From positions 2,500,211 to 2,564,210 of the forward strand of contig CAWIMX010000001.1 in the NCBI GenBank assembly GCA_963837345.1: a stretch of 64,000 bases of DNA, read 5' to 3'. Source of the stretch: an uncultured Acidobacteriota bacterium (GTDB lineage: Bacteria; Acidobacteriota; Vicinamibacteria; Vicinamibacterales; CAVVIG01). This document shows, piece after piece, positions 1 to 64,000 of the stretch. Made by a program: the position numbers and the translations under genes. Under the pieces are notes generated by a model. The model did no database searches. It saw only the letters and a program-made list of their open reading frames with translations, and was not told the DNA's origin. Positions within the stretch are counted from its first letter, which is position 1, and every line of letters begins with the position of its first letter.

Positions 1-4
1 CAGT

Positions 5-658
5 GTGACCTTTCCGATCGTCGTCCTCGCCGTTCTCTGGTACCTCGGCATCGCGGGCGCGCAGGGCCAGCCCCGCGTCGTGAAGCTCCCCCCGACCTGG
101 GTACCCTTCTCGTCCGACGTCGTGACCACACAGCCAGGCTATCCGCCCAGCGAGGGTCGCTTCTACCGCGGCTCGGACGGCTCAGAGCGCCTGGAGATCG
201 CGTCGGGACCGGTCATCTATGCGCAGATCAAGAACATCGGCCAGCGGACGTTCTACCATCTGAAGGGCGGCGCAGACCACTGGACCGCTCAGCCGATGAT
301 GTTGCCGCCTGAAGGGTGGCTCCCTCTTCCTGAGATCGCTGAGAGTGCACAGACAGGACGCCAGCCTGAACGGGTCGAAGGCATGACGGCCTATCGTCAA
401 AACCGTCTTCACGGTTGGTGGGTCGTAGCCATCCCCGACCTGAACTTTTTCGATGTCGAATCACACTTCGGGGACGGCAAGACGGCCCGGCACTTCAACA
501 TCACGATTGGCGAACCGGATCCGTCGCTCTTTGTGCCGCCTCCTGGTGTAAAGATCGTCCAGATCACCGAGCCGGGCGGGATTGTCTTTACACCCGACCC
601 CGTTCCCGTGGATGAGCAGATCGACCAGTACAAGAAGCGTCATCCGGAGCAGCGGTAG
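5..658 (+). CDS. hypothetical exported protein
   Basis: 217-aa ORF with GTG start at the window edge. The hydrophobic N-terminus MTFPIVVLAVLWYLGIAGAQG resembles a signal peptide. No family recognised. Confidence 0.45.
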   Translation: MTFPIVVLAVLWYLGIAGAQGQPRVVKLPPTWVPFSSDVVTTQPGYPPSEGRFYRGSDGSERLEIASGPVIYAQIKNIGQRTFYHLKGGADHWTAQPMMLPPEGWLPLPEIAESAQTGRQPERVEGMTAYRQNRLHGWWVVAIPDLNFFDVESHFGDGKTARHFNITIGEPDPSLFVPPPGVKIVQITEPGGIVFTPDPVPVDEQIDQYKKRHPEQR

Positions 659-693
659 CACTCGGGCAGAAGTCGGCGCGATCGGCGTGAGCA

Positions 694-784
694 GACAAAC
701 CGCGCGGCCGGCTTCCTCCGCGAGCGGTCATCCCTGACCCGAGCGCCATGGCAGAGACCAAAGGCGCCGGCCGCGCGGTTTGTC
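694..784. repeat. perfect 19-bp inverted repeat with 53-nt spacer between convergent genes
   Basis: GACAAACCGCGCGGCCGGC (694-712) is the exact reverse complement of GCCGGCCGCGCGGTTTGTC (766-784). Confidence 0.85.
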
Positions 785-877
785 GCGCCGAGCTTCGTGT
801 GTGCGGGCCCGAGGGGCCGGACTGCTGCTGTTTCACCACGTGACAACCGCTCGTACGGCGTTCGTCTCTGCCGCCCG

Positions 878-1171
878 TTACCCGAACGTGCCCAGGCCGC
901 GCGTCAGGTAGTCGGCGAGCGTGAAGGCGAAAAGCAGGCCCAGCCAGAACAGCCCGGCCATCGCGACGGTCTTCGTCAGCGGATCGGCCTCGCGCATGTG
1001 CATGAAGAGCAGCGCCACCAGCGTGGCCTTGAACCCGGCGATCACCAGCGCCGCCACCACGTTGAACGCGCCCAGGTCGACGTACGCCACCTGCACCGTG
1101 AGATAGGTGCAGAACAGCAGCAGTCCGCACGTCACGTAGTACACGCGCCTGGACGAAACGTGTGCCGCCAT
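878..1171 (-). CDS. cytochrome c oxidase subunit IV family small membrane protein
   Basis: 97 aa (MAAHVSSRRVYYVTCGLLLFCTYLTV...), strongly hydrophobic. Its ATG overlaps the TGA of the subunit III gene (ATGA at 1171). The position after subunits I-III is typical of caa3 operons. Confidence 0.65.
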   Translation of the reverse strand: MAAHVSSRRVYYVTCGLLLFCTYLTVQVAYVDLGAFNVVAALVIAGFKATLVALLFMHMREADPLTKTVAMAGLFWLGLLFAFTLADYLTRGLGTFG

Positions 1172-1828
1172 CAGCCCGCCCGCAGGGAGACGAGATACAA
1201 CATCGGAAACAGAAAGATCCAGACGATATCCACGAAGTGCCAATACAGTCCGGCCACCTCGACTGGATTGTGGTATTCGACCGTGAAGTGCCCGAGCAGC
1301 GCGCGCACCCACATCACCGCCATGATGCCGATCCCGATGATCATGTGGGCCGCGTGCAGGCCGGTCATCGCGAAGTAGAGCGAGAAGAAGATCTGCGCCC
1401 CCTCGAACTGCGCGGCCGCGAACTCGAAGCCGGGGCCCGGCACGTGATGCTCCAGATACTCGCTGTAGGTACTCGAACGCCTTGACGCCGAGAAACGCGG
1501 TCCCCAGCGCCATCGTCAGCGCCAGGCACACGAGCTGCCCGGTCCGGCTGCCCAGGGCGGCCGCCCTCACCGCCAGCGCCATCGTCAGGCTGCTCGTGAT
1601 GAGGATCGCCGTGTTCGCCGTGCCGGCGACGACGAAGAGCTCGTGGCTGGCGGCGGCGAATGCGTCCGGGTACCAGTAGCGATAGACCGTGTAGGTGGCG
1701 AACAACCCGCCGAAGAAGAGGAGCTCCGTCACCAGGAACACCCACATCCCGAGCAGCGACACGTCCCGCTGCTGGGCGAGCGAGTCGAACTGATGGGCGA
1801 GCGGCGCCGCGGGAATCATCTCAGGCAA
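1171..1828 (-). pseudogene. ctaE: cytochrome c oxidase subunit III, frame broken by a 13-nt imperfect tandem duplication (or assembly error)
   Basis: About 118 N-terminal codons (...LGTAFLGVKAFEYLQ) lie in the frame starting at 1828. The C-terminus (HHVPGPGFEF...GLHAAHMIIGIG...HFVDIVWIFLFPMLYL) is ORF 1171..1443 in another frame. The junction is the repeat at 1449-1474. Confidence 0.8.
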
Positions 1829-3461
1829 GAGGCTGCACCTCCGGCACCGCCGAGGGGGCGGGATAGCGGTAGGGCTCGCCGATCACGACCGGCGGCTCCA
1901 CGAAATTGTCGGTGGGCGGCGGCGAGGTCGTCGTCCACTCGAGCCCGGCCGCCTGCCAGGGATTGGCGCCGGCCACCGGCCCGTACCGCAGCGACCAGAT
2001 CAGGTACGCCATGGGAATCAGGTATCCCACGCCGAGAATCGACGCGCCCGCCGACGAGAGCACGTTCAGCACCTGGAACTCCGGCGGGTAGGCGTGATAG
2101 CGCCGCGGCATGCCCAGGTATCCGAGGATGAACTGCGGAAAGAAGGTCAGGTTGAAGCCGAGGAAGATCGTCAGGGCGGCCAGCTTGGCGAGCATCTCGT
2201 TGTACAGGCGTCCGCTGATCTTCGGCCACCAGTAATGCAGGCCGCCCAGGAAGCCCATGATCGTGCCACCGACCATGATGTAGTGGAAATGGGCCACGAC
2301 GAAGTACGTGTCGGTGACGTGCACGTCCACGCCGATGGCGGCCAGGAAGAGACCCGTCAGCCCCCCGATCGTGAAGAGGCCGATGAAGCCGATCGCGTAC
2401 AGCATCGGCGTGTCCCACGAGATCGCGCCCTTGTACATCGTCGCCGTCCAGTTGAAGACCTTCACGGCCGACGGAATCGCGACGAGATAGCTGAGCACCG
2501 AGAACATCAGGGCCGCGTACACCGATTCGCTCGATACGAACATGTGGTGCCCCCACACGAGGAAGCCGAGCACGGCGATCGAGACGCTGGCGAACGCCAC
2601 GAACATGTAGCCGAAGATCGGCTTGCGGCAGAACGCGGCCACCAGCTCGCTCACGACGCCCATGGCCGGCAGGACCATGATGTAGACGGCAGGATGCGAA
2701 TAGAACCAGAAGAGGTGCTGGAACAGGACCGGATCGCCGCCGAGCGCCGGATCGAAGAATCCGAAGTGAAAGATTCGTTCGAGACCGACGAGCAGCAGCA
2801 CGATCGCCAGAATCGGCGTGCCCAGCACCATGATGAGCGACGTCGAGTACATCGACCACAGGAACAGCGGCATCCGGAACCACGTCATGCCGGGCGCCCG
2901 CATCCGGTGAATCGTGACGATGAAGTTGAGACCCGTGAGAATCGACGAGAAGCCCGTGATGAAGATGCCGAGCACGGTCGGGACGACCTGGGTCGTGGAC
3001 GACACGGTGCTGAAGGGCGTGTAGAAGGTCCACCCGGTATCGACGCCGCCCGTGAAGAGGGCGTACAGCGTGAACAGGCCGCCGAGCATGAAGATGTACC
3101 AGCTCGCCAGATTCAGCTTGGGAAACGCGAGATCCTTGGCGCCGATCATGATCGGCACCAGAAAATTGCCGAGCACGGTCGGGATCGCCGGAATCAGGAA
3201 GAAGAAGATCATCACGATGCCGTGCATCGTGAAGAGCTTGTTGTAAGTCTCGTCCGTCACCAGATCGCCGGCCGGCGTGGCGAGCTCCAGGCGAATCAGC
3301 ACCGCGAACGCGCCGCCGACGAAGAAGAAGAACGTGACCGCGGCGAGGTAGAGCAGCGCGATGCGCTTGTGGTCGCGCGTCAGGAGCCACGACCACACCC
3401 CGTAGCGCTGGTTCAGATAGTGGCGGGGCGGGAAGATCGGGCGAGCCTCGTCGGCGATCAT
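1821..3461 (-). CDS. ctaD: cytochrome c oxidase subunit I (heme-copper oxidase)
   Basis: 546 aa polytopic protein with [28 protein letters not shown] and [12 protein letters not shown] motifs. It overlaps the neighbouring genes by a few nt. Confidence 0.95.
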
Positions 3462-4405
3462 GGAGTGACCTCGTTCCGGCCCGGCAGCGACTTGATGTAC
3501 TCGATCAGCTCGAGCAGCTGATCCTCGGTGACCAGTCCCTGAAACGCGGGCATGATCGGCTGGAAGCCTGCCACCACCTGGTCCGCGGGCCGCAGGATCG
3601 AATTGCGGATATAGGCTTCATCGGCCGGCACCCGGGCGCCGCTCTGCAGCAGCACCTCGGAGCCGAAGAGCGACGTCAGATCGGGGCCGCGTCCCTGCGA
3701 GCCGAACTGGTGGCACGTGTTGCACTCGAGGCTGCCGAACAGCTGCGCGCCACCGGCGGCGAGCGATCCCTCTGCCGCCCCGCCGGTCAGCCAGCGCTGA
3801 TAGTCGGCGTCTTCCATCACCACCACGTCTCCGCGCATGTGGGAATGCTCGGTGCCGCAATACTCGGCGCAGAAGAGGTAGTAGCGGCCCGGGGTGGTCG
3901 CCTGGAACCAGAGATGCGTGTAGCGGCCGGGCACGACGTCGGCCTTCAGGCGGAACGCCGGCACGAAGAGCGAATGAATCACGTCCTCCGACGTCATGAT
4001 GAGCTTGACCGGCCGATTCACGGGCACGTGCAGCTCGTCGATCTCGCGTTGCCCGTCGAGGTGCTGGAATTTCCACATCCACTGCTTGCCGACCACGTAG
4101 ATGTCGATCGTGTCGGCCGGCGGTCGCGACATCGCGACGAACACGCGCGCGCTCCACACGAAGATCACCATGGTGATGATCAGGGGAATGACGCTCCACG
4201 TCACCTCGAGCGTCAGGCTGCCGCGGATGTCGGCGCCAATCTCTTCCGGGTGGCGGCGATGATAGCGGACCGCGTAGTACACGATCAGACCGGCGATGAG
4301 CGCGGCGAAGAAGATCGACAGGCCGACCAGGAACAGGTACAGGTGATCCACGCGGCTCGCCATGGTCGACGCTTCCTGCGGAAACAGCGGCGTCGGAAAC
4401 CTCAT
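3458..4405 (-). CDS. ctaC: cytochrome c oxidase subunit II with fused C-terminal cytochrome c domain (caa3 type)
   Basis: Start MRFPTPLF at 4405 (internal to track ORF 3458..4993). Two N-terminal TM helices, CuA motif [12 protein letters not shown] and heme-c motif CNTCH near the C-terminus. Confidence 0.9.
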
Positions 4406-5265
4406 CAGCCGCGAGGCTCCTTGCCGTCGTGCCTCCGCTCGCGCCGCACCATGACGACGATGAACCCGCCGAGCAGCAGCACGGTGGCTGCGCCCGCCAC
4501 GCGCAGGGCCCCGATCACGGCGAGCGTGTAGCGCCCGCTGGCCGGGTTGTAGTGGTAGCAGTAGAGCAGCAGCGAGTCGACCGGCGATCCGACGGTGCCT
4601 TCCGACGCATCCACGAGCGCCAGGCGCAGGTCGCGCGGCCCGTAGTCGATGCCGAAGAGGTACCGGGCAAACCGGCCGTCGGGCGTGAGCACCATGATGC
4701 CCGTCGGGTGCGCGAACTGTCCGGTGTCCCCGTCCCACACGTAACGGAAACCCGCCGCCCGGGTCAGCCGATCGATGGACGCCTGTCGGCCGGTCAGGAA
4801 ATGCCAGCCTTCCGCCGCGCCGGCGCGCTGATAGCGCTCGAGGGCGTCGGCCTTCGCCGCGCGGGCGTCGGCCGGCCCTTCGCGCGGATCGAAGCTGACG
4901 GTCAGAATCTCGAAATCGCGGGCAGGCTCGAGCGACAGCGCTTTGAAGGTGCCCGCCGCCGCGTGAATGACCTGCGAGCACAGCATCGTGCACTTGTAGT
5001 ACACGAGCATCAGGACGATGGGCCGTGAGCCCACGTAGTCGCCGAGGTGGACGAGGCGGCCCGACTCGTCGCGGAACTCGGCGTCGAGCGGGATCGGCTG
5101 GCCGAGGTGCTGGTCGAACGCCACGTCCCGGAGCTGAGCGGGCGTCACCGACGCGGGTAGCCCTTGCGAGGGCGCCATCTGGGCCGCGGCGGGCGCAGCA
5201 ACGACGAGCGCCGAGACAATCGCCGCCAGCGCGGCCCCCCCGGCCGAACGCGATCTACTGAACAT
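4405..5265 (-). CDS. SCO1/SenC family copper chaperone
   Basis: 286 aa with signal-like N-terminus, thioredoxin-fold CxxxC (YYKCTMLC) and a C-terminal TM segment. Its TGA shares one base with the ctaC ATG. Confidence 0.85.
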   Translation of the reverse strand: MFSRSRSAGGAALAAIVSALVVAAPAAAQMAPSQGLPASVTPAQLRDVAFDQHLGQPIPLDAEFRDESGRLVHLGDYVGSRPIVLMLVYYKCTMLCSQVIHAAAGTFKALSLEPARDFEILTVSFDPREGPADARAAKADALERYQRAGAAEGWHFLTGRQASIDRLTRAAGFRYVWDGDTGQFAHPTGIMVLTPDGRFARYLFGIDYGPRDLRLALVDASEGTVGSPVDSLLLYCYHYNPASGRYTLAVIGALRVAGAATVLLLGGFIVVMVRRERRHDGKEPRG

Positions 5266-5659
5266 TCTGAACCTCGCTTTCCTCGCGCGCCGGCAGGCCG
5301 CGTTCGACCGTCAGCGCCATCGCGCGATCAATCGGAATCCGCACGACACCGGCGGCGCGATCCACCCAGCCGTAGGTGTCGAGCAGCGCCTCCTCCTCGG
5401 CGCGCAGCGCCTGCAGGTCGGCCCGCGGATTGGTCTGGAGGCGCGGTTCTGGCGGCTGAAGCGGTCGCTCGGCGGCCAGCGGGTACTCGGACGGGACGGC
5501 GGCCGGCTCGACATGGCGCAGGTAGGCGTAGAGACCCCACACGATCAGGCCGAGCGCCACGAGGATCACGCCGAGCCCTGCGCCAAAGAGCCGCACCCCG
5601 CGCACGTTCACGTCGCGCGTGTCGTGGGCGACGCCGCTTTCCGCGTTCGCCGCCGTCAT
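5255..5659 (-). CDS. small single-TM protein, tentatively ActG-like subunit of alternative complex III
   Basis: 134 aa from MTAANAESG (internal start in track ORF 5255..6760). One TM helix (LFGAGLGVILVALGLIVWGLYAY). ATGA overlap with actF. The assignment rests on position only. Confidence 0.5.
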   Translation of the reverse strand: MTAANAESGVAHDTRDVNVRGVRLFGAGLGVILVALGLIVWGLYAYLRHVEPAAVPSEYPLAAERPLQPPEPRLQTNPRADLQALRAEEEALLDTYGWVDRAAGVVRIPIDRAMALTVERGLPAREESEVQNVQ

Positions 5660-6882
5660 GGCCCCGACTCCGCCGCGCCCTCGGGCAGGCCATCGAGGGC
5701 CTCCTCGAACTCCGGATCGTGGACGGGCAGAATCGCCCGCCCGCGCAGCTGCCGCACGAACAGTCCCAGCCAGAACGCGCCCAGCGAGCCCGGCAGGACG
5801 AGATCGAGCCAGCTCACGTGAACACCGGCCGTGTGAAAGTCGGGCGCGATCAGCCAGTAGAGATCGACGAGGCGCATGACCAGCACGCCGGCGGCGAGGG
5901 CGGCCAGCGCCCGAGCCGTCCGCTTCACGTGGCGCGAGAGGAGCATCGCGAACGGCACCGCGAAGTGGAACAGGATCAGGATCACGCCCACGGCGATCCA
6001 CCCGCGTTCGAGCCGGACCCGGTAATAGGAGATTTCCTCGGGCAGGTTGCCGGACCAGATGATGAGCCATTGCGAAAAGGCGAAGTAGGCCCACAGCATC
6101 ACGAACGCGAGCATGAGCTTGCCCAGATCCTGGAAGCGGTCGGGCGTGGCGGCCGCGTCCATGGGCGGGCGCCGGGCGAGCCACGCGAGCGCGAGAATCA
6201 GGAAGGCGAACGCCGACAGGCCCTGGCCGCCGAGGACGAGCACGCCGAAGATGGTCGAGAACCAGTGCGGTTCGATCGACATGAGCCAGTCGAAGGAGGC
6301 GAAGCTGATGGTCAGGACGTAGAGCACGAGGCCCGCGCCGCTCAACCGTTGCATCCTGAGCGACAACCCGGGATCGCCCGTGCGGTCCTGCCGGAGCGAC
6401 CACGCGTTCAGGAGGAGCGAGACGGCGTTCCACGTGAGGAAGTAGAGAACGGCCCGCCCGAGAAAGAACGGCACGTTCAGATACGGTTGCTTCTGGACCA
6501 GCACCGGATCGGCGGCGACCACCGCGCCGTCGGTCCAGACGTAGAGCTGATGGAGGCCGAGGGCGATCGGCACGAACAGCAGCGTCATGATCGGCAGCGT
6601 CCGTGAGGCCGCGCCCATCGACCGCCGGATCACGACGCCCCACGCGCCGCCCGACAGCTGATGCACCATGGCGAGCGCGAGGCTGCCGAGGGTGATCCCG
6701 AGCAGCCAGAGGTAGGCCATCAGGTACGACTGGAAGAACTGGCGTGGCTCGACGAGCCACCCGAGCGCCGAGGCGACCGCCAGGCTGGCTCCGCCGGCCA
6801 CGAGCAGGCGGCGCTCGTGGTGCGCGAGCTCCGGCATGAGCTCGCCGGCCGGTCGCATGACGGGTCGTGTCGCGGCGGACAT
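5656..6882 (-). CDS. actF: alternative complex III subunit ActF (NrfD-like membrane protein)
   Basis: 408 aa polytopic membrane protein located after actE. The hydrophobic profile and operon position match ActF. Confidence 0.8.
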   Translation of the reverse strand: MSAATRPVMRPAGELMPELAHHERRLLVAGGASLAVASALGWLVEPRQFFQSYLMAYLWLLGITLGSLALAMVHQLSGGAWGVVIRRSMGAASRTLPIMTLLFVPIALGLHQLYVWTDGAVVAADPVLVQKQPYLNVPFFLGRAVLYFLTWNAVSLLLNAWSLRQDRTGDPGLSLRMQRLSGAGLVLYVLTISFASFDWLMSIEPHWFSTIFGVLVLGGQGLSAFAFLILALAWLARRPPMDAAATPDRFQDLGKLMLAFVMLWAYFAFSQWLIIWSGNLPEEISYYRVRLERGWIAVGVILILFHFAVPFAMLLSRHVKRTARALAALAAGVLVMRLVDLYWLIAPDFHTAGVHVSWLDLVLPGSLGAFWLGLFVRQLRGRAILPVHDPEFEEALDGLPEGAAESGP

Positions 6883-6891
6883 CTCAATTCC

Positions 6892-7476
6892 CTACGGTGT
6901 CAACGCGCCGCGCCCCTCGTCGGGCACGTCGGCGAGCGTGGCGTGCTCGCTCAGCTGGAGCGCGCGGACGTACGCGGCGATCGCCCACCGGTCGCGCGCG
7001 GGCACCTGCGAGGCGTACGACGGCATGGCGCCGAAGCCGTTGGTCATCACGTCGAAAAAGTGGCCAATCGCCACGGCGCGGAGCCGATCGCTGTGAAAGG
7101 TCGGCGGCGGACGGAATCCCCGGCGCACCACCATGCCGTCGCCCCGTCCGGTGCGGCCGTGGCACGGCGAACAGAAGATGTCGAAGCGCTCGCGGCCGCG
7201 CGCCATCACGTCGGCCGTCACCGGGAACGGGAACACCGTGGCATCCTCCCCGTTCACCCGGCCGGTGTAGAGCAGCGTGTCCGCCCGGAGCTGGCCGCGC
7301 GGCACCGTTCCGGCGACGAGCGGGCGCGACGCCCGGCCGTCGGCGAAGAAGTTCGACGCGCTGAGGGGCCGGTAGCGCGGCTGGTCATGCATGTCCTGAC
7401 GGCAGCCGGCCAGTGCGCCGCCCAGACAGACGACGAGCGCCAGCGACGATCCCGTGCGGACGACGGCGCCCGTCAT
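6892..7476 (-). CDS. actE: alternative complex III subunit ActE (monoheme cytochrome c lipoprotein)
   Basis: 194 aa from MTGAVVRTG. Lipobox LAGC and a single heme motif CSPCH. Start-stop overlap with actD. Confidence 0.85.
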
Positions 7477-8016
7477 TCGTCCACCACAATCGAAACCTCG
7501 CGCGGCTCGAGCGTCTCGAGGAACTCTCGCGTCGAGTCGGCGTCGAACCGGAGATCGCGCGCCTCGATGCAGAGGAAGAACTGGTTGCGGCTCGCGAGCG
7601 CGAACCGCGGCACGTTGAACACGGCGTGGTGCGGGCACGGCAGCCCGTTCAGCGCGAGCATGCCCAGCAGTGCGGCGAGCGCCGCGCCGAGCACCGTGCA
7701 CTCGAACGTCGGGGGAATGAACGCCGGCCAGCTGTTGAGCGGGCGGCCGCCGACGTTGATGGGATACGCGATCGCCGACACCCAGTACCTGCAGGGCGTA
7801 GCCGGCGCTCCCGCCGAAGATGCCGCCGAGAAGCACCACGAGCGGGAGGATTGTCCGCGGCGCGCCCAGCGCCTCGTGCAGGCCTTCGATCGGAAACGGC
7901 GAATAGGCGTCCATTGCGCGGTAGCCGGCCTCGCGCGCGCGCCGGGCCGCCTCGAGGAGGCGCCCCGGGTCGTCGAACTCGGCCATCACGCCGTAGAGAC
8001 GAGTGCCGTCGCTCAT
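7473..8016 (-). pseudogene. actD: alternative complex III subunit ActD, reading frame broken by one extra base (or assembly error)
   Basis: N-terminus [18 protein letters not shown]...GGSAGYALQ is in one frame and [29 protein letters not shown]... (ORF 7473..7781) is in another. The gene is 544 nt, which is 181 codons plus 1 nt. Minus strand reads ctg cag g tac tgg near 7788. Confidence 0.8.
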
Positions 8017-9371
8017 TCGCCGGCCTCCTCGGCATGCGACCCCGGCAGCAGCCCCCGCATCTCGAAGATCGAGATCATCGGCAGGAACCGCAGGAAGAGA
8101 AACAGCAGGGCGACGAACAGCCCGATCGTGCCGGCCAGCGTGGCGAAGTCCCAGAACGTCGGGTTGAACATGCCCCACGACGACGGCAGGTAGTCGCGGT
8201 GGAGGCTGGTGATCACGATCATGTAGCGCTCGAGCCACATGCCGAGGTTGACGATCAGGGAGATCACGAACAGCATGCGCACGCTGGCGCGCACGCGCGC
8301 GAACCACAGCACCTGCGGGATCACGACATTGCAGGCGATGAGCGTCCAGTACACGCCGGCGTACGGGCCGGTCATCCGGTTCCACATCATGAAGCCCTCG
8401 AACCGGTTGGCGCCGTACCACGACATGAACGCCTCGATCACGTAGCCGTAGCCCACCATCAGACCGGTGGCGAGCAGGATCTTCGCCATGTTGTCGAGGT
8501 GGCGCGCCGTGACGAAGTCCTCGAGGTGGTAGGCCGCGCGGATCGGGATGGCGAGCGTCAGCACCATCGCGAAGCCCGAGTAGATGGCCCCCGCCACGAA
8601 GTACGGCGGGAAGATCGTCGAGTGCCAGCCGGGCAGGATCGAGATCGCGAAATCGAAGCTCACCACGGTGTGGACCGAAATGACCAGCGGCGTCGCCAGG
8701 CCGGCGAGCAGCAGGTACGCGATCTCGTAGCGATGCCAGTGCCGCGCGGATCCGCGCCAGCCCATCGCCAGAATGCCGTAGACGATCCGGCCGGCGCGCG
8801 ACGGCGAGCGGTCGCGCAGCGTCGCCAGATCGGGCACGAGGCCGACGTACCAGAACACGAGCGACACCGTCCCGTACGTGCTGACCGCGAAGACGTCCCA
8901 GATGAGCGGGCTCCGGAACTGCGGCCAGAGCGTCATGGTGTTCGGATACGGGAAGAGCCAGTACGCGAGCCAGGGGCGCCCCAGATGGAGCACCGGGAAA
9001 AGGGCCGCGCACGCGACCGCGAAGAGCGTCATCGCCTCGGCGAACCGGTTGATCGAGGTGCGCCATTCCTGCTTGAGGAGCAGGAGGATCGCCGAGATCA
9101 GCGTGCCGGCATGGCCGATCCCGATCCACCACACGAAGTTCACGATCGCGAAGCCCCAGGCGACCGGAATGTCCACGCCCCAGATCCCGACGCCGGTCAG
9201 GAACAGGTACGTGATCGACACCATCAGCACATTGACCAGCAGGAACGCCAGCAGGAAGCCGATCCACCAGCCCCGGCTGGTCTGGCGAGTCAGGACGATC
9301 GCACTGATCTTGTCGGTGATCGATCCGAAGGTATGGCCCGGGGCGATGACGGGAACGGGCGCGTCGGGCAC
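8013..9371 (-). CDS. actC: alternative complex III subunit ActC (NrfD/PsrC-like quinol-interacting membrane subunit)
   Basis: 452 aa, GTG start, polytopic ([38 protein letters not shown]). ATGA overlap with actD. Confidence 0.9.
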
Positions 9372-9372
9372 G

Positions 9373-12300
9373 TCAGTCGCTCAACTCGGGATTCGGATTG
9401 CGGACGGCAGCCAGGTACGTCGTGCGCGGCCGCGTGTTCAGCTCGGCCAGGAGCCCGTAATTGCGAACCTCGGCCTGCAGCTGCGCCACGCGGCTGTCCG
9501 GATCGTTCAGATCGCCGAAGACGATGGCCTCGGTCGGGCAGGTGGCCTGGCACGCCGTGCGGATCTCCCCGTCGCGCACGCGGCGGTTGTCCTCTTCCGC
9601 GTGGATCTTCCCTTCGTTGATCCGCTGCACGCAGTACGTGCACTTCTCCATGACGCCGCGGCTTCGCACCGTGACGTCCGGGTTGCGAAGCGGCTCGAGC
9701 GACGGTGTGGTCCAGTCCTGGTACAGCTTGAAGTTGAAGCGCCGGACCTTGTACGGGCAGTTGTTCGAGCAGTACCGCGTGCCGACGCAGCGGTTGTAGA
9801 CCATGTCGTTCAGCCCTTCGGCGCTGTGCAGCGTGGCCTCGACCGGGCACACGACTTCGCACGGCGCGTTCTCGCACTGCATGCAGGGCACCGGCTGGAA
9901 GTACGTCTCGGGCGCCGACTCGGACCCGCGGTGGTACGCGTCGATTCGCAGCCAGTGCATCTCGCGGCCGGCCTCGACTTCGTGCCTGCCCACGACGGGG
10001 ATGTTGTTCTCGGACTGGCAGGCGACGACGCACGCGTTGCAGCCAATGCAGGCGTTCACGTCGATCGCCATGCCCCACTTGTAGCCGGTGTACTCCCAGT
10101 TGGGGTACAGCGTGATCGCGCGGTCCGGCGCCTCGAAGCCCTCGTGCACGACGTGCGGATCGCGGACGAACGCGTCGCGATCCGCCACGCGGACCAGCCC
10201 GCGACCTTCCATCAGGTGGTGATACTGGGTGCACGGGATTCCAGCCGCAGCCCCCGTCCGGGCGACGGCGGCACCGCCGTCGAACCAGAGAGCGTCGGCC
10301 AGGCGAAGCCGGTACGCATCGAAACCGACGCCCGTGCCGACGGCGCCCGATCGCGATCGTCCGAAGCCGAGGTGGACGGTGACGCAGCGGTCGGGATGGC
10401 CCGGCACGAGGAATCCGGGTCCTTCGACGGCCCGTCCGCCGATCGACACGCGGACGACGTCGCCCGTGATCTGGCCGTGTTCGCCGCCGGTCCGGTTTGG
10501 CGACGTGCCGACGCCAAGGGCGTCCGCCGTCGCCGGACTCATCAGCACCGCATTGCCCCAGGCGGTCCGCGTGATGGGCTTCGGCAGTTCCTGCAGCCAT
10601 CCGTTGTTCGCGAATCGGCCGTCGTAGATCGAGGGATCGGTCCGGAACACGACCTCGACGCCTTCGGGTGGCGCCGCGAGGCTCGACGCCGCCCGCACGA
10701 CCTCCGCCACGTTCACGCGGACGTCGAGCGGCGCGGATGCCGTGTCGGGAATCACGCCGTCGTGCAACCAGCGGCGCCAGCGGCCCTCGAAATCGCCGGG
10801 CTCGCCGCGCGTGGCGCCGTCGGCCGGCAGGGTGGCGCTCCAGTACGCGCGCACGGCGTCATAGCCCGACTGGTCGGGGGCGTCGGTCAGCGCCGTGATG
10901 AGTTCGAGCGCGGACTTGCCGGAATAGAGCGGCGCGATGAGCGGCTGCACGATGGACGCCGTCCCGTCGTACGCGCGGGCGTCGCCCCATGCTTCCAGAT
11001 AGTGCGCTTCCGGAATCTGCCAGTGGCAGCGCGCGGACGTTTCGCCGGCGAGGAAGCCGAGATGCGCGCGCAACGCCACGCGGTCGAGCGCCTCGCCGAA
11101 GCCGATGTCGGCGGGCGCCGTGTACACCGGGTTGCCGCCCACGATGAGCAGCGTGTTCACGCGGCCGGCCTGCATGTCGGCGGTCAGCGTGCGAAGCGAG
11201 TCGACCTGATCCACCGGCTCGGCGTCGATCGGCTCGATGTAAGCGACGGTGGAACCGGCGTTGCCGAGCCGCTCGTTCATGGCGTGGGCGAGCGCGTGGA
11301 CCGAGGGCGGCTGCCCTTCGCCCGCCACGACCAGACCGGCACCACGATGCGCCAGCAGGTCGCGCGCGATCGCCGGCACGCGCGTCTCCCAGCCCGCCGG
11401 CGCGGCGCCGGCGACGCCGCCAATCCCGAGCTGGGCAGCGATCGCCCGGGCCACGAGCGCCACCTCGCTCGGCCGCGCGGGGAAGCGGTGATCGGCCTTC
11501 GCGCCCGTCAACCCGGGCGTGCTCTCGATGGCATAGAGGCGGTTCATCCGCTCGGTCTGTTCCGGCCGCCGCCGGGCCGCGAAGTCGCGGGCATAGCGCA
11601 CGCCGCCGTATTCCGAGTCGAGCAGACTGGCGTCGAGCGCCAGCACGACGTCTGCGCGGTCGAAACGATAGACAGCGTCGACGGGTCGCCCGAACGCCAG
11701 ACGGGAGCCCGCCCGGGTGTAATGACGCGACGCCGGAGCCCATTGATGCCATCGCGCCGCCGGGTACGCGGCCAGCACGGCTCGAATGCGCGCGGCCACG
11801 GTCGGCGACGTGACCGGCTCGGTGAGGATCCGCAGACCGGCGCCGCGGCCGGGACGCTCGGCGGCCAGAGCCGTGCTCATGGCGCCGAGAAATGCGGACC
11901 AGGGGCGAATCTCGCCGAGCTCGGTCAGCGTCTGCGCACGGCCCGGATCGTAGAGGTCGAGCACCGACGCCTGCGCGAAGATGTCGGCGGCTCCGAGACT
12001 CGCGGGATGCAGCGCATTGCCCTCGATCTTCGTCGGACGCCCTTCGTGGCTCTCCACGAGCAGGCCCATCCCGCCGCCTGGTCCCGGCATCGTCGTGGCG
12101 AAGAACAAGGGCCGGCCCGGCACGATCTCCTCGGGCTGGCGCACGTAGGGGACGATCGTCTCGGCGGGCTGGCGTGTGCAGGCGGCGGCGCCGGCGAGCG
12201 CCATCGACGCGCCCATGAGCTTCAGGAACTGCCGCCGCGCCACCGGGTCTGCCGCGGGCGGATCGAGCGGCGAGGGGAACTCGTCGTGCAGGAACGACTC

Positions 12301-12387
12301 GAAGGCGGGATCGTGATGGAGCTCGTCGAGCGTCCGCCACGTCTCGCGGGACGGTCGGGGATCGTCGGGGTGTTTCATCGATGGCAT
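9373..12387 (-). CDS. actB: alternative complex III subunit ActB (molybdopterin-oxidoreductase-like domain plus FeS domain)
   Basis: About 1004 aa with twin-arginine signal RRQFLKLMG. Cys clusters [39 protein letters not shown] and CTYCVQR lie in the C-terminal half. Start is 12387 (MPSMKHP) or 12378 (MKHP). Confidence 0.9.
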
Positions 12388-13025
12388 GTGTCGCAGCTGG
12401 TGAGTCGTTGAATGCCGTACTCGTCGATCAGGCGGCGGCCCAGCGCCAGCTGATCGCGCGGCGGTCGGTAGGACACGCTGAACACCTGGTCGCGTGGGCG
12501 CACGTAACGTTCGGGATGGCGATGGCAGTCGAGGCACCACTGCATCTGCAGCGTCGCCTCCTTCCAGACGAGGGGCATCCGGTCGACCTGGCCGTGACAG
12601 GTCGTGCACCCGACGCCCTTGTGCAGGTGGATGCTGTGGTCGAAGTAGACGAAGCCCGGGAGATCGTGCACGCGCACCCAGGGGATCGACTCGCCCGTGC
12701 GGTAGCTGGCGCGCACCGGTTCGAGAAACGGACTGGACGAATAGATTTCGCGATGGCAGTTCATGCACGTGGACGTCGGCGGAATGCCGGCGAACGACGA
12801 GGTTTCCACCGAGGTGTGGCAATAGCGGCAGTCGATGCCGTTGCCGGCGACATGGCGCTCGTGGCTGAACTGAATCGGCTGATCGCGCGCGACGTCGACG
12901 CGCGTCACCCAGGCTGATTCGTTCACGAGCGCGATGAGCGCCACGAGCGCGACGATCGCGACGAGGGCGCCGAAGATCGTGAAGCGGGCGATCGTGTTGG
13001 TGCTGCGATGGAAGATCTGCGCCAT
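12375..13025 (-). CDS. actA: alternative complex III subunit ActA (pentaheme cytochrome c)
   Basis: 216 aa from MAQIFHRS with an N-terminal TM helix. Five CxxCH motifs: CRYCH, CMNCH, CTTCH, CLDCH, CDTCH. Confidence 0.9.
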   Translation of the reverse strand: MAQIFHRSTNTIARFTIFGALVAIVALVALIALVNESAWVTRVDVARDQPIQFSHERHVAGNGIDCRYCHTSVETSSFAGIPPTSTCMNCHREIYSSSPFLEPVRASYRTGESIPWVRVHDLPGFVYFDHSIHLHKGVGCTTCHGQVDRMPLVWKEATLQMQWCLDCHRHPERYVRPRDQVFSVSYRPPRDQLALGRRLIDEYGIQRLTSCDTCHR

Positions 13026-16000
13026 CGAGTCGAGTACCCCGGCGTCAGACTGAACTGGAACACCCACCCCTTGCCGGGCCGCTGGAACGGCCTCGCCATC
13101 GAGAACTGACCGATCGCGAATCCCAGCAGGTTCACCCGGAGGGCCACGCCGGCGCTGGCGACGCCGTGCCGGTCGCCGCCGAGGAGCGCGGGCGACTCGC
13201 CCCGCGACCAGGCGACGCCGCCGTCGGCGAACAGTGCCACCTCCACGGGCACCGGCCCGTACATGTTCTGCGACACGCCGACGAACGGCCGCAGGAGCGG
13301 AAAGCGGAACTCGACGTTGCCGATCGCGAAGCGGCTGCCGAGCAGCCGATCGAAGGCCGGACAGTCGCTGGTCGACGTGGGCTTGCACTCGCTCGTCGTG
13401 AAGGTGTTGACGTCGTAGCCGCGTATCAACTGCGGGTAGCCGATATACAGGGGAAACAGCCGCTCGTCCTCGCCGCCGCTGCCGAACCGGCCGTAGTGCA
13501 TGGCCCGGATCGCCACCGTATAGAACGGCACGGGCATGAAGTAGCGGCGGTAGTCGGCCAGCACGCTCGCGAAGTTGATCGAGCCGAACGTCGGCGACAG
13601 CTCGAGGCGGTAGCGCTGGCCGTCGACCGGCCCGGTGGCGCCGACGTTCGAGGTGTCGAAGACATAGGCGGCCGAGGCCGTGCCGAGCGCGAGCGATGGG
13701 GCCGCCTCGTGCGTGTCGGTCTGGTTGGCGAGGACGTCGCCGGTGACCAGGGAGACGACCGACGTGTTGATGATCCGATCGAAGGTGATCTGCGACATTC
13801 CGGCCTGGAACTCGATCCGCCGGGCCCGGTCGAACGGGTAGGCCACCAGACCGGCGCCGCTGCGCTCGGTCTGCCGCAGAACGACCGCCTCGTCGATTTC
13901 GACGGGCTCGCCCTGATCGGTCTGGCCGAGGCCGGCCGAAAAGCTGCCGCTCAGATAGGGCGTCTGGCCGCCGACGACGCCCCAGGTCCACCGATGCGAC
14001 TGGTCGAGGTAGGCCGCCTGGGCCGCCAGATCCTTGAGGCTCAGCTCGCCGTTGATCGCCGTATCGAACTGCACCGCCGTCGACAGCTCGTGCGTGTCGA
14101 GCAGGTCGGCGAACTGCAGGGCGACGCCGCCCCCAATCGTCGTGCCGAACCGGTCGGCGCCGACGCCGATGGTTGGCTGTCCGAGGCCCTGCAGGTGCAG
14201 CGCCGCGTGATATGGGGAGGTGGGGAAGCTGCGGCGGGTCGGGAGCCCCACGTGCGGACTCTCGAGCAGCTGACGCACCTGGCTCGCCTGGCGTTGAACC
14301 GGCGGCAGCGCCGCGGCCGCGATCGGGAGGCGGGCCGGCGCCGTGCCGGCGCTCTGGAGATCGAGGGCGCGGATATCGTAGGCGCTGTCGTCGTAGACGT
14401 CGAACGCGGCGGTGCCGGCGCTCGAGGCCACCGAGAGCGCCGGACTGGACGGCGTGATGCCGCTCACGCCCGTCGCCACGTTGGTGAACTGTTGCGGGGT
14501 GCCGCCGGCCGCAGAGACTCCGTAGACATTCGGAATGCCGTCGCGACTCGAGATGAAGTACACGGTGGCGCCGTCGGGCGACCACTGGGGGTTGATCGCC
14601 GCGGCGCCGTCGAACGTGGGCAGGCGGCTGATGCGGCCGCTCGCGACGTCGAGGAGCGCGAGGCCGTACGTGCCGATGGCGAGCGTGTCGAGACTGGTCG
14701 AGAAGCGGTCGGTGGCGAATGCCAGGGTCCCCCCGTCCGGCGACCACGCCGGCTGGAGATCCGAGTAGGCGTCGTCGGTCAGCTGGCGCAGGCGGCCGGC
14801 GCGCAGATCGTAGACATAGAGATCCGAGAAGCCCTGCCGCAGGCCGGCGAACGCGAGGCTGAGCGCATCGGGCGACCAGGCCGGATTCACCACCTCGTCG
14901 ATGTCCGGCATCGTGATCTCCTGCACCTGATCGCCCGAGCTCGCGTCGAAGACGGCGATCGCGGGCACGCCGGCGGTGACGGCCGCGACCGCCAGGCGCT
15001 GGCCCTCCGGGTCCCAGGCGCCGGAGGACTCGATCGATTCGATGCTCGAGAAGTGCGGGTCGGTCCCCGTGCTCGTGAGCTGTCGCTGAATCTTGCCCGT
15101 CCGGGCGTCGGCGATGAACAGATCCGTCGAGAAGAAGCTGCGCTGCGAGAGAAACGCCAGGCGCCGCCCGTCGGGGCTGAGCGCCGGACCCACGTTCAGG
15201 TCCTCGCCCAGACCGTGGCCGGCGATGATGGCGCGGCCCGTGGCCGCGGGGCTCTCGGCCGTGCGGACGATCGGGGCGTACGTCCTCCGGATGCTCTCCT
15301 GCCAGGCCTGCGACAGGTCATCGAGCTTGACGTTCAGCAGCTTGCCGAAGGCGTCTTCGATGGTGGTCTGTGCGGCCCCTACGAGCAGACGCGGAATGGC
15401 GTCGTCGCCCCATCGGCCCCCCACGTATGCCCAGAACGCCTGGCCCCAGCGATACGGAAAGTACTTCGGGTTGTCGAGATCGCCAATCGCGGGCAGGGTG
15501 TCCTGCGCCACGGCGTCGCGCAGCCACATCGCGGTGTTCGCGTCGACCGGGCCGAGCGAGAGATATTCCGCCATGCCTTCGATGAACCACAGCGGCAGCC
15601 GCTGCGCGCCGTTCATTCCAGGTTCGGGCCGGTCCCCCGCGGTGACGTCGAACTGAAACGCGTGCACCAGTTCGTGGCCGATGACGTGGGTGGTGTCGGC
15701 GAGCGATCCCCCCAGCGGCAGCACGATGCGGCGGTGGACGGATTCGGTGACGCCGCCGGTGCCTTCCCCGATCTGTCCCTGAATCACATTCGTCTGGCGG
15801 AACTCGGCCGGCGAGGCGTACAGGATGAGCGGCTGGCGCCCGCGGAGGTCGTGGTCGAAAAGGCGGGAGAGCCGGGTGTACCAGCGTTCGGCGAGCCGCG
15901 CGCTCAGCTGGGCGCCCTGCTGCTCGCGCGGGTAGAAGTAGATGTCGAAATGGTCGGTCGCGAGCACCTGGAAGTGCAGATCGCGGTACCGGACCTTGTT

Positions 16001-16093
16001 GCGACCGAAGTACTGGGCGGGCGCCGGTCGAGCGGTGAGCACGCCAAGCGCCGCAAGCGCCACGAGAATGCGCTGGGCGTGACGGGTGGGCAT
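12923..16093 (-). CDS. secreted zinc-peptidase-like / PD40 beta-propeller / Omp85-type beta-barrel fusion protein
   Basis: 1056-aa ORF with signal peptide (ALAALGVLTARPAPAQ) and HExxH (VIGHELVHAF). Repeated SPDG/WSPDG propeller-like motifs. The barrel-like C-terminus ends ...GWVFQFSLTPGY and is followed by a 45-aa Ser/Arg-rich tail that overlaps actA. Confidence 0.75.
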   Translation of the reverse strand: MPTRHAQRILVALAALGVLTARPAPAQYFGRNKVRYRDLHFQVLATDHFDIYFYPREQQGAQLSARLAERWYTRLSRLFDHDLRGRQPLILYASPAEFRQTNVIQGQIGEGTGGVTESVHRRIVLPLGGSLADTTHVIGHELVHAFQFDVTAGDRPEPGMNGAQRLPLWFIEGMAEYLSLGPVDANTAMWLRDAVAQDTLPAIGDLDNPKYFPYRWGQAFWAYVGGRWGDDAIPRLLVGAAQTTIEDAFGKLLNVKLDDLSQAWQESIRRTYAPIVRTAESPAATGRAIIAGHGLGEDLNVGPALSPDGRRLAFLSQRSFFSTDLFIADARTGKIQRQLTSTGTDPHFSSIESIESSGAWDPEGQRLAVAAVTAGVPAIAVFDASSGDQVQEITMPDIDEVVNPAWSPDALSLAFAGLRQGFSDLYVYDLRAGRLRQLTDDAYSDLQPAWSPDGGTLAFATDRFSTSLDTLAIGTYGLALLDVASGRISRLPTFDGAAAINPQWSPDGATVYFISSRDGIPNVYGVSAAGGTPQQFTNVATGVSGITPSSPALSVASSAGTAAFDVYDDSAYDIRALDLQSAGTAPARLPIAAAALPPVQRQASQVRQLLESPHVGLPTRRSFPTSPYHAALHLQGLGQPTIGVGADRFGTTIGGGVALQFADLLDTHELSTAVQFDTAINGELSLKDLAAQAAYLDQSHRWTWGVVGGQTPYLSGSFSAGLGQTDQGEPVEIDEAVVLRQTERSGAGLVAYPFDRARRIEFQAGMSQITFDRIINTSVVSLVTGDVLANQTDTHEAAPSLALGTASAAYVFDTSNVGATGPVDGQRYRLELSPTFGSINFASVLADYRRYFMPVPFYTVAIRAMHYGRFGSGGEDERLFPLYIGYPQLIRGYDVNTFTTSECKPTSTSDCPAFDRLLGSRFAIGNVEFRFPLLRPFVGVSQNMYGPVPVEVALFADGGVAWSRGESPALLGGDRHGVASAGVALRVNLLGFAIGQFSMARPFQRPGKGWVFQFSLTPGYSTRWRRSSIAAPTRSPASRSSAPSSRSSRSWRSSRS

Positions 16094-16120
16094 GGGGTTC
16101 TCCCGGTAGAGCAGAGGAAG

Positions 16121-16145
16121 ACGGCGGCGGACCCTCCGCCGCCGT
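16121..16145 (-). terminator. putative intrinsic terminator hairpin after the BON gene
   Basis: Perfect 11-bp stem ACGGCGGCGGA / TCCGCCGCCGT with a 3-nt loop. On the minus strand it is followed by the pyrimidine-rich CTTCCTCTGCTCT. Confidence 0.5.
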
Positions 16146-16178
16146 TCAGAGTGGTGTGGACGCTCGCAGCCGCCGCGG

Positions 16179-16682
16179 CTACGAGGCCTTGACGTCGAGC
16201 GAATTGACGACGTCCTTCACGCCGGGGACGTCCTTCGCCATGTCCTCGACGCGCTGCTTGGCTTGCGCCGTGGGCACGTGACCCTTGATCGTCACGACGC
16301 CGTTGTTCACGTCGAAGGTGACGTCGGCGTCCTTGAGCGTCGGATCCTGATCCACCATCGTGTCGAGCCGATCCGAGATGTCGCCGTCCATGTTGTCGGC
16401 CATCGCCGGCGCATTGGTCGCCACCGTCACTTCGTTGGCCACCATCGCGCCTGGGGCGACCGCTTGTTCCACGACGTCCTGCGCCCGCCGCCGCTCGGCA
16501 TCGGTCGCCACGGTGCCCGTCAGGTGCACGACGTTGGCGTCGTTGTCGTAGTTGGTGTCGACGTCGCTCAACCCGGCGTTGTCGAGCGCCGTGTTCGCCA
16601 TCTGCTGGTAGTCCGGACGGCTCGGTCCGCACGCCACCATCGCGGCGACGACTCCGATCGACAGCATCATCGGTACTCTCAT
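16179..16682 (-). CDS. BON domain-containing lipoprotein (OsmY-like, two BON domains)
   Basis: 167 aa with lipobox-like MVAC. Two repeats of the pattern ...V.V...GVVTL.G.V......A...A..V.GV..V.N.L.V. Confidence 0.8.
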   Translation of the reverse strand: MRVPMMLSIGVVAAMVACGPSRPDYQQMANTALDNAGLSDVDTNYDNDANVVHLTGTVATDAERRRAQDVVEQAVAPGAMVANEVTVATNAPAMADNMDGDISDRLDTMVDQDPTLKDADVTFDVNNGVVTIKGHVPTAQAKQRVEDMAKDVPGVKDVVNSLDVKAS

Positions 16683-16716
16683 GAATCTGCCTCCTCGAAA
16701 AATCCGGACGTCCGCG

Positions 16717-16938
16717 TCAGTGCGGACGGGACTGCGACGCCTCCTGGTGATTCAGGAATTCGTCCACTTCCCGCTGCGCACGATCCCGCGCGTAGCCGTA
16801 GCGCTCCTGGAGCAGGCCGATGAGGCGCTCGCTTTGGCCTTCCACACGGTCGAGGTCGTCCGACGTGAGCTTGCCCCAGTGCTCTTTCGCGCTGCCCTTG
16901 ATCTGATGCCACTGCCCCTTCAACGTGTCCGCGTTCAT
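16717..16938 (-). CDS. CsbD family stress-response protein
   Basis: 73 aa. KGQWHQIKGSAKEHWGKLTSDDLDRVEG...LIGLLQERYGY is the classic CsbD pattern. Confidence 0.85.
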   Translation of the reverse strand: MNADTLKGQWHQIKGSAKEHWGKLTSDDLDRVEGQSERLIGLLQERYGYARDRAQREVDEFLNHQEASQSRPH

Positions 16939-17137
16939 GAGCCGTCCCCTTCCTTTTCCAAGCGCGGGCTGTAAAACCTACACGTGCCCGCGTGCTCAGC
17001 CGCCGGCCCGGACATTTCAAGAGCGGAACCGGCGGCGGCGGTGATCACGCCGCCCATCGGGTGCAAGGATCGGGCCCCGATACAGCTCGGCTCGAGCGGA
17101 TCGTCGGTATCCCGATTGCTTCGATCCCACGCAGCTC

Positions 17138-18190
17138 ATGTCTGCCACCCGGGCGGCTCGACAGAGCCTGCTCGTGCTCCTCATCGGTACGGCGTGTGTC
17201 GTGGGGTGGATCGCCTGGCCGATCGCGAAGGCGCTCTTTCTCGCTGCCGTCGTCGCGGCCGCGCTGTGGCCGTTGCGTGAGATCTGCGTGCGCTGGTTTC
17301 ACGGCCGCCGCACCGCCGCCGCCCTGTCGGTGGTCGCCGGCACCGTGATCGTCGTGGGCGTCCCGATGGCCGCCTTCTCGGCCGAAGCGATCCAGCAAGG
17401 GACCGAGGTTCTGCAATCGGTGTCGAGCACCCTGCGGAGCGAAGGGGTGGAGGGCGTCGTCGATCGACTGCCCGCGCCGTTCGAACGGCTGGCGCGCGCG
17501 GCGCTCGACCGCCTGGCCGGCACGGGCGCCGCGGTGCGCCAGAGCGTGCAGCAGCAGATGAGCGCGCAGAGCGGCAGCGCGGCCCTCGCCCTGGGCACCG
17601 CCATCTCGGCGACCGGATCCGCCATGTTCCAGCTGGCGATGATGGTGATCGCGCTCTTCTTCCTGTTGAGCGAGGGCGATCGGCTCGTCGCGTGGATCGA
17701 CAGCGTGTCGCCGCTTCAGCCGGGTCGCACGGCGGAGTTGTTTCGCGAGGTCCGTCGCGTGTCCTCGTCCGTGATCGTGTCGAGCCTGGTGACGGCGACG
17801 GTGCAGAGTGCCGCGGCGCTCGCCGGGTACCTGATCGCGGGCGTGCCGCACCCGCTGTTCGTGACCGGCGTGACGTTCATCGTCGCGTTCGTGCCGGCCA
17901 TCGGCGCGGGAACCGTGGCCCTGGTCGTCGCCCTGCTGCTCTGGATCGGCGGGCACGGGTATGCGGCGCTGTTCCTGGCGGTGTGGGCGGTCGCCGTGGT
18001 GTCGCTGCTCGACAACCTGCTGCGACCGTACCTCATCAAGGATGACATCCGCATGCACGGCGCGGTCGTGTTCTTCGCCCTGATTGGCGGACTCGGCGCG
18101 TTCGGCGCCGTCGGCCTCGTGCTCGGACCGCTCATCGTCGCGCTGTTCCTGGCGGCGCTCTGCATCTACCGTCGCGACTTTCAGACCTGA
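17138..18190 (+). CDS. AI-2E family transporter (PerM/UPF0118-like permease)
   Basis: 350 aa polytopic membrane protein with a C-terminal ...LDNLLRPYLI...HG..VFFALIGGL..FG..GLVLGP pattern. Confidence 0.8.
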   Translation: MSATRAARQSLLVLLIGTACVVGWIAWPIAKALFLAAVVAAALWPLREICVRWFHGRRTAAALSVVAGTVIVVGVPMAAFSAEAIQQGTEVLQSVSSTLRSEGVEGVVDRLPAPFERLARAALDRLAGTGAAVRQSVQQQMSAQSGSAALALGTAISATGSAMFQLAMMVIALFFLLSEGDRLVAWIDSVSPLQPGRTAELFREVRRVSSSVIVSSLVTATVQSAAALAGYLIAGVPHPLFVTGVTFIVAFVPAIGAGTVALVVALLLWIGGHGYAALFLAVWAVAVVSLLDNLLRPYLIKDDIRMHGAVVFFALIGGLGAFGAVGLVLGPLIVALFLAALCIYRRDFQT

Positions 18191-19104
18191 GAAGCCTGGG
18201 CGGCCTGCGTGATCGACGGCGGTGAAATCCGGCGGCGCCCCCACTCGTGGTGTTCGCCCCGCGCGTGCTCGATCTCGGCGTTCAGCTCGGCGCCGAGCAG
18301 CACGGCCAGCCCCGAGAGATAGAACCACAGGAGCAGGACCATGACGGCCCCGATGGCGCCGTAGGTTTCCGTGTACGAGCCGATCGTGACCACGTAGTAC
18401 CGGAAGCCGAGCGAGGTGCCGATCCACACGAGCGTGGCGAAGAGGGCGCCGGGCGTGAGCCACACCCAGGGCTGGTCGGCATCTGGCGCGAAGTGGTAGA
18501 CGAGCGCGATGCCGAGGCTCACGAGGCCGAAGATGACCGGCCACTGCAGGACCATCCACGTCCACTCGAAGGCACGGCCCAGGTGCACCCAGCCGGCGAC
18601 CCGCCCGGCAACCTCTGGTCCGACGATGACGAGCGCGAACGAGATCAGGATGAAGAGCGATGCCCCGACGGTCAGGGCGATGGCCAGCAGACGGATCTTC
18701 CACCAGGGACGCTGATCCGAGATGTCGTAGGCGCGGTTCACGGTGTCGATGAGCGCCGTCATCGCCGTCGAGCTGGTCCACAGGGCGACGAGCACGCCGA
18801 GCGTGAGCAGGCCGCCCTGATTGCCGTTGGAAATCTTCCGGATCTGGTCGGTCACGATCTGGATGACATCGGGCGGGGCGAACGTCCCCATCGTCCCCAC
18901 GATCCGGTCGACGAGCGTGGCGATGGGGAAGTAGCTCGCCATCGCGATGAGGAAGAGCAGGGCCGGAAAGAGCGAGAAGAAGAAATGGTACGCCAGCTGC
19001 GCCGACATCCCCAGGCAGTTGTCGTGCATGAACGCGTCCGTGAACGCGCTCCAGACGATGCGGCCCCAGCGCAGATCGCCGCGCCGGACGGTTTTGGCCG
19101 GCAT
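18181..19104 (-). CDS. YihY/BrkB family membrane protein
   Basis: 307 aa. AQLAYHFFFSLFPALLFL... and YG..GAVMVLLLWFYLSGLAVLLGAELNAE are typical of the family. Confidence 0.85.
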   Translation of the reverse strand: MPAKTVRRGDLRWGRIVWSAFTDAFMHDNCLGMSAQLAYHFFFSLFPALLFLIAMASYFPIATLVDRIVGTMGTFAPPDVIQIVTDQIRKISNGNQGGLLTLGVLVALWTSSTAMTALIDTVNRAYDISDQRPWWKIRLLAIALTVGASLFILISFALVIVGPEVAGRVAGWVHLGRAFEWTWMVLQWPVIFGLVSLGIALVYHFAPDADQPWVWLTPGALFATLVWIGTSLGFRYYVVTIGSYTETYGAIGAVMVLLLWFYLSGLAVLLGAELNAEIEHARGEHHEWGRRRISPPSITQAAQASQV

Positions 19105-19113
19105 CGCCGCGGC

Positions 19114-19602
19114 CTACCGATCGGTCCGCTCGAGGGGGGGCACGTCTTCCCCGAGGGCCGTCGCCAGGTCGATCTGATGTTCCTGCTCGGTCCGCAGGAT
19201 TTCGCGGATGTCTTCGGCCATGGCATATTCGCCCAACGCCTCGCACTCCCGGACGCGGTTGCGATAGTTCCGGATGGTTTCCGTTTCGTTCTCGAGATCG
19301 AACCGCAGCATGTCGGTCGCCTCGGCCGAGACGCGGACCGGCCTCGGCTGGGTGATCGGCGTCCCGCCCAGATAGTCGATCTGCTTCGCGATGGTAATGG
19401 CGTGCGCGAGCTCCTGGGCGGCGTGGCCCTCGAGCTCCCGGGCGATCGACATGTAGGCCGCGCCTTTGAGCGTCTGCGAGTAGATCACGTAGGCGATGAT
19501 CGCCTGGTACTCGCGTGCGAGGTCCTCGTTCAGATGATCGATCAGGGTCTGGACCGACTCGCCCCTCGAGGTGTCGGTCGGGGAATGCCGGGCGTTTGCC
19601 AT
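19114..19602 (-). CDS. ferritin-like / bacterioferritin-family protein
   Basis: 162 aa. Four-helix-bundle style motifs LNEDLAREYQAIIAYVIYS, ELEGHAAQELAHA and EQEHQIDL. Confidence 0.7.
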   Translation of the reverse strand: MANARHSPTDTSRGESVQTLIDHLNEDLAREYQAIIAYVIYSQTLKGAAYMSIARELEGHAAQELAHAITIAKQIDYLGGTPITQPRPVRVSAEATDMLRFDLENETETIRNYRNRVRECEALGEYAMAEDIREILRTEQEHQIDLATALGEDVPPLERTDR

Positions 19603-19641
19603 CGTCGGGCTCCTTTGTCGTGGAAGGCAGGATGCCGGGTG

Positions 19642-19663
19642 CCGGGCGCCCGAAGGCGCCCGG
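19642..19663 (-). terminator. GC-rich hairpin after the SYLF gene (possible terminator, no clear U-tract)
   Basis: 9-bp stem CCGGGCGCC / GGCGCCCGG with a 4-nt loop (UUCG on the minus strand), 10 nt after the stop at 19673. Confidence 0.35.
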
Positions 19664-19672
19664 CGCGCCGGA

Positions 19673-20365
19673 CTACCGCTTGGAGACGGCTGGTGCGCTG
19701 TGGTGCTCGAGCGCCGACATGAACGCCTGGGCGGCCGCGGGCGCCTTCACGCTGTGATCCACGAGGATCGTGCGCGGCGTTGCCGTCGCGCCGTAGAGGT
19801 CGGCGTTGGCGTCCGTGTCGGGGTGCAGCACGCCGCCGTTGAGGTTGATGCCGGCAAACAAGCCCTGGGAACGCGAATACGACAGGATTTCGGCGTGCAG
19901 CTGGGCGTCGGTCATCGCGCGCGCGTCGCGTCCGACCGGCCCCCCCGCCACTGACGCTCCGGCGCCGAGGGTGACCTTGTCCTGCAGCAGGTGCGAGATT
20001 CCGTCGTCGTTCATCACGAGCAGGACGAGATCCACGGTTTCCCCGCCCAGCTGGAAGCCGACGCTGCCTTTCTCGAGCTCGATGAAAGCCGGCGCCGACC
20101 AGCCCGTCGGCGTGCGGCAGCTGATCAGGCCCTTGCCGTATTCGCCGCCGATGACGAACGCGGCCTTCTTGAGCGACGGAATCACCGTCACGCACGAGGC
20201 ATCGTCCCAGAGGTTCTGGGGAATGTCCTTGTCGGGCGTCTGATGGAGTTCGCGGAGCACCGTGGCGGCGTTGTCGATGCGTTCGGTTTCCGAATCGGTG
20301 ATCGCCGCGCTGGCCGCGACGCTGAATGCGAGCAGAGCGAGCGAGAGGGGATACAGAGATCGCAT
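19673..20365 (-). CDS. SYLF (Ysc84/DUF500) lipid-binding domain protein, secreted
   Basis: 230 aa with a signal peptide. Motifs VIPSLKKAAFVIGGEYGKG, GFQLGGE and LGAGASVAGGPVGR. Confidence 0.8.
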   Translation of the reverse strand: MRSLYPLSLALLAFSVAASAAITDSETERIDNAATVLRELHQTPDKDIPQNLWDDASCVTVIPSLKKAAFVIGGEYGKGLISCRTPTGWSAPAFIELEKGSVGFQLGGETVDLVLLVMNDDGISHLLQDKVTLGAGASVAGGPVGRDARAMTDAQLHAEILSYSRSQGLFAGINLNGGVLHPDTDANADLYGATATPRTILVDHSVKAPAAAQAFMSALEHHSAPAVSKR

Positions 20366-20420
20366 GTGGTTGATCCTCCTTCGCGGAGAGCGGGTGCAAG
20401 AGACGGGCCGCGTCGACGAA

Positions 20421-20813
20421 TCAGCCGCCGCTCGACAGTTGACGAGGGCCGCATACGCGCTTGATCTCGGCGATAAGCGCGTCCGGCCGGCACGGCTTCA
20501 GCAGGAAGGCGGCGAACGCCTGCTCGCCGTCGCGACCATCCTGGTCGTAGCCGCTCAGGGCGAGGACCGGAATCGCCGCCGTGTGCGGGTCGGCCTTGAG
20601 CGCGCGGGTGGCGGCCCATCCGTCGAGTCCGGGCAGCGACAGGTCCATGACGATGACGTCGGGGCGCTCGGCGGCCGCGAGCGCGAGGGCTTCCCGGCCG
20701 TCGGCGGCCAGCACGAGCTCCAGCCCGGACCACGAGAGATAGTGGGCGTACATGTCCCGCGAGTCCAGGGAGTCGTCGACGAGCAGGACGCGGATGCGGC
20801 CATCGGCGGTCAT
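20421..20813 (-). CDS. single-domain response regulator (CheY-like receiver)
   Basis: 130 aa from MTADGRIRVLLVDD (internal ATG at 20813). Phospho-acceptor context DVIVMDLSLPGLDG and conserved K in LLKP. Confidence 0.85.
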   Translation of the reverse strand: MTADGRIRVLLVDDSLDSRDMYAHYLSWSGLELVLAADGREALALAAAERPDVIVMDLSLPGLDGWAATRALKADPHTAAIPVLALSGYDQDGRDGEQAFAAFLLKPCRPDALIAEIKRVCGPRQLSSGG

Positions 20814-20830
20814 GCTCCAGCCGCCTGCGC

Positions 20831-21139
20831 TCAAGACGCGATCCGAAGCTCCGACCGCACGTCGGACACGCCCGGCGCCGCGCGAGCGACGGCGATCGCG
20901 CGATCCCGCTCGTCGGCGGTCGACACGGTCCCCGTCAGGGTCACGACGTGCTGGGACGTCTGCACCGTGATGTTCCGCGCCGAGAGATCCGGTGCGTTGA
21001 GCAGCGCCGTTCGCACGCGCGCCGTGATCGCCTGATCGTCCATCGAGGCGGTCACCGTGCGGCCGCACGCCGAGCACGACAGCACCGCGACGACTGCCAG
21101 GGCCCACGGCAGACTCCGTGATCGCGAATGACCCACCAC
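20831..21139 (-). CDS. BON domain lipoprotein
   Basis: Likely GTG start at 21139, 5 nt after GGAGGG. Lipobox LSCSAC and BON pattern ITVQTSQHVVTLTGTVST..ERD.A...A....GV..V...L. Confidence 0.7.
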   Translation of the reverse strand: MVGHSRSRSLPWALAVVAVLSCSACGRTVTASMDDQAITARVRTALLNAPDLSARNITVQTSQHVVTLTGTVSTADERDRAIAVARAAPGVSDVRSELRIAS

Positions 21140-21345
21140 GATCGCCCTCCTTTCGATGCACGCCCGTTCGGAGCGTGCGTGACGCTGCCGTCGAAGCACA
21201 GGATGTGCCACCCGGCCGTCGCGCGTGCGCGACCAAACGGTCCGCACCATGGACCCTCAGGTCGAGTAGAAATTACGTGCCGCCCCGCCGGGCTCCACCT
21301 CGAGCGCAACCGCCGCACGCGGGAGCCAGGTCGAACACGGAATCG

Positions 21346-23322
21346 GTGTGGCACGCATCGTGGATCGCTCATCTTGCCGTGGCCGCCCGAGTCGATTCCC
21401 CGTCCGTCCGCGCGGCTCGCGTCATCGCCTGCATCACGTTCGCCCTCCTGCCTGGCTCGGCGCTGTTGCCGTGCGCCGTCCTGCTGGCCCAGCAGCCGGA
21501 TCAGATCGCGGTGCGGTCGCTCGAGATTGCGGGCGCCCACGCATTCTCGGCGTCGCGCATCAAGTCGGTGATGTCGACGGCAGCGAGCGGACGATGGCCG
21601 TGGTCGCGCGTCCGGTACTTCGACCGATCCACGTTCGAGGCCGATCTCGATCGCATCAAGGCCTTCTACGCCGACCAGGGGTATCCCGACGCGCGGATCA
21701 CGTCGGTGGACGCGACACTCAGCGATGATCAGCGGTCCATCACGCTGGCCGTAACCGTCGACGAAGGGGAGCCGGTCCGTCTCGCGGCGATCGCGCTGAA
21801 CGGCTTCGACGACGCCCTGCCGGACGGGGCGGCGCGGCTGGTCCGCTCCCTGCCCATTCATGAAGGCGACATCGTCACCACGCCCGCGGTGAACGAGGCG
21901 CGGACGCTGGCGCTCCGCGATCTGAAGAACAGCGGCTATCCGAATGCGAAGGTCACGAGCGACGTGGAGAACACGGGCGACAAGCGTGTGCGGCTGGTGC
22001 TCGACGCCGATCCCGGCGAGCGCGCGGTCTTCGACGAGGTCCGAATCCGCGGCAACTCCAGCGTGAGCGACGCCGTGGTCAGGCGCGTCCTGGCGGTCCG
22101 GCCCGGTGCACCGTTCAGCCTGACGGCGATTCAGCAGAGCCAGCGCCGCCTCTACGATCTGGAGCTCTTTCAGTTCGCGACGGTCGAACCCGTCCTCGAT
22201 ACCGATGCGCCCGGCATCGTGCCGGTCGACGTCTCGGTCACCGAGGCAAAACACCGTCGCATCGAGCTGAGCGGCGGGTGGGGCACCGAAGAGCACCTCC
22301 GCGGCGACCTCACCTGGACCCACCTGAACTTCTTCGGGGGCGCCCGCAAGGCGACAGTCGAAGGGAAGTGGTCGTCGCTCGATCGCGGCCTTCGCACCTC
22401 CCTGACCGAGCCGTACGTCTTCCGGCGGGGCCTGTCGGTCACGGTGAGCGGGCAGGCGTGGTTCTCCGACGAGCCGGCGTACCAGCTCGACACCCGCGGC
22501 GGGCGCGTCACTCTGACCCGGGAACTGTCGAACCCCGATCCGATCACCGGCCGCGGCGCGTCGACGGCGATCTCGGGATCACTCAGCGTCGACGGCGAGA
22601 CCTTCGCCATCTCGACCGCCGCCCTGAACGACCTGAGCTTTCGCGACGAGCTCATCGCGCTCGGCCTCGATCCCCGCACGGGCCTCGGGCGGTCGCACCT
22701 CATTGCCCTGTCGCTGGATCTTCAGCGCACGACGACCGCCGATCCGCTGAACAGCACGCACGGCTACCTGATCGGACTGCACACGGAGAAGGGCGGCGGC
22801 TTTCTCCCGGGCGACTTCGACTACATCGAAACGACGGCGGAAGCGCGCTATTTCCTCCCGCTCGGCACGTCGATCGTGTTTGCCAACAGGGTGAAGGTCG
22901 GATCGATTCACTCGGGCGGCCCGCTCGCGATGAACGTGCCGTTCTTCAAGCGATACTTTCTCGGCGGAGCCACCAGCCTGCGCGGCTGGGGGCGATTCGA
23001 AGTGGCGCCGCTCAGCGGATCCGGACTGCCGCTCGGCGGCCACAGCATGCTCGAGCTGTCGTCGGAGCTCCGGCTGCTGCAGGTGTTCCACAATCTCGGT
23101 CTCGTGGCGTTCGTCGACGGCGGCAACGCCTGGGAGGAGTCGTGGCATCGTCCTGACAACCTGCGGTGGGACGCCGGCCCCGGCGTCCGCTATCAGACGC
23201 CCATCGGTCCGATTCGCGCCGATTTCGCCTTCGAGCTGACGCCCATCGAGAACCTCCTCGTGAACGGCAAGCCCAACCCGCCGACCTGGCGGCTGCAATT
23301 CAGCATCGGACAGGCGTTCTGA
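21346..23322 (+). CDS. tamA: TamA/BamA-family (Omp85) outer-membrane protein with POTRA domains
   Basis: POTRA-like repeats (FDRSTFEADLDRIKAFYADQGYPDARI...) and a C-terminal barrel ending RLQFSIGQAF. Start is uncertain (GTG 21346 or GTG 21379). It sits immediately upstream of tamB. Confidence 0.8.
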   Translation: MWHASWIAHLAVAARVDSPSVRAARVIACITFALLPGSALLPCAVLLAQQPDQIAVRSLEIAGAHAFSASRIKSVMSTAASGRWPWSRVRYFDRSTFEADLDRIKAFYADQGYPDARITSVDATLSDDQRSITLAVTVDEGEPVRLAAIALNGFDDALPDGAARLVRSLPIHEGDIVTTPAVNEARTLALRDLKNSGYPNAKVTSDVENTGDKRVRLVLDADPGERAVFDEVRIRGNSSVSDAVVRRVLAVRPGAPFSLTAIQQSQRRLYDLELFQFATVEPVLDTDAPGIVPVDVSVTEAKHRRIELSGGWGTEEHLRGDLTWTHLNFFGGARKATVEGKWSSLDRGLRTSLTEPYVFRRGLSVTVSGQAWFSDEPAYQLDTRGGRVTLTRELSNPDPITGRGASTAISGSLSVDGETFAISTAALNDLSFRDELIALGLDPRTGLGRSHLIALSLDLQRTTTADPLNSTHGYLIGLHTEKGGGFLPGDFDYIETTAEARYFLPLGTSIVFANRVKVGSIHSGGPLAMNVPFFKRYFLGGATSLRGWGRFEVAPLSGSGLPLGGHSMLELSSELRLLQVFHNLGLVAFVDGGNAWEESWHRPDNLRWDAGPGVRYQTPIGPIRADFAFELTPIENLLVNGKPNPPTWRLQFSIGQAF

Positions 23323-23324
23323 CG

Positions 23325-26300
23325 ATGGCCGCGCATCGGGTCGCCCGGATCGCTGTCGCGCTGCTGGGCGGCCTGGTGGCGCTCGCCCTGCTGGCGTGGC
23401 TGGGGATCCAGGCGCCGGCGTTCCGCAACTGGGCGCGCGGCAGGGCCGAGCAGGTCGCGAACGGCCTCATTCGCGGCGACGTCACCATCGGCAGCCTCGG
23501 CGGCAGCCTGCTCTCCGGCGTCGAGCTGCGCGACGTGGCTGTTCACACCGATCTCGGCGAGGTGGTGACGATCGATCGGGTCGGCGTGACCTATGCGCCA
23601 ACCGATCTGATCGGCCATCAGATCGTGCTGCGCTCGCTGCGCCTCGACCACCCGAGGGTGACACTCATCCAGACGGACGCCGGCTGGAATCTCGCGTCGT
23701 TGCTGGAGCCGCGCCAGCCGGGCGCCGGGCCGAGCCAGCGTGGCGTGACGGTCGAGACCCTCGAGATCCGGAACGCCCGGATCACGATTGAGTCGCGAGC
23801 AGACGCCCATGCATCCGTCCGCCTGCCGCGCGACATCGACAGTCTCGATGTCGACGCGTTCTTTGAATACACGCCGGCAGCGCTCTCCGTGTCCGTGGAT
23901 TCCCTCGCCTTCAAGGCGCAGAATCCGCCGTTGACCGTGCGGGCGATGTCGGGCGGCATCAGCCGGTCGGGCGGCCGTCTGGCTTTCGACAAACTGACGG
24001 TCGAGACCGCCCGGAGCCATGTGACGCTCGACGGCACCTACGAGACACAGAGCCAGCCGGCCCGCCTCCAGCTGCACATGACGAGCGCTCCGCTCGTGTT
24101 CGCGGAACTCTCCGGCATCGTCCCGGCGCTCGAGCGGTACCGCCTGGCGCCGTCGATCGACGCCAGCCTCGAAGGGCCGCTCGACGCGCTGCAGACCGAG
24201 GCCTCCGTCCACGACCCGACCGCCGGTCGCGTCGACGCCCAGCTCGTGCTCGACCTCGCGGGGCCCGCCGAGCACGCGCGGGGCTCGGCGATCACGCGCG
24301 AGCTCGATCTCGAGCCGGTGCTCGGCTCTGACCGCTGGAAGACGTCGCTTTCGACGACGGCCTCGATCGATCTGAGCACGATGGGCGGCTGGTCGGTGAG
24401 CGCGCTGAACGGACGCTTCGACGTGTCGGGCGACGACGTCGAGGCGTTCGGGTTCGAGGCGTCCCATCTCGACGCCTCGGGGCGCCTCGCCGACGGGACC
24501 GCCGACGTGGATGCCAGCGGCCGCGCCTACGACGCGACGGTGATGACCAGCGCGCGCCTCGCGCTCGGCGCGACGCCCATCACGTACGAGCTGACCGGCC
24601 ACGTGGCGTCGCTCAATCTCCGTCGGCTTCCGCCGTCGGTCGGCGCGCCACGCCTCGACAGCCGGATCGACGCCGCCTACCGGATCGAGGGCGAAGGCTC
24701 GCAGGTTCACGGCTCGCTGGAGTTCGGCGACAGCGCCATCGAGGGCGCCGCCGTCGGCCGCAGCGCGACGGCCACCTTCGCCCTGGGCGGCGGGCGTCCG
24801 GCATACGGCTTCGCGGGCGACGTCGCGCATCTCGATCTGCAACGGTTCGGCCGGGCCTTGTCGATCGCCGCGCTCGACGACGCCCGGCTTGCCAGCGACA
24901 TCAGCGGACGGGTCGCGGTGGATGGCGCCGGCGCCGCGCTCGCCACTCTCCGGCTGCACGCCCAGGGCACGATCGGGCCATCGCGCCTCGTCGGGGCGGA
25001 CGTCCCGTCGTTGACGTTCGACGCGACGCTCGCTGACAAGAGGCTGGAGCTCAGCGCCCAGGGCGGCGTGCAGAAGCTCGAGCTGGGCCGGGCGGCTCCC
25101 GGCCGGAACCTGTCGGGCACGATGAACGCGCAGTTCGATCTTGCCGGCTCGATCGATCCGGTCGACGGGCCGCTGGACGCAGACAGCGTGAGCATGAAGG
25201 GACGCGTGGCGATGGATGCGTCGCGGGTGGACGACCTGGTCATCGATCGGGCGGAAGTGGCGGGCAGCTACGCCCATCGCGTCGCGCAGCTCACGACGGT
25301 CACCGTGGATGGCCCCGACCTTCACGTCTCGGCTTCCGGACCGCTGTCGCTCGCCCCGGGCACGTCGTCGCGTCTGCAGTATTCGGCGGATGCCACCGAC
25401 CTCGAGACGCTGCGCGCGCTGGCCGGGCAGGACATCGGAGGCACGGCACATGTCGAAGGGACGGTCACCGGCGATCGCGATCGGCTCACGGCGTCGGGCC
25501 CGATTCACCTCACACGCTTCACCTACGGCGGCGTGGTGGACACGCTGACGGCCGACGGCCAGTACACGCTCGCGATGCCGGACCTCGACCCGTCGCAGGT
25601 GTCGGTGCAGGCCTCGTTGAACTCGACGCTGCTCACGCTCGAGGGACGCGAGCTGACCAGCGCGTCGGCGACCGTCGAGTACCGCCAGAGGACGCTCACG
25701 TTCGACACGACCCTGCGCCAGGGCGATCGGACGGCCACCGCGCAGGGGCGGGCGGTGATCCGAACGGGTCAGCAGGAAATTCATCTCCAGCGCCTCTCGC
25801 TCGGCACCACGGGCGTCGTGTGGGCGAATCCCACCGACCGCACCATCGACATCGACTACGGCGAGGGGGTCGTCCGGCTCGACCATGTCACCCTTGCGTC
25901 GGACACGCAACGGATCACGGCCGACGGCACGCTGGCCATCGACGAGGGCCGCGCCGGCACACTCGAGGTGGAGGCGACCGACGTCAACCTGAACGCGCTC
26001 GGGCACCTGCTGCTGCTCGATCGCGAGCTCGTCGGCCGGATGAATGCCACGGCGACCGTGAAGGGCGGACCGACGTCGCGGACCGTGACCGGCCGCGCCA
26101 CCGTGCAACAGGGAGCGGTGGATCAGTTCGTGTTCGACTCGCTCGAGGCCTCGGTCGAGTACGCGGCCGACGTCGCCCGCCTCGACGCGACGCTGGTCCA
26201 GCAGCCGGGCGCGACGCTGCGTGTCGCCGGCGCGGTGCCGATTGGCGGCGGGGGCGCGCTCGACCTGCACGTGACGAGCACGCCCATCGATCTCGCCGTG

Positions 26301-27623
26301 GTTCGGGCCGCCACCACCGCGCTCAGCGGCCTGACGGGCACGGTTGAGCTGAACGCCGAGGTGACGGGCACGCTCGATGCGCCCCAGGTGCAGGGCCTGG
26401 TGAACGTGGCGGATGGCGGGTTCACCGTGGAACCGACCGGGGTGAGCTACAGCGGGCTGCAGGCCCAGATCCAGTTCGACGGCGACAGCGCGACGGTGCG
26501 CGACCTGCGGATCGAGGACGATGGCGGCGACCCGCTCACGGTGACGGGCGAGTTCGGCGTGGAGGGTCGCCGCATCAGCGACATCAGCGTCACCGCCGCC
26601 GCCGACCATTTTCAAGTCCTCGAGAACGACATCGGCAACGTGGCGATCAACCTGAATCTCAGTCTGGCGGGATCGCTCGGATCGCCGCGTGTCGACGGGA
26701 GCCTGCGCGTGGACACGGGGCGTCTCGACGTGGGCACGCTGCTCGAACGCGTGACGGCGAACCCCTATCAGACGCGGCCGGTCGCGGCGGAAGCCTCGGC
26801 GGCCGCCCCGTCGCCGGGTCCGTGGGGGAACCTCACGCTCAATCTGTCGATCGAGGTGCCCGACAACCTGATCCTGCGCGGCAGCGATATCCGCACGACG
26901 GGCGGTCCGGCGCTCGGCAGCCTGAACGCGACGGTCGGAGGCACGTTCCGTCTGGTCAAGGACCCGGGCGGCGAGATCGGCCTGCTCGGCACCGTGCAGA
27001 CCGTGCGCGGCATCTACGAATTCCAGGGGCGGCAGTTCACGCTGCGCCGGAACGGCACGATCGAGTTCCGGAGCGAGCGTCCGATCGATCCGGCGCTCGC
27101 CCTCACCGCCGAGCGGGAGGTGTCGGGAGTGGTCGTGGACGTGTCGATCGGCGGAACGGCGCGCGATCCGAAGCTGAGTCTCTCGAGCGATCCCCCGATG
27201 AGCGAGACCGACATTCTGTCGCTCATCGTGTTCAATCAGCCGGCGAATCAGCTGGGGGAGGGGCAGCGCGCGTCGCTCGGCGAGCGCGCGGCGTCGCTCG
27301 CGAGCGGCGCCGTGGCGAGCGCGCTCAGCCAGTCGCTCGAAGAGGCGCTGAATCTCACGGTGTTCGAGGTGCAGACCGCGTCGGCCGAAGCCGGCGGCGC
27401 GCCCTCGGTGACGATCGGGAAGCAGATCAACGAGGCGCTGTTCGTGCAGCTGCAGCAGCTGTTCGGCGCCCAGCAGGTGAGCCGGCTGCTGATCGAGTAC
27501 GAGCTCAATACCTTTCTGCGGCTCCAGGCCGAGGTGTCGGACGGCAAAGGCCTCGCAAATCGATCGCTCACGCGCCGCATCGAGCGCGGCGGCCTGGATC
27601 TGGTGCTGTATCTGCGGTACTAA
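23325..27623 (+). CDS. tamB: TamB (translocation and assembly module, DUF490/AsmA-like)
   Basis: 1432 aa from MAAHRVARIAV (ATG 23325, 2 nt after the tamA stop). N-terminal TM anchor, long beta-rich body, and a C-terminal DUF490-like ...LSSDPPMSETDILSLIVFNQP...GKQINEALFVQ... Confidence 0.85.
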   Translation: MAAHRVARIAVALLGGLVALALLAWLGIQAPAFRNWARGRAEQVANGLIRGDVTIGSLGGSLLSGVELRDVAVHTDLGEVVTIDRVGVTYAPTDLIGHQIVLRSLRLDHPRVTLIQTDAGWNLASLLEPRQPGAGPSQRGVTVETLEIRNARITIESRADAHASVRLPRDIDSLDVDAFFEYTPAALSVSVDSLAFKAQNPPLTVRAMSGGISRSGGRLAFDKLTVETARSHVTLDGTYETQSQPARLQLHMTSAPLVFAELSGIVPALERYRLAPSIDASLEGPLDALQTEASVHDPTAGRVDAQLVLDLAGPAEHARGSAITRELDLEPVLGSDRWKTSLSTTASIDLSTMGGWSVSALNGRFDVSGDDVEAFGFEASHLDASGRLADGTADVDASGRAYDATVMTSARLALGATPITYELTGHVASLNLRRLPPSVGAPRLDSRIDAAYRIEGEGSQVHGSLEFGDSAIEGAAVGRSATATFALGGGRPAYGFAGDVAHLDLQRFGRALSIAALDDARLASDISGRVAVDGAGAALATLRLHAQGTIGPSRLVGADVPSLTFDATLADKRLELSAQGGVQKLELGRAAPGRNLSGTMNAQFDLAGSIDPVDGPLDADSVSMKGRVAMDASRVDDLVIDRAEVAGSYAHRVAQLTTVTVDGPDLHVSASGPLSLAPGTSSRLQYSADATDLETLRALAGQDIGGTAHVEGTVTGDRDRLTASGPIHLTRFTYGGVVDTLTADGQYTLAMPDLDPSQVSVQASLNSTLLTLEGRELTSASATVEYRQRTLTFDTTLRQGDRTATAQGRAVIRTGQQEIHLQRLSLGTTGVVWANPTDRTIDIDYGEGVVRLDHVTLASDTQRITADGTLAIDEGRAGTLEVEATDVNLNALGHLLLLDRELVGRMNATATVKGGPTSRTVTGRATVQQGAVDQFVFDSLEASVEYAADVARLDATLVQQPGATLRVAGAVPIGGGGALDLHVTSTPIDLAVVRAATTALSGLTGTVELNAEVTGTLDAPQVQGLVNVADGGFTVEPTGVSYSGLQAQIQFDGDSATVRDLRIEDDGGDPLTVTGEFGVEGRRISDISVTAAADHFQVLENDIGNVAINLNLSLAGSLGSPRVDGSLRVDTGRLDVGTLLERVTANPYQTRPVAAEASAAAPSPGPWGNLTLNLSIEVPDNLILRGSDIRTTGGPALGSLNATVGGTFRLVKDPGGEIGLLGTVQTVRGIYEFQGRQFTLRRNGTIEFRSERPIDPALALTAEREVSGVVVDVSIGGTARDPKLSLSSDPPMSETDILSLIVFNQPANQLGEGQRASLGERAASLASGAVASALSQSLEEALNLTVFEVQTASAEAGGAPSVTIGKQINEALFVQLQQLFGAQQVSRLLIEYELNTFLRLQAEVSDGKGLANRSLTRRIERGGLDLVLYLRY

Positions 27624-27629
27624 GGCAGG

Positions 27630-29012
27630 TCAGGACAGGGCGTTGGCGTCGGCCTCGCGGTACGAGACCAGGCGGTTGTAGAGCGTCTTGAGGCTCATGC
27701 CGAGCATTTCGGCGGTCTTGGTCTTGTTGCCGTCGCAGCACCGGAGCGTGGCGAGGATGAGCCGGCGCTCGACCTCCGCGATGGGCGTGCCGATCTTGAC
27801 CGTGATCACGTCGGTGTTCTCAGGCGGCTTGACCTCGGGCGCCGGCACCGTGAAGTGCTCGAGCGCGATATGGTCGGCCGTGATTTCCTCGTCGGCCAGG
27901 ATGTAGGCCGAGTGCACGACGTTGCGGAGCTCGCGCACGTTGCCCGGCCACGAGTATTCGCCCAGCCGCGCGATCGCCTCCGTGGAGAAGCGCTTCTGCG
28001 TGCCTTCCGCGCGGTTGAACTCGTCGAGGAACCACTGGGCCAGCAGCGGAATGTCGTCGCGGCGGTCGCGGAGGGCCGGCAGGTGCAGCTGGAACACTTT
28101 GAGCCGGTAGTAGAGATCCTCGCGCAGCTTGCCGACGTCGATCGCGTCGTGCACGTTGCGGTTCGAGGCGGCGATGATGCGGATGTCGACCGAGAGCGGC
28201 TCTTCGCCGCCCAGCCGGACGAAGTTGCCGGTTTCGAGCACGCGGAGCAGCTTGGTCTGCAGCTCGATCGGCATCTCGGTGATCTCGTCGAGAAACAACG
28301 TGCCGCGGGTGGCCCGCTCGAAGTAGCCCTTGTGGCGCCGATCGGCGCCGGTGAAGCTGCCGCGTTCGTGCCCGAAGAGCTCGCTTTCGATCAGTGTCGG
28401 TGAGACGGCGCCGCAGTTCACGGGCACATAGGGACCGAGCCGCCGCCGGCTCAGCTCGTGAATCGTGCGCGCGACCATGTCCTTGCCCGTGCCGCTCTCG
28501 CCCGAGATGAGCACGCTCGCGCTGCTCGGGGCGATCTTCGCGATGAGCTCGCACGTCCGGCGAATCGCCGCCGACAGCCCCACGATGCTGCCGAAGCGGC
28601 CGAGCGAGGCCTGCTCGGTGCGCAGCGCGCGGATCTCGTTGGGCAGGCTGCTCGTTTTCGCGATGTCGCCGAGAATCGCCCGCAGCCGCGAGATGTCGAC
28701 CGGCTTGGTGAGGTAGTCGGTGACGCCCCGCCGCAGCGCTTCGATCGCGGTGTCGACGCTGGCGTGCCCCGTGATCAGAATCACCGCCGGTCCCGCGAGA
28801 CCGTCGAGCGCGTCGAGCACGGTCATGCCGCTCGCGTCGGGCAGGTTCAGATCGACCAGCACGACGTCGGGCACGCGTTCGGCAAGCTCGGCGCGCGCGC
28901 GCTCGGCCGTGGGCGCGAGCGACACGGTGTAGCCCTCGGCGCTCACAAGGGCCTCCATCGCCTGCAGCGTATCGGGGCTGTCGTCGACGACCAGGGCGTG
29001 CGGCTGCGGCAT
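27630..29012 (-). CDS. sigma-54-dependent response regulator (NtrC family: receiver, AAA+, HTH)
   Basis: 460 aa. Receiver (VVDDSP...VLVDLNLPD), Walker A GESGTGKD, GAFTGA-like loop ERGSFTGA, and C-terminal HTH (KTKTAEMLGMSLKTLYNRL). Confidence 0.9.
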   Translation of the reverse strand: MPQPHALVVDDSPDTLQAMEALVSAEGYTVSLAPTAERARAELAERVPDVVLVDLNLPDASGMTVLDALDGLAGPAVILITGHASVDTAIEALRRGVTDYLTKPVDISRLRAILGDIAKTSSLPNEIRALRTEQASLGRFGSIVGLSAAIRRTCELIAKIAPSSASVLISGESGTGKDMVARTIHELSRRRLGPYVPVNCGAVSPTLIESELFGHERGSFTGADRRHKGYFERATRGTLFLDEITEMPIELQTKLLRVLETGNFVRLGGEEPLSVDIRIIAASNRNVHDAIDVGKLREDLYYRLKVFQLHLPALRDRRDDIPLLAQWFLDEFNRAEGTQKRFSTEAIARLGEYSWPGNVRELRNVVHSAYILADEEITADHIALEHFTVPAPEVKPPENTDVITVKIGTPIAEVERRLILATLRCCDGNKTKTAEMLGMSLKTLYNRLVSYREADANALS

Positions 29013-29015
29013 GGG

Positions 29016-29741
29016 TCAGCTCGAAACGGCGTGCGCCAGCTCGATCGCGAACGTGCTGCCGCCGTCGGAATTGGCGTGGTGGGAAATCGTCCCCCCGTGG
29101 CCCTCGACGATGGCCCGCGCGACGGGGAGGCCCAGGCCGGTGCCGTCCGGTTTCGTCGTGAAGTGGAGGCGCCAGATCTCGTCGCGCCATTCGGGCGCGA
29201 CGCCCGCCCCGCTGTCCGAGATCCGCACCGACGGCGCCGGCGTTCCGGCCACCGTCACGTCGAGGCGGCCGCCGCGCGGCATCGCGTCGAGCGCGTTCAC
29301 GAGCAGCGCGAGCACCGCCGACTGCAGCCGGTCGACGAAGCCCGTGACCATCACGGGCCCCGCGCTCGTGAACGACACCTCCACGTTCTGGCGCGTCGCG
29401 CGGGCCGCGATCAGCTCCAGCTGGCGGTGGCACAGATCCACGAGGTCGATCCGTCCGGGCGCGTCGACGTCGGCGTGGCGGCTGCCGAGGAGCCCGTCGA
29501 GCGACCGGTCGAGCTGGCGCAACTTGCGGTGCAGCACGTCCACGCACCGAGCGGCCTGCTCGGCCGTCAGCGGGTAGCTCGCCGGGTTCTGCGCATAGCG
29601 CGACAGCAGTTCGACGTTCATCGTGATGACGTTCAAGACGCCCTTGAGGTCGTGCGCCGCGTCGCGTGCGAGCGACGCCAGCGCCGCATCGCGGGCCGCA
29701 TGGCGGAGCGACTGCTCGATCTTACCTGCATCGTCAGTCAT
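29016..29741 (-). CDS. sensor-less histidine kinase (HisKA plus HATPase_c only)
   Basis: H-box AAHDLKGVLNVI. N/G boxes (LLVNALDAMP, DSGAGV, TKPDGTGLGLPVA). ATG at 29741 is preferred over the TTG at 29786. No TM or sensor domain is visible. Confidence 0.8.
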   Translation of the reverse strand: MTDDAGKIEQSLRHAARDAALASLARDAAHDLKGVLNVITMNVELLSRYAQNPASYPLTAEQAARCVDVLHRKLRQLDRSLDGLLGSRHADVDAPGRIDLVDLCHRQLELIAARATRQNVEVSFTSAGPVMVTGFVDRLQSAVLALLVNALDAMPRGGRLDVTVAGTPAPSVRISDSGAGVAPEWRDEIWRLHFTTKPDGTGLGLPVARAIVEGHGGTISHHANSDGGSTFAIELAHAVSS

Positions 29742-29917
29742 CGGCACACTGAGGAACGTATACCTTGGTTCTGCGATCGAGGGCAAGAGCCGGCGCCCTG
29801 CGCCCGCCCAACGGGCACGACCTGCGTGGAGGGGCGCCGAAACACGAGATGCCGGTGAATGGATTCGGTCCTATGAGGCGCGAACGGTAAGAATTACCCG
29901 CGCGCGCGGGTGTCATG

Positions 29918-29954
29918 AAAAAAACGGGTGGTGCCGGCCGCCGGCCGGCCTTTT
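29918..29954. terminator. putative bidirectional rho-independent terminator
   Basis: A7 tract (29918-29924), 7-bp stem GCCGGCC / GGCCGGC (29933-29949, 3-nt loop), then CTTTT. It lies 18 nt downstream of the stop of the minus-strand small ORF at 29968. The adjacent 16-nt palindrome ACCCGCGCGCGCGGGT is at 29896-29911. Confidence 0.5.
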
Positions 29955-29967
29955 GCTGATCCCCTTC

Positions 29968-30153
29968 TCAACCGCTCCGCGCGGCGGGCGCCACACGCAA
30001 CCCGATGGCGGGCGTCCGGGCCGGAGGATCGCTGGCCGGAAACGACTCCTCCTCGGCTTCGTCGATCGGATCGCGTGGCGAATCGCGCGGAGATGACGGA
30101 CCGGGTGGCCGGTCGGTGCGGTCGGCGTCGTCCAGGTGATCGCTTTCAGTCAC
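29968..30153 (-). CDS. small hypothetical protein with EESFPASDPP motif
   Basis: 61 codons from a GTG, with fairly high third-position GC. The C-terminal DPIDEAEEESFPASDPPA resembles a motif I recall from many small stress-locus proteins (memory, unverified). A terminator follows. No SD is visible. Confidence 0.35.
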   Translation of the reverse strand: MTESDHLDDADRTDRPPGPSSPRDSPRDPIDEAEEESFPASDPPARTPAIGLRVAPAARSG

Positions 30154-30179
30154 GGTCGGGGTCGCCACGGGGGCTGCGT

Positions 30180-30195
30180 TGCAAGAGGTCGGCCA
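30180..30195 (-). promoter_or_regulatory. sigma-54-type promoter motif (-24/-12)
   Basis: Minus strand reads TGGCCGACCTCTTGCA, giving GG-N10-GC spacing with an exact TTGCA. It lies 26 nt upstream of the GTG of the small ORF. Confidence 0.4.
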
Positions 30196-30227
30196 GGAGA
30201 CGGCCGCCGTCGAACCGGGAGGGTGTG

Positions 30228-30440
30228 ATGAGAAAACGGCCAACCGATCGGTCCAAGGGGAAGTCGCGCACCGCGGCCAGGAATCTGACGGACCTTCTGC
30301 AACCGGATCGAGCGACGAGCGACGAGCTCGGCCGCGAGTCCGACGCGGGCGATGCCCCCGCCCCGGGCCCGCGAGAGTTGCCTGCCCGAGCCGTGCATCC
30401 GGAAGGGAAGAGTTCGGAGCCGCGCCCGGCGAAACGATGA
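30228..30440 (+). CDS. possible small basic disordered protein
   Basis: 70 codons (MRKRPTDRSKGKSRTAARNL...) preceded by GGGAGGG 4 nt upstream of the ATG. No family recognised. It could be non-coding. Confidence 0.3.
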   Translation: MRKRPTDRSKGKSRTAARNLTDLLQPDRATSDELGRESDAGDAPAPGPRELPARAVHPEGKSSEPRPAKR

Positions 30441-30690
30441 TGCGAGCGTGAGCGACGGCAACGAGCGGGCGTGGACCCGCCGGAGGCGCCGAATAGCGGA
30501 CGAGCAACGAGCGGGAGTGGACCCGCCGGAAGCGGCGACTAACGGACGAGTGCCAATCGCCAGATGCGAGCATGAGCGACGGCAACGAGCGGGCGTGGAC
30601 CCGCCGGAGGCGGCGACTAACGGACGAGTGCCAATCGCAAGATCCGGAGCGTGAGCGACGGCAACGAGCGGGGGTGGGGCCCCGCGAGCA
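30438..30690. repeat. intergenic tandem repeat array (units of about 78-125 bp, three copies plus an internal sub-duplication)
   Basis: (G/A)TGAGCGACGGCAACGAGCGGG occurs at 30448, 30572 and 30651. GCGACTAACGGACGAGTGCCAATCGC occurs at 30535 and 30613. GATGCGAGC(G/A)TGAGCGACGG occurs at 30438 and 30563. Confidence 0.85.
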
Positions 30691-30699
30691 GTAATAGAA

Positions 30700-30714
30700 G
30701 GCAACGACTTTGCA
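30700..30714 (+). promoter_or_regulatory. sigma-54-type promoter motif (-24/-12)
   Basis: GGCAACGACTTTGCA gives GG-N10-GC spacing with an exact TTGCA. The predicted start site is near 30725, 3 nt before the SDR ATG. Confidence 0.4.
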
Positions 30715-30727
30715 CTTTGAACGACGC

Positions 30728-31726
30728 ATGGCCTCCCGGGTCGTCATGATCACGGGCGCGTCGGCGGGTGTCGGGCGCGCCACGGCACGCGCATTCGCGC
30801 GCGAGGGCGCGGCGATCGGGCTGCTGGCGCGGGGCACCGCCGGACTCGACGGCGCGCGTCGTGACGTCGTCGACGCCGGCGGCCAGGCGCTGGTGCTCAG
30901 GGCCGACGTGTCCGATGCCGCGGCGGTCGAGCGCGCGGCGGCGGATCTCGAAGCGGCGTTCGGCCCCATCGACGTGTGGGTGAACAACGCGATGCTCACC
31001 GTGTTCTCGCCGGTGCGCGAGACGCGGGCCGAGGAATTCCACCGGGTGACCGAGGTGACCTACCTGGGCGTGGTCTACGGCACGCTGGCGGCGCTTGGCT
31101 GCATGCTCCCGCGCGATCGCGGATCGATCGTGCAGGTCGGATCGGCGCTCGCCTATCGCGGCATTCCGCTGCAGGCGGCCTACTGCGGCGCCAAGCACGC
31201 CATCCAGGGATTCTGCGATTCGCTGCGGAGCGAGCTGCTGCACGACGGCAGCCGCGTCCGCCTGACGATGGTGCAGCTGCCCGCGATGAACACGCCGCAG
31301 TTCGACTGGATGCGAAGTCGGCTCCCGCAACGCGGCCGGCCGGTGCCGCCGATCTTCGAGCCCGACGTGGCCGCCGAGGCGATCGTGTGGGCGTCGCGAC
31401 ACGATCGGCGCGAGATCTATGTCGGGCTTCCGACCGTGACGGCCATTGTGGGCAACAAGATTGCGCCCGGTCTTGCCGATCGCTACCTGGCTCAGACAGG
31501 CTTTGCCACGCAACAGACGACCGAGCCCGAAGATCCTGAGCGTCCCGACAATCTGTGGGCGCCGGTGGACGAGGGTCGCGACTTCGGCGCGCGCGGGCGC
31601 TTCGGGCAGCAGGCGCATCGACGCAGCTGGCAGCTGTGGATCTCGGAGCACCGGCGCGCTCTGGCGGCGGCCGGCGTCGCGGCCTGCAGCGCGGCGGTTG
31701 TCCTGGCCCGCGCTGACAAATCCTGA
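30728..31726 (+). CDS. short-chain dehydrogenase/reductase (SDR) with C-terminal extension
   Basis: [18 protein letters not shown] (TGxxxGxG), NNAM, and catalytic YCGAKHA (YxxxK). ATG at 30728 is preferred over the TTG at 30710. Confidence 0.85.
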
Positions 31727-31888
31727 CATTCCGGGTCGATTTTGGCCTCATGCGACCCCGTTCACCGCAAACCCTTGTATTTAATGATGCAAGATTGTCG
31801 GTTGTCGAGCCGCGTCTTCCCGTAAAATGGCCAGGTGCCGTTCAGACCCCTGAAGCCTGTGCTTCTGGCGAGGAACGGAGGGGGATTA

Positions 31889-33313
<1,425 letters not shown>

Positions 33314-33376
33314 CGCAGTTCCGGTGTCACGGGGACGGAACAGTCGGTCGTTCCGTCCCCGCTTTTCCCACGAAAG

Positions 33377-34282
33377 ATGAGAGTCATGTTCATGAAGTCC
33401 CCTCGATGGACCGTTGCGAAGCTCTGCGTCGCCGCCGCGCTCGCGGCCGGCGCCGTCGTCGTCTCCGCGCAGCGGCTGCCCATCGAACCGCCCAAAGGAT
33501 TCGGGACGAGCATCACCGCCTCGTTCGAAGGCTGGTTCGACAACCCGGACGGCAACGGCCGCTCGTTCCTCGTTGGCTACTACAACCGCAACCTCAAGCG
33601 CGACATGGACATCCCGATCGGGGACAGCAACAAGATCGAACCGGGGGGGCCTGACCAGGGCCAGCCGACGCACTTTCTGGCCGGGCGCCGGACGGGCGTG
33701 TTCATCGTGCCCGTGCCGAAAGATTTCACGAAGCCGGATCAGTCGCTGATCTGGACGATCACCGCGAACGGCATCACGACACAGATCCCGCTGCGGACGT
33801 TCAACGACTACAACGTGAGCCCGTTCACCGATCTCGCTGTCGGCAACAAGCCGCCCGTGGTGCAGTTCGAGGAGGCCGGGGCCGCGATCCAAGGACCGAT
33901 TGCGCGCATCGCCACCGCCCCTGCGCGCACCGCGAAGGTGGGCGTGCCCCTGGCGCTGCCGGTCTGGGCCAGCGACGATGCGAAGTACACGAGCGGCACC
34001 AACGCGCCGATGACGCGCGACCGGACGCCGGTCACCCTCTTCTGGGCGAAGTTCCGCGGCCCGGGTGAGGTGGCGTTCGACAAGGACGAGCCGAAGCTGG
34101 ACGTCCTCGAAGGCGGCAAGGTCAACGAGCAGTTCCGCGGCAAGGCCACGACGACCGCGACGTTCAGCGAGCCCGGCGAGTACGTCCTGGAACTGACCGC
34201 GGACGACTACTCGGGCGAGGGCGGCGGCGGCGAAGTGTGCTGCTGGACCAACGCCATGATCAAGGTCACCGTCGCGCCGTAG
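33377..34282 (+). CDS. hypothetical secreted protein (partner of the monooxygenase-like gene)
   Basis: 301 aa with signal peptide (AAALAAGAVVVSAQ), 63 nt downstream of the previous gene on the same strand. No family recognised. Confidence 0.6.
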   Translation: MRVMFMKSPRWTVAKLCVAAALAAGAVVVSAQRLPIEPPKGFGTSITASFEGWFDNPDGNGRSFLVGYYNRNLKRDMDIPIGDSNKIEPGGPDQGQPTHFLAGRRTGVFIVPVPKDFTKPDQSLIWTITANGITTQIPLRTFNDYNVSPFTDLAVGNKPPVVQFEEAGAAIQGPIARIATAPARTAKVGVPLALPVWASDDAKYTSGTNAPMTRDRTPVTLFWAKFRGPGEVAFDKDEPKLDVLEGGKVNEQFRGKATTTATFSEPGEYVLELTADDYSGEGGGGEVCCWTNAMIKVTVAP

Positions 34283-34289
34283 CGCTCGA

Positions 34290-34343
34290 GAGTGCCGGGT
34301 CTCGGGTGCGCCGACGCACGGCCGCACCCAGCCCCCGGCACTC
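34290..34343. terminator. long imperfect hairpin between convergent genes (possible bidirectional terminator)
   Basis: The outer arms GAGTGCCGGG (34290-34299) and CCCGGCACTC (34334-34343) pair. The inner arms GGGTGCG (34304-34310) and CGCACCC (34323-34329) also pair. Confidence 0.4.
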
Positions 34344-34386
34344 GCATTCAATACTCAGCACTCGCAACTCACCACGTAGCACCCGC

Positions 34387-35520
34387 TCAGTTCGTCGACG
34401 CCGTTCCGCCCTCCGCCACAACCGAGTGTGTCTGTGTGCCGATTCCTTCGATCGTGCAGACGGCCGTGTCGCCCGCACGCATCCAGCGCGGCTCGGCGCG
34501 CTCGATGTTCGTGCCCGCCGGGCTGCCGCCCGAGATCACGTCGCCGGGGTTGAGCGTCAGGATGTCCGACGCGTAGTGCAGGAGCTCGTAGATGTTGTGG
34601 CTCATGCGGCTCGTGTTCGAGTCCTGCATCACCTCGCCGTTCAGCGTGAACGTGTGCCGCGTGTTCATCGGGTTCGGCAGGAACTCCTTCGGCACGATGA
34701 ACGGACCGAGCGGCCCGAACGTGTCGTGATTCTTGCCGACCAGCCAGTCCGAGCCGCCCATCTTCCGGTCGCCGCGGCCGCCGCGGTCCGACACGTCGAT
34801 CTGGATCGTGTAGCCGAAGATGTAGTCGGCGGCGCTCGCCACCGGCACGTACTTGGCGGGCTTGCCGATCACGACGTCGAACTCGCACTCGAAGTCGATG
34901 TTGGTGCGGCCCCTGGGCATCACGATCGGATCGTTGGCGCCGGTGACGACCGTGGGCGACTTCATGAAGAGGTACGGGTTGTCGCGCGTGTCGCCGGCCT
35001 GCCGCTCCCAGATGCCCGGCGCCGACACGGCCTGCGAGGCCGGCTCCGGCGCCGCGCCCGACCGCTGCTGCTGGGCGGCGATGCCTTCGGTGTGTTCGGT
35101 GTAGTTCCCGCCGGCGTTGAGGATGAGAGAGGGCCGCACCGGCGGCAGCACGCGGAGGCCGTCGAGGGCATACGCATAGGCCGGCTGGCTGGCGGCGGTC
35201 GAGACGTCGCGGGCGATGGCCTGCAGGCGCCCCTGCCAGTCGCCGTATCCGGTGATGAGCGCGTTCATGGTCGCCGGGGCGGTGAGCTTCGGCGCCGACT
35301 GGTTGCGCCCTTCGAAGGCGGCATTTGCCGCTGCGATGTCGACCACCCGGGTGTCGTTGAGCACGAGACCGACGAAGGGTTGATCGTTGCGGCTGAAGGT
35401 GCCGACCTTGTAGGGCACCGCCGGCCCGCCCGACTGGGCGTCGGTGGCCTGGTTGCAGCCGGTGAGTCCGACTCCGAGCGCGACGACGACGAGCGTGCTT
35501 CGCGTGCGACTTCCGGTCAT
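34387..35520 (-). CDS. fumarylacetoacetate hydrolase (FAH) family protein with lipoprotein signal
   Basis: ATG at 35520, 7 nt after GGAGG. Lipobox LTGC. The FAH-fold C-terminal region includes ECEFDVVIGK, IFGYTIQIDVSDR and GDVISGGSPAG. Confidence 0.8.
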   Translation of the reverse strand: MTGSRTRSTLVVVALGVGLTGCNQATDAQSGGPAVPYKVGTFSRNDQPFVGLVLNDTRVVDIAAANAAFEGRNQSAPKLTAPATMNALITGYGDWQGRLQAIARDVSTAASQPAYAYALDGLRVLPPVRPSLILNAGGNYTEHTEGIAAQQQRSGAAPEPASQAVSAPGIWERQAGDTRDNPYLFMKSPTVVTGANDPIVMPRGRTNIDFECEFDVVIGKPAKYVPVASAADYIFGYTIQIDVSDRGGRGDRKMGGSDWLVGKNHDTFGPLGPFIVPKEFLPNPMNTRHTFTLNGEVMQDSNTSRMSHNIYELLHYASDILTLNPGDVISGGSPAGTNIERAEPRWMRAGDTAVCTIEGIGTQTHSVVAEGGTASTN

Positions 35521-35843
35521 GCACACCTCCAGTGTGAGGCGCCATTCTATCGCTCCGAGGGGCGGTCACCGCAAGAGGCCGTCGGGCGACGTTCGGGCGG
35601 CTTCCGATGCGCCTCGTCCGGTGCAACCGCTCGTTCGGCGGCCTGTCACCTGCACTCCTGTCTCCGCCTCCTGACTCACGCCATTCGGGTGGCACGATTC
35701 GAACGTGAGACCGCGGCATAGCCTTGACTGAGGGGGCGCTCGACGGCTCCCAGAAGTCGGCATCGTGCTTGACAGGACCGCCGCCGATCGCCCTGCCGGG
35801 CTCTCATTGGACGGTGTTGAAAGACCGGAATGAAAGAAGACCG

Positions 35844-35933
35844 ACGTAACTGACCCGTCCACCGATTCGGAGCAGGTCCACCCGCGGCCGTTCAGCAAAG
35901 GGCGCGGCCGACGGGTGCAGCCGCGTGTTGGGC
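35844..35933 (-). repeat. degenerate terminal attC-like site (attC5)
   Basis: On the minus strand, GCCCAAC (35927-35933) is followed by arms ACGCGGCTGCACCCGTCGGCCG / CGGCCGCGGGTGGACCTGC homologous to the other attCs. The expected GTTRRRY is missing, and the nearest candidate is GTTACGT (35844-35850). Confidence 0.4.
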
Positions 35934-36382
35934 CGCCCGTTCACCGTATCGGGATGCATTGGAGATCCAGGCGGCAAGACGGAGGCCACCGGGTCGCAGC
36001 AGGTCAAAACTGTGTAGATGCCGGAAGAAGAAGCCACAGCCCCCACGACAGTACCGCTTCGAAAGATCGGTAGAAGAACGCCGACTCCTCGACGGACTCG
36101 CACGCCACGGCAACGCCGGGAAGGTACGTGCGAAAGGCGGCGACGAGGGTGGGTGAGGCGTCAGCTCCGTAGACAGTGAGGCCCTCGTCAACCAGGACCT
36201 TCGTGATAGGAAACCGGGACCCGCAACCGAGGTCGAGCACACTAGCATGGTGCGGTAGCGAGCGCGCCCACGCGCGCAACATGCCGGACACCGATACCGC
36301 CGGAAGAACTGCCGCGGCCGGCGAGAAACTCGGCGGCGATCCGTTCGTATCCGTTCGCGAGACTTGCCGCGTGCTTCCCCAT
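35892..36382 (-). pseudogene. class I SAM-dependent methyltransferase cassette gene, broken by two frameshifts
   Basis: Three consecutive frames read MGKHAASLANGYERIAAEF...GIG, then LRAWARSLPHHASVLDLGCGS...FEAVLSWGLW, then FDLLRPGGLRLAAWI... Confidence 0.7.
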
Positions 36383-36396
36383 CTGCTGGCGCAGCG

Positions 36397-36469
36397 GTCT
36401 AACGTCCAGGCTTCAGCCGCGCCGGCTCAGGATCGCACCAGCCGGCGTCGGCTGCAAGCCGTGTTAGGC
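36397..36469 (-). repeat. attC site (attC4)
   Basis: On the plus strand, GTCTAAC...GTTAGGC flank arms GTCCAGGCTTCAGCCGCGCCGGC / GCCGGCGTCGGCTGCAAGCCGT with bulged bases. The site lies 15 nt after the parE stop. Confidence 0.8.
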
Positions 36470-36484
36470 TGCGTCTCGACTCGG

Positions 36485-36799
36485 TTACGACTGATCTTGG
36501 CGCCACTTCGCAAAGTCTCTCGACCCGTGCAGAAATGCGTGAATGACCACATGGTCGGCTGAGACTTGGTAGATCAGGCGATACCGGAATACGAACAGTT
36601 CTCGCTTCGTTCCGTCGCCGAACTCCGGAACGATCCGACCCCGGTCGGCGAGCGTGCCGAGCGACGATGCGGCCTCGAGGGCAGCCTCAAGAACCCGAAC
36701 CGCCTGGTCCCGCGAGTCCCGAGCGATGTAGGTAATGACCTCGTCGAGGCCGCCGCGGGCGGATTCGGCCCAGATTACTTCGCGGCGCCGAGGAGCCAC
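36485..36799 (-). CDS. parE: ParE/RelE-family type II toxin
   Basis: 104 aa. ...GLDEVITYIARDS...GRIVPEFGDGTKRELFVFRYRLIYQVSADHVVIHAFLHGSRD is the ParE_toxin pattern. It overlaps the upstream antitoxin gene by 25 nt. Confidence 0.85.
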   Translation of the reverse strand: MAPRRREVIWAESARGGLDEVITYIARDSRDQAVRVLEAALEAASSLGTLADRGRIVPEFGDGTKRELFVFRYRLIYQVSADHVVIHAFLHGSRDFAKWRQDQS

Positions 36800-36972
36800 T
36801 TCCGGCGCAACTCCGCCTCGACCTGCTCGTGAGGAATGGTGCGCCCCGCCGCAGCGTCGGCCTCACCGCGCTCGACGGCCTGCAGCACGTACAGGTGGTA
36901 CAGCACGTCGTCGAGGCTGCAGTCTTCAGGCAACCGGTCGAGAAGGGCGCGGACCGTTTCTTTGGTCGTCAT
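36775..36972 (-). CDS. putative antitoxin of the ParE module
   Basis: 65 aa (MTTKETVRALLDRLPEDCSLDDVLYHLYVLQAVERGEADAAAGRTIPHEQV...). It sits upstream of and overlaps the toxin, which is the canonical TA organisation. Confidence 0.7.
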   Translation of the reverse strand: MTTKETVRALLDRLPEDCSLDDVLYHLYVLQAVERGEADAAAGRTIPHEQVEAELRRKWLLGAAK

Positions 36973-37021
36973 GAGAAGTGGTTCCAGTATACGCGGAGCC
37001 TGCCGGTTGTCTGGCTCAGCA

Positions 37022-37082
37022 GCCTAACGACAACGCATCACCAGTGCGGCACGTTCGTCTTCTTGGTTCGCTGTCGTCACCA
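37022..37082 (-). repeat. attC-like site of a different sequence type (attC3)
   Basis: On the minus strand, TGGTGAC-GACAGCG...GCGTTGTC-GTTAGGC (61 bp). The core GTTAGGC is perfect and the inverse core is degenerate. It starts 2 nt after the stop of the 62-aa ORF. Confidence 0.5.
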
Positions 37083-37084
37083 GC

Positions 37085-37273
37085 TCAGTTCGAGTTGACG
37101 GGCGGTACACCTGCTAGATTCATCCGTATTATCGCAAGATTCGACATGATCGCGTACATTGCCGGAGCACTCTGCCGCGTCGACGGCAATGCCTTCAGGA
37201 GTTCGACAATGCCGCTCAGGGCCTTGAAGATCTCCGTCGCCTCGTTTTGCGTCAGGATGATCTGCGCGTCCAT
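37085..37273 (-). CDS. orphan cassette ORF (62 aa)
   Basis: MDAQIILTQNEATEIFKALSGIVELLKALP... with AT-richer codons than the host genes. An attC-like site follows directly. No family recognised. Confidence 0.45.
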   Translation of the reverse strand: MDAQIILTQNEATEIFKALSGIVELLKALPSTRQSAPAMYAIMSNLAIIRMNLAGVPPVNSN

Positions 37274-37368
37274 GTGACCTCCCCAGCCTCGATGACCGTC
37301 TGGCCTCTCGCTACCACCGACGTCCAGCCGGCAAGTCGCGATTGCTGCAGATACCGATCCGTCTTGTC

Positions 37369-37440
37369 CGCCAACGTCCAGCCTTCAGCCGCGGCGGCTC
37401 TCGATGCGTCAGCCGCCGACGGCTGCAAGCCGTGTTAGCC
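37369..37440 (-). repeat. attC site (attC2)
   Basis: On the plus strand, CGCCAAC GTCCAGCCTTCAGCCGCGGCGGC ... GCCGCCGACGGCTGCAAGCCGT GTTAGCC. The arms are nearly identical to those of attC4. Confidence 0.8.
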
Positions 37441-37818
37441 GGCCGATTCCTGATAATCCTGAAGTCGTATGGACGGCACGTCGACCCGGAAGAAAAAGGG
37501 GAGCAACCACAACGGCTGCGGCACTGAGGACAAACTGGTCTATCAGGGGCCGCTTCCGCGTGATCTTCGTTGCCGCAGCACTGACGACGAGCCATTGCAC
37601 AAGCGCCACAGCGACCGCGAGCGCGCCCGGACAGGCACAGAAGCAGGGCAACGAACAGCGTTCGGACGAACACGCCGTCGCCGTGGACGACGGCGGAAAT
37701 GGCGAAGATCGCCAGACCCGGACCTACGAGGTACGGTTGCGAAAATGGCCACAGCGCGGCCACGTCCACGGCTCCGCCCACTCCCCATGCGCTTTGCCCC
37801 AGTCGACGTGAGTGGCCC

Positions 37819-37900
37819 GGCCAACGCGCGGCCTGAGCCGCGCGACTCGGCGACAGCCTAGCACGGACGATGGGCGCGACGGCTCCAAACCGTGTTAGGC
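37819..37900 (-). repeat. attC site (attC1)
   Basis: On the plus strand, GGCCAAC GCGCGGCCTGAGCCGCGCG ... GGCGCGACGGCTCCAAACCGT GTTAGGC. The right arm is homologous to attC2 and attC4. The site lies 6 nt after the stop of the 143-aa ORF. Confidence 0.7.
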
Positions 37901-37906
37901 CGATGT

Positions 37907-38338
37907 TCACTCAGCGTACCCTGGCCGAATCAGCGCCTCACTCTCCTTCAAGCCTGGCGGGGAGCTTTTCGCATCTGTCACCGAAACCCAGACGAAACGC
38001 TCGTAGTTTGTGTTGGGGTTGTTGTTGTACTGGGCCCTGAGGTGGAGCATCTGCTCGTCGGACATGGGTAAGCCCTGAGGCGTGAGCCGCGCGTCGTCAA
38101 ACATCATTATCTGAATCGGCTTGGAAGCGTCTTCTTTGGTAACAACCGCGTGGAGAACCTGGGCGGCGAAGAACTTGTCTTTGAGGCCATTGGGTGTCAC
38201 GTACACGGTGCGAATCACTCCGAACTTCCCGACAAGCTTCCAATCCTGCGAAGTCTGTGAGCTTTGGCCCGCGAGCAAAGCGCCGAAAGCGACAAAGTTC
38301 GTGAAAGCGCCCACCGCTGAAGCGATCGGTCGAGTCAT
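37907..38338 (-). CDS. orphan cassette ORF, secreted protein (143 aa)
   Basis: ATG at 38338 preceded by GGAGGAGGAGGGAG. Signal-like N-terminus (AVGAFTNFVAFGALLAG). Lower-GC codons. No family recognised. Confidence 0.6.
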   Translation of the reverse strand: MTRPIASAVGAFTNFVAFGALLAGQSSQTSQDWKLVGKFGVIRTVYVTPNGLKDKFFAAQVLHAVVTKEDASKPIQIMMFDDARLTPQGLPMSDEQMLHLRAQYNNNPNTNYERFVWVSVTDAKSSPPGLKESEALIRPGYAE

Positions 38339-38394
38339 CTCCCTCCTCCTCCGCGTTCCTGTGTAGCGTCCACGACCGTCGGGACGTTCACTCG

Positions 38395-38401
38395 GCCTAA
38401 C
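38395..38401 (-). other. isolated core site GTTAGGC marking the upstream edge of the cassette array
   Basis: Minus strand reads ...GCGCCCTACTTCAATACTT GTTAGGC. No convincing inverse-core or arm partner lies within 140 nt upstream. Confidence 0.45.
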
Positions 38402-38590
38402 AAGTATTGAAGTAGGGCGCTCTAATGCCTTCGCAGCCATTCGCGCTCGCTCGGATCGCGAACGGCGACCCGATCCTGTTGACCGGTCGCATCTTAGCAT
38501 CCGGCGTGCCAGCGCGGAGGCGCGATGGTTGGCTGCGAGGGCGTGTATGACTGCGAACGCGTCGCAGCGAATCAGCCCTGCCGCCTTGCC

Positions 38591-41032
38591 CTACTCGGAT
38601 CGCAACGCCTGCACGACGTCCACGCGGGCGGCTCGTGCCGCCGGCATGATCGACGCCGTGACCGCGGCGCCCACGAGCACACCCGCCGCGGCCGCCAGCG
38701 GCAGGGCGCCCGGCAGCTGCACGTGTTCGAGGTAGCTCGCGGCGACCCGGGCGAACAGGTAGCCTCCCAGCGCGCCGGCGACGATGCCGATCGCGGCAAT
38801 CAGCGCGCCTTCGCCGAGCACGCGGGTCAGCAGGTGCCGGGGCGTGGACCCGATGGCGAGCCGTACGCCGAACTCGCGCGTGCGCGCGCTCACCGAGAAG
38901 GCGAGCACGCCCGCCACGCCCACCACGGCGATGAGGAGCGCCACCCCCGCGAACCCCGAGAAGACGAACGCATTCAGCCGCTCGGGTGCCAGCACCTCCG
39001 CGCGCACGTCCTCGAGCGTGGCGGCGTGCTCGACGGGTTGATCCGCAAAGAGCTCGCGGATGATCCGCGTGGCCGGCGCCACGAGCGCGTAGGGATCGCC
39101 GCTCGCGTGCACGAACAGCCGGCCGCCGCCGAATTCCTGGCGCGTCGGGTGGTACACCGTCAGCGCCGGGCCCGGCACCACGTTCTCGTCGTCCACGTCG
39201 GCGGCGATGCCGACGATGCGGCGGGGCTCGGGCTTGACGTTGATGAAGGCCATGATCGGGTCGGTCCACGAGAGGTGACGGTTGAGCGCGTCGCCGTTCG
39301 GGAACAGCCGGTTCGCGACGCTCTGGCTCACGATCACCACGCGCTCGCTCTCGTTGCGGTCGTCCGCGTTGAAATCGCGTCCGGCCACGAGCGGCACGCC
39401 GAGGGCGTCGAAGAATCCCGGAGACACGGATCGGAAGCGCGCTCTCGGATTCTCCTCGCCGTCGGCGGGCGCAAAGCCCTCGACGGAAAACTGGAAACCG
39501 GGCCCGAAGCTGCCGGCGTCGCGCCAGGGCACGAAGCTGCCGAGCGCCACGCCGTCCACGCCGGGCAACGCGCCGATGCGCCTCGCGACGTCGTCGTAGT
39601 AGTCGGCGATCTGGGCGGCATTGCGCCCACCCGCCACCGTCGGGACGTCGATCGCGAGCACGCGCCGCATGTCGTAGCCGGTGCGTGCCGTCTGCAGCGT
39701 GATGAGCGTGGCGACGAGCATGCCCGCGCCGGCCAGCAGCACGAACGACAGGGCGATTTGCGTCACAGCAAACGCGCGCAACCGGCGGTTGGTGCCCGGC
39801 GTGATCCGCACGCCGCCGCTCGCCAGGCCGAAGCCGCCCGGCGCGTGTGCCGATGGCAGTCGGGGCACGAAGGCGAGGAGCACGGCGGCGGCGATGGCCA
39901 GGCCTGCGCCCACCCACAGCAGGCTCGCGTCGACGGTGACGTCGAGCGCGCGGATCGAGAACCGCGCGGCGTACCGCGCCAGCACCGCCGCGAGCGGCCG
40001 TGCGAGGAGCACGCCGAGCGCAGCGCCCGCACCGCAAAGCAGAAGACTTTCGGCGAGCAGCGTGCGCCGCAGCGCTCCCGTGCCCGCGCCAAGCGCCGCG
40101 CGCACGGCCAGCTCGCCCTCGCGGCGCACCGATCGCGCCAGGATCAGGTTCGCGACGTTCGAGCACGCGATGATGAAGACGAACCCGGCGGCGGCGAGCA
40201 GCACGAGCAGGACGGTGCGCGCGGGGGCCGTGATCTGATCGCGCAGCCGCCGGGCGCTCACCTGGCCCTGCGCCTTCGGCGAATACGCCTCGGGATGCGC
40301 CGCGACCATGCCGGCGTAGACGGCCTTCAACTCGGCCTGTGCCGACTCGAGCGTCTGGCCGGGAGCCAGCCGGCCGAACAGCTCCGTCATTCGATGCACG
40401 CGGCCGGTCACCATCGTGGCCGAGAGGTGGTGGGGGCTCGTGACGACATTGGCGATGATCTCGGTGTCGGCGGGGTACGGCACCGAGGGCTCGAGGACGC
40501 CGATGATCGTGGCGGATCTGGAGCCGAGCCGCACGGTCTTGCCCACCACCGACGGATCGCCGTTCAACGCCGTCGTCCAGAAGCGATAGGTGAGCACCGC
40601 GACGCCCGCCGCATCGGGCCCGTCATCGTCGGCCGTGATGAGGCGGCCGGCGACGGGGCGCAGGCCCATCACGTCGAAGAAGGAGCCGCCGACGACGCCG
40701 GCCTGGACGACGCGCGGCTCGCCGAGGCCGATCATCGTGAAGCCGATCGTGGAGAAGTCGCCGAATGCCCCAATCGTGTGGACGCGCGCCTTGAAGTCGT
40801 CGATCTCCGGCACCGAGAACGTGGTGTTCTCGACGCCGAGACCGGGCGCACTCTGCCGGATGTAGATCAGGTGCTCTTCGTCGCGATTGGCCAGCGGGCG
40901 CAGCAACACTCCGCGCACCACGCTGAAGATGGCGGCGTTGGCGCCGATGCCGAGCGCGAGGGTGACGACGATCGTCGCCGCGAGGCCCTTCACCCTGGCG
41001 AGGGATCGGAGCGCAAACCGAAGGTCGGTCAT
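38591..41032 (-). CDS. ADOP-family duplicated FtsX/MacB-like permease
   Basis: 813 aa. N-terminus MTDLRFALRSLARVKGLAATIVVTLALGIGANAAIF. Two FtsX-like 4-TM modules, each preceded by a large periplasmic domain. Confidence 0.85.
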   Translation of the reverse strand: MTDLRFALRSLARVKGLAATIVVTLALGIGANAAIFSVVRGVLLRPLANRDEEHLIYIRQSAPGLGVENTTFSVPEIDDFKARVHTIGAFGDFSTIGFTMIGLGEPRVVQAGVVGGSFFDVMGLRPVAGRLITADDDGPDAAGVAVLTYRFWTTALNGDPSVVGKTVRLGSRSATIIGVLEPSVPYPADTEIIANVVTSPHHLSATMVTGRVHRMTELFGRLAPGQTLESAQAELKAVYAGMVAAHPEAYSPKAQGQVSARRLRDQITAPARTVLLVLLAAAGFVFIIACSNVANLILARSVRREGELAVRAALGAGTGALRRTLLAESLLLCGAGAALGVLLARPLAAVLARYAARFSIRALDVTVDASLLWVGAGLAIAAAVLLAFVPRLPSAHAPGGFGLASGGVRITPGTNRRLRAFAVTQIALSFVLLAGAGMLVATLITLQTARTGYDMRRVLAIDVPTVAGGRNAAQIADYYDDVARRIGALPGVDGVALGSFVPWRDAGSFGPGFQFSVEGFAPADGEENPRARFRSVSPGFFDALGVPLVAGRDFNADDRNESERVVIVSQSVANRLFPNGDALNRHLSWTDPIMAFINVKPEPRRIVGIAADVDDENVVPGPALTVYHPTRQEFGGGRLFVHASGDPYALVAPATRIIRELFADQPVEHAATLEDVRAEVLAPERLNAFVFSGFAGVALLIAVVGVAGVLAFSVSARTREFGVRLAIGSTPRHLLTRVLGEGALIAAIGIVAGALGGYLFARVAASYLEHVQLPGALPLAAAAGVLVGAAVTASIMPAARAARVDVVQALRSE

Positions 41033-41074
41033 CGCCCGCCATTCTATGGCGGCTCCGGGGCGTGTGGTCTTGAA

Positions 41075-42424
<1,350 letters not shown>

Positions 42425-42518
42425 GACAACCCTCTGAACACGAGATGCTTCGGTGAGGGCTGAAAGCCGGAATGGCCGCAGAACTCAGGAAGGCGGAACA
42501 GCCTCCATTATACGCGAA

Positions 42519-43460
42519 TCATTGCACTGAAGCGGCGGCTTCCTCGGCCCGGGCGCCACGCAGCGAGAACTCGAGCGAGTAGTTGGCCTCGTGGCACGCG
42601 TACTCGAGCACCGGCTGGTCCGTGGCCTCGAACGGAATCGCGACCGTCCAGGGCGTCGTCCACGTGTCGGGGTCCTCGATCGTGGCCCGGTAGTCGATCG
42701 TATCCCCGTCGACGCGCCTGAAGCGCTCAACGACGTGCAGCCCTGTCCCCGATCCGCGGAACTTCGACTTCGCCGTGAAGTTCGTGGTGTCCACGACGAG
42801 CGTGTCGCCGACCCAGCGGCCGATGGAATCGCCGAGCCACTGGCGCATCGTCGGCGGCAGGTGGGCTCCGCCGATTCTGATGATGCGGGCGTCGTGGACC
42901 ACTTCGGTCAGGATCATCACGGCCTCGGGCGTCTGGACGATCTCGTAGTAATTCTGGGCGAACGGGTTCGGCACCATCGGGGGCGCGGCATTCGAGGAGC
43001 CGAAGGCCGTTTCGAGCAGGCATCGCTCGTCGAGGTCGAACGATTCGGGACCGTCGTGAGGCGGCTCGGCGCCATCCGGCGCCGGCTGGGGAGCTGGATG
43101 CACGCGCGGCGGCAGCTTGCCGTCGGCCGGATCGACGATGAGCGACGTGCGCCGCGTGGCGACCACCTTCAAGTCCTGCGTCTCGAGGAACGTCTCGTTG
43201 AGATCGCCCGCCGTCTTGACCTGGTCCTCGGGAAACGCGGCCAGCAGGCGCGTGATCCCCGAGTGTTCGAACTCGGCCGCTTCTTCCGGCGTGAAGAACT
43301 CCTGGTCGGCCAGCGCGTCCGGCCGCTCGAGGGGTGTGGCGGTGCCGTTGGTCCAGAGCCCCTGGAGGCTGGGCGGCTGGCCACCGGGTTGCTGGGCGCC
43401 GATATCGATCGAGCCGACGAGCGCCGCGGTCAGCAGAGCGGCCGTCATCCGTCGCGTCAT
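42519..43460 (-). CDS. hypothetical secreted protein
   Basis: Start at MTRRMTAALLTAALVG (ATG 43460) with a signal peptide. No family recognised. Confidence 0.6.
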   Translation of the reverse strand: MTRRMTAALLTAALVGSIDIGAQQPGGQPPSLQGLWTNGTATPLERPDALADQEFFTPEEAAEFEHSGITRLLAAFPEDQVKTAGDLNETFLETQDLKVVATRRTSLIVDPADGKLPPRVHPAPQPAPDGAEPPHDGPESFDLDERCLLETAFGSSNAAPPMVPNPFAQNYYEIVQTPEAVMILTEVVHDARIIRIGGAHLPPTMRQWLGDSIGRWVGDTLVVDTTNFTAKSKFRGSGTGLHVVERFRRVDGDTIDYRATIEDPDTWTTPWTVAIPFEATDQPVLEYACHEANYSLEFSLRGARAEEAAASVQ

Positions 43461-43525
43461 GTGAACGCCCTCCGCGCTGGACCGGATTCTAGGGCCGGTC
43501 GCGGATCCGGTCAATGTACATGGCG

Positions 43526-46153
43526 TCACAAACGGCGGATGGCGCCAGGGAGTTCGGTGCGACCGGCGTGCCAGGCCGGCACGAACGACGCGGCGAGCAC
43601 GATGCCGGCCACGACGAGGAACGCGCCTCCGAAGGAGATCGCATCGGTGGGGCCGACGCCATAGAGCAGGGTGGCCGCCAGGCGCGACGTGGCGAGCGAC
43701 AACACGAGGCCAACGCTGATGCCCAGGCTGCCGAGGCGCAGGCCTCGACGGAGAAACAGGCGGACGATGCCGGCACGTTGAGCGCCGAGGGCCAGCCGAA
43801 TGCCGATCTCGTGCGCGCTCTGCTGCACCGTGTATGACAAGAGTCCGTAGATTCCCAGCGCGGCGAGGCCGATCGCCATCGCGCTGACGACCGCCAGCAT
43901 CGAGGCCGCAATCTCGTAGCCGAACAGGCCGACCTTCACCTGGTCGCCCAGGGCATGAGCCTCGAGAATCGGGAGGTTGGGGTCGAGTGCGCGGACGTCA
44001 TTCCGCACGCGATCCATGAGCGTCGACACGTCGAGCGCGGCCGACCGGACGTGAATCGTCATGTCCGGCTGGTAGTCCTGACCGAACGGCATGTATACGT
44101 GCCCGACGGGCTGTTCGGTGAGGGTCTGGTGTTTCACGTCGCCGGCGACGCCGACGATCGTCCACCAGGACCCGTGCAAGCGGATCCGCTTCCCGAGCGC
44201 AGCCTCGGCGCCAGTCCAGAACCGGCGCGCCATGGCCTCGTCCACGACGACGACGAGCGGGCCGTCGGCCCTGTCGAAGCGGTTGAACGCACGGCCTGCG
44301 GCGAGTGGAATGCGGAGGGCCTGAAAGTAGCCGTCGGCGACCACCGTAAACGGGATGTTCAGGCTTTCGTCGCGCCGCGGCTCGTAGCCCTCGACGCCGG
44401 TTCGCCGCCAGGGGCCCGGAACGAGGCGCAGCGGCACCACGCTCGCGAGGGTCGCCGCGTCCACGCCAGGCGCGGCGCGGAGGCGATCGAGCAGACGCTC
44501 GTAGAAATCGCGGCCCTGCACCTCGTCGTAGCCGCTCGGCTTCACGTCCACCGACACCGACACGACGCCGCGGGGATCGAAGCCGGCATCCGCATGCCGT
44601 GCGACCAGCAGCGTCCGGCCGGCAAGACCGGCGCCCACGAGCAGCAGCAGCGACACCGCGATCTGCGAGACCACGAGACCGGCACGGAGCCGGCCCTTCG
44701 AGCGCCCGCCGCTGAATCCTTCGTCCTTGATCACCGAAACGAGCGGCACGCGCGCCGTGCGGAGCGCCGGCACGAACCCGAACAGGAGCGCGCTGACGAC
44801 GGACAACGCCAGGGCGAAGGCGATATCGGCCAGACCGATGGACATCTCAAACGACGCGGGGGCGGCCGCTGCCGCCGCCGACGATCCGGCCGGGTTCAGG
44901 TGCCCGATGGCGAGCGAGAGCGCCAGCCCGGCCAACGCTCCCGGCACGGCCAGCACCAGACATTCGAAGAGGAGGAGGCGCATCACGCGCACGCGGGACG
45001 CGCCCAGGGCACGCCGCACCGCGATTTCGCCCCGGCGCCCGACGCTGCGCGCCAGCACCAGGTTGGCGAGATTTGCCGACACCACGACGAGGAGCAGCAC
45101 GCCGACGGCGCCCATCAACGCCACGATGGGCAGGATGTAGGTTTGTGCGCCGAATGGCGATTGCCAGAGGGGAACGGCGGCGGCACGGGTCGGCACCGTG
45201 TCCATGGGGAAATCGGCCGAGAGCTGCCTCGAGAGCACGCCGATCTGGGCCGCGGCCGCCGAATGCGACAGGCCCGGCCTGACGTGGCCGAGGATCGCGA
45301 ACGGCCCCGCGTCGCGATCGTGCAGCACATCGGGCGGCGCCAGCTGCGGCTGCATCGTCACCGGGACGAACAGATCCGACTGCAGGGCGACAAAGGAGCC
45401 GTGGAACCCGCCGCTCGTCACACCGGCGATCGTCAGCGTGTGACCGTTGACGATCACGGTGCGGCCGACAACGTCCCTGGCCGCATCGAATGTGCGGCGC
45501 CACAGTCCTTCGCTGATCACGGCGATGGGCGGCTGGCCCGGGATCCCGTCATCGGACGGCAGGAGCGTGCGGCCGAGCGATGCCGAGACACCGAGCGTCT
45601 GGAAATAGTTGCCGCTCACGATCTCGCCCCAGATGCGCTCGCCGCGATCGCCGAGGCCGAGGTTCAATGGCAGCACCATCGCGGCGGCCAGGCTCGTGAA
45701 GCTCGAATCGTGATCGCGAAGATATTCGTAGTCCGGATACGGCAGCGGGACGGCGTCGCCGTTCCGCGTGCGCCCAAGAATCGTCGTGAGGCCGGCGGCA
45801 TCGGGGACGCCTGGCAGCGGCCGGAGGACGGCCGCCTTGAACAGCGCAAAGGCGCCGGCGTTCCCGGCGATGCCGATTCCGAGCACGAGCACGACGATTG
45901 CCGAGAAGGCCCGGCTGCGCTTCAGCAGACGGACGGCGTAGCCCGCGTCCTGTGCGAGACCGCCGAGCAGGTCGCGCCACCGGCTGCGCCAGACCGAACC
46001 CATCGAGTCGCGCGTGAGCGACAGGTTCCCGAACTCCTTACGCGCGGCAAGCCGGGCGGCATCCGGACTGTCGCCGCGGGCGATGCGCTCGTGCTCGCTG
46101 ATCGCCAGATGGCCGCGAATCTCGTCGTCCAGGTCGTGCTGGTCGGGCCTCAT
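43526..46153 (-). CDS. ADOP-family duplicated FtsX/MacB-like permease (in operon with padR)
   Basis: 875 aa with the N-terminal prefix ...DDEIRGHLAISEHERIARGDSPDAARLAARKEFGN typical of ADOP proteins. It starts 3 nt after the PadR stop. Confidence 0.85.
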   Translation of the reverse strand: MRPDQHDLDDEIRGHLAISEHERIARGDSPDAARLAARKEFGNLSLTRDSMGSVWRSRWRDLLGGLAQDAGYAVRLLKRSRAFSAIVVLVLGIGIAGNAGAFALFKAAVLRPLPGVPDAAGLTTILGRTRNGDAVPLPYPDYEYLRDHDSSFTSLAAAMVLPLNLGLGDRGERIWGEIVSGNYFQTLGVSASLGRTLLPSDDGIPGQPPIAVISEGLWRRTFDAARDVVGRTVIVNGHTLTIAGVTSGGFHGSFVALQSDLFVPVTMQPQLAPPDVLHDRDAGPFAILGHVRPGLSHSAAAAQIGVLSRQLSADFPMDTVPTRAAAVPLWQSPFGAQTYILPIVALMGAVGVLLLVVVSANLANLVLARSVGRRGEIAVRRALGASRVRVMRLLLFECLVLAVPGALAGLALSLAIGHLNPAGSSAAAAAAPASFEMSIGLADIAFALALSVVSALLFGFVPALRTARVPLVSVIKDEGFSGGRSKGRLRAGLVVSQIAVSLLLLVGAGLAGRTLLVARHADAGFDPRGVVSVSVDVKPSGYDEVQGRDFYERLLDRLRAAPGVDAATLASVVPLRLVPGPWRRTGVEGYEPRRDESLNIPFTVVADGYFQALRIPLAAGRAFNRFDRADGPLVVVVDEAMARRFWTGAEAALGKRIRLHGSWWTIVGVAGDVKHQTLTEQPVGHVYMPFGQDYQPDMTIHVRSAALDVSTLMDRVRNDVRALDPNLPILEAHALGDQVKVGLFGYEIAASMLAVVSAMAIGLAALGIYGLLSYTVQQSAHEIGIRLALGAQRAGIVRLFLRRGLRLGSLGISVGLVLSLATSRLAATLLYGVGPTDAISFGGAFLVVAGIVLAASFVPAWHAGRTELPGAIRRL

Positions 46154-46156
46154 GGC

Positions 46157-46510
46157 TCACTCCTCGGCCGACGTGGGGTTCATGATGCGGCCGATGGCCG
46201 CGACGAGCTGCGCCCAGCGATCCTGCTCGCGCGACAGCTGCGCCTTGCCGGCCGCCGTGAGCCGGTAGTACTTCGCCCGCTGGTTCGCCTCGCTCACTCC
46301 CCATTCCGATTTCAGCCAGCGGCGCTTCTCGAGGCGATGGAGCGCCGGGTAGAGCGAGCCGGTTTCGACCTTGAGCAGATCCTCGGACTGGGCGCGAATC
46401 GCCTGGCCGATGCCGTGGCCGTGCTGCGGCCCCCACTGGAGCGTCCGCAGAATCAGCATGTCGAGGGTGCCCTGGAGGAGCTCGAGGCGGCGGTCGGGTG
46501 GGTTGGCCAT
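46157..46510 (-). CDS. PadR family transcriptional regulator
   Basis: 117 aa. LQGTLDMLILRTLQWGPQHGHGIGQAI...GSLYPALHRLEKRRWLKSEWG is the winged-helix PadR pattern. Confidence 0.9.
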   Translation of the reverse strand: MANPPDRRLELLQGTLDMLILRTLQWGPQHGHGIGQAIRAQSEDLLKVETGSLYPALHRLEKRRWLKSEWGVSEANQRAKYYRLTAAGKAQLSREQDRWAQLVAAIGRIMNPTSAEE

Positions 46511-46513
46511 GTC

Positions 46514-46549
46514 GTAGACAGTCTACAGCCTTGGACGTAGACTGTCTAC
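46514..46549 (-). promoter_or_regulatory. two 13-bp palindromic operators overlapping putative -35/-10 elements of padR
   Basis: GTAGACAGTCTAC (46514-46526) and GTAGACTGTCTAC (46537-46549). Minus strand reads TAGACA-17 nt-TAGACT-9 nt-ATG. Confidence 0.6.
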
Positions 46550-46574
46550 AGCTTGTTCCGGGCGCCGGGCCGTC

Positions 46575-49175
46575 CTACTCGCAGCGCAACGCGGCCATCG
46601 GATCGACCCGCGACGCGCGCCAGGCAGGTACGAGCGCGGCGGCCACCGCCGTGCCCGCCAACACCAGCACGACAGAGATGAACACCAGCGGATCGGTCGG
46701 CGCGGTGTCGTACAAGAGCGATGTCAGCAGTCGTGTGAGCCCGAGCGCCGCCACGACGCCCGCCGCCGCGCCCGCCGCGGTCAGACCGAGCGCCTGGCGA
46801 ACCACCATGCCGACAATCTCGCCCGGACGCGCGCCGAGCGCGACGCGGACCCCAATCTCCTGCGTACGCCGCGACACCGAGTACGCCATCACGCCGTAAA
46901 TGCCGACGGCGGCGAGCGCGAGCGCGGCCAGCGCGAACGCTTCGAGGAGCACGGTCATCGCGCGGGATTGTGCCAGCGTTCCGTCCACCACGTCCCGCAT
47001 CGTCCGGACGTCGGCCACCGGCACCTCGGGGTCGAGCCCCCGTACGACGGCCCGGACGGCCGGCGCGAGAAGGAGCGGATCGCCGGGCGTGCGAACCACG
47101 AGCGTCATCAGGCCGATCGCCAGCTGCGTGTGCGGCACATAGACGACGGGACCGGCCGTGTCCGCGAGACCCGAGAACGCGATGTCGTCCGCGACGCCGA
47201 CGACTTCCGCCTCGCCGTCGTTCGGCAGCCCGATCGAGACGTGAATGTGCTTGCCGAGCGGATCGTCGGCGCCGAAGGTCTGCCGCACGAGCGATTCGCT
47301 CACGATCGCGACGACGGGGGCATCGAGGGTGTCGCGCTCGTCGAACTCGCGGCCCTTCCGAATCGCGATGTGCATCGTCGGGAAGAACCCGGGCGTCACC
47401 GGCAGCACGGTGGTGGACGCCGCCTCGCCGGGCCCGGGTGGCGGCTGGTCGAGCCGCCAATAGCCGGTGCCGATGGCAAGACCGGTCATTGGAAGGAAAC
47501 TGATGCCGGCCGCCGAATCGACGCCGGGGAGGGCGCTCAGGCGATCGAGGGCCTGCGAGTAGAAGCCGGCCGAGACCCGCCCGTCGTTCCAGCGGTCGCC
47601 TGAAAGCGTGATGCGCGCCGTCAGGAGCCCGTCCGCGCGGAAGCCCGGGTCGACCTGCTGCAGACGCATGAAGCTCACGCCCAGCAGTCCGGCTCCGGCG
47701 AGCAGTACCACCGAAAACGCGACTTCGGCCGCGGCGAGCGACGAAAGCGCGCGGCGTGACGCGGGTGTCGTGCGACTGGTTCCGGCGTCGCGTCCCGCGT
47801 CGCTTCGGCCGCCCGTGGAGATGATCGCGGGCACGACGCCGAAGATGAAGCCGGTCGCCAGGGACACGCCGAGCGTGAACAGCACGACGGGCAGATCGAG
47901 CCGGGCCTCGTCGAGCCGCGGCACGTTGACACGGTTGGCCACGAGTGCCACGAGCGCGCGGCGCAGCACGACCGCCATCCCCAGGCCCAGCGAGCCTCCG
48001 AGGGCGGCGATGAACGTGCTCTCGGTCAGCATCTGCCGGACCAGCCGGGCGCGGCCCGCGCCGAGCGCGGCGCGCAGCGACAGCTCCCGGCCGCGCGCCG
48101 TGCTGCGGGCGAGGAGCAGGCTCGCGACGTTGGCGCAGGCGAGCAGCAGCACCAGGAGCACGGCGCCGCTCAGGACGAGCAGCGCGGGTCGGACGGCGCC
48201 CACGGTCTGCTCCAGGACGGGCACCACCAGGATCGTCCGGCCGCGGTTCCGCTGGGGCTGCTCCGAGACGAGCTGTGCGGCCAGCCCGCTCATTTCGGCG
48301 CGCGCCTGTTCGAGCGACACGCCGTCGCGCAGCCTGGCGAGGCCGTGCGAAAAGCCGCGGCCGGGGGCCGCGCGCATCGCGGCCGGGCTCTGGCCGTACG
48401 GGAGGTAGAAGTTGCCGCGCACGCCCTCGATCGTGAACCCCGCGGGCAGGACGCCGACGATCGTGCGAGGGCGGCCGCCCGCGACGATCGACGAGCCCAC
48501 GACGTCCGCGCGGCCGCCGAAGCGGGAGATCCAGAACTGGTAGTCGAGCAGGATCACGCTCGCGTCCTGGCCGAAGTCCTCGTCGGGTGTGTACACGCGC
48601 CCCACGACCGCCGGGATCCCGAGGACCGTGAACACGTTCGCCGTCGCCAGGAAGCCGGGGATCTCTTCCGCGACGCCGTTGAACGTGAATGTCAGCCGGT
48701 ATGCGCCCACCATCCCGATGCCGTCGAACGATCGGCTCCGTTCGCGCCACTCGATCAGGTTGGCCGAGGCAATCACGTTCGGTCTGAGGCTGTCGCGGCC
48801 CGTCTCCCACAGGCTGACGACGTGGTCCGGGTCGCGATAGGGCAGCGGCTTGAGCATCACGCCGCGGACGACCGAATACACCGCGGCCGTGACGCCGATC
48901 CCGAGCGCGAGGATCAGGATGGTGGCGAGCGAGGCCGCGGGGCTGCGCTGGAGGACGCGGACGGCATAGCGCAGGTCCTGGCGGAGCTGGTCGAGCCAGA
49001 CGGGGATCCACGCCGCCCGCGTCCGCTCGGCGGCGAGGGCCGTGCTGCCGAACGCGCGGAGGGCCGCGCGACGGGCCTCGTCTGGGCTCAGGCCGCGCGC
49101 GATGTTGTCGTCGATCTCGCGCTCGAGGTGATCGCGGATGTCGTCGGGCAGGTCGTCGAGCGGGTGGCGGCTCAT
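46575..49175 (-). CDS. ADOP-family duplicated FtsX/MacB-like permease
   Basis: 866 aa. The prefix MSRHPLDDLPDDIRDHLEREIDDNIARGLSPDEARRAALRAFG is followed by duplicated FtsX-like modules. Confidence 0.85.
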   Translation of the reverse strand: MSRHPLDDLPDDIRDHLEREIDDNIARGLSPDEARRAALRAFGSTALAAERTRAAWIPVWLDQLRQDLRYAVRVLQRSPAASLATILILALGIGVTAAVYSVVRGVMLKPLPYRDPDHVVSLWETGRDSLRPNVIASANLIEWRERSRSFDGIGMVGAYRLTFTFNGVAEEIPGFLATANVFTVLGIPAVVGRVYTPDEDFGQDASVILLDYQFWISRFGGRADVVGSSIVAGGRPRTIVGVLPAGFTIEGVRGNFYLPYGQSPAAMRAAPGRGFSHGLARLRDGVSLEQARAEMSGLAAQLVSEQPQRNRGRTILVVPVLEQTVGAVRPALLVLSGAVLLVLLLACANVASLLLARSTARGRELSLRAALGAGRARLVRQMLTESTFIAALGGSLGLGMAVVLRRALVALVANRVNVPRLDEARLDLPVVLFTLGVSLATGFIFGVVPAIISTGGRSDAGRDAGTSRTTPASRRALSSLAAAEVAFSVVLLAGAGLLGVSFMRLQQVDPGFRADGLLTARITLSGDRWNDGRVSAGFYSQALDRLSALPGVDSAAGISFLPMTGLAIGTGYWRLDQPPPGPGEAASTTVLPVTPGFFPTMHIAIRKGREFDERDTLDAPVVAIVSESLVRQTFGADDPLGKHIHVSIGLPNDGEAEVVGVADDIAFSGLADTAGPVVYVPHTQLAIGLMTLVVRTPGDPLLLAPAVRAVVRGLDPEVPVADVRTMRDVVDGTLAQSRAMTVLLEAFALAALALAAVGIYGVMAYSVSRRTQEIGVRVALGARPGEIVGMVVRQALGLTAAGAAAGVVAALGLTRLLTSLLYDTAPTDPLVFISVVLVLAGTAVAAALVPAWRASRVDPMAALRCE

Positions 49176-49260
49176 GGCGTCAGCTGACGCTGTTCCATAG
49201 ACATTCTAGGGCAACGATAGGGCCTGCCACATAGAGTGTCAAGGGGAGAGTGGCCGGCGG

Positions 49261-49500
49261 GTGCATAATCGGGGCAGGCTGATGTCGCTCGACCCCACCT
49301 GGCTCTTCCTGTCGCTCATTCCCGGCGGCATCGGGTTCGTGCTGCTCGTCCACGGCAAGAAGCAGGGGCGCTGGCCCCAGATCGTGGCGGGGCTGCTGTT
49401 GATGGCCTATCCGTACGTCGCCACGACCGTGACGGCGCTCGTGGCGGGCGGAGCGATCATCGGCGCCGCCCTCTGGTACGCGACACGCCTGGGCTGGTAG
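49261..49500 (+). CDS. small two-TM membrane protein
   Basis: 79 aa (alternative ATG at 49282). WLFLSLIPGGIGFVLLV and IVAGLLLMAYPYVATTVTALVAGGAIIGAALWY. Confidence 0.5.
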   Translation: MHNRGRLMSLDPTWLFLSLIPGGIGFVLLVHGKKQGRWPQIVAGLLLMAYPYVATTVTALVAGGAIIGAALWYATRLGW

Positions 49501-49518
49501 CCGGGGGCTCGCGCCGGC

Positions 49519-51770
49519 CTACCAGCGGAACAGACGCGTGACCTTGACCACGAACGATCGGTTCTGCAGATCCGGAAACCCGCGGTCGAGCGTCGTGCGG
49601 CCGTCGCTGTACACGATGAACAGCTCGCTGCCCGGGCGGTACTCCCAGCGGATGCGCGCGTTCGACGTGAGCGAGTGCGTGCGCGACTGGTACTGGATCA
49701 GGGCCGACGTGAACATCCGCGGCGTGATCGTGTAGGTGACGCGGGAACTCACCAGGTTCGTATCAGCCCGGCCTTCCGGCAGCCGGACGCGGTTCCACGA
49801 CACGGTCGGCTCGGCGTAGAGCTGCCGCGACATCTCGACGCGGCCGCTCCAGGCAATCGTCGTGAGCGTGCCGTCGTAGTACTCGCCGGTCCCGAGCGAC
49901 ATGGTGCCGGAGATCTTGCGCTGCTGGCCGAGCGTGTACGAGGCCGAGCCGTGCGAAAACGTGTACTGGCCGACGGGCACGAAGACGCCGCTGCCCAGGT
50001 TGAAACGGCTGTCGAGCCGCTCGTAGTCGCGGGAAACGCCCACCGACACCCCGTCGCTGTTGTCGAACTCCAGACCGACAGACGCGTCGAGCGACTTCGA
50101 CTCGGGCGCGTTCGCCATGTCGGTCAGGTACGACACCGCGCCCTCGTAGCTGATCTTGCGGACGCCGCGCCATCCGGGCCGCGGGCTGAAGCGCGCCGAT
50201 CCCGACGACTGCCGGAACGCCGACCGACGCACCAGGCCGATTTCCGGATTGAAATTGGCGCCCACGGTCACGTGGTCGGCCGTCAGGCCGTAGCGGTCGG
50301 CGCTCCACGAGAAGCGGCCCCGGTAGCTCAGGTCTTCGCCCACCCGCCCAGGCGAATCGGTGCGCGCGGCGTACCCAGGATCGTGATCTCGCGCGTCGGA
50401 TTCAAGACCGCGTCGGCGCCGTACGCGAGGTTCCGATCCGACGTCGGCACGCCGGGGAGCGCGCCCGCCACGGGGTCGCGCAGGGTCACCATCGCGCCGA
50501 CGCGGCTGCGCTTGAACAGATCGCGGCTGACCCGCCCGACGGTGAAGTTCGTGCCTGGCGTCTTCGCCTGCGTCGACTCGCCCGTCTGGATGTTCAACCC
50601 GCCGAAGCTCCAGGGGCCCGACCGGCCCAGCACGCGCCCGCCGGCCCGGATCGGCACCTGCACGCCGTTGGCCAGCCCGATCTGCCGGCTGTAGAAGAGG
50701 AGCGGCGTCGTGCCGCCGCCGCCGCCGCCGTTGCTGCCGAAGGCGAAGGTGTCGGCGCCCTCGAGGAAGAACTCACGCTTCTCGGGGAAGAACAGGCTGA
50801 ATCGCGTGAGGTTCACCTGCTGCTCGTCGTCTTCCACCTGCGCGAAGTCGGTGTTGACCGTGAAGTCGGCGATGAGCGTCTGCCGGATGCCCCACTTCAC
50901 GTCGAGGCCGGCGTTCCCGTCGGGATCGTTCGCATAGGCCGGCACCGCGGTGCGATCGGTCAGCACCGATCCCAGCGCATACGGTTTGATGTCCAGGTTC
51001 TTGACCCGCCCGCCGGGGTCGAGATCGACGACCGTGGCGGCGACCGACATCTTCGACATGGCCGGCCGTCCCCAGGAGGCCAGGACCGGCGCCAGATACG
51101 TCAGCTCGTTGTCGGCGCGCACCATCCGACGGAAGTTCATGCCCCAGACGTGGCCGCCCTCCTGATGGCGGAACGAGCGGAAGGGAAAGCGGATCTCGAG
51201 GGTCCAGCCGTGCTCGAAGTTCGCCGTGCGTGCGTCCCAGATGCCGTTCCAACTGTTGTTCGGCTGCTCGTTGTTGATCGACCAGTCGAGCAGGCCCTCG
51301 AGGTAGTTCACGGCGAAGCCGTACCCGTTGCGGCGGTCGTAGAAGGTGTCGAAGCTCACGCCGAAGTGATCGTTGCTGAACAGATTGTTGGCGTCGCGTC
51401 GCATCTCGGTGGCGACGCGCTTCGACGGGTCGCTCTCCCAGAGGCGCGCCGACACGTACAGGTTGTTCGCGTCGTAGAGCACCCAGACTTCGGTGCGGTC
51501 CGACGCGGGCTGCCCCTCGTGCGGCTCCTGCTGGATGAAGTCGCCGAACGAGGGCACCTGTTCGTACACCGCGTCGTCCAGGCGGCCGTCGTAGTCGAGA
51601 TGTTCGACGCGCGTCGCGCGGATCGTCGCCTGGCCGTCGGGACTTCGCGTGATGACGGCCGGGGGAACGGGCGCCGGAGGGCCCACGAGGGCGGGGTCAT
51701 CCGCCGTCTGGCCGAGCGCGGGCCCTGCAAACACCAGCGAAAGAACGAGGAAGGCTGCCCCGGGGCGCAT
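49519..51770 (-). pseudogene. DUF5916-like outer-membrane protein (CBM9-like N-domain plus beta-barrel), split by a 1-nt deletion (or assembly error)
   Basis: ORFs 50328..51770 and 49519..50343 are halves of one protein. The third frame reads ...ILG|YAARTDSPGRVGEDLSYRGRF across 50371-50376. Total length is 2252 nt, which is 751 codons minus 1 nt. Confidence 0.7.
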
Positions 51771-51827
51771 GAAGCCGGGGACAGACTATCACGAGAGCGC
51801 CGGTCGACCGTCGCGACCCGCTTCGCG

Positions 51828-53114
51828 TCACGCCGTCGCGCGTTCCGCGAACACTTGCACGAGGTGCACGAGCGTCTCGGTCGTCTTTTCGAGCCCGCGA
51901 CGCGAGTTGAATTCGAGCCGGCTGTGGAAGTTATGGCCGCCCGTGAAGAGATTCGGACATGGCAGCCCCCGGAACGTGAGCTTCGAACCGTCGGTGCCCC
52001 CGCGGATGGGCCGGGTTGCCGGCGTCAGGCCGGCGCGTGTCGTGGCTTCAATCGCGTACACCACCAGATGCGGCTGATCCTTCAGGACGTCGTTCATGTT
52101 GCGGTACTGGTCCCGCACCTCGACTTCGACGCGCACGCCGGGCATCCGGGCGGCGCAGCCCCCGGCCAGCTCCCGGACCACGCGCTCCTTGGCGTCGAGA
52201 CCCGTCGGGCCGGCGACGTCGAAGTCGCGCAGGATCACCTTTGCCGAGGAGGTCTCCACGTCGATCGTGCCCGCATAGGGGTGCACGAACCCGGTGCGCC
52301 CCTCGGTGGCCTCGGGGCGCATCTCGCCGGGCAGCCGGACGAGGAAATCGCTCAAGGCGTACGCCGAGTTCACCAGCACGCCTTTCGCGCTGCCCGGATG
52401 CGCGCTCACGCCGTGGAAGGTGACGATGGCGAGGCGCGCGTTCCAGGTCTCGTGATTGATCTCGCCGAGAGCCTCGCCGTCCACGGTATAGGCGACGCGC
52501 GCCCCGAAGGCCTCGACGTCGAATCAATCGATGCCGACGCCGATCTCCTCGTCGGCGCTGAAGCCGACGGCGATCGGCCCGCGGCGGATCGCCGGGTTCT
52601 GCCGGAGCGTGTCGACCAGCGTCATGATCGCCGCCACTCCGGCCTTGTCATCCGATCCGAGGAGCGTCGTGCCGTCGGCCGTGATGATGTCGTCGCCGAT
52701 CATGCCGGCCAGCGCCGGGTGGCTGGCCGCGGCAATGACCTGCGTCGGGTCGCCCGGCAGCACGAGGTCGCCGCCCCGGTAGTTGGCGTGAACGATCGGG
52801 CGGACGTTCGCGCCCGAGACGGCGGGCGACGTGTCCACGTGCGCCAGAAATCCCACGACCGCCGGCGCGTCCGCGGCAGCCACCGTTCCGGGCACCGATG
52901 CGTACACCATGCACGACTCGCTCACGCGGACCCGTTCGGCCCCGAGCGACTCCAGCTCGGCGGCGAGCTGCCGCGCGAGCGTCCACTGCCCGGGAGTGCT
53001 CGGGACGCCGGGCTGGCCCTCCGACGACTGGGTGTCGACGCGGACGTACCGGAGAAAACGATCGACGACCGACTCTCTGGGAGGATGGGCGAAGGGTATT
53101 TGCGCCATTGTCAC
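51828..53114 (-). pseudogene. pepT: peptidase T (M20B tripeptidase) interrupted by an in-frame TGA
   Basis: ORFs 52524..53114 and 51828..52484 are in the same frame. Minus strand reads ...EEIGVGID TGA FDVEAFGARVAYTVDGEALGE... As I recall E. coli PepT (unverified), the stop aligns with its GAKHFDV segment. Confidence 0.75.
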
Positions 53115-53191
53115 GTCGTTGTCGCAGGCTCGTTGTCTGCGTCGACAAGAATCTCACACCTCACGGATGTTTCGGATTCCAGGGGGTGAGT

Positions 53192-54349
53192 ATGCACAGG
53201 AACAGGAGAGTCGTTCTGGTGGCGGCCGCGGCGCTGGTCGCGGCTGCCGTGGGAGCCGGCGTGACGGCCCAGGGGCGTGCAGACGCCCGCCGCGACGGCG
53301 ACGATGGCCGCGACGGACATGGCCGGCACGAGGCCTACGCCATCGGCCTCTGGGGCGATCTGCCGTATTCGGACGTGCAGGAAACCGTCGGCCTGCCGAA
53401 CCTGATCGCGGACATGAACGACCAGCACCTCGCGTTCAGCGTCCACGACGGCGATCTGAAGACCGGGAACGGAGCGCCCGTCTGCGATGATGCCCTGTAC
53501 GCGCGGGCAACCGGCTGGTTCAATGCCCTGAAGGCGCCGGCGATGTTCACGCCGGGCGACAACGACTGGACCGACTGCGACCGCCCGAACAACGGTGCGT
53601 TCGACTCGCTCGAGCGCCTCACCTACGAGCGCGCCGTGCTGTTCTCGACGCCGTTCTCGCTCGGCCAGCACCGGATCCACCAGGACGTGCAGCTGGATCC
53701 GCTCTGCCTTGGCGTGGTCAGCACGACCGACCATACGCGCGTCTATCGGCCGTGCGTCGAGAACCGGCGCTGGGCACTCGAAGGGGCGACCTATGCGACG
53801 ATCAACATCCAGGGATCCTGCAACAATCTCTGCGGCGACGGCGCCGAGCCCGCCGAATACGCGGCCCGAAATGCCGCCAACATCGAGTGGATGCGCGAGA
53901 CGTTCGCCGAGGCGATTGCCCGGCGTGCGGCGGCCATCATGCTGATCGGACAGGCCGACCCGGGCTTCAGCGAGAGCGAGTTCGACGCCCCTCAGCGGAA
54001 TCCGACGACCCTGGCCGAAACCGACGGCGACCCGGACGGTTTCCAGGAGTTCCTGCTGGCCCTGCGCGATGAAGTGGCCGCGTTCCGCCGGCCCGTCGTG
54101 TTCGTGCACGGCGATTCCCACTACTTCCGGATGGACAAGCCGCTCCTGGATGCCTCGGGCGGACGTCTGGAGAACTTCACGCGCCTCGAGACGTTCGGAA
54201 ATCACGCCGACCAGGGCACCAACGACATGCACTGGGTGAAGGTGTGGGTGGACGCCGACAGCCGCGAGGTCTTTTCCTACCAGCCGCAGATCGTGCCGGC
54301 CAACCGCACCGCCGTCCCGGCTCCCGGGACGACGCCGGGAATCAGATGA
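53192..54349 (+). CDS. secreted calcineurin-like metallophosphoesterase
   Basis: ATG at 53192 after AGGGGG. Signal peptide. Motifs WGDLPY, VHDGDL, PGDNDW and VHGDSH. Confidence 0.75.
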   Translation: MHRNRRVVLVAAAALVAAAVGAGVTAQGRADARRDGDDGRDGHGRHEAYAIGLWGDLPYSDVQETVGLPNLIADMNDQHLAFSVHDGDLKTGNGAPVCDDALYARATGWFNALKAPAMFTPGDNDWTDCDRPNNGAFDSLERLTYERAVLFSTPFSLGQHRIHQDVQLDPLCLGVVSTTDHTRVYRPCVENRRWALEGATYATINIQGSCNNLCGDGAEPAEYAARNAANIEWMRETFAEAIARRAAAIMLIGQADPGFSESEFDAPQRNPTTLAETDGDPDGFQEFLLALRDEVAAFRRPVVFVHGDSHYFRMDKPLLDASGGRLENFTRLETFGNHADQGTNDMHWVKVWVDADSREVFSYQPQIVPANRTAVPAPGTTPGIR

Positions 54350-54468
54350 GCCTGCCGGCGAGGAGGGCGGCAGTCGGCCCCCCCACAGCCGGGCCGTTAG
54401 GGGCGGCGCAGCATCCCGGTCAACGTGCGCGAACGATTGTTGCAAGGGATCCGGCCAGGGAGGATCTC

Positions 54469-55014
54469 ATGAGCCAGCAACGACTCGGCCTGCACGCGCT
54501 GACGGCAATCTGCGCGGGCGCCGCGCTGATCGGTGTGACCGCCTGCGGACCGAACAATGCCGATACCACCTCGGCGGTGGACCCGGACACCGGCGCGCCC
54601 GGCGCGTCTGATGTGACGACCCGCACTGGCAGCCCGATCACGGTCACCGGCTGCCTGCAGCAGGAGGATCACGACTACATCCTCACGGCGATGAACGAGC
54701 CAGGCATGGCCGGCGCGCCGGCTGCCGCCGGCAACAAGGTCGGCACGGAACAGCTCACGGAAGCCCGGCACGCCTACAAGCTGAGCAGCCGCGACGACCT
54801 CGACGTGCTGGTGGGGAAGAGCGTCCGCGTGGAAGGCACGCTCGCCCGACGGTCGGATGTCGTGCGCACGGGGAATCAGCCCACGACGGATCGTCAGGAT
54901 CTCGATCAGGGCGACCTCGCGGCGATCGACGTGACGACGATCAATCAGGTGGCGGACGCCTGCGGCCAGACCAACGGCGACTCGCCGCACAACGGGCCGT
55001 CGTCGAGAAATTAG
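54469..55014 (+). CDS. hypothetical lipoprotein
   Basis: ATG at 54469 after GGGAGGA. Lipobox VTAC. No family recognised. Confidence 0.6.
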   Translation: MSQQRLGLHALTAICAGAALIGVTACGPNNADTTSAVDPDTGAPGASDVTTRTGSPITVTGCLQQEDHDYILTAMNEPGMAGAPAAAGNKVGTEQLTEARHAYKLSSRDDLDVLVGKSVRVEGTLARRSDVVRTGNQPTTDRQDLDQGDLAAIDVTTINQVADACGQTNGDSPHNGPSSRN

Positions 55015-55025
55015 CGAACGGGGAT

Positions 55026-55059
55026 CGTGCCGCGCGTCCCGCTGCGGGCGGGCGGCACG
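55026..55059. terminator. nested GC-rich hairpin between convergent genes
   Basis: Outer stem CGTGCCGC / GCGGCACG (55026-55033 and 55052-55059) with inner stem CCCGC / GCGGG. No clear U-tract. Confidence 0.35.
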
Positions 55060-55070
55060 ACTCAGCCGAC

Positions 55071-55556
55071 CTACGTGGCCTGCGAGATCTCAATCCGCCG
55101 GCCCTGTTTCGCCGACTGCGGCGGCGCGGGCATCCGAACCTCCAGCACCCCGTCCTTGAACGTCGCCTTCGCCTGATCGACCATCGCCTCCTCGGGCAGC
55201 GGAAACATCCGGTAAAAGCTGCCGTAGGTTCGCTCGGTCCGATAGAAACCGTCCCGCCGTTCCTCGTGTGTCTGTCGCCGCTCGCCCTGGATGATCACCG
55301 CCTCGCCGGTCACGACGACTTCAACGTCGTCGCGCGAGAGCCCCGGCAAATCGGCGCGCAACACCAGCTCGTTGTTGCGGTGGACCACCTCGATCTGGGG
55401 CGCCCAGAAGTCGGCGCCGAAGGCCGCCCGCTCCGCGTGCTGGCGGTCGGGCAGCCACCCCCGGCCGACGCCGAACACGTCGTAGAGCCGATTCATCTCC
55501 GAGGACAGCCGATCCAGCGTCCGCGCGCGCGACATCTCCTGCTGCTTCTCCGCCAT
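55071..55556 (-). CDS. Hsp20/alpha-crystallin family small heat-shock protein
   Basis: 161 aa from MAEKQQEM (ATG 55556 after AGGAGG). Motifs PQIEVVHRNNELVLRADLPGL, ERTYGSFYRMFPLP and ATFKDGVLEVRMP. Confidence 0.9.
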   Translation of the reverse strand: MAEKQQEMSRARTLDRLSSEMNRLYDVFGVGRGWLPDRQHAERAAFGADFWAPQIEVVHRNNELVLRADLPGLSRDDVEVVVTGEAVIIQGERRQTHEERRDGFYRTERTYGSFYRMFPLPEEAMVDQAKATFKDGVLEVRMPAPPQSAKQGRRIEISQAT

Positions 55557-55585
55557 GTGTTGTCCTCCTGGGCGTCCGACGCGGC

Positions 55586-56128
55586 TCAATGCGTCACTGC
55601 GGGCAGCGTCAGCCGCCGTTTCAGCGTCACGATCTGCGTTGTGCCCCCCTCGTCGAGCACCGCGATGCTCTCGAGTCCGGCGGCGTCCTCGCGGACCAGA
55701 ATCTCGCGCGGATGGCGGATCAGGTGGTCGATCCCTTCCAGGGCGACGTCCAGCAGATCGTCGTTGGGGTCGTACGTGACCCCGACCATCGGCAGCCAGT
55801 CGGTCGCGATCTGATCGCCCAGGTCGAGCGACGCCACCTCGATCTCCGCCCGCGTCCCCGCGAGCCCGCGCGACACGCGCTCGAAGAACGCCTCCCACTG
55901 CCCGCGCGGCACTGTTCGCACCGCCGGCCCGCCCCCTGCACGCCGGGCGTCCGCCGCCTCGCCGTGCAGCCGCTCGATCACCCGCTCGCAGATGTCCTGC
56001 CGCTCGATCAGGTCGCGGCGGAAGTCGCGGGCGTCGGTGCGCGCGACCTCACGCTTGAGGTCGGGCAGGTAGTCGCGCAACAGCTGTTCGAGGAGGCGGG
56101 CCTCCTTGCCGGAGAGATGCAGGTTCAT
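55586..56128 (-). CDS. hypothetical protein, C-terminal DUF5335-like domain (tentative)
   Basis: 180 aa from MNLHLSGKEAR (ATG 56128 after GGGAGG). EIEVASLDLGDQIATDWLPMVGVTYDPNDDLLDVALEGIDHLIRHP resembles DUF5335 as I recall it. Confidence 0.6.
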   Translation of the reverse strand: MNLHLSGKEARLLEQLLRDYLPDLKREVARTDARDFRRDLIERQDICERVIERLHGEAADARRAGGGPAVRTVPRGQWEAFFERVSRGLAGTRAEIEVASLDLGDQIATDWLPMVGVTYDPNDDLLDVALEGIDHLIRHPREILVREDAAGLESIAVLDEGGTTQIVTLKRRLTLPAVTH

Positions 56129-56209
56129 GGAAGCCTCCCGTGGTGCCGACTTACCGCCGGTACCGGACGTACCACGCAATTCCCGTACCTCCGAGAACGC
56201 ACGGGCCTG

Positions 56210-57883
56210 TCAGGCGGAGCGAGCCCGGAGGTCACGCCGCAGGATCTTGAGCGTGCTGCCCTTCGGCAGCTCGTTCAGGAACTCGATCGCCCGCGGCACC
56301 TTGTAGGGCGCCAGCTCCCGGCGGCAGTAGGCAACCAGCTCCGCCTCGGTCGCCTGCTGTCCCGCTCGCAGCACGATGAACGACTTCACCGTTTCGCCCC
56401 GCCTGGGATCGGGGACGCCGATCGTCGCCGACTCGAGGACGGCGGGATGCGCCGCGAGGACGGCGTCAACTTCGTCGGGATACACGTTGTATCCGCTGAC
56501 GATGATCAGGTCTTTCTTGCGCCCGGCGATGAAGGTGTAGCCGTCCTGGTCCACCGTGGCGATGTCGCCCGTGCGCAGCCAGCCGTCGACGAGGACCTCT
56601 GCCGAGGCCTCCGGACTCTGCCAGTACCCGCGCATCACCTGTGGCCCCTTGACGAGCAGTTCTCCGGGCGTGCCGGCCGGCAGCTCGGTGGAGCCGTCCT
56701 CCAGGCTCACGATCTTCATATCGGTCGAGGGGCAGGGCACGCCGACGCTGCCGATCTTGCGCCTCCCGACGAGCGGATTCACGTGTGTCACCGGCGAGGC
56801 TTCGGTCAGGCCGTATCCCTCGACGATCCGGCTGCCGGTCAGTGCTTCGAAACGCTCGAGTACGGAAGTCGGCAGGGGTGCCGCGCCCGAAAAGCACGAC
56901 GTCACGCTGGTGAGGTCGAGGCGGTCGATGCCGCGCGTTTCGACGATGGCGTTGAACATGGCGGGCACGGCGGGAAAGAGCGTCACGCGATGCCGGGCCG
57001 TGTTCGAGATGATCCGCCGGATGTCTCGCGGATCCGGGATCAGCACGATGGCGGCCGCGATCGACACCGGATAGTTCATCGCGACGGTCAGCCCGAACAC
57101 GTGGAAGAAGGGCAGCGCGCCGAGCATCACCTCGTGGCCGGGGCGGGCGCCGACGAACCACGATGCCACTTGCTGGGCATTGCACGAGAGGTTGCGGTGC
57201 GTCAGCATCGCGCCACGTGGAACCCCCGTCGTGCCGCCGGTGTACTGCAGCACCGCCACGTCGTCCATCGCGAGTGAACGGTCGAGGCGGCTGGGCGGCG
57301 CCGTCCGGATCATCGTGTGCATGAAGTGCACGCCTGGCTCGCCGTGCACCGAAGCCGCGAGCGGCGGGTGGTGAAAGCCGAGCGCTACGCGCGCCACGAC
57401 GTTCCGCGGAAAGCGCAGGTACTCCGGAATCGACGTCACGACGTAGTGCTCGATCGGCAGGCGCCCCCGCATCGCCGCCAGCCGCTCGGCGAACAGATAG
57501 TCGGTGACGATCGCGACCGAGCAGCCGGCGTCGTTCCACTGGTGCTCGATTTCCCGTTCGACGTAGAGCGGATTGGTCATCACGACCGTCGCGCCCGCGG
57601 CGAGGGCCGCGTGAAAGGCGATCACGGTCTGCGGCAGGTTCGGCAGATGGATAGCGACCCGCGTGCCGTGCTCCACGCCGATGGCCGCGAGCGCCGCCGC
57701 GAACCGGTCCACGTGGGCCTTCAAGTCGCGGTACGTGAGGCGTCGGTTCAAGAAGATGAGCGCGGTCGCATCGGGATGGTCGATCGCGCTGCGATCGAGA
57801 CACGCGGGCAGCGGCTCGGCCCGGAACGCGATCTCGCGGGGGACGCCCTCGTCATAAGCGCGATACCAGGCACGGTCGGTCAT
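56210..57883 (-). CDS. long-chain fatty-acid--CoA ligase (AMP-dependent synthetase)
   Basis: 557 aa from MTDRAWYRAYDEG. AMP-binding motifs LQYTGGTTGVPRGAMLTH, GYGLTE, TGDIATVDQDGY and the terminal KILRRDL. Confidence 0.9.
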   Translation of the reverse strand: MTDRAWYRAYDEGVPREIAFRAEPLPACLDRSAIDHPDATALIFLNRRLTYRDLKAHVDRFAAALAAIGVEHGTRVAIHLPNLPQTVIAFHAALAAGATVVMTNPLYVEREIEHQWNDAGCSVAIVTDYLFAERLAAMRGRLPIEHYVVTSIPEYLRFPRNVVARVALGFHHPPLAASVHGEPGVHFMHTMIRTAPPSRLDRSLAMDDVAVLQYTGGTTGVPRGAMLTHRNLSCNAQQVASWFVGARPGHEVMLGALPFFHVFGLTVAMNYPVSIAAAIVLIPDPRDIRRIISNTARHRVTLFPAVPAMFNAIVETRGIDRLDLTSVTSCFSGAAPLPTSVLERFEALTGSRIVEGYGLTEASPVTHVNPLVGRRKIGSVGVPCPSTDMKIVSLEDGSTELPAGTPGELLVKGPQVMRGYWQSPEASAEVLVDGWLRTGDIATVDQDGYTFIAGRKKDLIIVSGYNVYPDEVDAVLAAHPAVLESATIGVPDPRRGETVKSFIVLRAGQQATEAELVAYCRRELAPYKVPRAIEFLNELPKGSTLKILRRDLRARSA

Positions 57884-58644
57884 GTCCGGCCCGGCAGGCT
57901 GTGCGGACGCGCGAGCGGAACCGCCGGGGCGCCCGCGTACACGATCCCGCCTTCGAGCTTCGCATGTTTCGGCACGAAGCTCAGCGCACCCACCTGCGCC
58001 CCTGCGCCGATCTCCACCCCGATCTCGACGACGCTGCCGAGTCCGATGGTGACGCGGTCGCCCAGCCGCACGCGCGCCGTCTTCACGATGCCGCCTTCCA
58101 CGGTGTGGCCGGCCATGTGCACGCCCCCGCCGATCACCACGTCGTCGCCGCACTCGATCAGGTTGTAGTCACTCACGGCCAGACTGTTGACGTACACTCG
58201 CTTGCCGAGGCGGGCGCCGCACAGCCGGAGGTGCCCGGTCCAGATCGGCGTGCCGCGCACCAGCGAGCCCGCGACCATCCGCACGAGGTGGATCGAGGCC
58301 ACATAGCGGACCCATCCGAGCAGGCGCCACTCCATGTCGGTGATCCGCATCGCGGCGTCCGGCGGCGTGCACCAGCCGAGGAGGCGCAGCGTAAGAGGCG
58401 AGACGACCATGAGGCAGAGGGCGAAAAGCACGTAGGATGGAACGAGTGCGATGCTGATGGCAGCCCATCGCCACGGGGAGCCGGTGTCGGCCGCCGGGAT
58501 CAGCCACCGCCAGAGCAGCACCACCGGCGCGGCCGACACCGCACAGACGGCCGTCTGTACGGCGACGAGCGACGCGATCGTCCAGGCGATGCGCCACCCG
58601 ACGACGAGCCGGCGCGGACCCGCCTGGGACGGTGCCGGCGTCAT
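57880..58644 (-). CDS. membrane-anchored hexapeptide-repeat (LbH) acyltransferase-like protein
   Basis: 254 aa. Three N-terminal TM helices, then left-handed beta-helix repeats (IECGDDVVIGGGVHMAGHTVEGGIVKTARVRLGDRVTIGLGSVVEIGVEIGAGAQVGALSFV). ATGA overlap with the ligase gene. Confidence 0.7.
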   Translation of the reverse strand: MTPAPSQAGPRRLVVGWRIAWTIASLVAVQTAVCAVSAAPVVLLWRWLIPAADTGSPWRWAAISIALVPSYVLFALCLMVVSPLTLRLLGWCTPPDAAMRITDMEWRLLGWVRYVASIHLVRMVAGSLVRGTPIWTGHLRLCGARLGKRVYVNSLAVSDYNLIECGDDVVIGGGVHMAGHTVEGGIVKTARVRLGDRVTIGLGSVVEIGVEIGAGAQVGALSFVPKHAKLEGGIVYAGAPAVPLARPHSLPGRT

Positions 58645-58655
58645 CGACGTCTCCG

Positions 58656-59402
58656 ATGCCTAGCGACTACGATCCGCATCTGTCGATCCACGGTGAAGGC
58701 CCGGCCGTCGTGCTGGTGCCCGGCATGAACGGCACCGGCGAGCTGTTCTATCGCCAGGTGCCGCGCCTCGAGCGATCCTACCGCGTCGCGACCTATTCGC
58801 TGCGCGAGGATGCCGACAGTCTCGACCGGCTTGCCGGCGATCTCGCGCACATCGTCGAAACGGTCGCGCCGGAGACCCCCCGCGCCACCATCGTCGGCGA
58901 GTCGTTCGGCGGGGCCGTGGCGCTCACCTTCGCGCTCGCGTACCCCGAGCGCGTCGAGGCGCTCGTAATCCTCAACTCGTTCGCCCATTTCGGTCCGCAG
59001 ATTCGGCTCGGCCTCGCGATCGCCGGCCTGAAGGTCATGCCCTGGGGCGCCATGTCGCTGGTGCGCCACCTCACCGCGTTCCGGCTGCACTCGCGGCACA
59101 CGCATCGACGGGAAGTGAAGCAGTTCATCGCCCTGACCGCGCACGCCACGCGCGATGGCTACATCAATCGGCTGAAGCTGCTTCGAGAGTACGACGTGCG
59201 CGATCGACTGGGGGAGATCCGCCGGCCCGCATTATTCCTGGCTGCCGAACACGATCACCTCGTGCCGGCCGTCGCGCAGGCTCGCTACATGTCCCAGCGG
59301 GTGCCGCACGGCGTCTTGCGGATTCTGGAGGGGCACGGCCACATCTGCCTGATTGCGCCGGACATCGACCTGGCCGCGATCGTGCGGGAATGGCGTCCGT
59401 GA
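58656..59402 (+). CDS. alpha/beta-fold hydrolase
   Basis: Nucleophile elbow GESFGG and HG-like oxyanion region VLVPGMNGTG. The C-terminal EGHGH carries the catalytic His. ATG at 58656 is preferred over the GTG at 58632. Confidence 0.8.
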   Translation: MPSDYDPHLSIHGEGPAVVLVPGMNGTGELFYRQVPRLERSYRVATYSLREDADSLDRLAGDLAHIVETVAPETPRATIVGESFGGAVALTFALAYPERVEALVILNSFAHFGPQIRLGLAIAGLKVMPWGAMSLVRHLTAFRLHSRHTHRREVKQFIALTAHATRDGYINRLKLLREYDVRDRLGEIRRPALFLAAEHDHLVPAVAQARYMSQRVPHGVLRILEGHGHICLIAPDIDLAAIVREWRP

Positions 59403-59406
59403 GGCG

Positions 59407-59881
59407 TCAGGGCAGCCCGGCGATCGTCTTCAGCATGTCCATGCTCGTGACGATGCCGACCGGCGCGTCGCCCTCCGTCACAATCAGCCGATGGATGTGC
59501 GCCTGGACCATGATCCGCGCGACATCCGCCACCGATGCCGTCGCCGGCACACGATGGACCGTCGGCGTCATCACATCTCGGACGGTCGCCGCCCGCTCCT
59601 CGCCGTACCTGATCACCCGGCTCTTCGAACCTGACGTTCGAGGTGTCGTCGCGGTAGAAGTCCGAGCTTCGCGTCGAGTCGAAATCGGACGGTTCGGCCA
59701 CGTTGCGGCCGATGTCGGTCATCGAGACCACGCCGATGAGGTGTCCCTGCCCGTCGACGACGGGCGCGCCAGAGATTTCCCGCTCGATGAGATATCGAGC
59801 GAGCGCGTCGGTCGTCATCTCGTCGCTGACCGTCATGATGTCCGGGTTCATGATGTCTTTCACCGTCCGCGTCGTGGTCAT
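59407..59881 (-). pseudogene. CBS-pair domain protein, frame broken by one extra G in a G-run (or assembly error)
   Basis: CBS1 (MTTTRTVKDIMNPDIMTVS...GAPVVDGQGHLIGVVSMTDI) and CBS2 (TVRDVMTPTVHRV...IHRLIVTEGDAPVGIVTSMDML) are in different frames. The switch is at 59616-59618. The gene is 475 nt, which is 158 codons plus 1 nt. Confidence 0.75.
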
Positions 59882-59957
59882 CGTGCCGGCCTCCAAATGT
59901 TCGTGAATGTGCCCGAAGGGACCGCGCCGAGCGGCGGTCGATCGACTTGCGCCTCCC

Positions 59958-60236
59958 TCAGCCGCCGCCGACCTTGCGGGGCGTTCGCGTGCGGGGGGCG
60001 AAGCCGCGGGCGGTCGAAGCCTTCCACGGCTGGTGCGTCTGGTGTTTGGGGGTCCGGGGAGGCGACGAGGCGGCCGGCGGCTGCGCCGGGTCCGTCGTCG
60101 CGCCGGCGCCCGCTTTCGCGCGTTCGGCTGCAGCCTTTGCCTCGTCTTTCGCGAGGCAGCAGTGCTTGTACTTGCGGCCGGACCCGCAATAACAGGGCTC
60201 GTTGCGTCCCGGGCGTGGGCTGGAAGACATGGTCAC
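59958..60236 (-). CDS. SEC-C motif (SecA-type zinc-binding) mini-protein
   Basis: 92 aa. N-terminal NEPCYCGSGRKYKHCC, with the remainder Ala/Pro-rich and basic. Confidence 0.6.
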   Translation of the reverse strand: MTMSSSPRPGRNEPCYCGSGRKYKHCCLAKDEAKAAAERAKAGAGATTDPAQPPAASSPPRTPKHQTHQPWKASTARGFAPRTRTPRKVGGG

Positions 60237-60277
60237 TGGCTCGAGTGTACCTCAGTCGAACCGCGCCGGCTCGCGTC

Positions 60278-61861
60278 TCAGCGCGATCGCCTCGGCCGCC
60301 AGGACAACCCGAGCTCGAACAAGCTCCTCGACGCGAACGTGGACGTGAACAGGTTCGAGAGCAGCCCGATCGCCAGCGTGACGGCGAAGCCGCGGACCGG
60401 GCCGGTACCGAATTGAAAGAGAAACGCCGTCGCGACCAGGGCGGCGAGGTGCGTATCGACGAGCGTCACGAACACCCGCCGGAAGCCCGCATCGATCGAC
60501 GCACGAACGCTGCGCCCGGCCGCGCGCTCCTCCTTGATGCGCTCGAACACCAGCACGCTCGAATCGACGCCGACGCCCATCGTCAGGACGAACCCCGCGA
60601 TCCCTGGCAGCGTCACGATCACCCCGAGGTAGGCCATCCAGCCGAGCACGATCACGAGATTCAACACCAACGCGATCACGGCGTTGACGCCGGCCCGCCG
60701 GTAGTACGCCAGCATGAACAGAACGACGAGCAGCAGTCCCACAATCGACGCGACCATGCCGGCCCGCACGGCGTCGGCTCCGAGGCTGGGCCCGATCGTC
60801 TGTTCCTCGACGATCGACAGCGGCGCGTCGAGCGAGCCGGATCGCAGGACGATGGCCAGATCCTGGGCCTCCTGTGGCGTGAATCGTCCATGGATCAGAC
60901 CGTCTGTGGTAATGACGTTCTCGATCCGCGCGACCGACCGGATGTGCCCGTCGAGGACGATCGCAAGCTCGCGCCCGAGATGGCCGGCGGTGGCTTTCCC
61001 GAACGTCACGCCACCGTCGCGGCTGAGCGTGAACCGAACAGCGGGCAGGCCGTTGTCGTCGACCACGGGCCGCGCGCTGCGAAGGTCGCGGCCGGTGACG
61101 GCTGCCCGTCCGAGTGCGAAGTACTGCACGGCGCCGTCGCCCGTATCGGTGACGTCGTCGTCGGCGATCTGGCCGCCTAGTTCGAGCGATTGACCTTCCA
61201 GAGCCCCTCGCGTCGGTGACGGACCTCGTTCGACCATCCGGAGCTCGAGCACTCCCATCGTCTGGATGAGCGACGTCGCCCTGGCGAGATCGGCGACACC
61301 CGGGAGCTGTACCAGGATCTCGTCGCCGTCACGCCCTTGTGGAGCAATGTTCGGCTCGCTGACGCCGAGGTCATTGACCCGGCGTTCAATCGTCTCGCGC
61401 GCTTGCAGGAGAGCCTGGCCGCGCAGCTTCATGCGGACGTCCGGACGCATGGCGAAGGTGAAGGCGTCGTTCGAGCCACGCGTCCGCGTGAACGTCGCGT
61501 TCACGTCGGCCGTCGCGTCACGAAAGGCGGCGGCCTGCTCGGGAGAAACGCCCTCGACGATGAATCCGGCGGGCCCTGTCGAGGTGATGGTCGTGAACGA
61601 GACGCCGGCGGTTTCGAGCGCCTGGCGCAGGTGCTCGATGGCGCTCAGCGTTTCAGACCGCCACGCCTCCTCGGTCTGCACGCGCAGCACGAGGTGGACG
61701 CCGCCCTTCAGATCGAGGCCGAGCTTCAACTGCTTGTCGAGCAGCCAGCTCGGCCCGCCGAGTCGGTAGCGCGCCGCGACGATCGGGTAGATGCCGACCG
61801 CGCCGAAGACCCCGAGAACGACGAGAATGACGACAACCTTCGCATAGACACGTCGAGCCAT
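60278..61861 (-). CDS. secD: protein translocase subunit SecD
   Basis: ATG at 61861, 5 nt after GGGAGGA. KLGLDLKGGVHLVL, the periplasmic P1 domain, and the C-terminal 6-TM region (GIAGFVLTMGVGVDSSVLVFERIKEE) are all present. Confidence 0.9.
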   Translation of the reverse strand: MARRVYAKVVVILVVLGVFGAVGIYPIVAARYRLGGPSWLLDKQLKLGLDLKGGVHLVLRVQTEEAWRSETLSAIEHLRQALETAGVSFTTITSTGPAGFIVEGVSPEQAAAFRDATADVNATFTRTRGSNDAFTFAMRPDVRMKLRGQALLQARETIERRVNDLGVSEPNIAPQGRDGDEILVQLPGVADLARATSLIQTMGVLELRMVERGPSPTRGALEGQSLELGGQIADDDVTDTGDGAVQYFALGRAAVTGRDLRSARPVVDDNGLPAVRFTLSRDGGVTFGKATAGHLGRELAIVLDGHIRSVARIENVITTDGLIHGRFTPQEAQDLAIVLRSGSLDAPLSIVEEQTIGPSLGADAVRAGMVASIVGLLLVVLFMLAYYRRAGVNAVIALVLNLVIVLGWMAYLGVIVTLPGIAGFVLTMGVGVDSSVLVFERIKEERAAGRSVRASIDAGFRRVFVTLVDTHLAALVATAFLFQFGTGPVRGFAVTLAIGLLSNLFTSTFASRSLFELGLSWRPRRSR

Positions 61862-61927
61862 GAGATTCCTCCCATCCACGCACCCAGACACACCACGACC
61901 GGATTGACGGTTCGGGCGGGCGGGGAA

Positions 61928-62266
61928 TCAGATGAGCAGAGGAAACGTGTCCGGGTGCGGAGGTCCGTGTGGAGCGGGATCGTCAAGCCGCGTCGAGGAC
62001 GTGCAGGCCGCGACGTCGGCGAACGGCGCGACGCGAGATGCCACCTCGCGGCAGGAATAGCCCACCGCCGATGCTGCAGACGACCCGACAAGGGCCGGGA
62101 GGGGGCCGTCGATGTGAGAGGCCGGGGGGACGCTCGACGGCCGCGTGTGACGCGCCGCGGGACAATCGGGGGATCCCAGCCGCACGGGCGCGTGGGCGCC
62201 GCTCACGGACCACGCGCCGAGCGACAGGAGCAGTGTCGCCGTCGTCAACCAGGCGAAAGACCGCAC
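61928..62266 (-). CDS. hypothetical small secreted protein
   Basis: 112 aa with signal-like MRSFAWLTTATLLLSLGAWSVSGAHA and high third-position GC. No family recognised. Confidence 0.35.
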   Translation of the reverse strand: MRSFAWLTTATLLLSLGAWSVSGAHAPVRLGSPDCPAARHTRPSSVPPASHIDGPLPALVGSSAASAVGYSCREVASRVAPFADVAACTSSTRLDDPAPHGPPHPDTFPLLI

Positions 62267-62298
62267 GAGACAGGCTACTATGAAAGCGCGGCGTCTGT

Positions 62299-63276
62299 AT
62301 GGAACCTGTCCTGGACCTGATTCACGAACAGCTCTCGGATCGACGCAGCCGGTTGGCGGCGGCTGCGGACCGGGTGGCCGACCGGACGGCGTTGGATGGC
62401 CTGCTGCTGGAGGTGGACGACGCCCTCGCTCGCGTCTCCACGGGATCGTACGGGCTGTGCGACCACTGCCATGGTCCCATCGAGACGGACCGGCTCCTGT
62501 CGGACCCTCTGACGCGGCTGTGCCTCGACTGTCTGTCGCCGGCCGAATTGCGCGCCCTCGAGCGCGATATCGAGACCGCGGCGCAGATCCAGGCCGGTCT
62601 GCTGCCGCCGTCTGCCATCAGTCACGGCTCATGGGAAGCCGCCTACCGGTACCACCCGGCGCGTCTCGTGAGCGGCGACTACTGCGACATCGTGCCGGCG
62701 GGCGACGGCCGGCTGCACTTCTTCCTGGGCGACGTGGCGGGCAAGGGCATTGCGGCCTCGATGGTAATGGCACAGTTGCACGCGATGTTCCGGACGCTGA
62801 TGCCTCTCGATCTGCCACTCGTGGACATCGTCGGACGCGCGAGCCGGCTGCTGTGCGAGAGCACGCTCTCCACGCAGTACGCCACGCTCGTGAGCGGCAC
62901 GCTGGAGCCCTCGGGCGCCGTCTCGCTGTGCAACGCGGGGCATCCGGCGGCGCTGCTCGTGCGCGAGGAAGACGTCGTGTGCCTCGAGTCGACGGGCATG
63001 CCCCTCGGCATGTTCTGCACCCAGGCGTACGCGGTTGCCCAGGCATCGATGGCCCCGGGCGACACACTGCTGCTCTACACGGACGGCGTGACCGAGGCCC
63101 AGAACGCGGCGGGGGAGGACTACGGCGTTGCCCGTCTGCTCGATCTCGCGCGACAGCGCCGCCGCGACACGCTTGCCGTTCTGCTCGATGCGTGCCTGGA
63201 GGACGTGCGCACCCATCGCGGACTGGCGTCGCCGCACGACGACATCACGGTAATGGCAGTGCGGCGCGTGGGGTAG
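62299..63276 (+). CDS. DksA/TraR-type C4 zinc finger fused to a SpoIIE/PP2C-type phosphatase domain
   Basis: CDHC-x17-CLDC zinc finger after a coiled N-terminal region. This is followed by the PPM pattern SGDYCDIV, FFLGDVAGKGIAASMVMA, LCNAGHP, LYTDGVTEA and HDDITVMAV. Confidence 0.75.
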   Translation: MEPVLDLIHEQLSDRRSRLAAAADRVADRTALDGLLLEVDDALARVSTGSYGLCDHCHGPIETDRLLSDPLTRLCLDCLSPAELRALERDIETAAQIQAGLLPPSAISHGSWEAAYRYHPARLVSGDYCDIVPAGDGRLHFFLGDVAGKGIAASMVMAQLHAMFRTLMPLDLPLVDIVGRASRLLCESTLSTQYATLVSGTLEPSGAVSLCNAGHPAALLVREEDVVCLESTGMPLGMFCTQAYAVAQASMAPGDTLLLYTDGVTEAQNAAGEDYGVARLLDLARQRRRDTLAVLLDACLEDVRTHRGLASPHDDITVMAVRRVG

Positions 63277-63336
63277 CCGCGCTCACTTCGGCGTCGCGAA
63301 CGCGATCGAGCCGCCGGACGTGGCACCGTCTGTCGG

Positions 63337-63852
63337 TCACCGCGGACGCCCGGTAAAGACGGGCACGAGCAGGTACTCGGAGAGCGCATCGGCACTCTCG
63401 AACACGCGCCCCGTACTGGGCGTGCGGATCTGGAGCGTGTCCCCTGGCCCGGGGGTAAACACGAGCTGGAGGCGATGCTCGCGCGGCGGCAAGCCATCGA
63501 CCGACGTGAACTCGTAGCGGCAATCCATCACCGCGGCGTCGAGGTGCGGGGTGACTGTGAGCGTCACAGCCGGAGACGCCGGCTTGCGCACCACAAACCC
63601 CCCGGTCGTTTCGTCCGGGTTGACGAGGATGTCGCGGGTGGATGCCTGCTCGAATTCGCGTCGGAACGCCACGGCGTCACGGGCGATCGCGACGCGAAGG
63701 TCGTTCACGAGACGGCGGCCGCTTCGCCGAACGAGGTCCTCCCGGTGGGCGACAACCTCGTCCTCTCGCACGCGCACATCGTCCCGTTTGCGCTCGTCGG
63801 CCGCAATCCGTTTGATCCAGTCCGCCGTAGGTCCGCGTGTCGTTTCGATCAT
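63337..63852 (-). CDS. hypothetical protein
   Basis: 171 aa from the ATG at 63852 (the track ORF starts at a TTG at 63879). No family recognised. Confidence 0.5.
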   Translation of the reverse strand: MIETTRGPTADWIKRIAADERKRDDVRVREDEVVAHREDLVRRSGRRLVNDLRVAIARDAVAFRREFEQASTRDILVNPDETTGGFVVRKPASPAVTLTVTPHLDAAVMDCRYEFTSVDGLPPREHRLQLVFTPGPGDTLQIRTPSTGRVFESADALSEYLLVPVFTGRPR

Positions 63853-64000
63853 CTCATCACCATGACGATTCAGCGCCAACCCTCCGGGGACGTTCCTTTC
63901 GGCTGGCGATAGCCAAGCCCACGGTCAGGAGCCTCGAGTCGGGCCCCGGCGCACGCTCTTCGCACGTTGCGGGTCGAGGGCGCCCCGCCATCACAGGTCC

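Follow-up and report, generated by a model that had tools for sequence, protein, structure and literature searches.

The window analysed here is a stretch of 64,000 nt from a bacterial chromosome. It contains, between the genes for an ADOP permease (TIGR03434, 688 bits) and an FAH-family protein, a block of 2.7 kb that reads on the minus strand as a leader followed by four cassettes, with an attC site closing each of them. The position and strand of this block had been given in a preliminary description of the window, and both flanking genes were borne out by our analysis. The description had also assigned the DNA to the Acidobacteriota, which is right, because the nearest relatives are metagenome-assembled genomes (MAGs) of Acidobacteriota/Vicinamibacterales. 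The attC sites were searched for with two covariance models, from both of which the window sequence was excluded. Model R1 is clade-specific and was built from 60 sites, all of other genomes and from arrays adjoining integron integrases; model R2 is broader and was built from 87 sites. The features of the locus, in the order of transcription of the minus strand, are as follows.

38545-38568, minus strand: palindromic box opening the leader, GCTGCGA-N5-TCGCAGTCATAC (motif comparison)
38395-38574, minus strand: attI-like leader with the crossover core GTTAGGC (38401-38395) at its end (BLASTN homology)
38491-38499, minus strand: TGCTAAGAT, candidate extended -10 element of a cassette promoter (Pc) (inferred)
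37907-38338, minus strand: ORF of cassette 1, 143 aa, predicted secreted protein (GGAGG ribosome-binding site ahead of the ATG)
37819-37900, minus strand: attC site 1, 82 nt, long-loop variant (R1 41.3 bits, E 1.6e-10; R2 46.1 bits)
37441-37818, minus strand: cargo of cassette 2, small membrane-protein gene with a frameshift near 37650 (ORF list and translations)
37369-37440, minus strand: attC site 2 (R1 71.8 bits, E 1.8e-20; hairpin z -3.1 to -4.1)
37085-37273, minus strand: orphan ORF of cassette 3, 62 aa (no family match)
37022-37082, minus strand: "site 3" of the preliminary description (no covariance-model match; GTTAGGC at 37028-37022)
36986-37013, minus strand: promoter-like CAGACA-16-TATACT upstream of the toxin-antitoxin genes (promoter scan)
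36775-36972, minus strand: putative antitoxin, 65 aa (25-nt overlap with the ParE gene)
36485-36799, minus strand: ParE-family toxin, 104 aa (PF05016, E 1.3e-12, 48.5 bits)
36397-36469, minus strand: attC site 4, near the family consensus (R1 93.8 bits, E 1.1e-27; fold z = -5.5)
35934-36382, minus strand: SAM-dependent methyltransferase pseudogene in the cassette closed by site 5 (at least two frameshifts)
35857-35933, minus strand: attC site 5, degenerate, at the array end (R1 24.5 bits, E 5e-5; R2 27.6 bits)

The attC covariance search that had been suggested as a check was thus carried out in the form of clade-specific models, and it left the integron reading unrefuted: sites 1, 2 and 4 scored 41-94 bits (E 1e-10 to 1e-27), the minus strand scored far above the plus strand at every site, and the best R1 score outside the four sites in the whole 64 kb was 16 bits. 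Four of the five sites originally described were recovered, three of them at exactly the coordinates first given and one, site 5, in degenerate form. The latter is real (24.5-27.6 bits); its end lies at 35857 rather than at 35844, with GGTGGAC as R'. The remaining site, 37022-37082, was not supported, as it gave no match at E<=10 with either model, lacks a RYYYAAC and folds no better than shuffled sequences (z = -0.6). From its GTTAGGC onward this region resembles the start of a toxin-antitoxin cassette at the related locus L026, and it is possibly, at most, a decayed cassette junction ahead of the ParE toxin-antitoxin module.

Sites 1, 2 and 4 are homologous repeats, each bounded by RYYYAAC on the 5' side and GTTRRRY on the 3' side (GCCTAAC/GTTGGCC, GGCTAAC/GTTGGCG and GCCTAAC/GTTAGAC, respectively), and the ends of site 5 are degenerate (GCCCAAC/GGTGGAC). 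Sites 2 and 4 fold as long imperfect hairpins (z -3.1 to -5.5 versus shuffles), with a 7-bp R helix, an internal loop of 2 versus 5 nt and two single-base bulges in the 3' arm of the plus (bottom) strand; site 1 conforms to this architecture through the model alignment only. The bulged bases sit on the arm opposite the bottom-strand AAC triplet, an arrangement that has been reported for recombinogenic strands (Nivina et al., PMC5027507). The 60 sites from other genomes share a consensus of 26 pairs, in which 93% of the cells are paired and seven pairs show compensatory changes, and the family consensus of about 73 nt reads GCCTAACACGGCTTGCAGCCG...CGGCTGAAGCCTGGACGTTAGGC. Neither Rfam families nor tRNAs were detected in the window; Rfam holds no attC family.

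The four attC sites all lie on the minus strand, with start-to-start spacings of 460, 971 and 536 nt, and the cassettes measure 576, 450, 972 and 540 nt; the third is probably two fused cassettes. As first described, ORF stops lie just before the sites, at gaps of 6, 2 and 15 nt ahead of sites 1, 3 and 4. The less GC-rich codon usage ascribed to the cassettes was also seen, GC3 being 0.59-0.85 in cassette ORFs and 0.90-0.92 in host genes; such a foreign composition speaks for the integron reading.

As to the cargo, no match to the ORF of cassette 1 was found in Pfam and NCBIfam searches, and a homologue with 47% identity is the first ORF past an intI remnant at the related locus L015. A family search with the cargo of cassette 2 was likewise without match. 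The toxin-antitoxin pair that had been proposed is confirmed on the toxin side by the PF05016 match; the putative antitoxin matched neither Pfam nor any antitoxin family model, and homologues of it lie upstream of ParE in cassettes of L026 and L058. A ParE-fold toxin following a small overlapping antitoxin gene is the layout of type II ParE/ParD-like systems, and the pair here shows it. The promoter-like sequence ahead of the pair is the sole sigma-70-type match within 35400-38700, and the cassette, with this site of its own, would probably stabilise the array. In the methyltransferase pseudogene, the middle fragment (36291-36004) matches PF13649 and PF08241, and the N- and C-terminal parts are found in other frames.

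The array had been said to open with a lone GTTAGGC at 38395-38401. This heptamer is present; it is not lone, being the core of a conserved leader of about 180 nt. By BLASTN, the leader matched sequences at other loci (L096 and L116, E 2e-17; L011, 6e-12; L112, 3e-9; L119, 2e-5), and in the complete integrons L011, L119 and L120 it separates the first cassette from the stop codon of intI. We regard the leader, on grounds of this positional homology, as an attI-like site. The integrase-proximal leaders of L011, L119, L120 and L022 all end at GTTAG, the 20-nt leader core CCTACTTCAATACTTGTTAG (38416-38397) occurs with at most one mismatch at only 6 of 120 loci, and further copies of the leader would be recognisable by the sequence TCTACTTCAATACTTGTTAG. 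Homology among leaders was judged by BLAST E-values together with motif blocks. Global percent identity was set aside as a poor discriminator, because shuffled sequences attain about 60%. To our knowledge, no attI of this integron clade has been characterised experimentally.

Two further elements of the leader deserve description. The candidate extended -10 element TGCTAAGAT is conserved, without a shift in position, in the leaders of L011, L096, L112, L119, L120 and L022, and it was not called in a two-hexamer promoter scan. The palindromic box at the leader start has a partial inverted copy at 38442-38431; the window's single box may conceivably be a "hybrid" produced by deletion between two copies. 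At L011, one copy of the box overlaps the final codons of intI.

No tyrosine recombinase had been noticed in the window, and both searches agree with this. A tblastn search of the 64 kb with IntI1 (a query validated by 799 bits against NF011946) gave no match at E<1, and a profile HMM of four integrases run against all six-frame fragments of the window gave a best E of 0.99. An intI at a distance of 4 kb or less from the array is excluded by the window sequence, and the locus lacks the intI adjacent to attI and cassettes that makes a complete integron. Counted from the GTTAG core, the upstream distance to the ADOP stop codon is 190 nt; in the relatives, that to the intI stop is about 257 nt. 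Arrays of the same attC family adjoin full-length integrases at L011, L081 and L034 and are also found next to an integron integrase at L095 and L120. The integrases of L011 and L081 pass TIGR02249 (437 bits, cutoff 265). In the complete integrons L011, L081, L034, L095, L119 and L120, intI and the cassettes point the same way, and the intI stop codon is followed downstream by an attI-like leader.

The suggested comparison with syntenic relatives was made with one relative, in which the ADOP permease is 87-88% identical and synteny is shared over at least 13 kb. The same leader follows the same ADOP gene there, the junction past the ADOP stop codon is the same too, and the cassettes are entirely different; as far as a single relative can tell, the block is therefore not ordinary conserved DNA. 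The genome of this relative holds at least three leaders, one with intI (L011) and two without (L096 and L112). Two other ADOP loci, L117 and L118 (76% identical), have no leader, no attC and other neighbours, and are probably non-orthologous. FAH relatives (L114 and L115, 78-81% identity) were considered as an empty site; they are uninformative because only the FAH gene is shared and attC is absent.

Taking these results together, we conclude that the interval between the ADOP permease and FAH genes of this Acidobacteriota (probably Vicinamibacterales) chromosome is very probably a minus-strand integron cassette array with no integrase gene at the locus. The term CALIN denotes a cluster of two or more attC sites within 4 kb that has no integron integrase nearby (Cury et al. 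2016, PMC4889954). Here the attC sites number at least two with less than 4 kb between them, and about 25 kb to each side is free of intI and of intI pseudogenes, so the array is a CALIN by this definition, as first proposed. The same follows from the combination of a site family that is arrayed beside bona fide integrases in relatives and a window without integrase. The array is real and ordinary, and partly decayed, and belongs to an element type that is already well described. Two cassettes carry frameshifted pseudogenes and one or two sites are degenerate; because of the two pseudogenised cassettes, the array may be an inactive relic.

Other explanations of the locus were weighed against this one. 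The cassettes could have been inserted singly at a secondary (non-att) site by a distant integrase, the locus never having been an integron platform. This is one of the origins of CALINs listed by Cury et al. (PMC4889954) and agrees with the lack of an intI pseudogene in the window, but a random site would not carry a leader that is homologous to the integrase-proximal region and has the same GTTAG end; moreover, the post-ADOP junction recurs in the relative, and the L117 and L118 ADOP loci are without leader and attC. We therefore consider secondary-site insertion improbable.

Still less probable, to the point of being hardly credible, are two further readings. GC-rich hairpins directly past stop codons might suggest transcription terminators, REP-like elements or other generic palindromes of the chromosome; however, the repeats have no T-tract, the terminator scan was empty at the sites, and their RYYYAAC/GTTRRRY ends, fixed bulges and asymmetric internal loop are conserved. 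They have no copies elsewhere in the 64 kb, and they occur only in arrays on a single strand, which in other genomes adjoin integron integrases. The other reading, equally improbable, is that of a complete integron with its integrase just beyond the DNA examined, which would make the term CALIN an artefact of a window covering 64 kb of a contig of roughly 4 Mb. Against this, both ends of the array are defined, the leader by ADOP and the degenerate last site by FAH, the ADOP gene occupies the position of intI, and the searches showed no intI over about 25 kb to each side.

In integrons, the bottom strand of attC folds into an imperfect hairpin that is recognised by the integron integrase. Recombination between two attC sites excises cassettes, and insertion takes place at G|TT of the attI core. 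In the array described here, the bottom strand of attC is the plus strand of the window. Since the integrase is absent at the locus, any recombination would need an integrase from another part of the genome or from outside. The ancestor was most likely a complete integron as in the relatives, with intI co-oriented and directly upstream of the leader; later, intI may have been lost, or the array may have been joined to the 3' end of ADOP. A single integrase might serve several attI sites, as the number of leaders in the relative's genome suggests. It is possible, although we think it rather unlikely, that the locus is a "satellite" platform that keeps attI and promoter without integrase, holds the same post-ADOP position in at least two diverged genomes, and has been repeatedly reloaded by a single integrase elsewhere.

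The understanding of integrons is unchanged by this array. It adds a well-delimited integrase-less cassette array for the Acidobacteriota, an under-studied soil phylum, and offers two leads: a sequence that is a candidate for the attI/leader of this clade, and an orthologous pair of loci with identical flanks and wholly different cassettes, on which it could be tested whether arrays without integrase remain active by means of one from elsewhere.

Among known systems, the sedentary chromosomal integrons of Acidobacteriota have taxon-specific attC sites (Ghaly et al. 2021, PMC8352920). The attC family here is likewise homogeneous and clade-specific, occurs mostly in MAGs of Acidobacteriota/Vicinamibacterales and makes up long arrays; the locus differs in being without the integrase that defines a complete integron. 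In the "atypical" integrons of the Treponema type, intI is transcribed toward attI (PMC3607928), and the complete integrons of our relatives share this co-orientation and the leader past the stop codon, whereas Treponema belongs to another phylum and the orientation is inferred for our intI-less window from relatives only. Chromosomal arrays and CALINs of Xanthomonas combine, as here, a conserved position with varying cassettes and decay of integrase function (bioRxiv 10.1101/2025.06.18.660453); they neighbour ilvD, lamG or secF, while the array here neighbours an ADOP permease and was compared in one syntenic relative. Promoter-bearing toxin-antitoxin cassettes, known from chromosomal integrons (Richard et al. 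2024, PMC13108822), are matched by the ParE-type pair with its promoter-like site, but here the array is tiny, the pair is forward-oriented and its function is a predicted one. The closest likeness in kind is to the CALINs of the IntegronFinder study (Cury et al. 2016), which average about 5 sites in those data (PMC4889954): the array is small and chromosomal, with cassettes of unknown function and no resistance genes. It differs from them in its attI-like leader, perhaps with a promoter, which has been kept and is homologous to the one in complete integrons of relatives; surveys of CALINs pass over this feature, since only a few integron classes have a described attI site (PMC9024848). This attI-like leader, and the syntenic relative with the same leader but different cassettes, are the new points of the present locus.

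Since Rfam holds no attC family, we built an attC covariance model of our own. One genome per species was scanned with the 19-nt pattern CTAACACGGNTTGNAGCCG, which gave 113 loci (designated by L numbers), most of them in Acidobacteriota or Vicinamibacterales MAGs. Sixty distinct aligned sites from these loci, none from the window, made up the model R1. The structure common to the 60 sites has 26 pairs, arranged as a 7-bp R helix, an asymmetric internal loop and a long L helix carrying two single-base bulges; pairing occurs in 93% of its cells, compared with 27-45% with slid partners, and seven pairs show compensatory changes. A broader model, R2, was made from 87 sites of 23 loci.

R1 was run across the whole window with filters off. 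Significant matches were obtained at 36469-36397 (93.8 bits), 37440-37369 (71.8 bits), 37900-37819 (41.3 bits) and 35933-35857 (24.5 bits, E 5e-5), the next-best match elsewhere scoring 16 bits. The same four were found with R2, and the minus strand always scored far above the plus strand. Of the five minus-strand attC sites proposed in the preliminary description, the three best-scoring ones are thus confirmed; they are clear mutual repeats, each with RYYYAAC at its start and GTTRRRY at its end. The fifth proposed site, 35933-35844, was recovered with a different end, and the third, 37082-37022, gave no match at E<=10 with either model and is not upheld as an attC site. Folding agreed in part with the proposal: the sites at 37440-37369 and 36469-36397 form long imperfect hairpins (z -3.1 to -5.5 against shuffled controls), while the third and fifth sites fold no better than shuffles (z about -0.6). 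When folded, the sites carry their bulged bases on the plus strand's 3' arm, which faces the AAC triplet, as has been described for the recombinogenic bottom strand (PMC5027507); this identifies the plus strand as the bottom one and the minus strand as that on which the cassettes are read, in agreement with the direction of the ORFs. Both models also gave a lone weak match (16-17 bits, E 0.03-0.05) at 7614-7653 on the plus strand, inside a coding region and with the ends GTTGAAC...GTTCAGC, which is probably due to chance.

Features of the array and its flanks
34387-35526, minus strand: FAH-family gene
38591-41032, minus strand: ADOP permease gene (TIGR03434, 688 bits)
Cassette 1, 576 nt: 143-aa secreted-looking protein of no family
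Cassette 2, 450 nt: frameshifted small membrane-protein gene
Cassette 3, 972 nt: 62-aa orphan ORF, antitoxin and ParE toxin (PF05016, E 1.3e-12)
Last cassette, 540 nt: methyltransferase pseudogene spread over three frames

The G+C content of the window is 68.5%, with about 0.9 at third positions in its host genes; between the FAH-family and ADOP genes it drops to 0.58-0.66, and no ORF there has host-like codon usage. The cargo was accordingly rightly described as less GC-rich, and its content, a ParE toxin-antitoxin pair with orphan ORFs and decayed genes, is also as proposed. The sole promoter-like match of the region precedes the toxin-antitoxin pair of cassette 3. A GTTAGGC at 37028 lies 56 nt ahead of the antitoxin ATG, and what comes after it is similar to the beginning of an L026 cassette that holds nothing but a toxin-antitoxin pair. 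The third site may therefore be a worn-out junction of two fused cassettes, although the similarity is no more than suggestive. Chromosomal arrays are known to contain toxin-antitoxin cassettes with promoters of their own (PMC13108822). At L120 9507-10759, a ParE toxin of 104 aa and an Unstab_antitox antitoxin of 81 aa are encoded in each of two successive cassettes, where both are reversed relative to the array. A 47% homologue of the cassette 1 protein is encoded in another Vicinamibacterales genome (L015 1307-1657, minus strand), as the first ORF after an integrase remnant.

To search for integrases, we used IntI1, checked against NCBIfam (NF011946, 799 bits, full length), as tblastn query. 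Full-length integrases about 50% identical to it were found in L011, L081 and L034, several further loci having incomplete or frameshifted ones; those of L011 and L081 score 437 bits with TIGR02249 (cutoff 265). Long one-strand arrays of the window's attC family, detected with R1, adjoin all three, which links this family to integrases. As originally claimed, the window itself has none: the best tblastn E was not below 1.8, and a four-integrase profile HMM gave nothing below E = 0.99 against every six-frame fragment. The full-length integrases of L011, L081, L034, L095, L119 and L120 are co-oriented with their cassettes, the leader lying downstream of the integrase stop; the classical divergent layout (L043, L008, L073) goes with frameshifted or truncated integrases.

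The GTTAGGC at 38401-38395 is present as described but is not a lone motif. The 180 nt from the ADOP stop codon to it resemble sequences in L096/L116 (E 2e-17), L011 (6e-12), L112 (3e-9) and L119 (2e-5). In L011 the stop codon of an intact integrase comes before this leader and the first cassette after it. Two further integrase loci found by protein search, L119 and L120 (integrases 82% and 76% identical to that of L011), carry this leader too, about 257 nt past the integrase stop, ending with TCTACTCCAATACTTGTTAG and TCTAC-TGAATACTAGTTAG, respectively, and in L022 it follows an integrase fragment. Conservation ends at GTTAG, the cassette start. Going by this positional homology, the GTTAGGC at the head of the array is a putative attI-like site; in the window, as in L096, the ADOP gene takes the integrase's place. 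About 95 nt upstream of GTTAG, the leaders have TGCTAAGAT in common, a motif that may be an extended -10 element. It is flanked on both sides by a palindrome, GCTGCGA-N5-TCGCAGTCATAC (38545-38568), and its inverted partial copy (38431-38442), which are kept in other leaders; in L011 one palindrome copy overlaps the last integrase codons.

L096, L116 and L068 all come from one MAG, MFD05442.bin.1.381, whose ADOP protein is 88% identical to that of the window. Upstream of ADOP, this MAG and the window are syntenic over 13 kb or more, apart from some indels. In the MAG, the ADOP stop codon is followed by the window's leader and then by an array longer than 14 kb, which holds different cassettes along with a PemK toxin-antitoxin pair and has IS110 and IS21 elements inserted in it. 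Except for the attC sites themselves, no cassette protein or DNA of the window matches this array. The platform is common to both genomes and the cargo is not, showing cassette turnover between orthologous loci; since the leader is shared and the cassettes are not, the block is not ordinary conserved DNA, in line with its first reading as a cassette array. Elsewhere in this MAG are the integrase-linked array, on a different contig (L011), and, in L112, a third leader. Less closely related ADOP loci (L117, L118; 76% identity) and FAH loci (L114, L115; 78-81%) have no arrays and different neighbours, and no clean empty site was found among these four.

The relatives' arrays contain an attC site with the 3' core GTTGATATGG... 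that is followed by a gene for an IS110-family transposase; this junction, recurring in five loci, was seen at L096 5297-5369 and L116 16564-18046 and also in L025, L033, L062 and L112, and the element looks like an insertion sequence targeting attC sites. Within 11 kb the window holds three ADOP/MacB-type permease paralogues (38591-41032, 43526-46153 and 46575-49175), one of them preceded by a PadR regulator (46157-46510); the two upstream copies are missing from the relative's syntenic region.

Excision and insertion of cassettes would need an integrase from elsewhere, insertion presumably taking place at the G|TT of 38401, and the first cassettes would be transcribed from a putative promoter in the leader. 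Recombination activity in the window's genome is uncertain; the two pseudogenes and the worn sites point to an array in decay. The locus most likely descends from a complete co-oriented integron.

CALINs, as integrase-less arrays are called, are widespread and well documented (PMC4889954, PMC9024848), and an Acidobacteria-specific attC type has already been modelled (PMC8352920). What is of some interest here is confined to two points: an array without an integrase that keeps an attI-like leader, and a pair of orthologous loci that differ in their cargo. In Xanthomonas, CALINs have been reported at conserved positions. The complete integrons of the relatives, whose integrase points toward the cassettes, are like the atypical layout of Treponema (PMC3607928).
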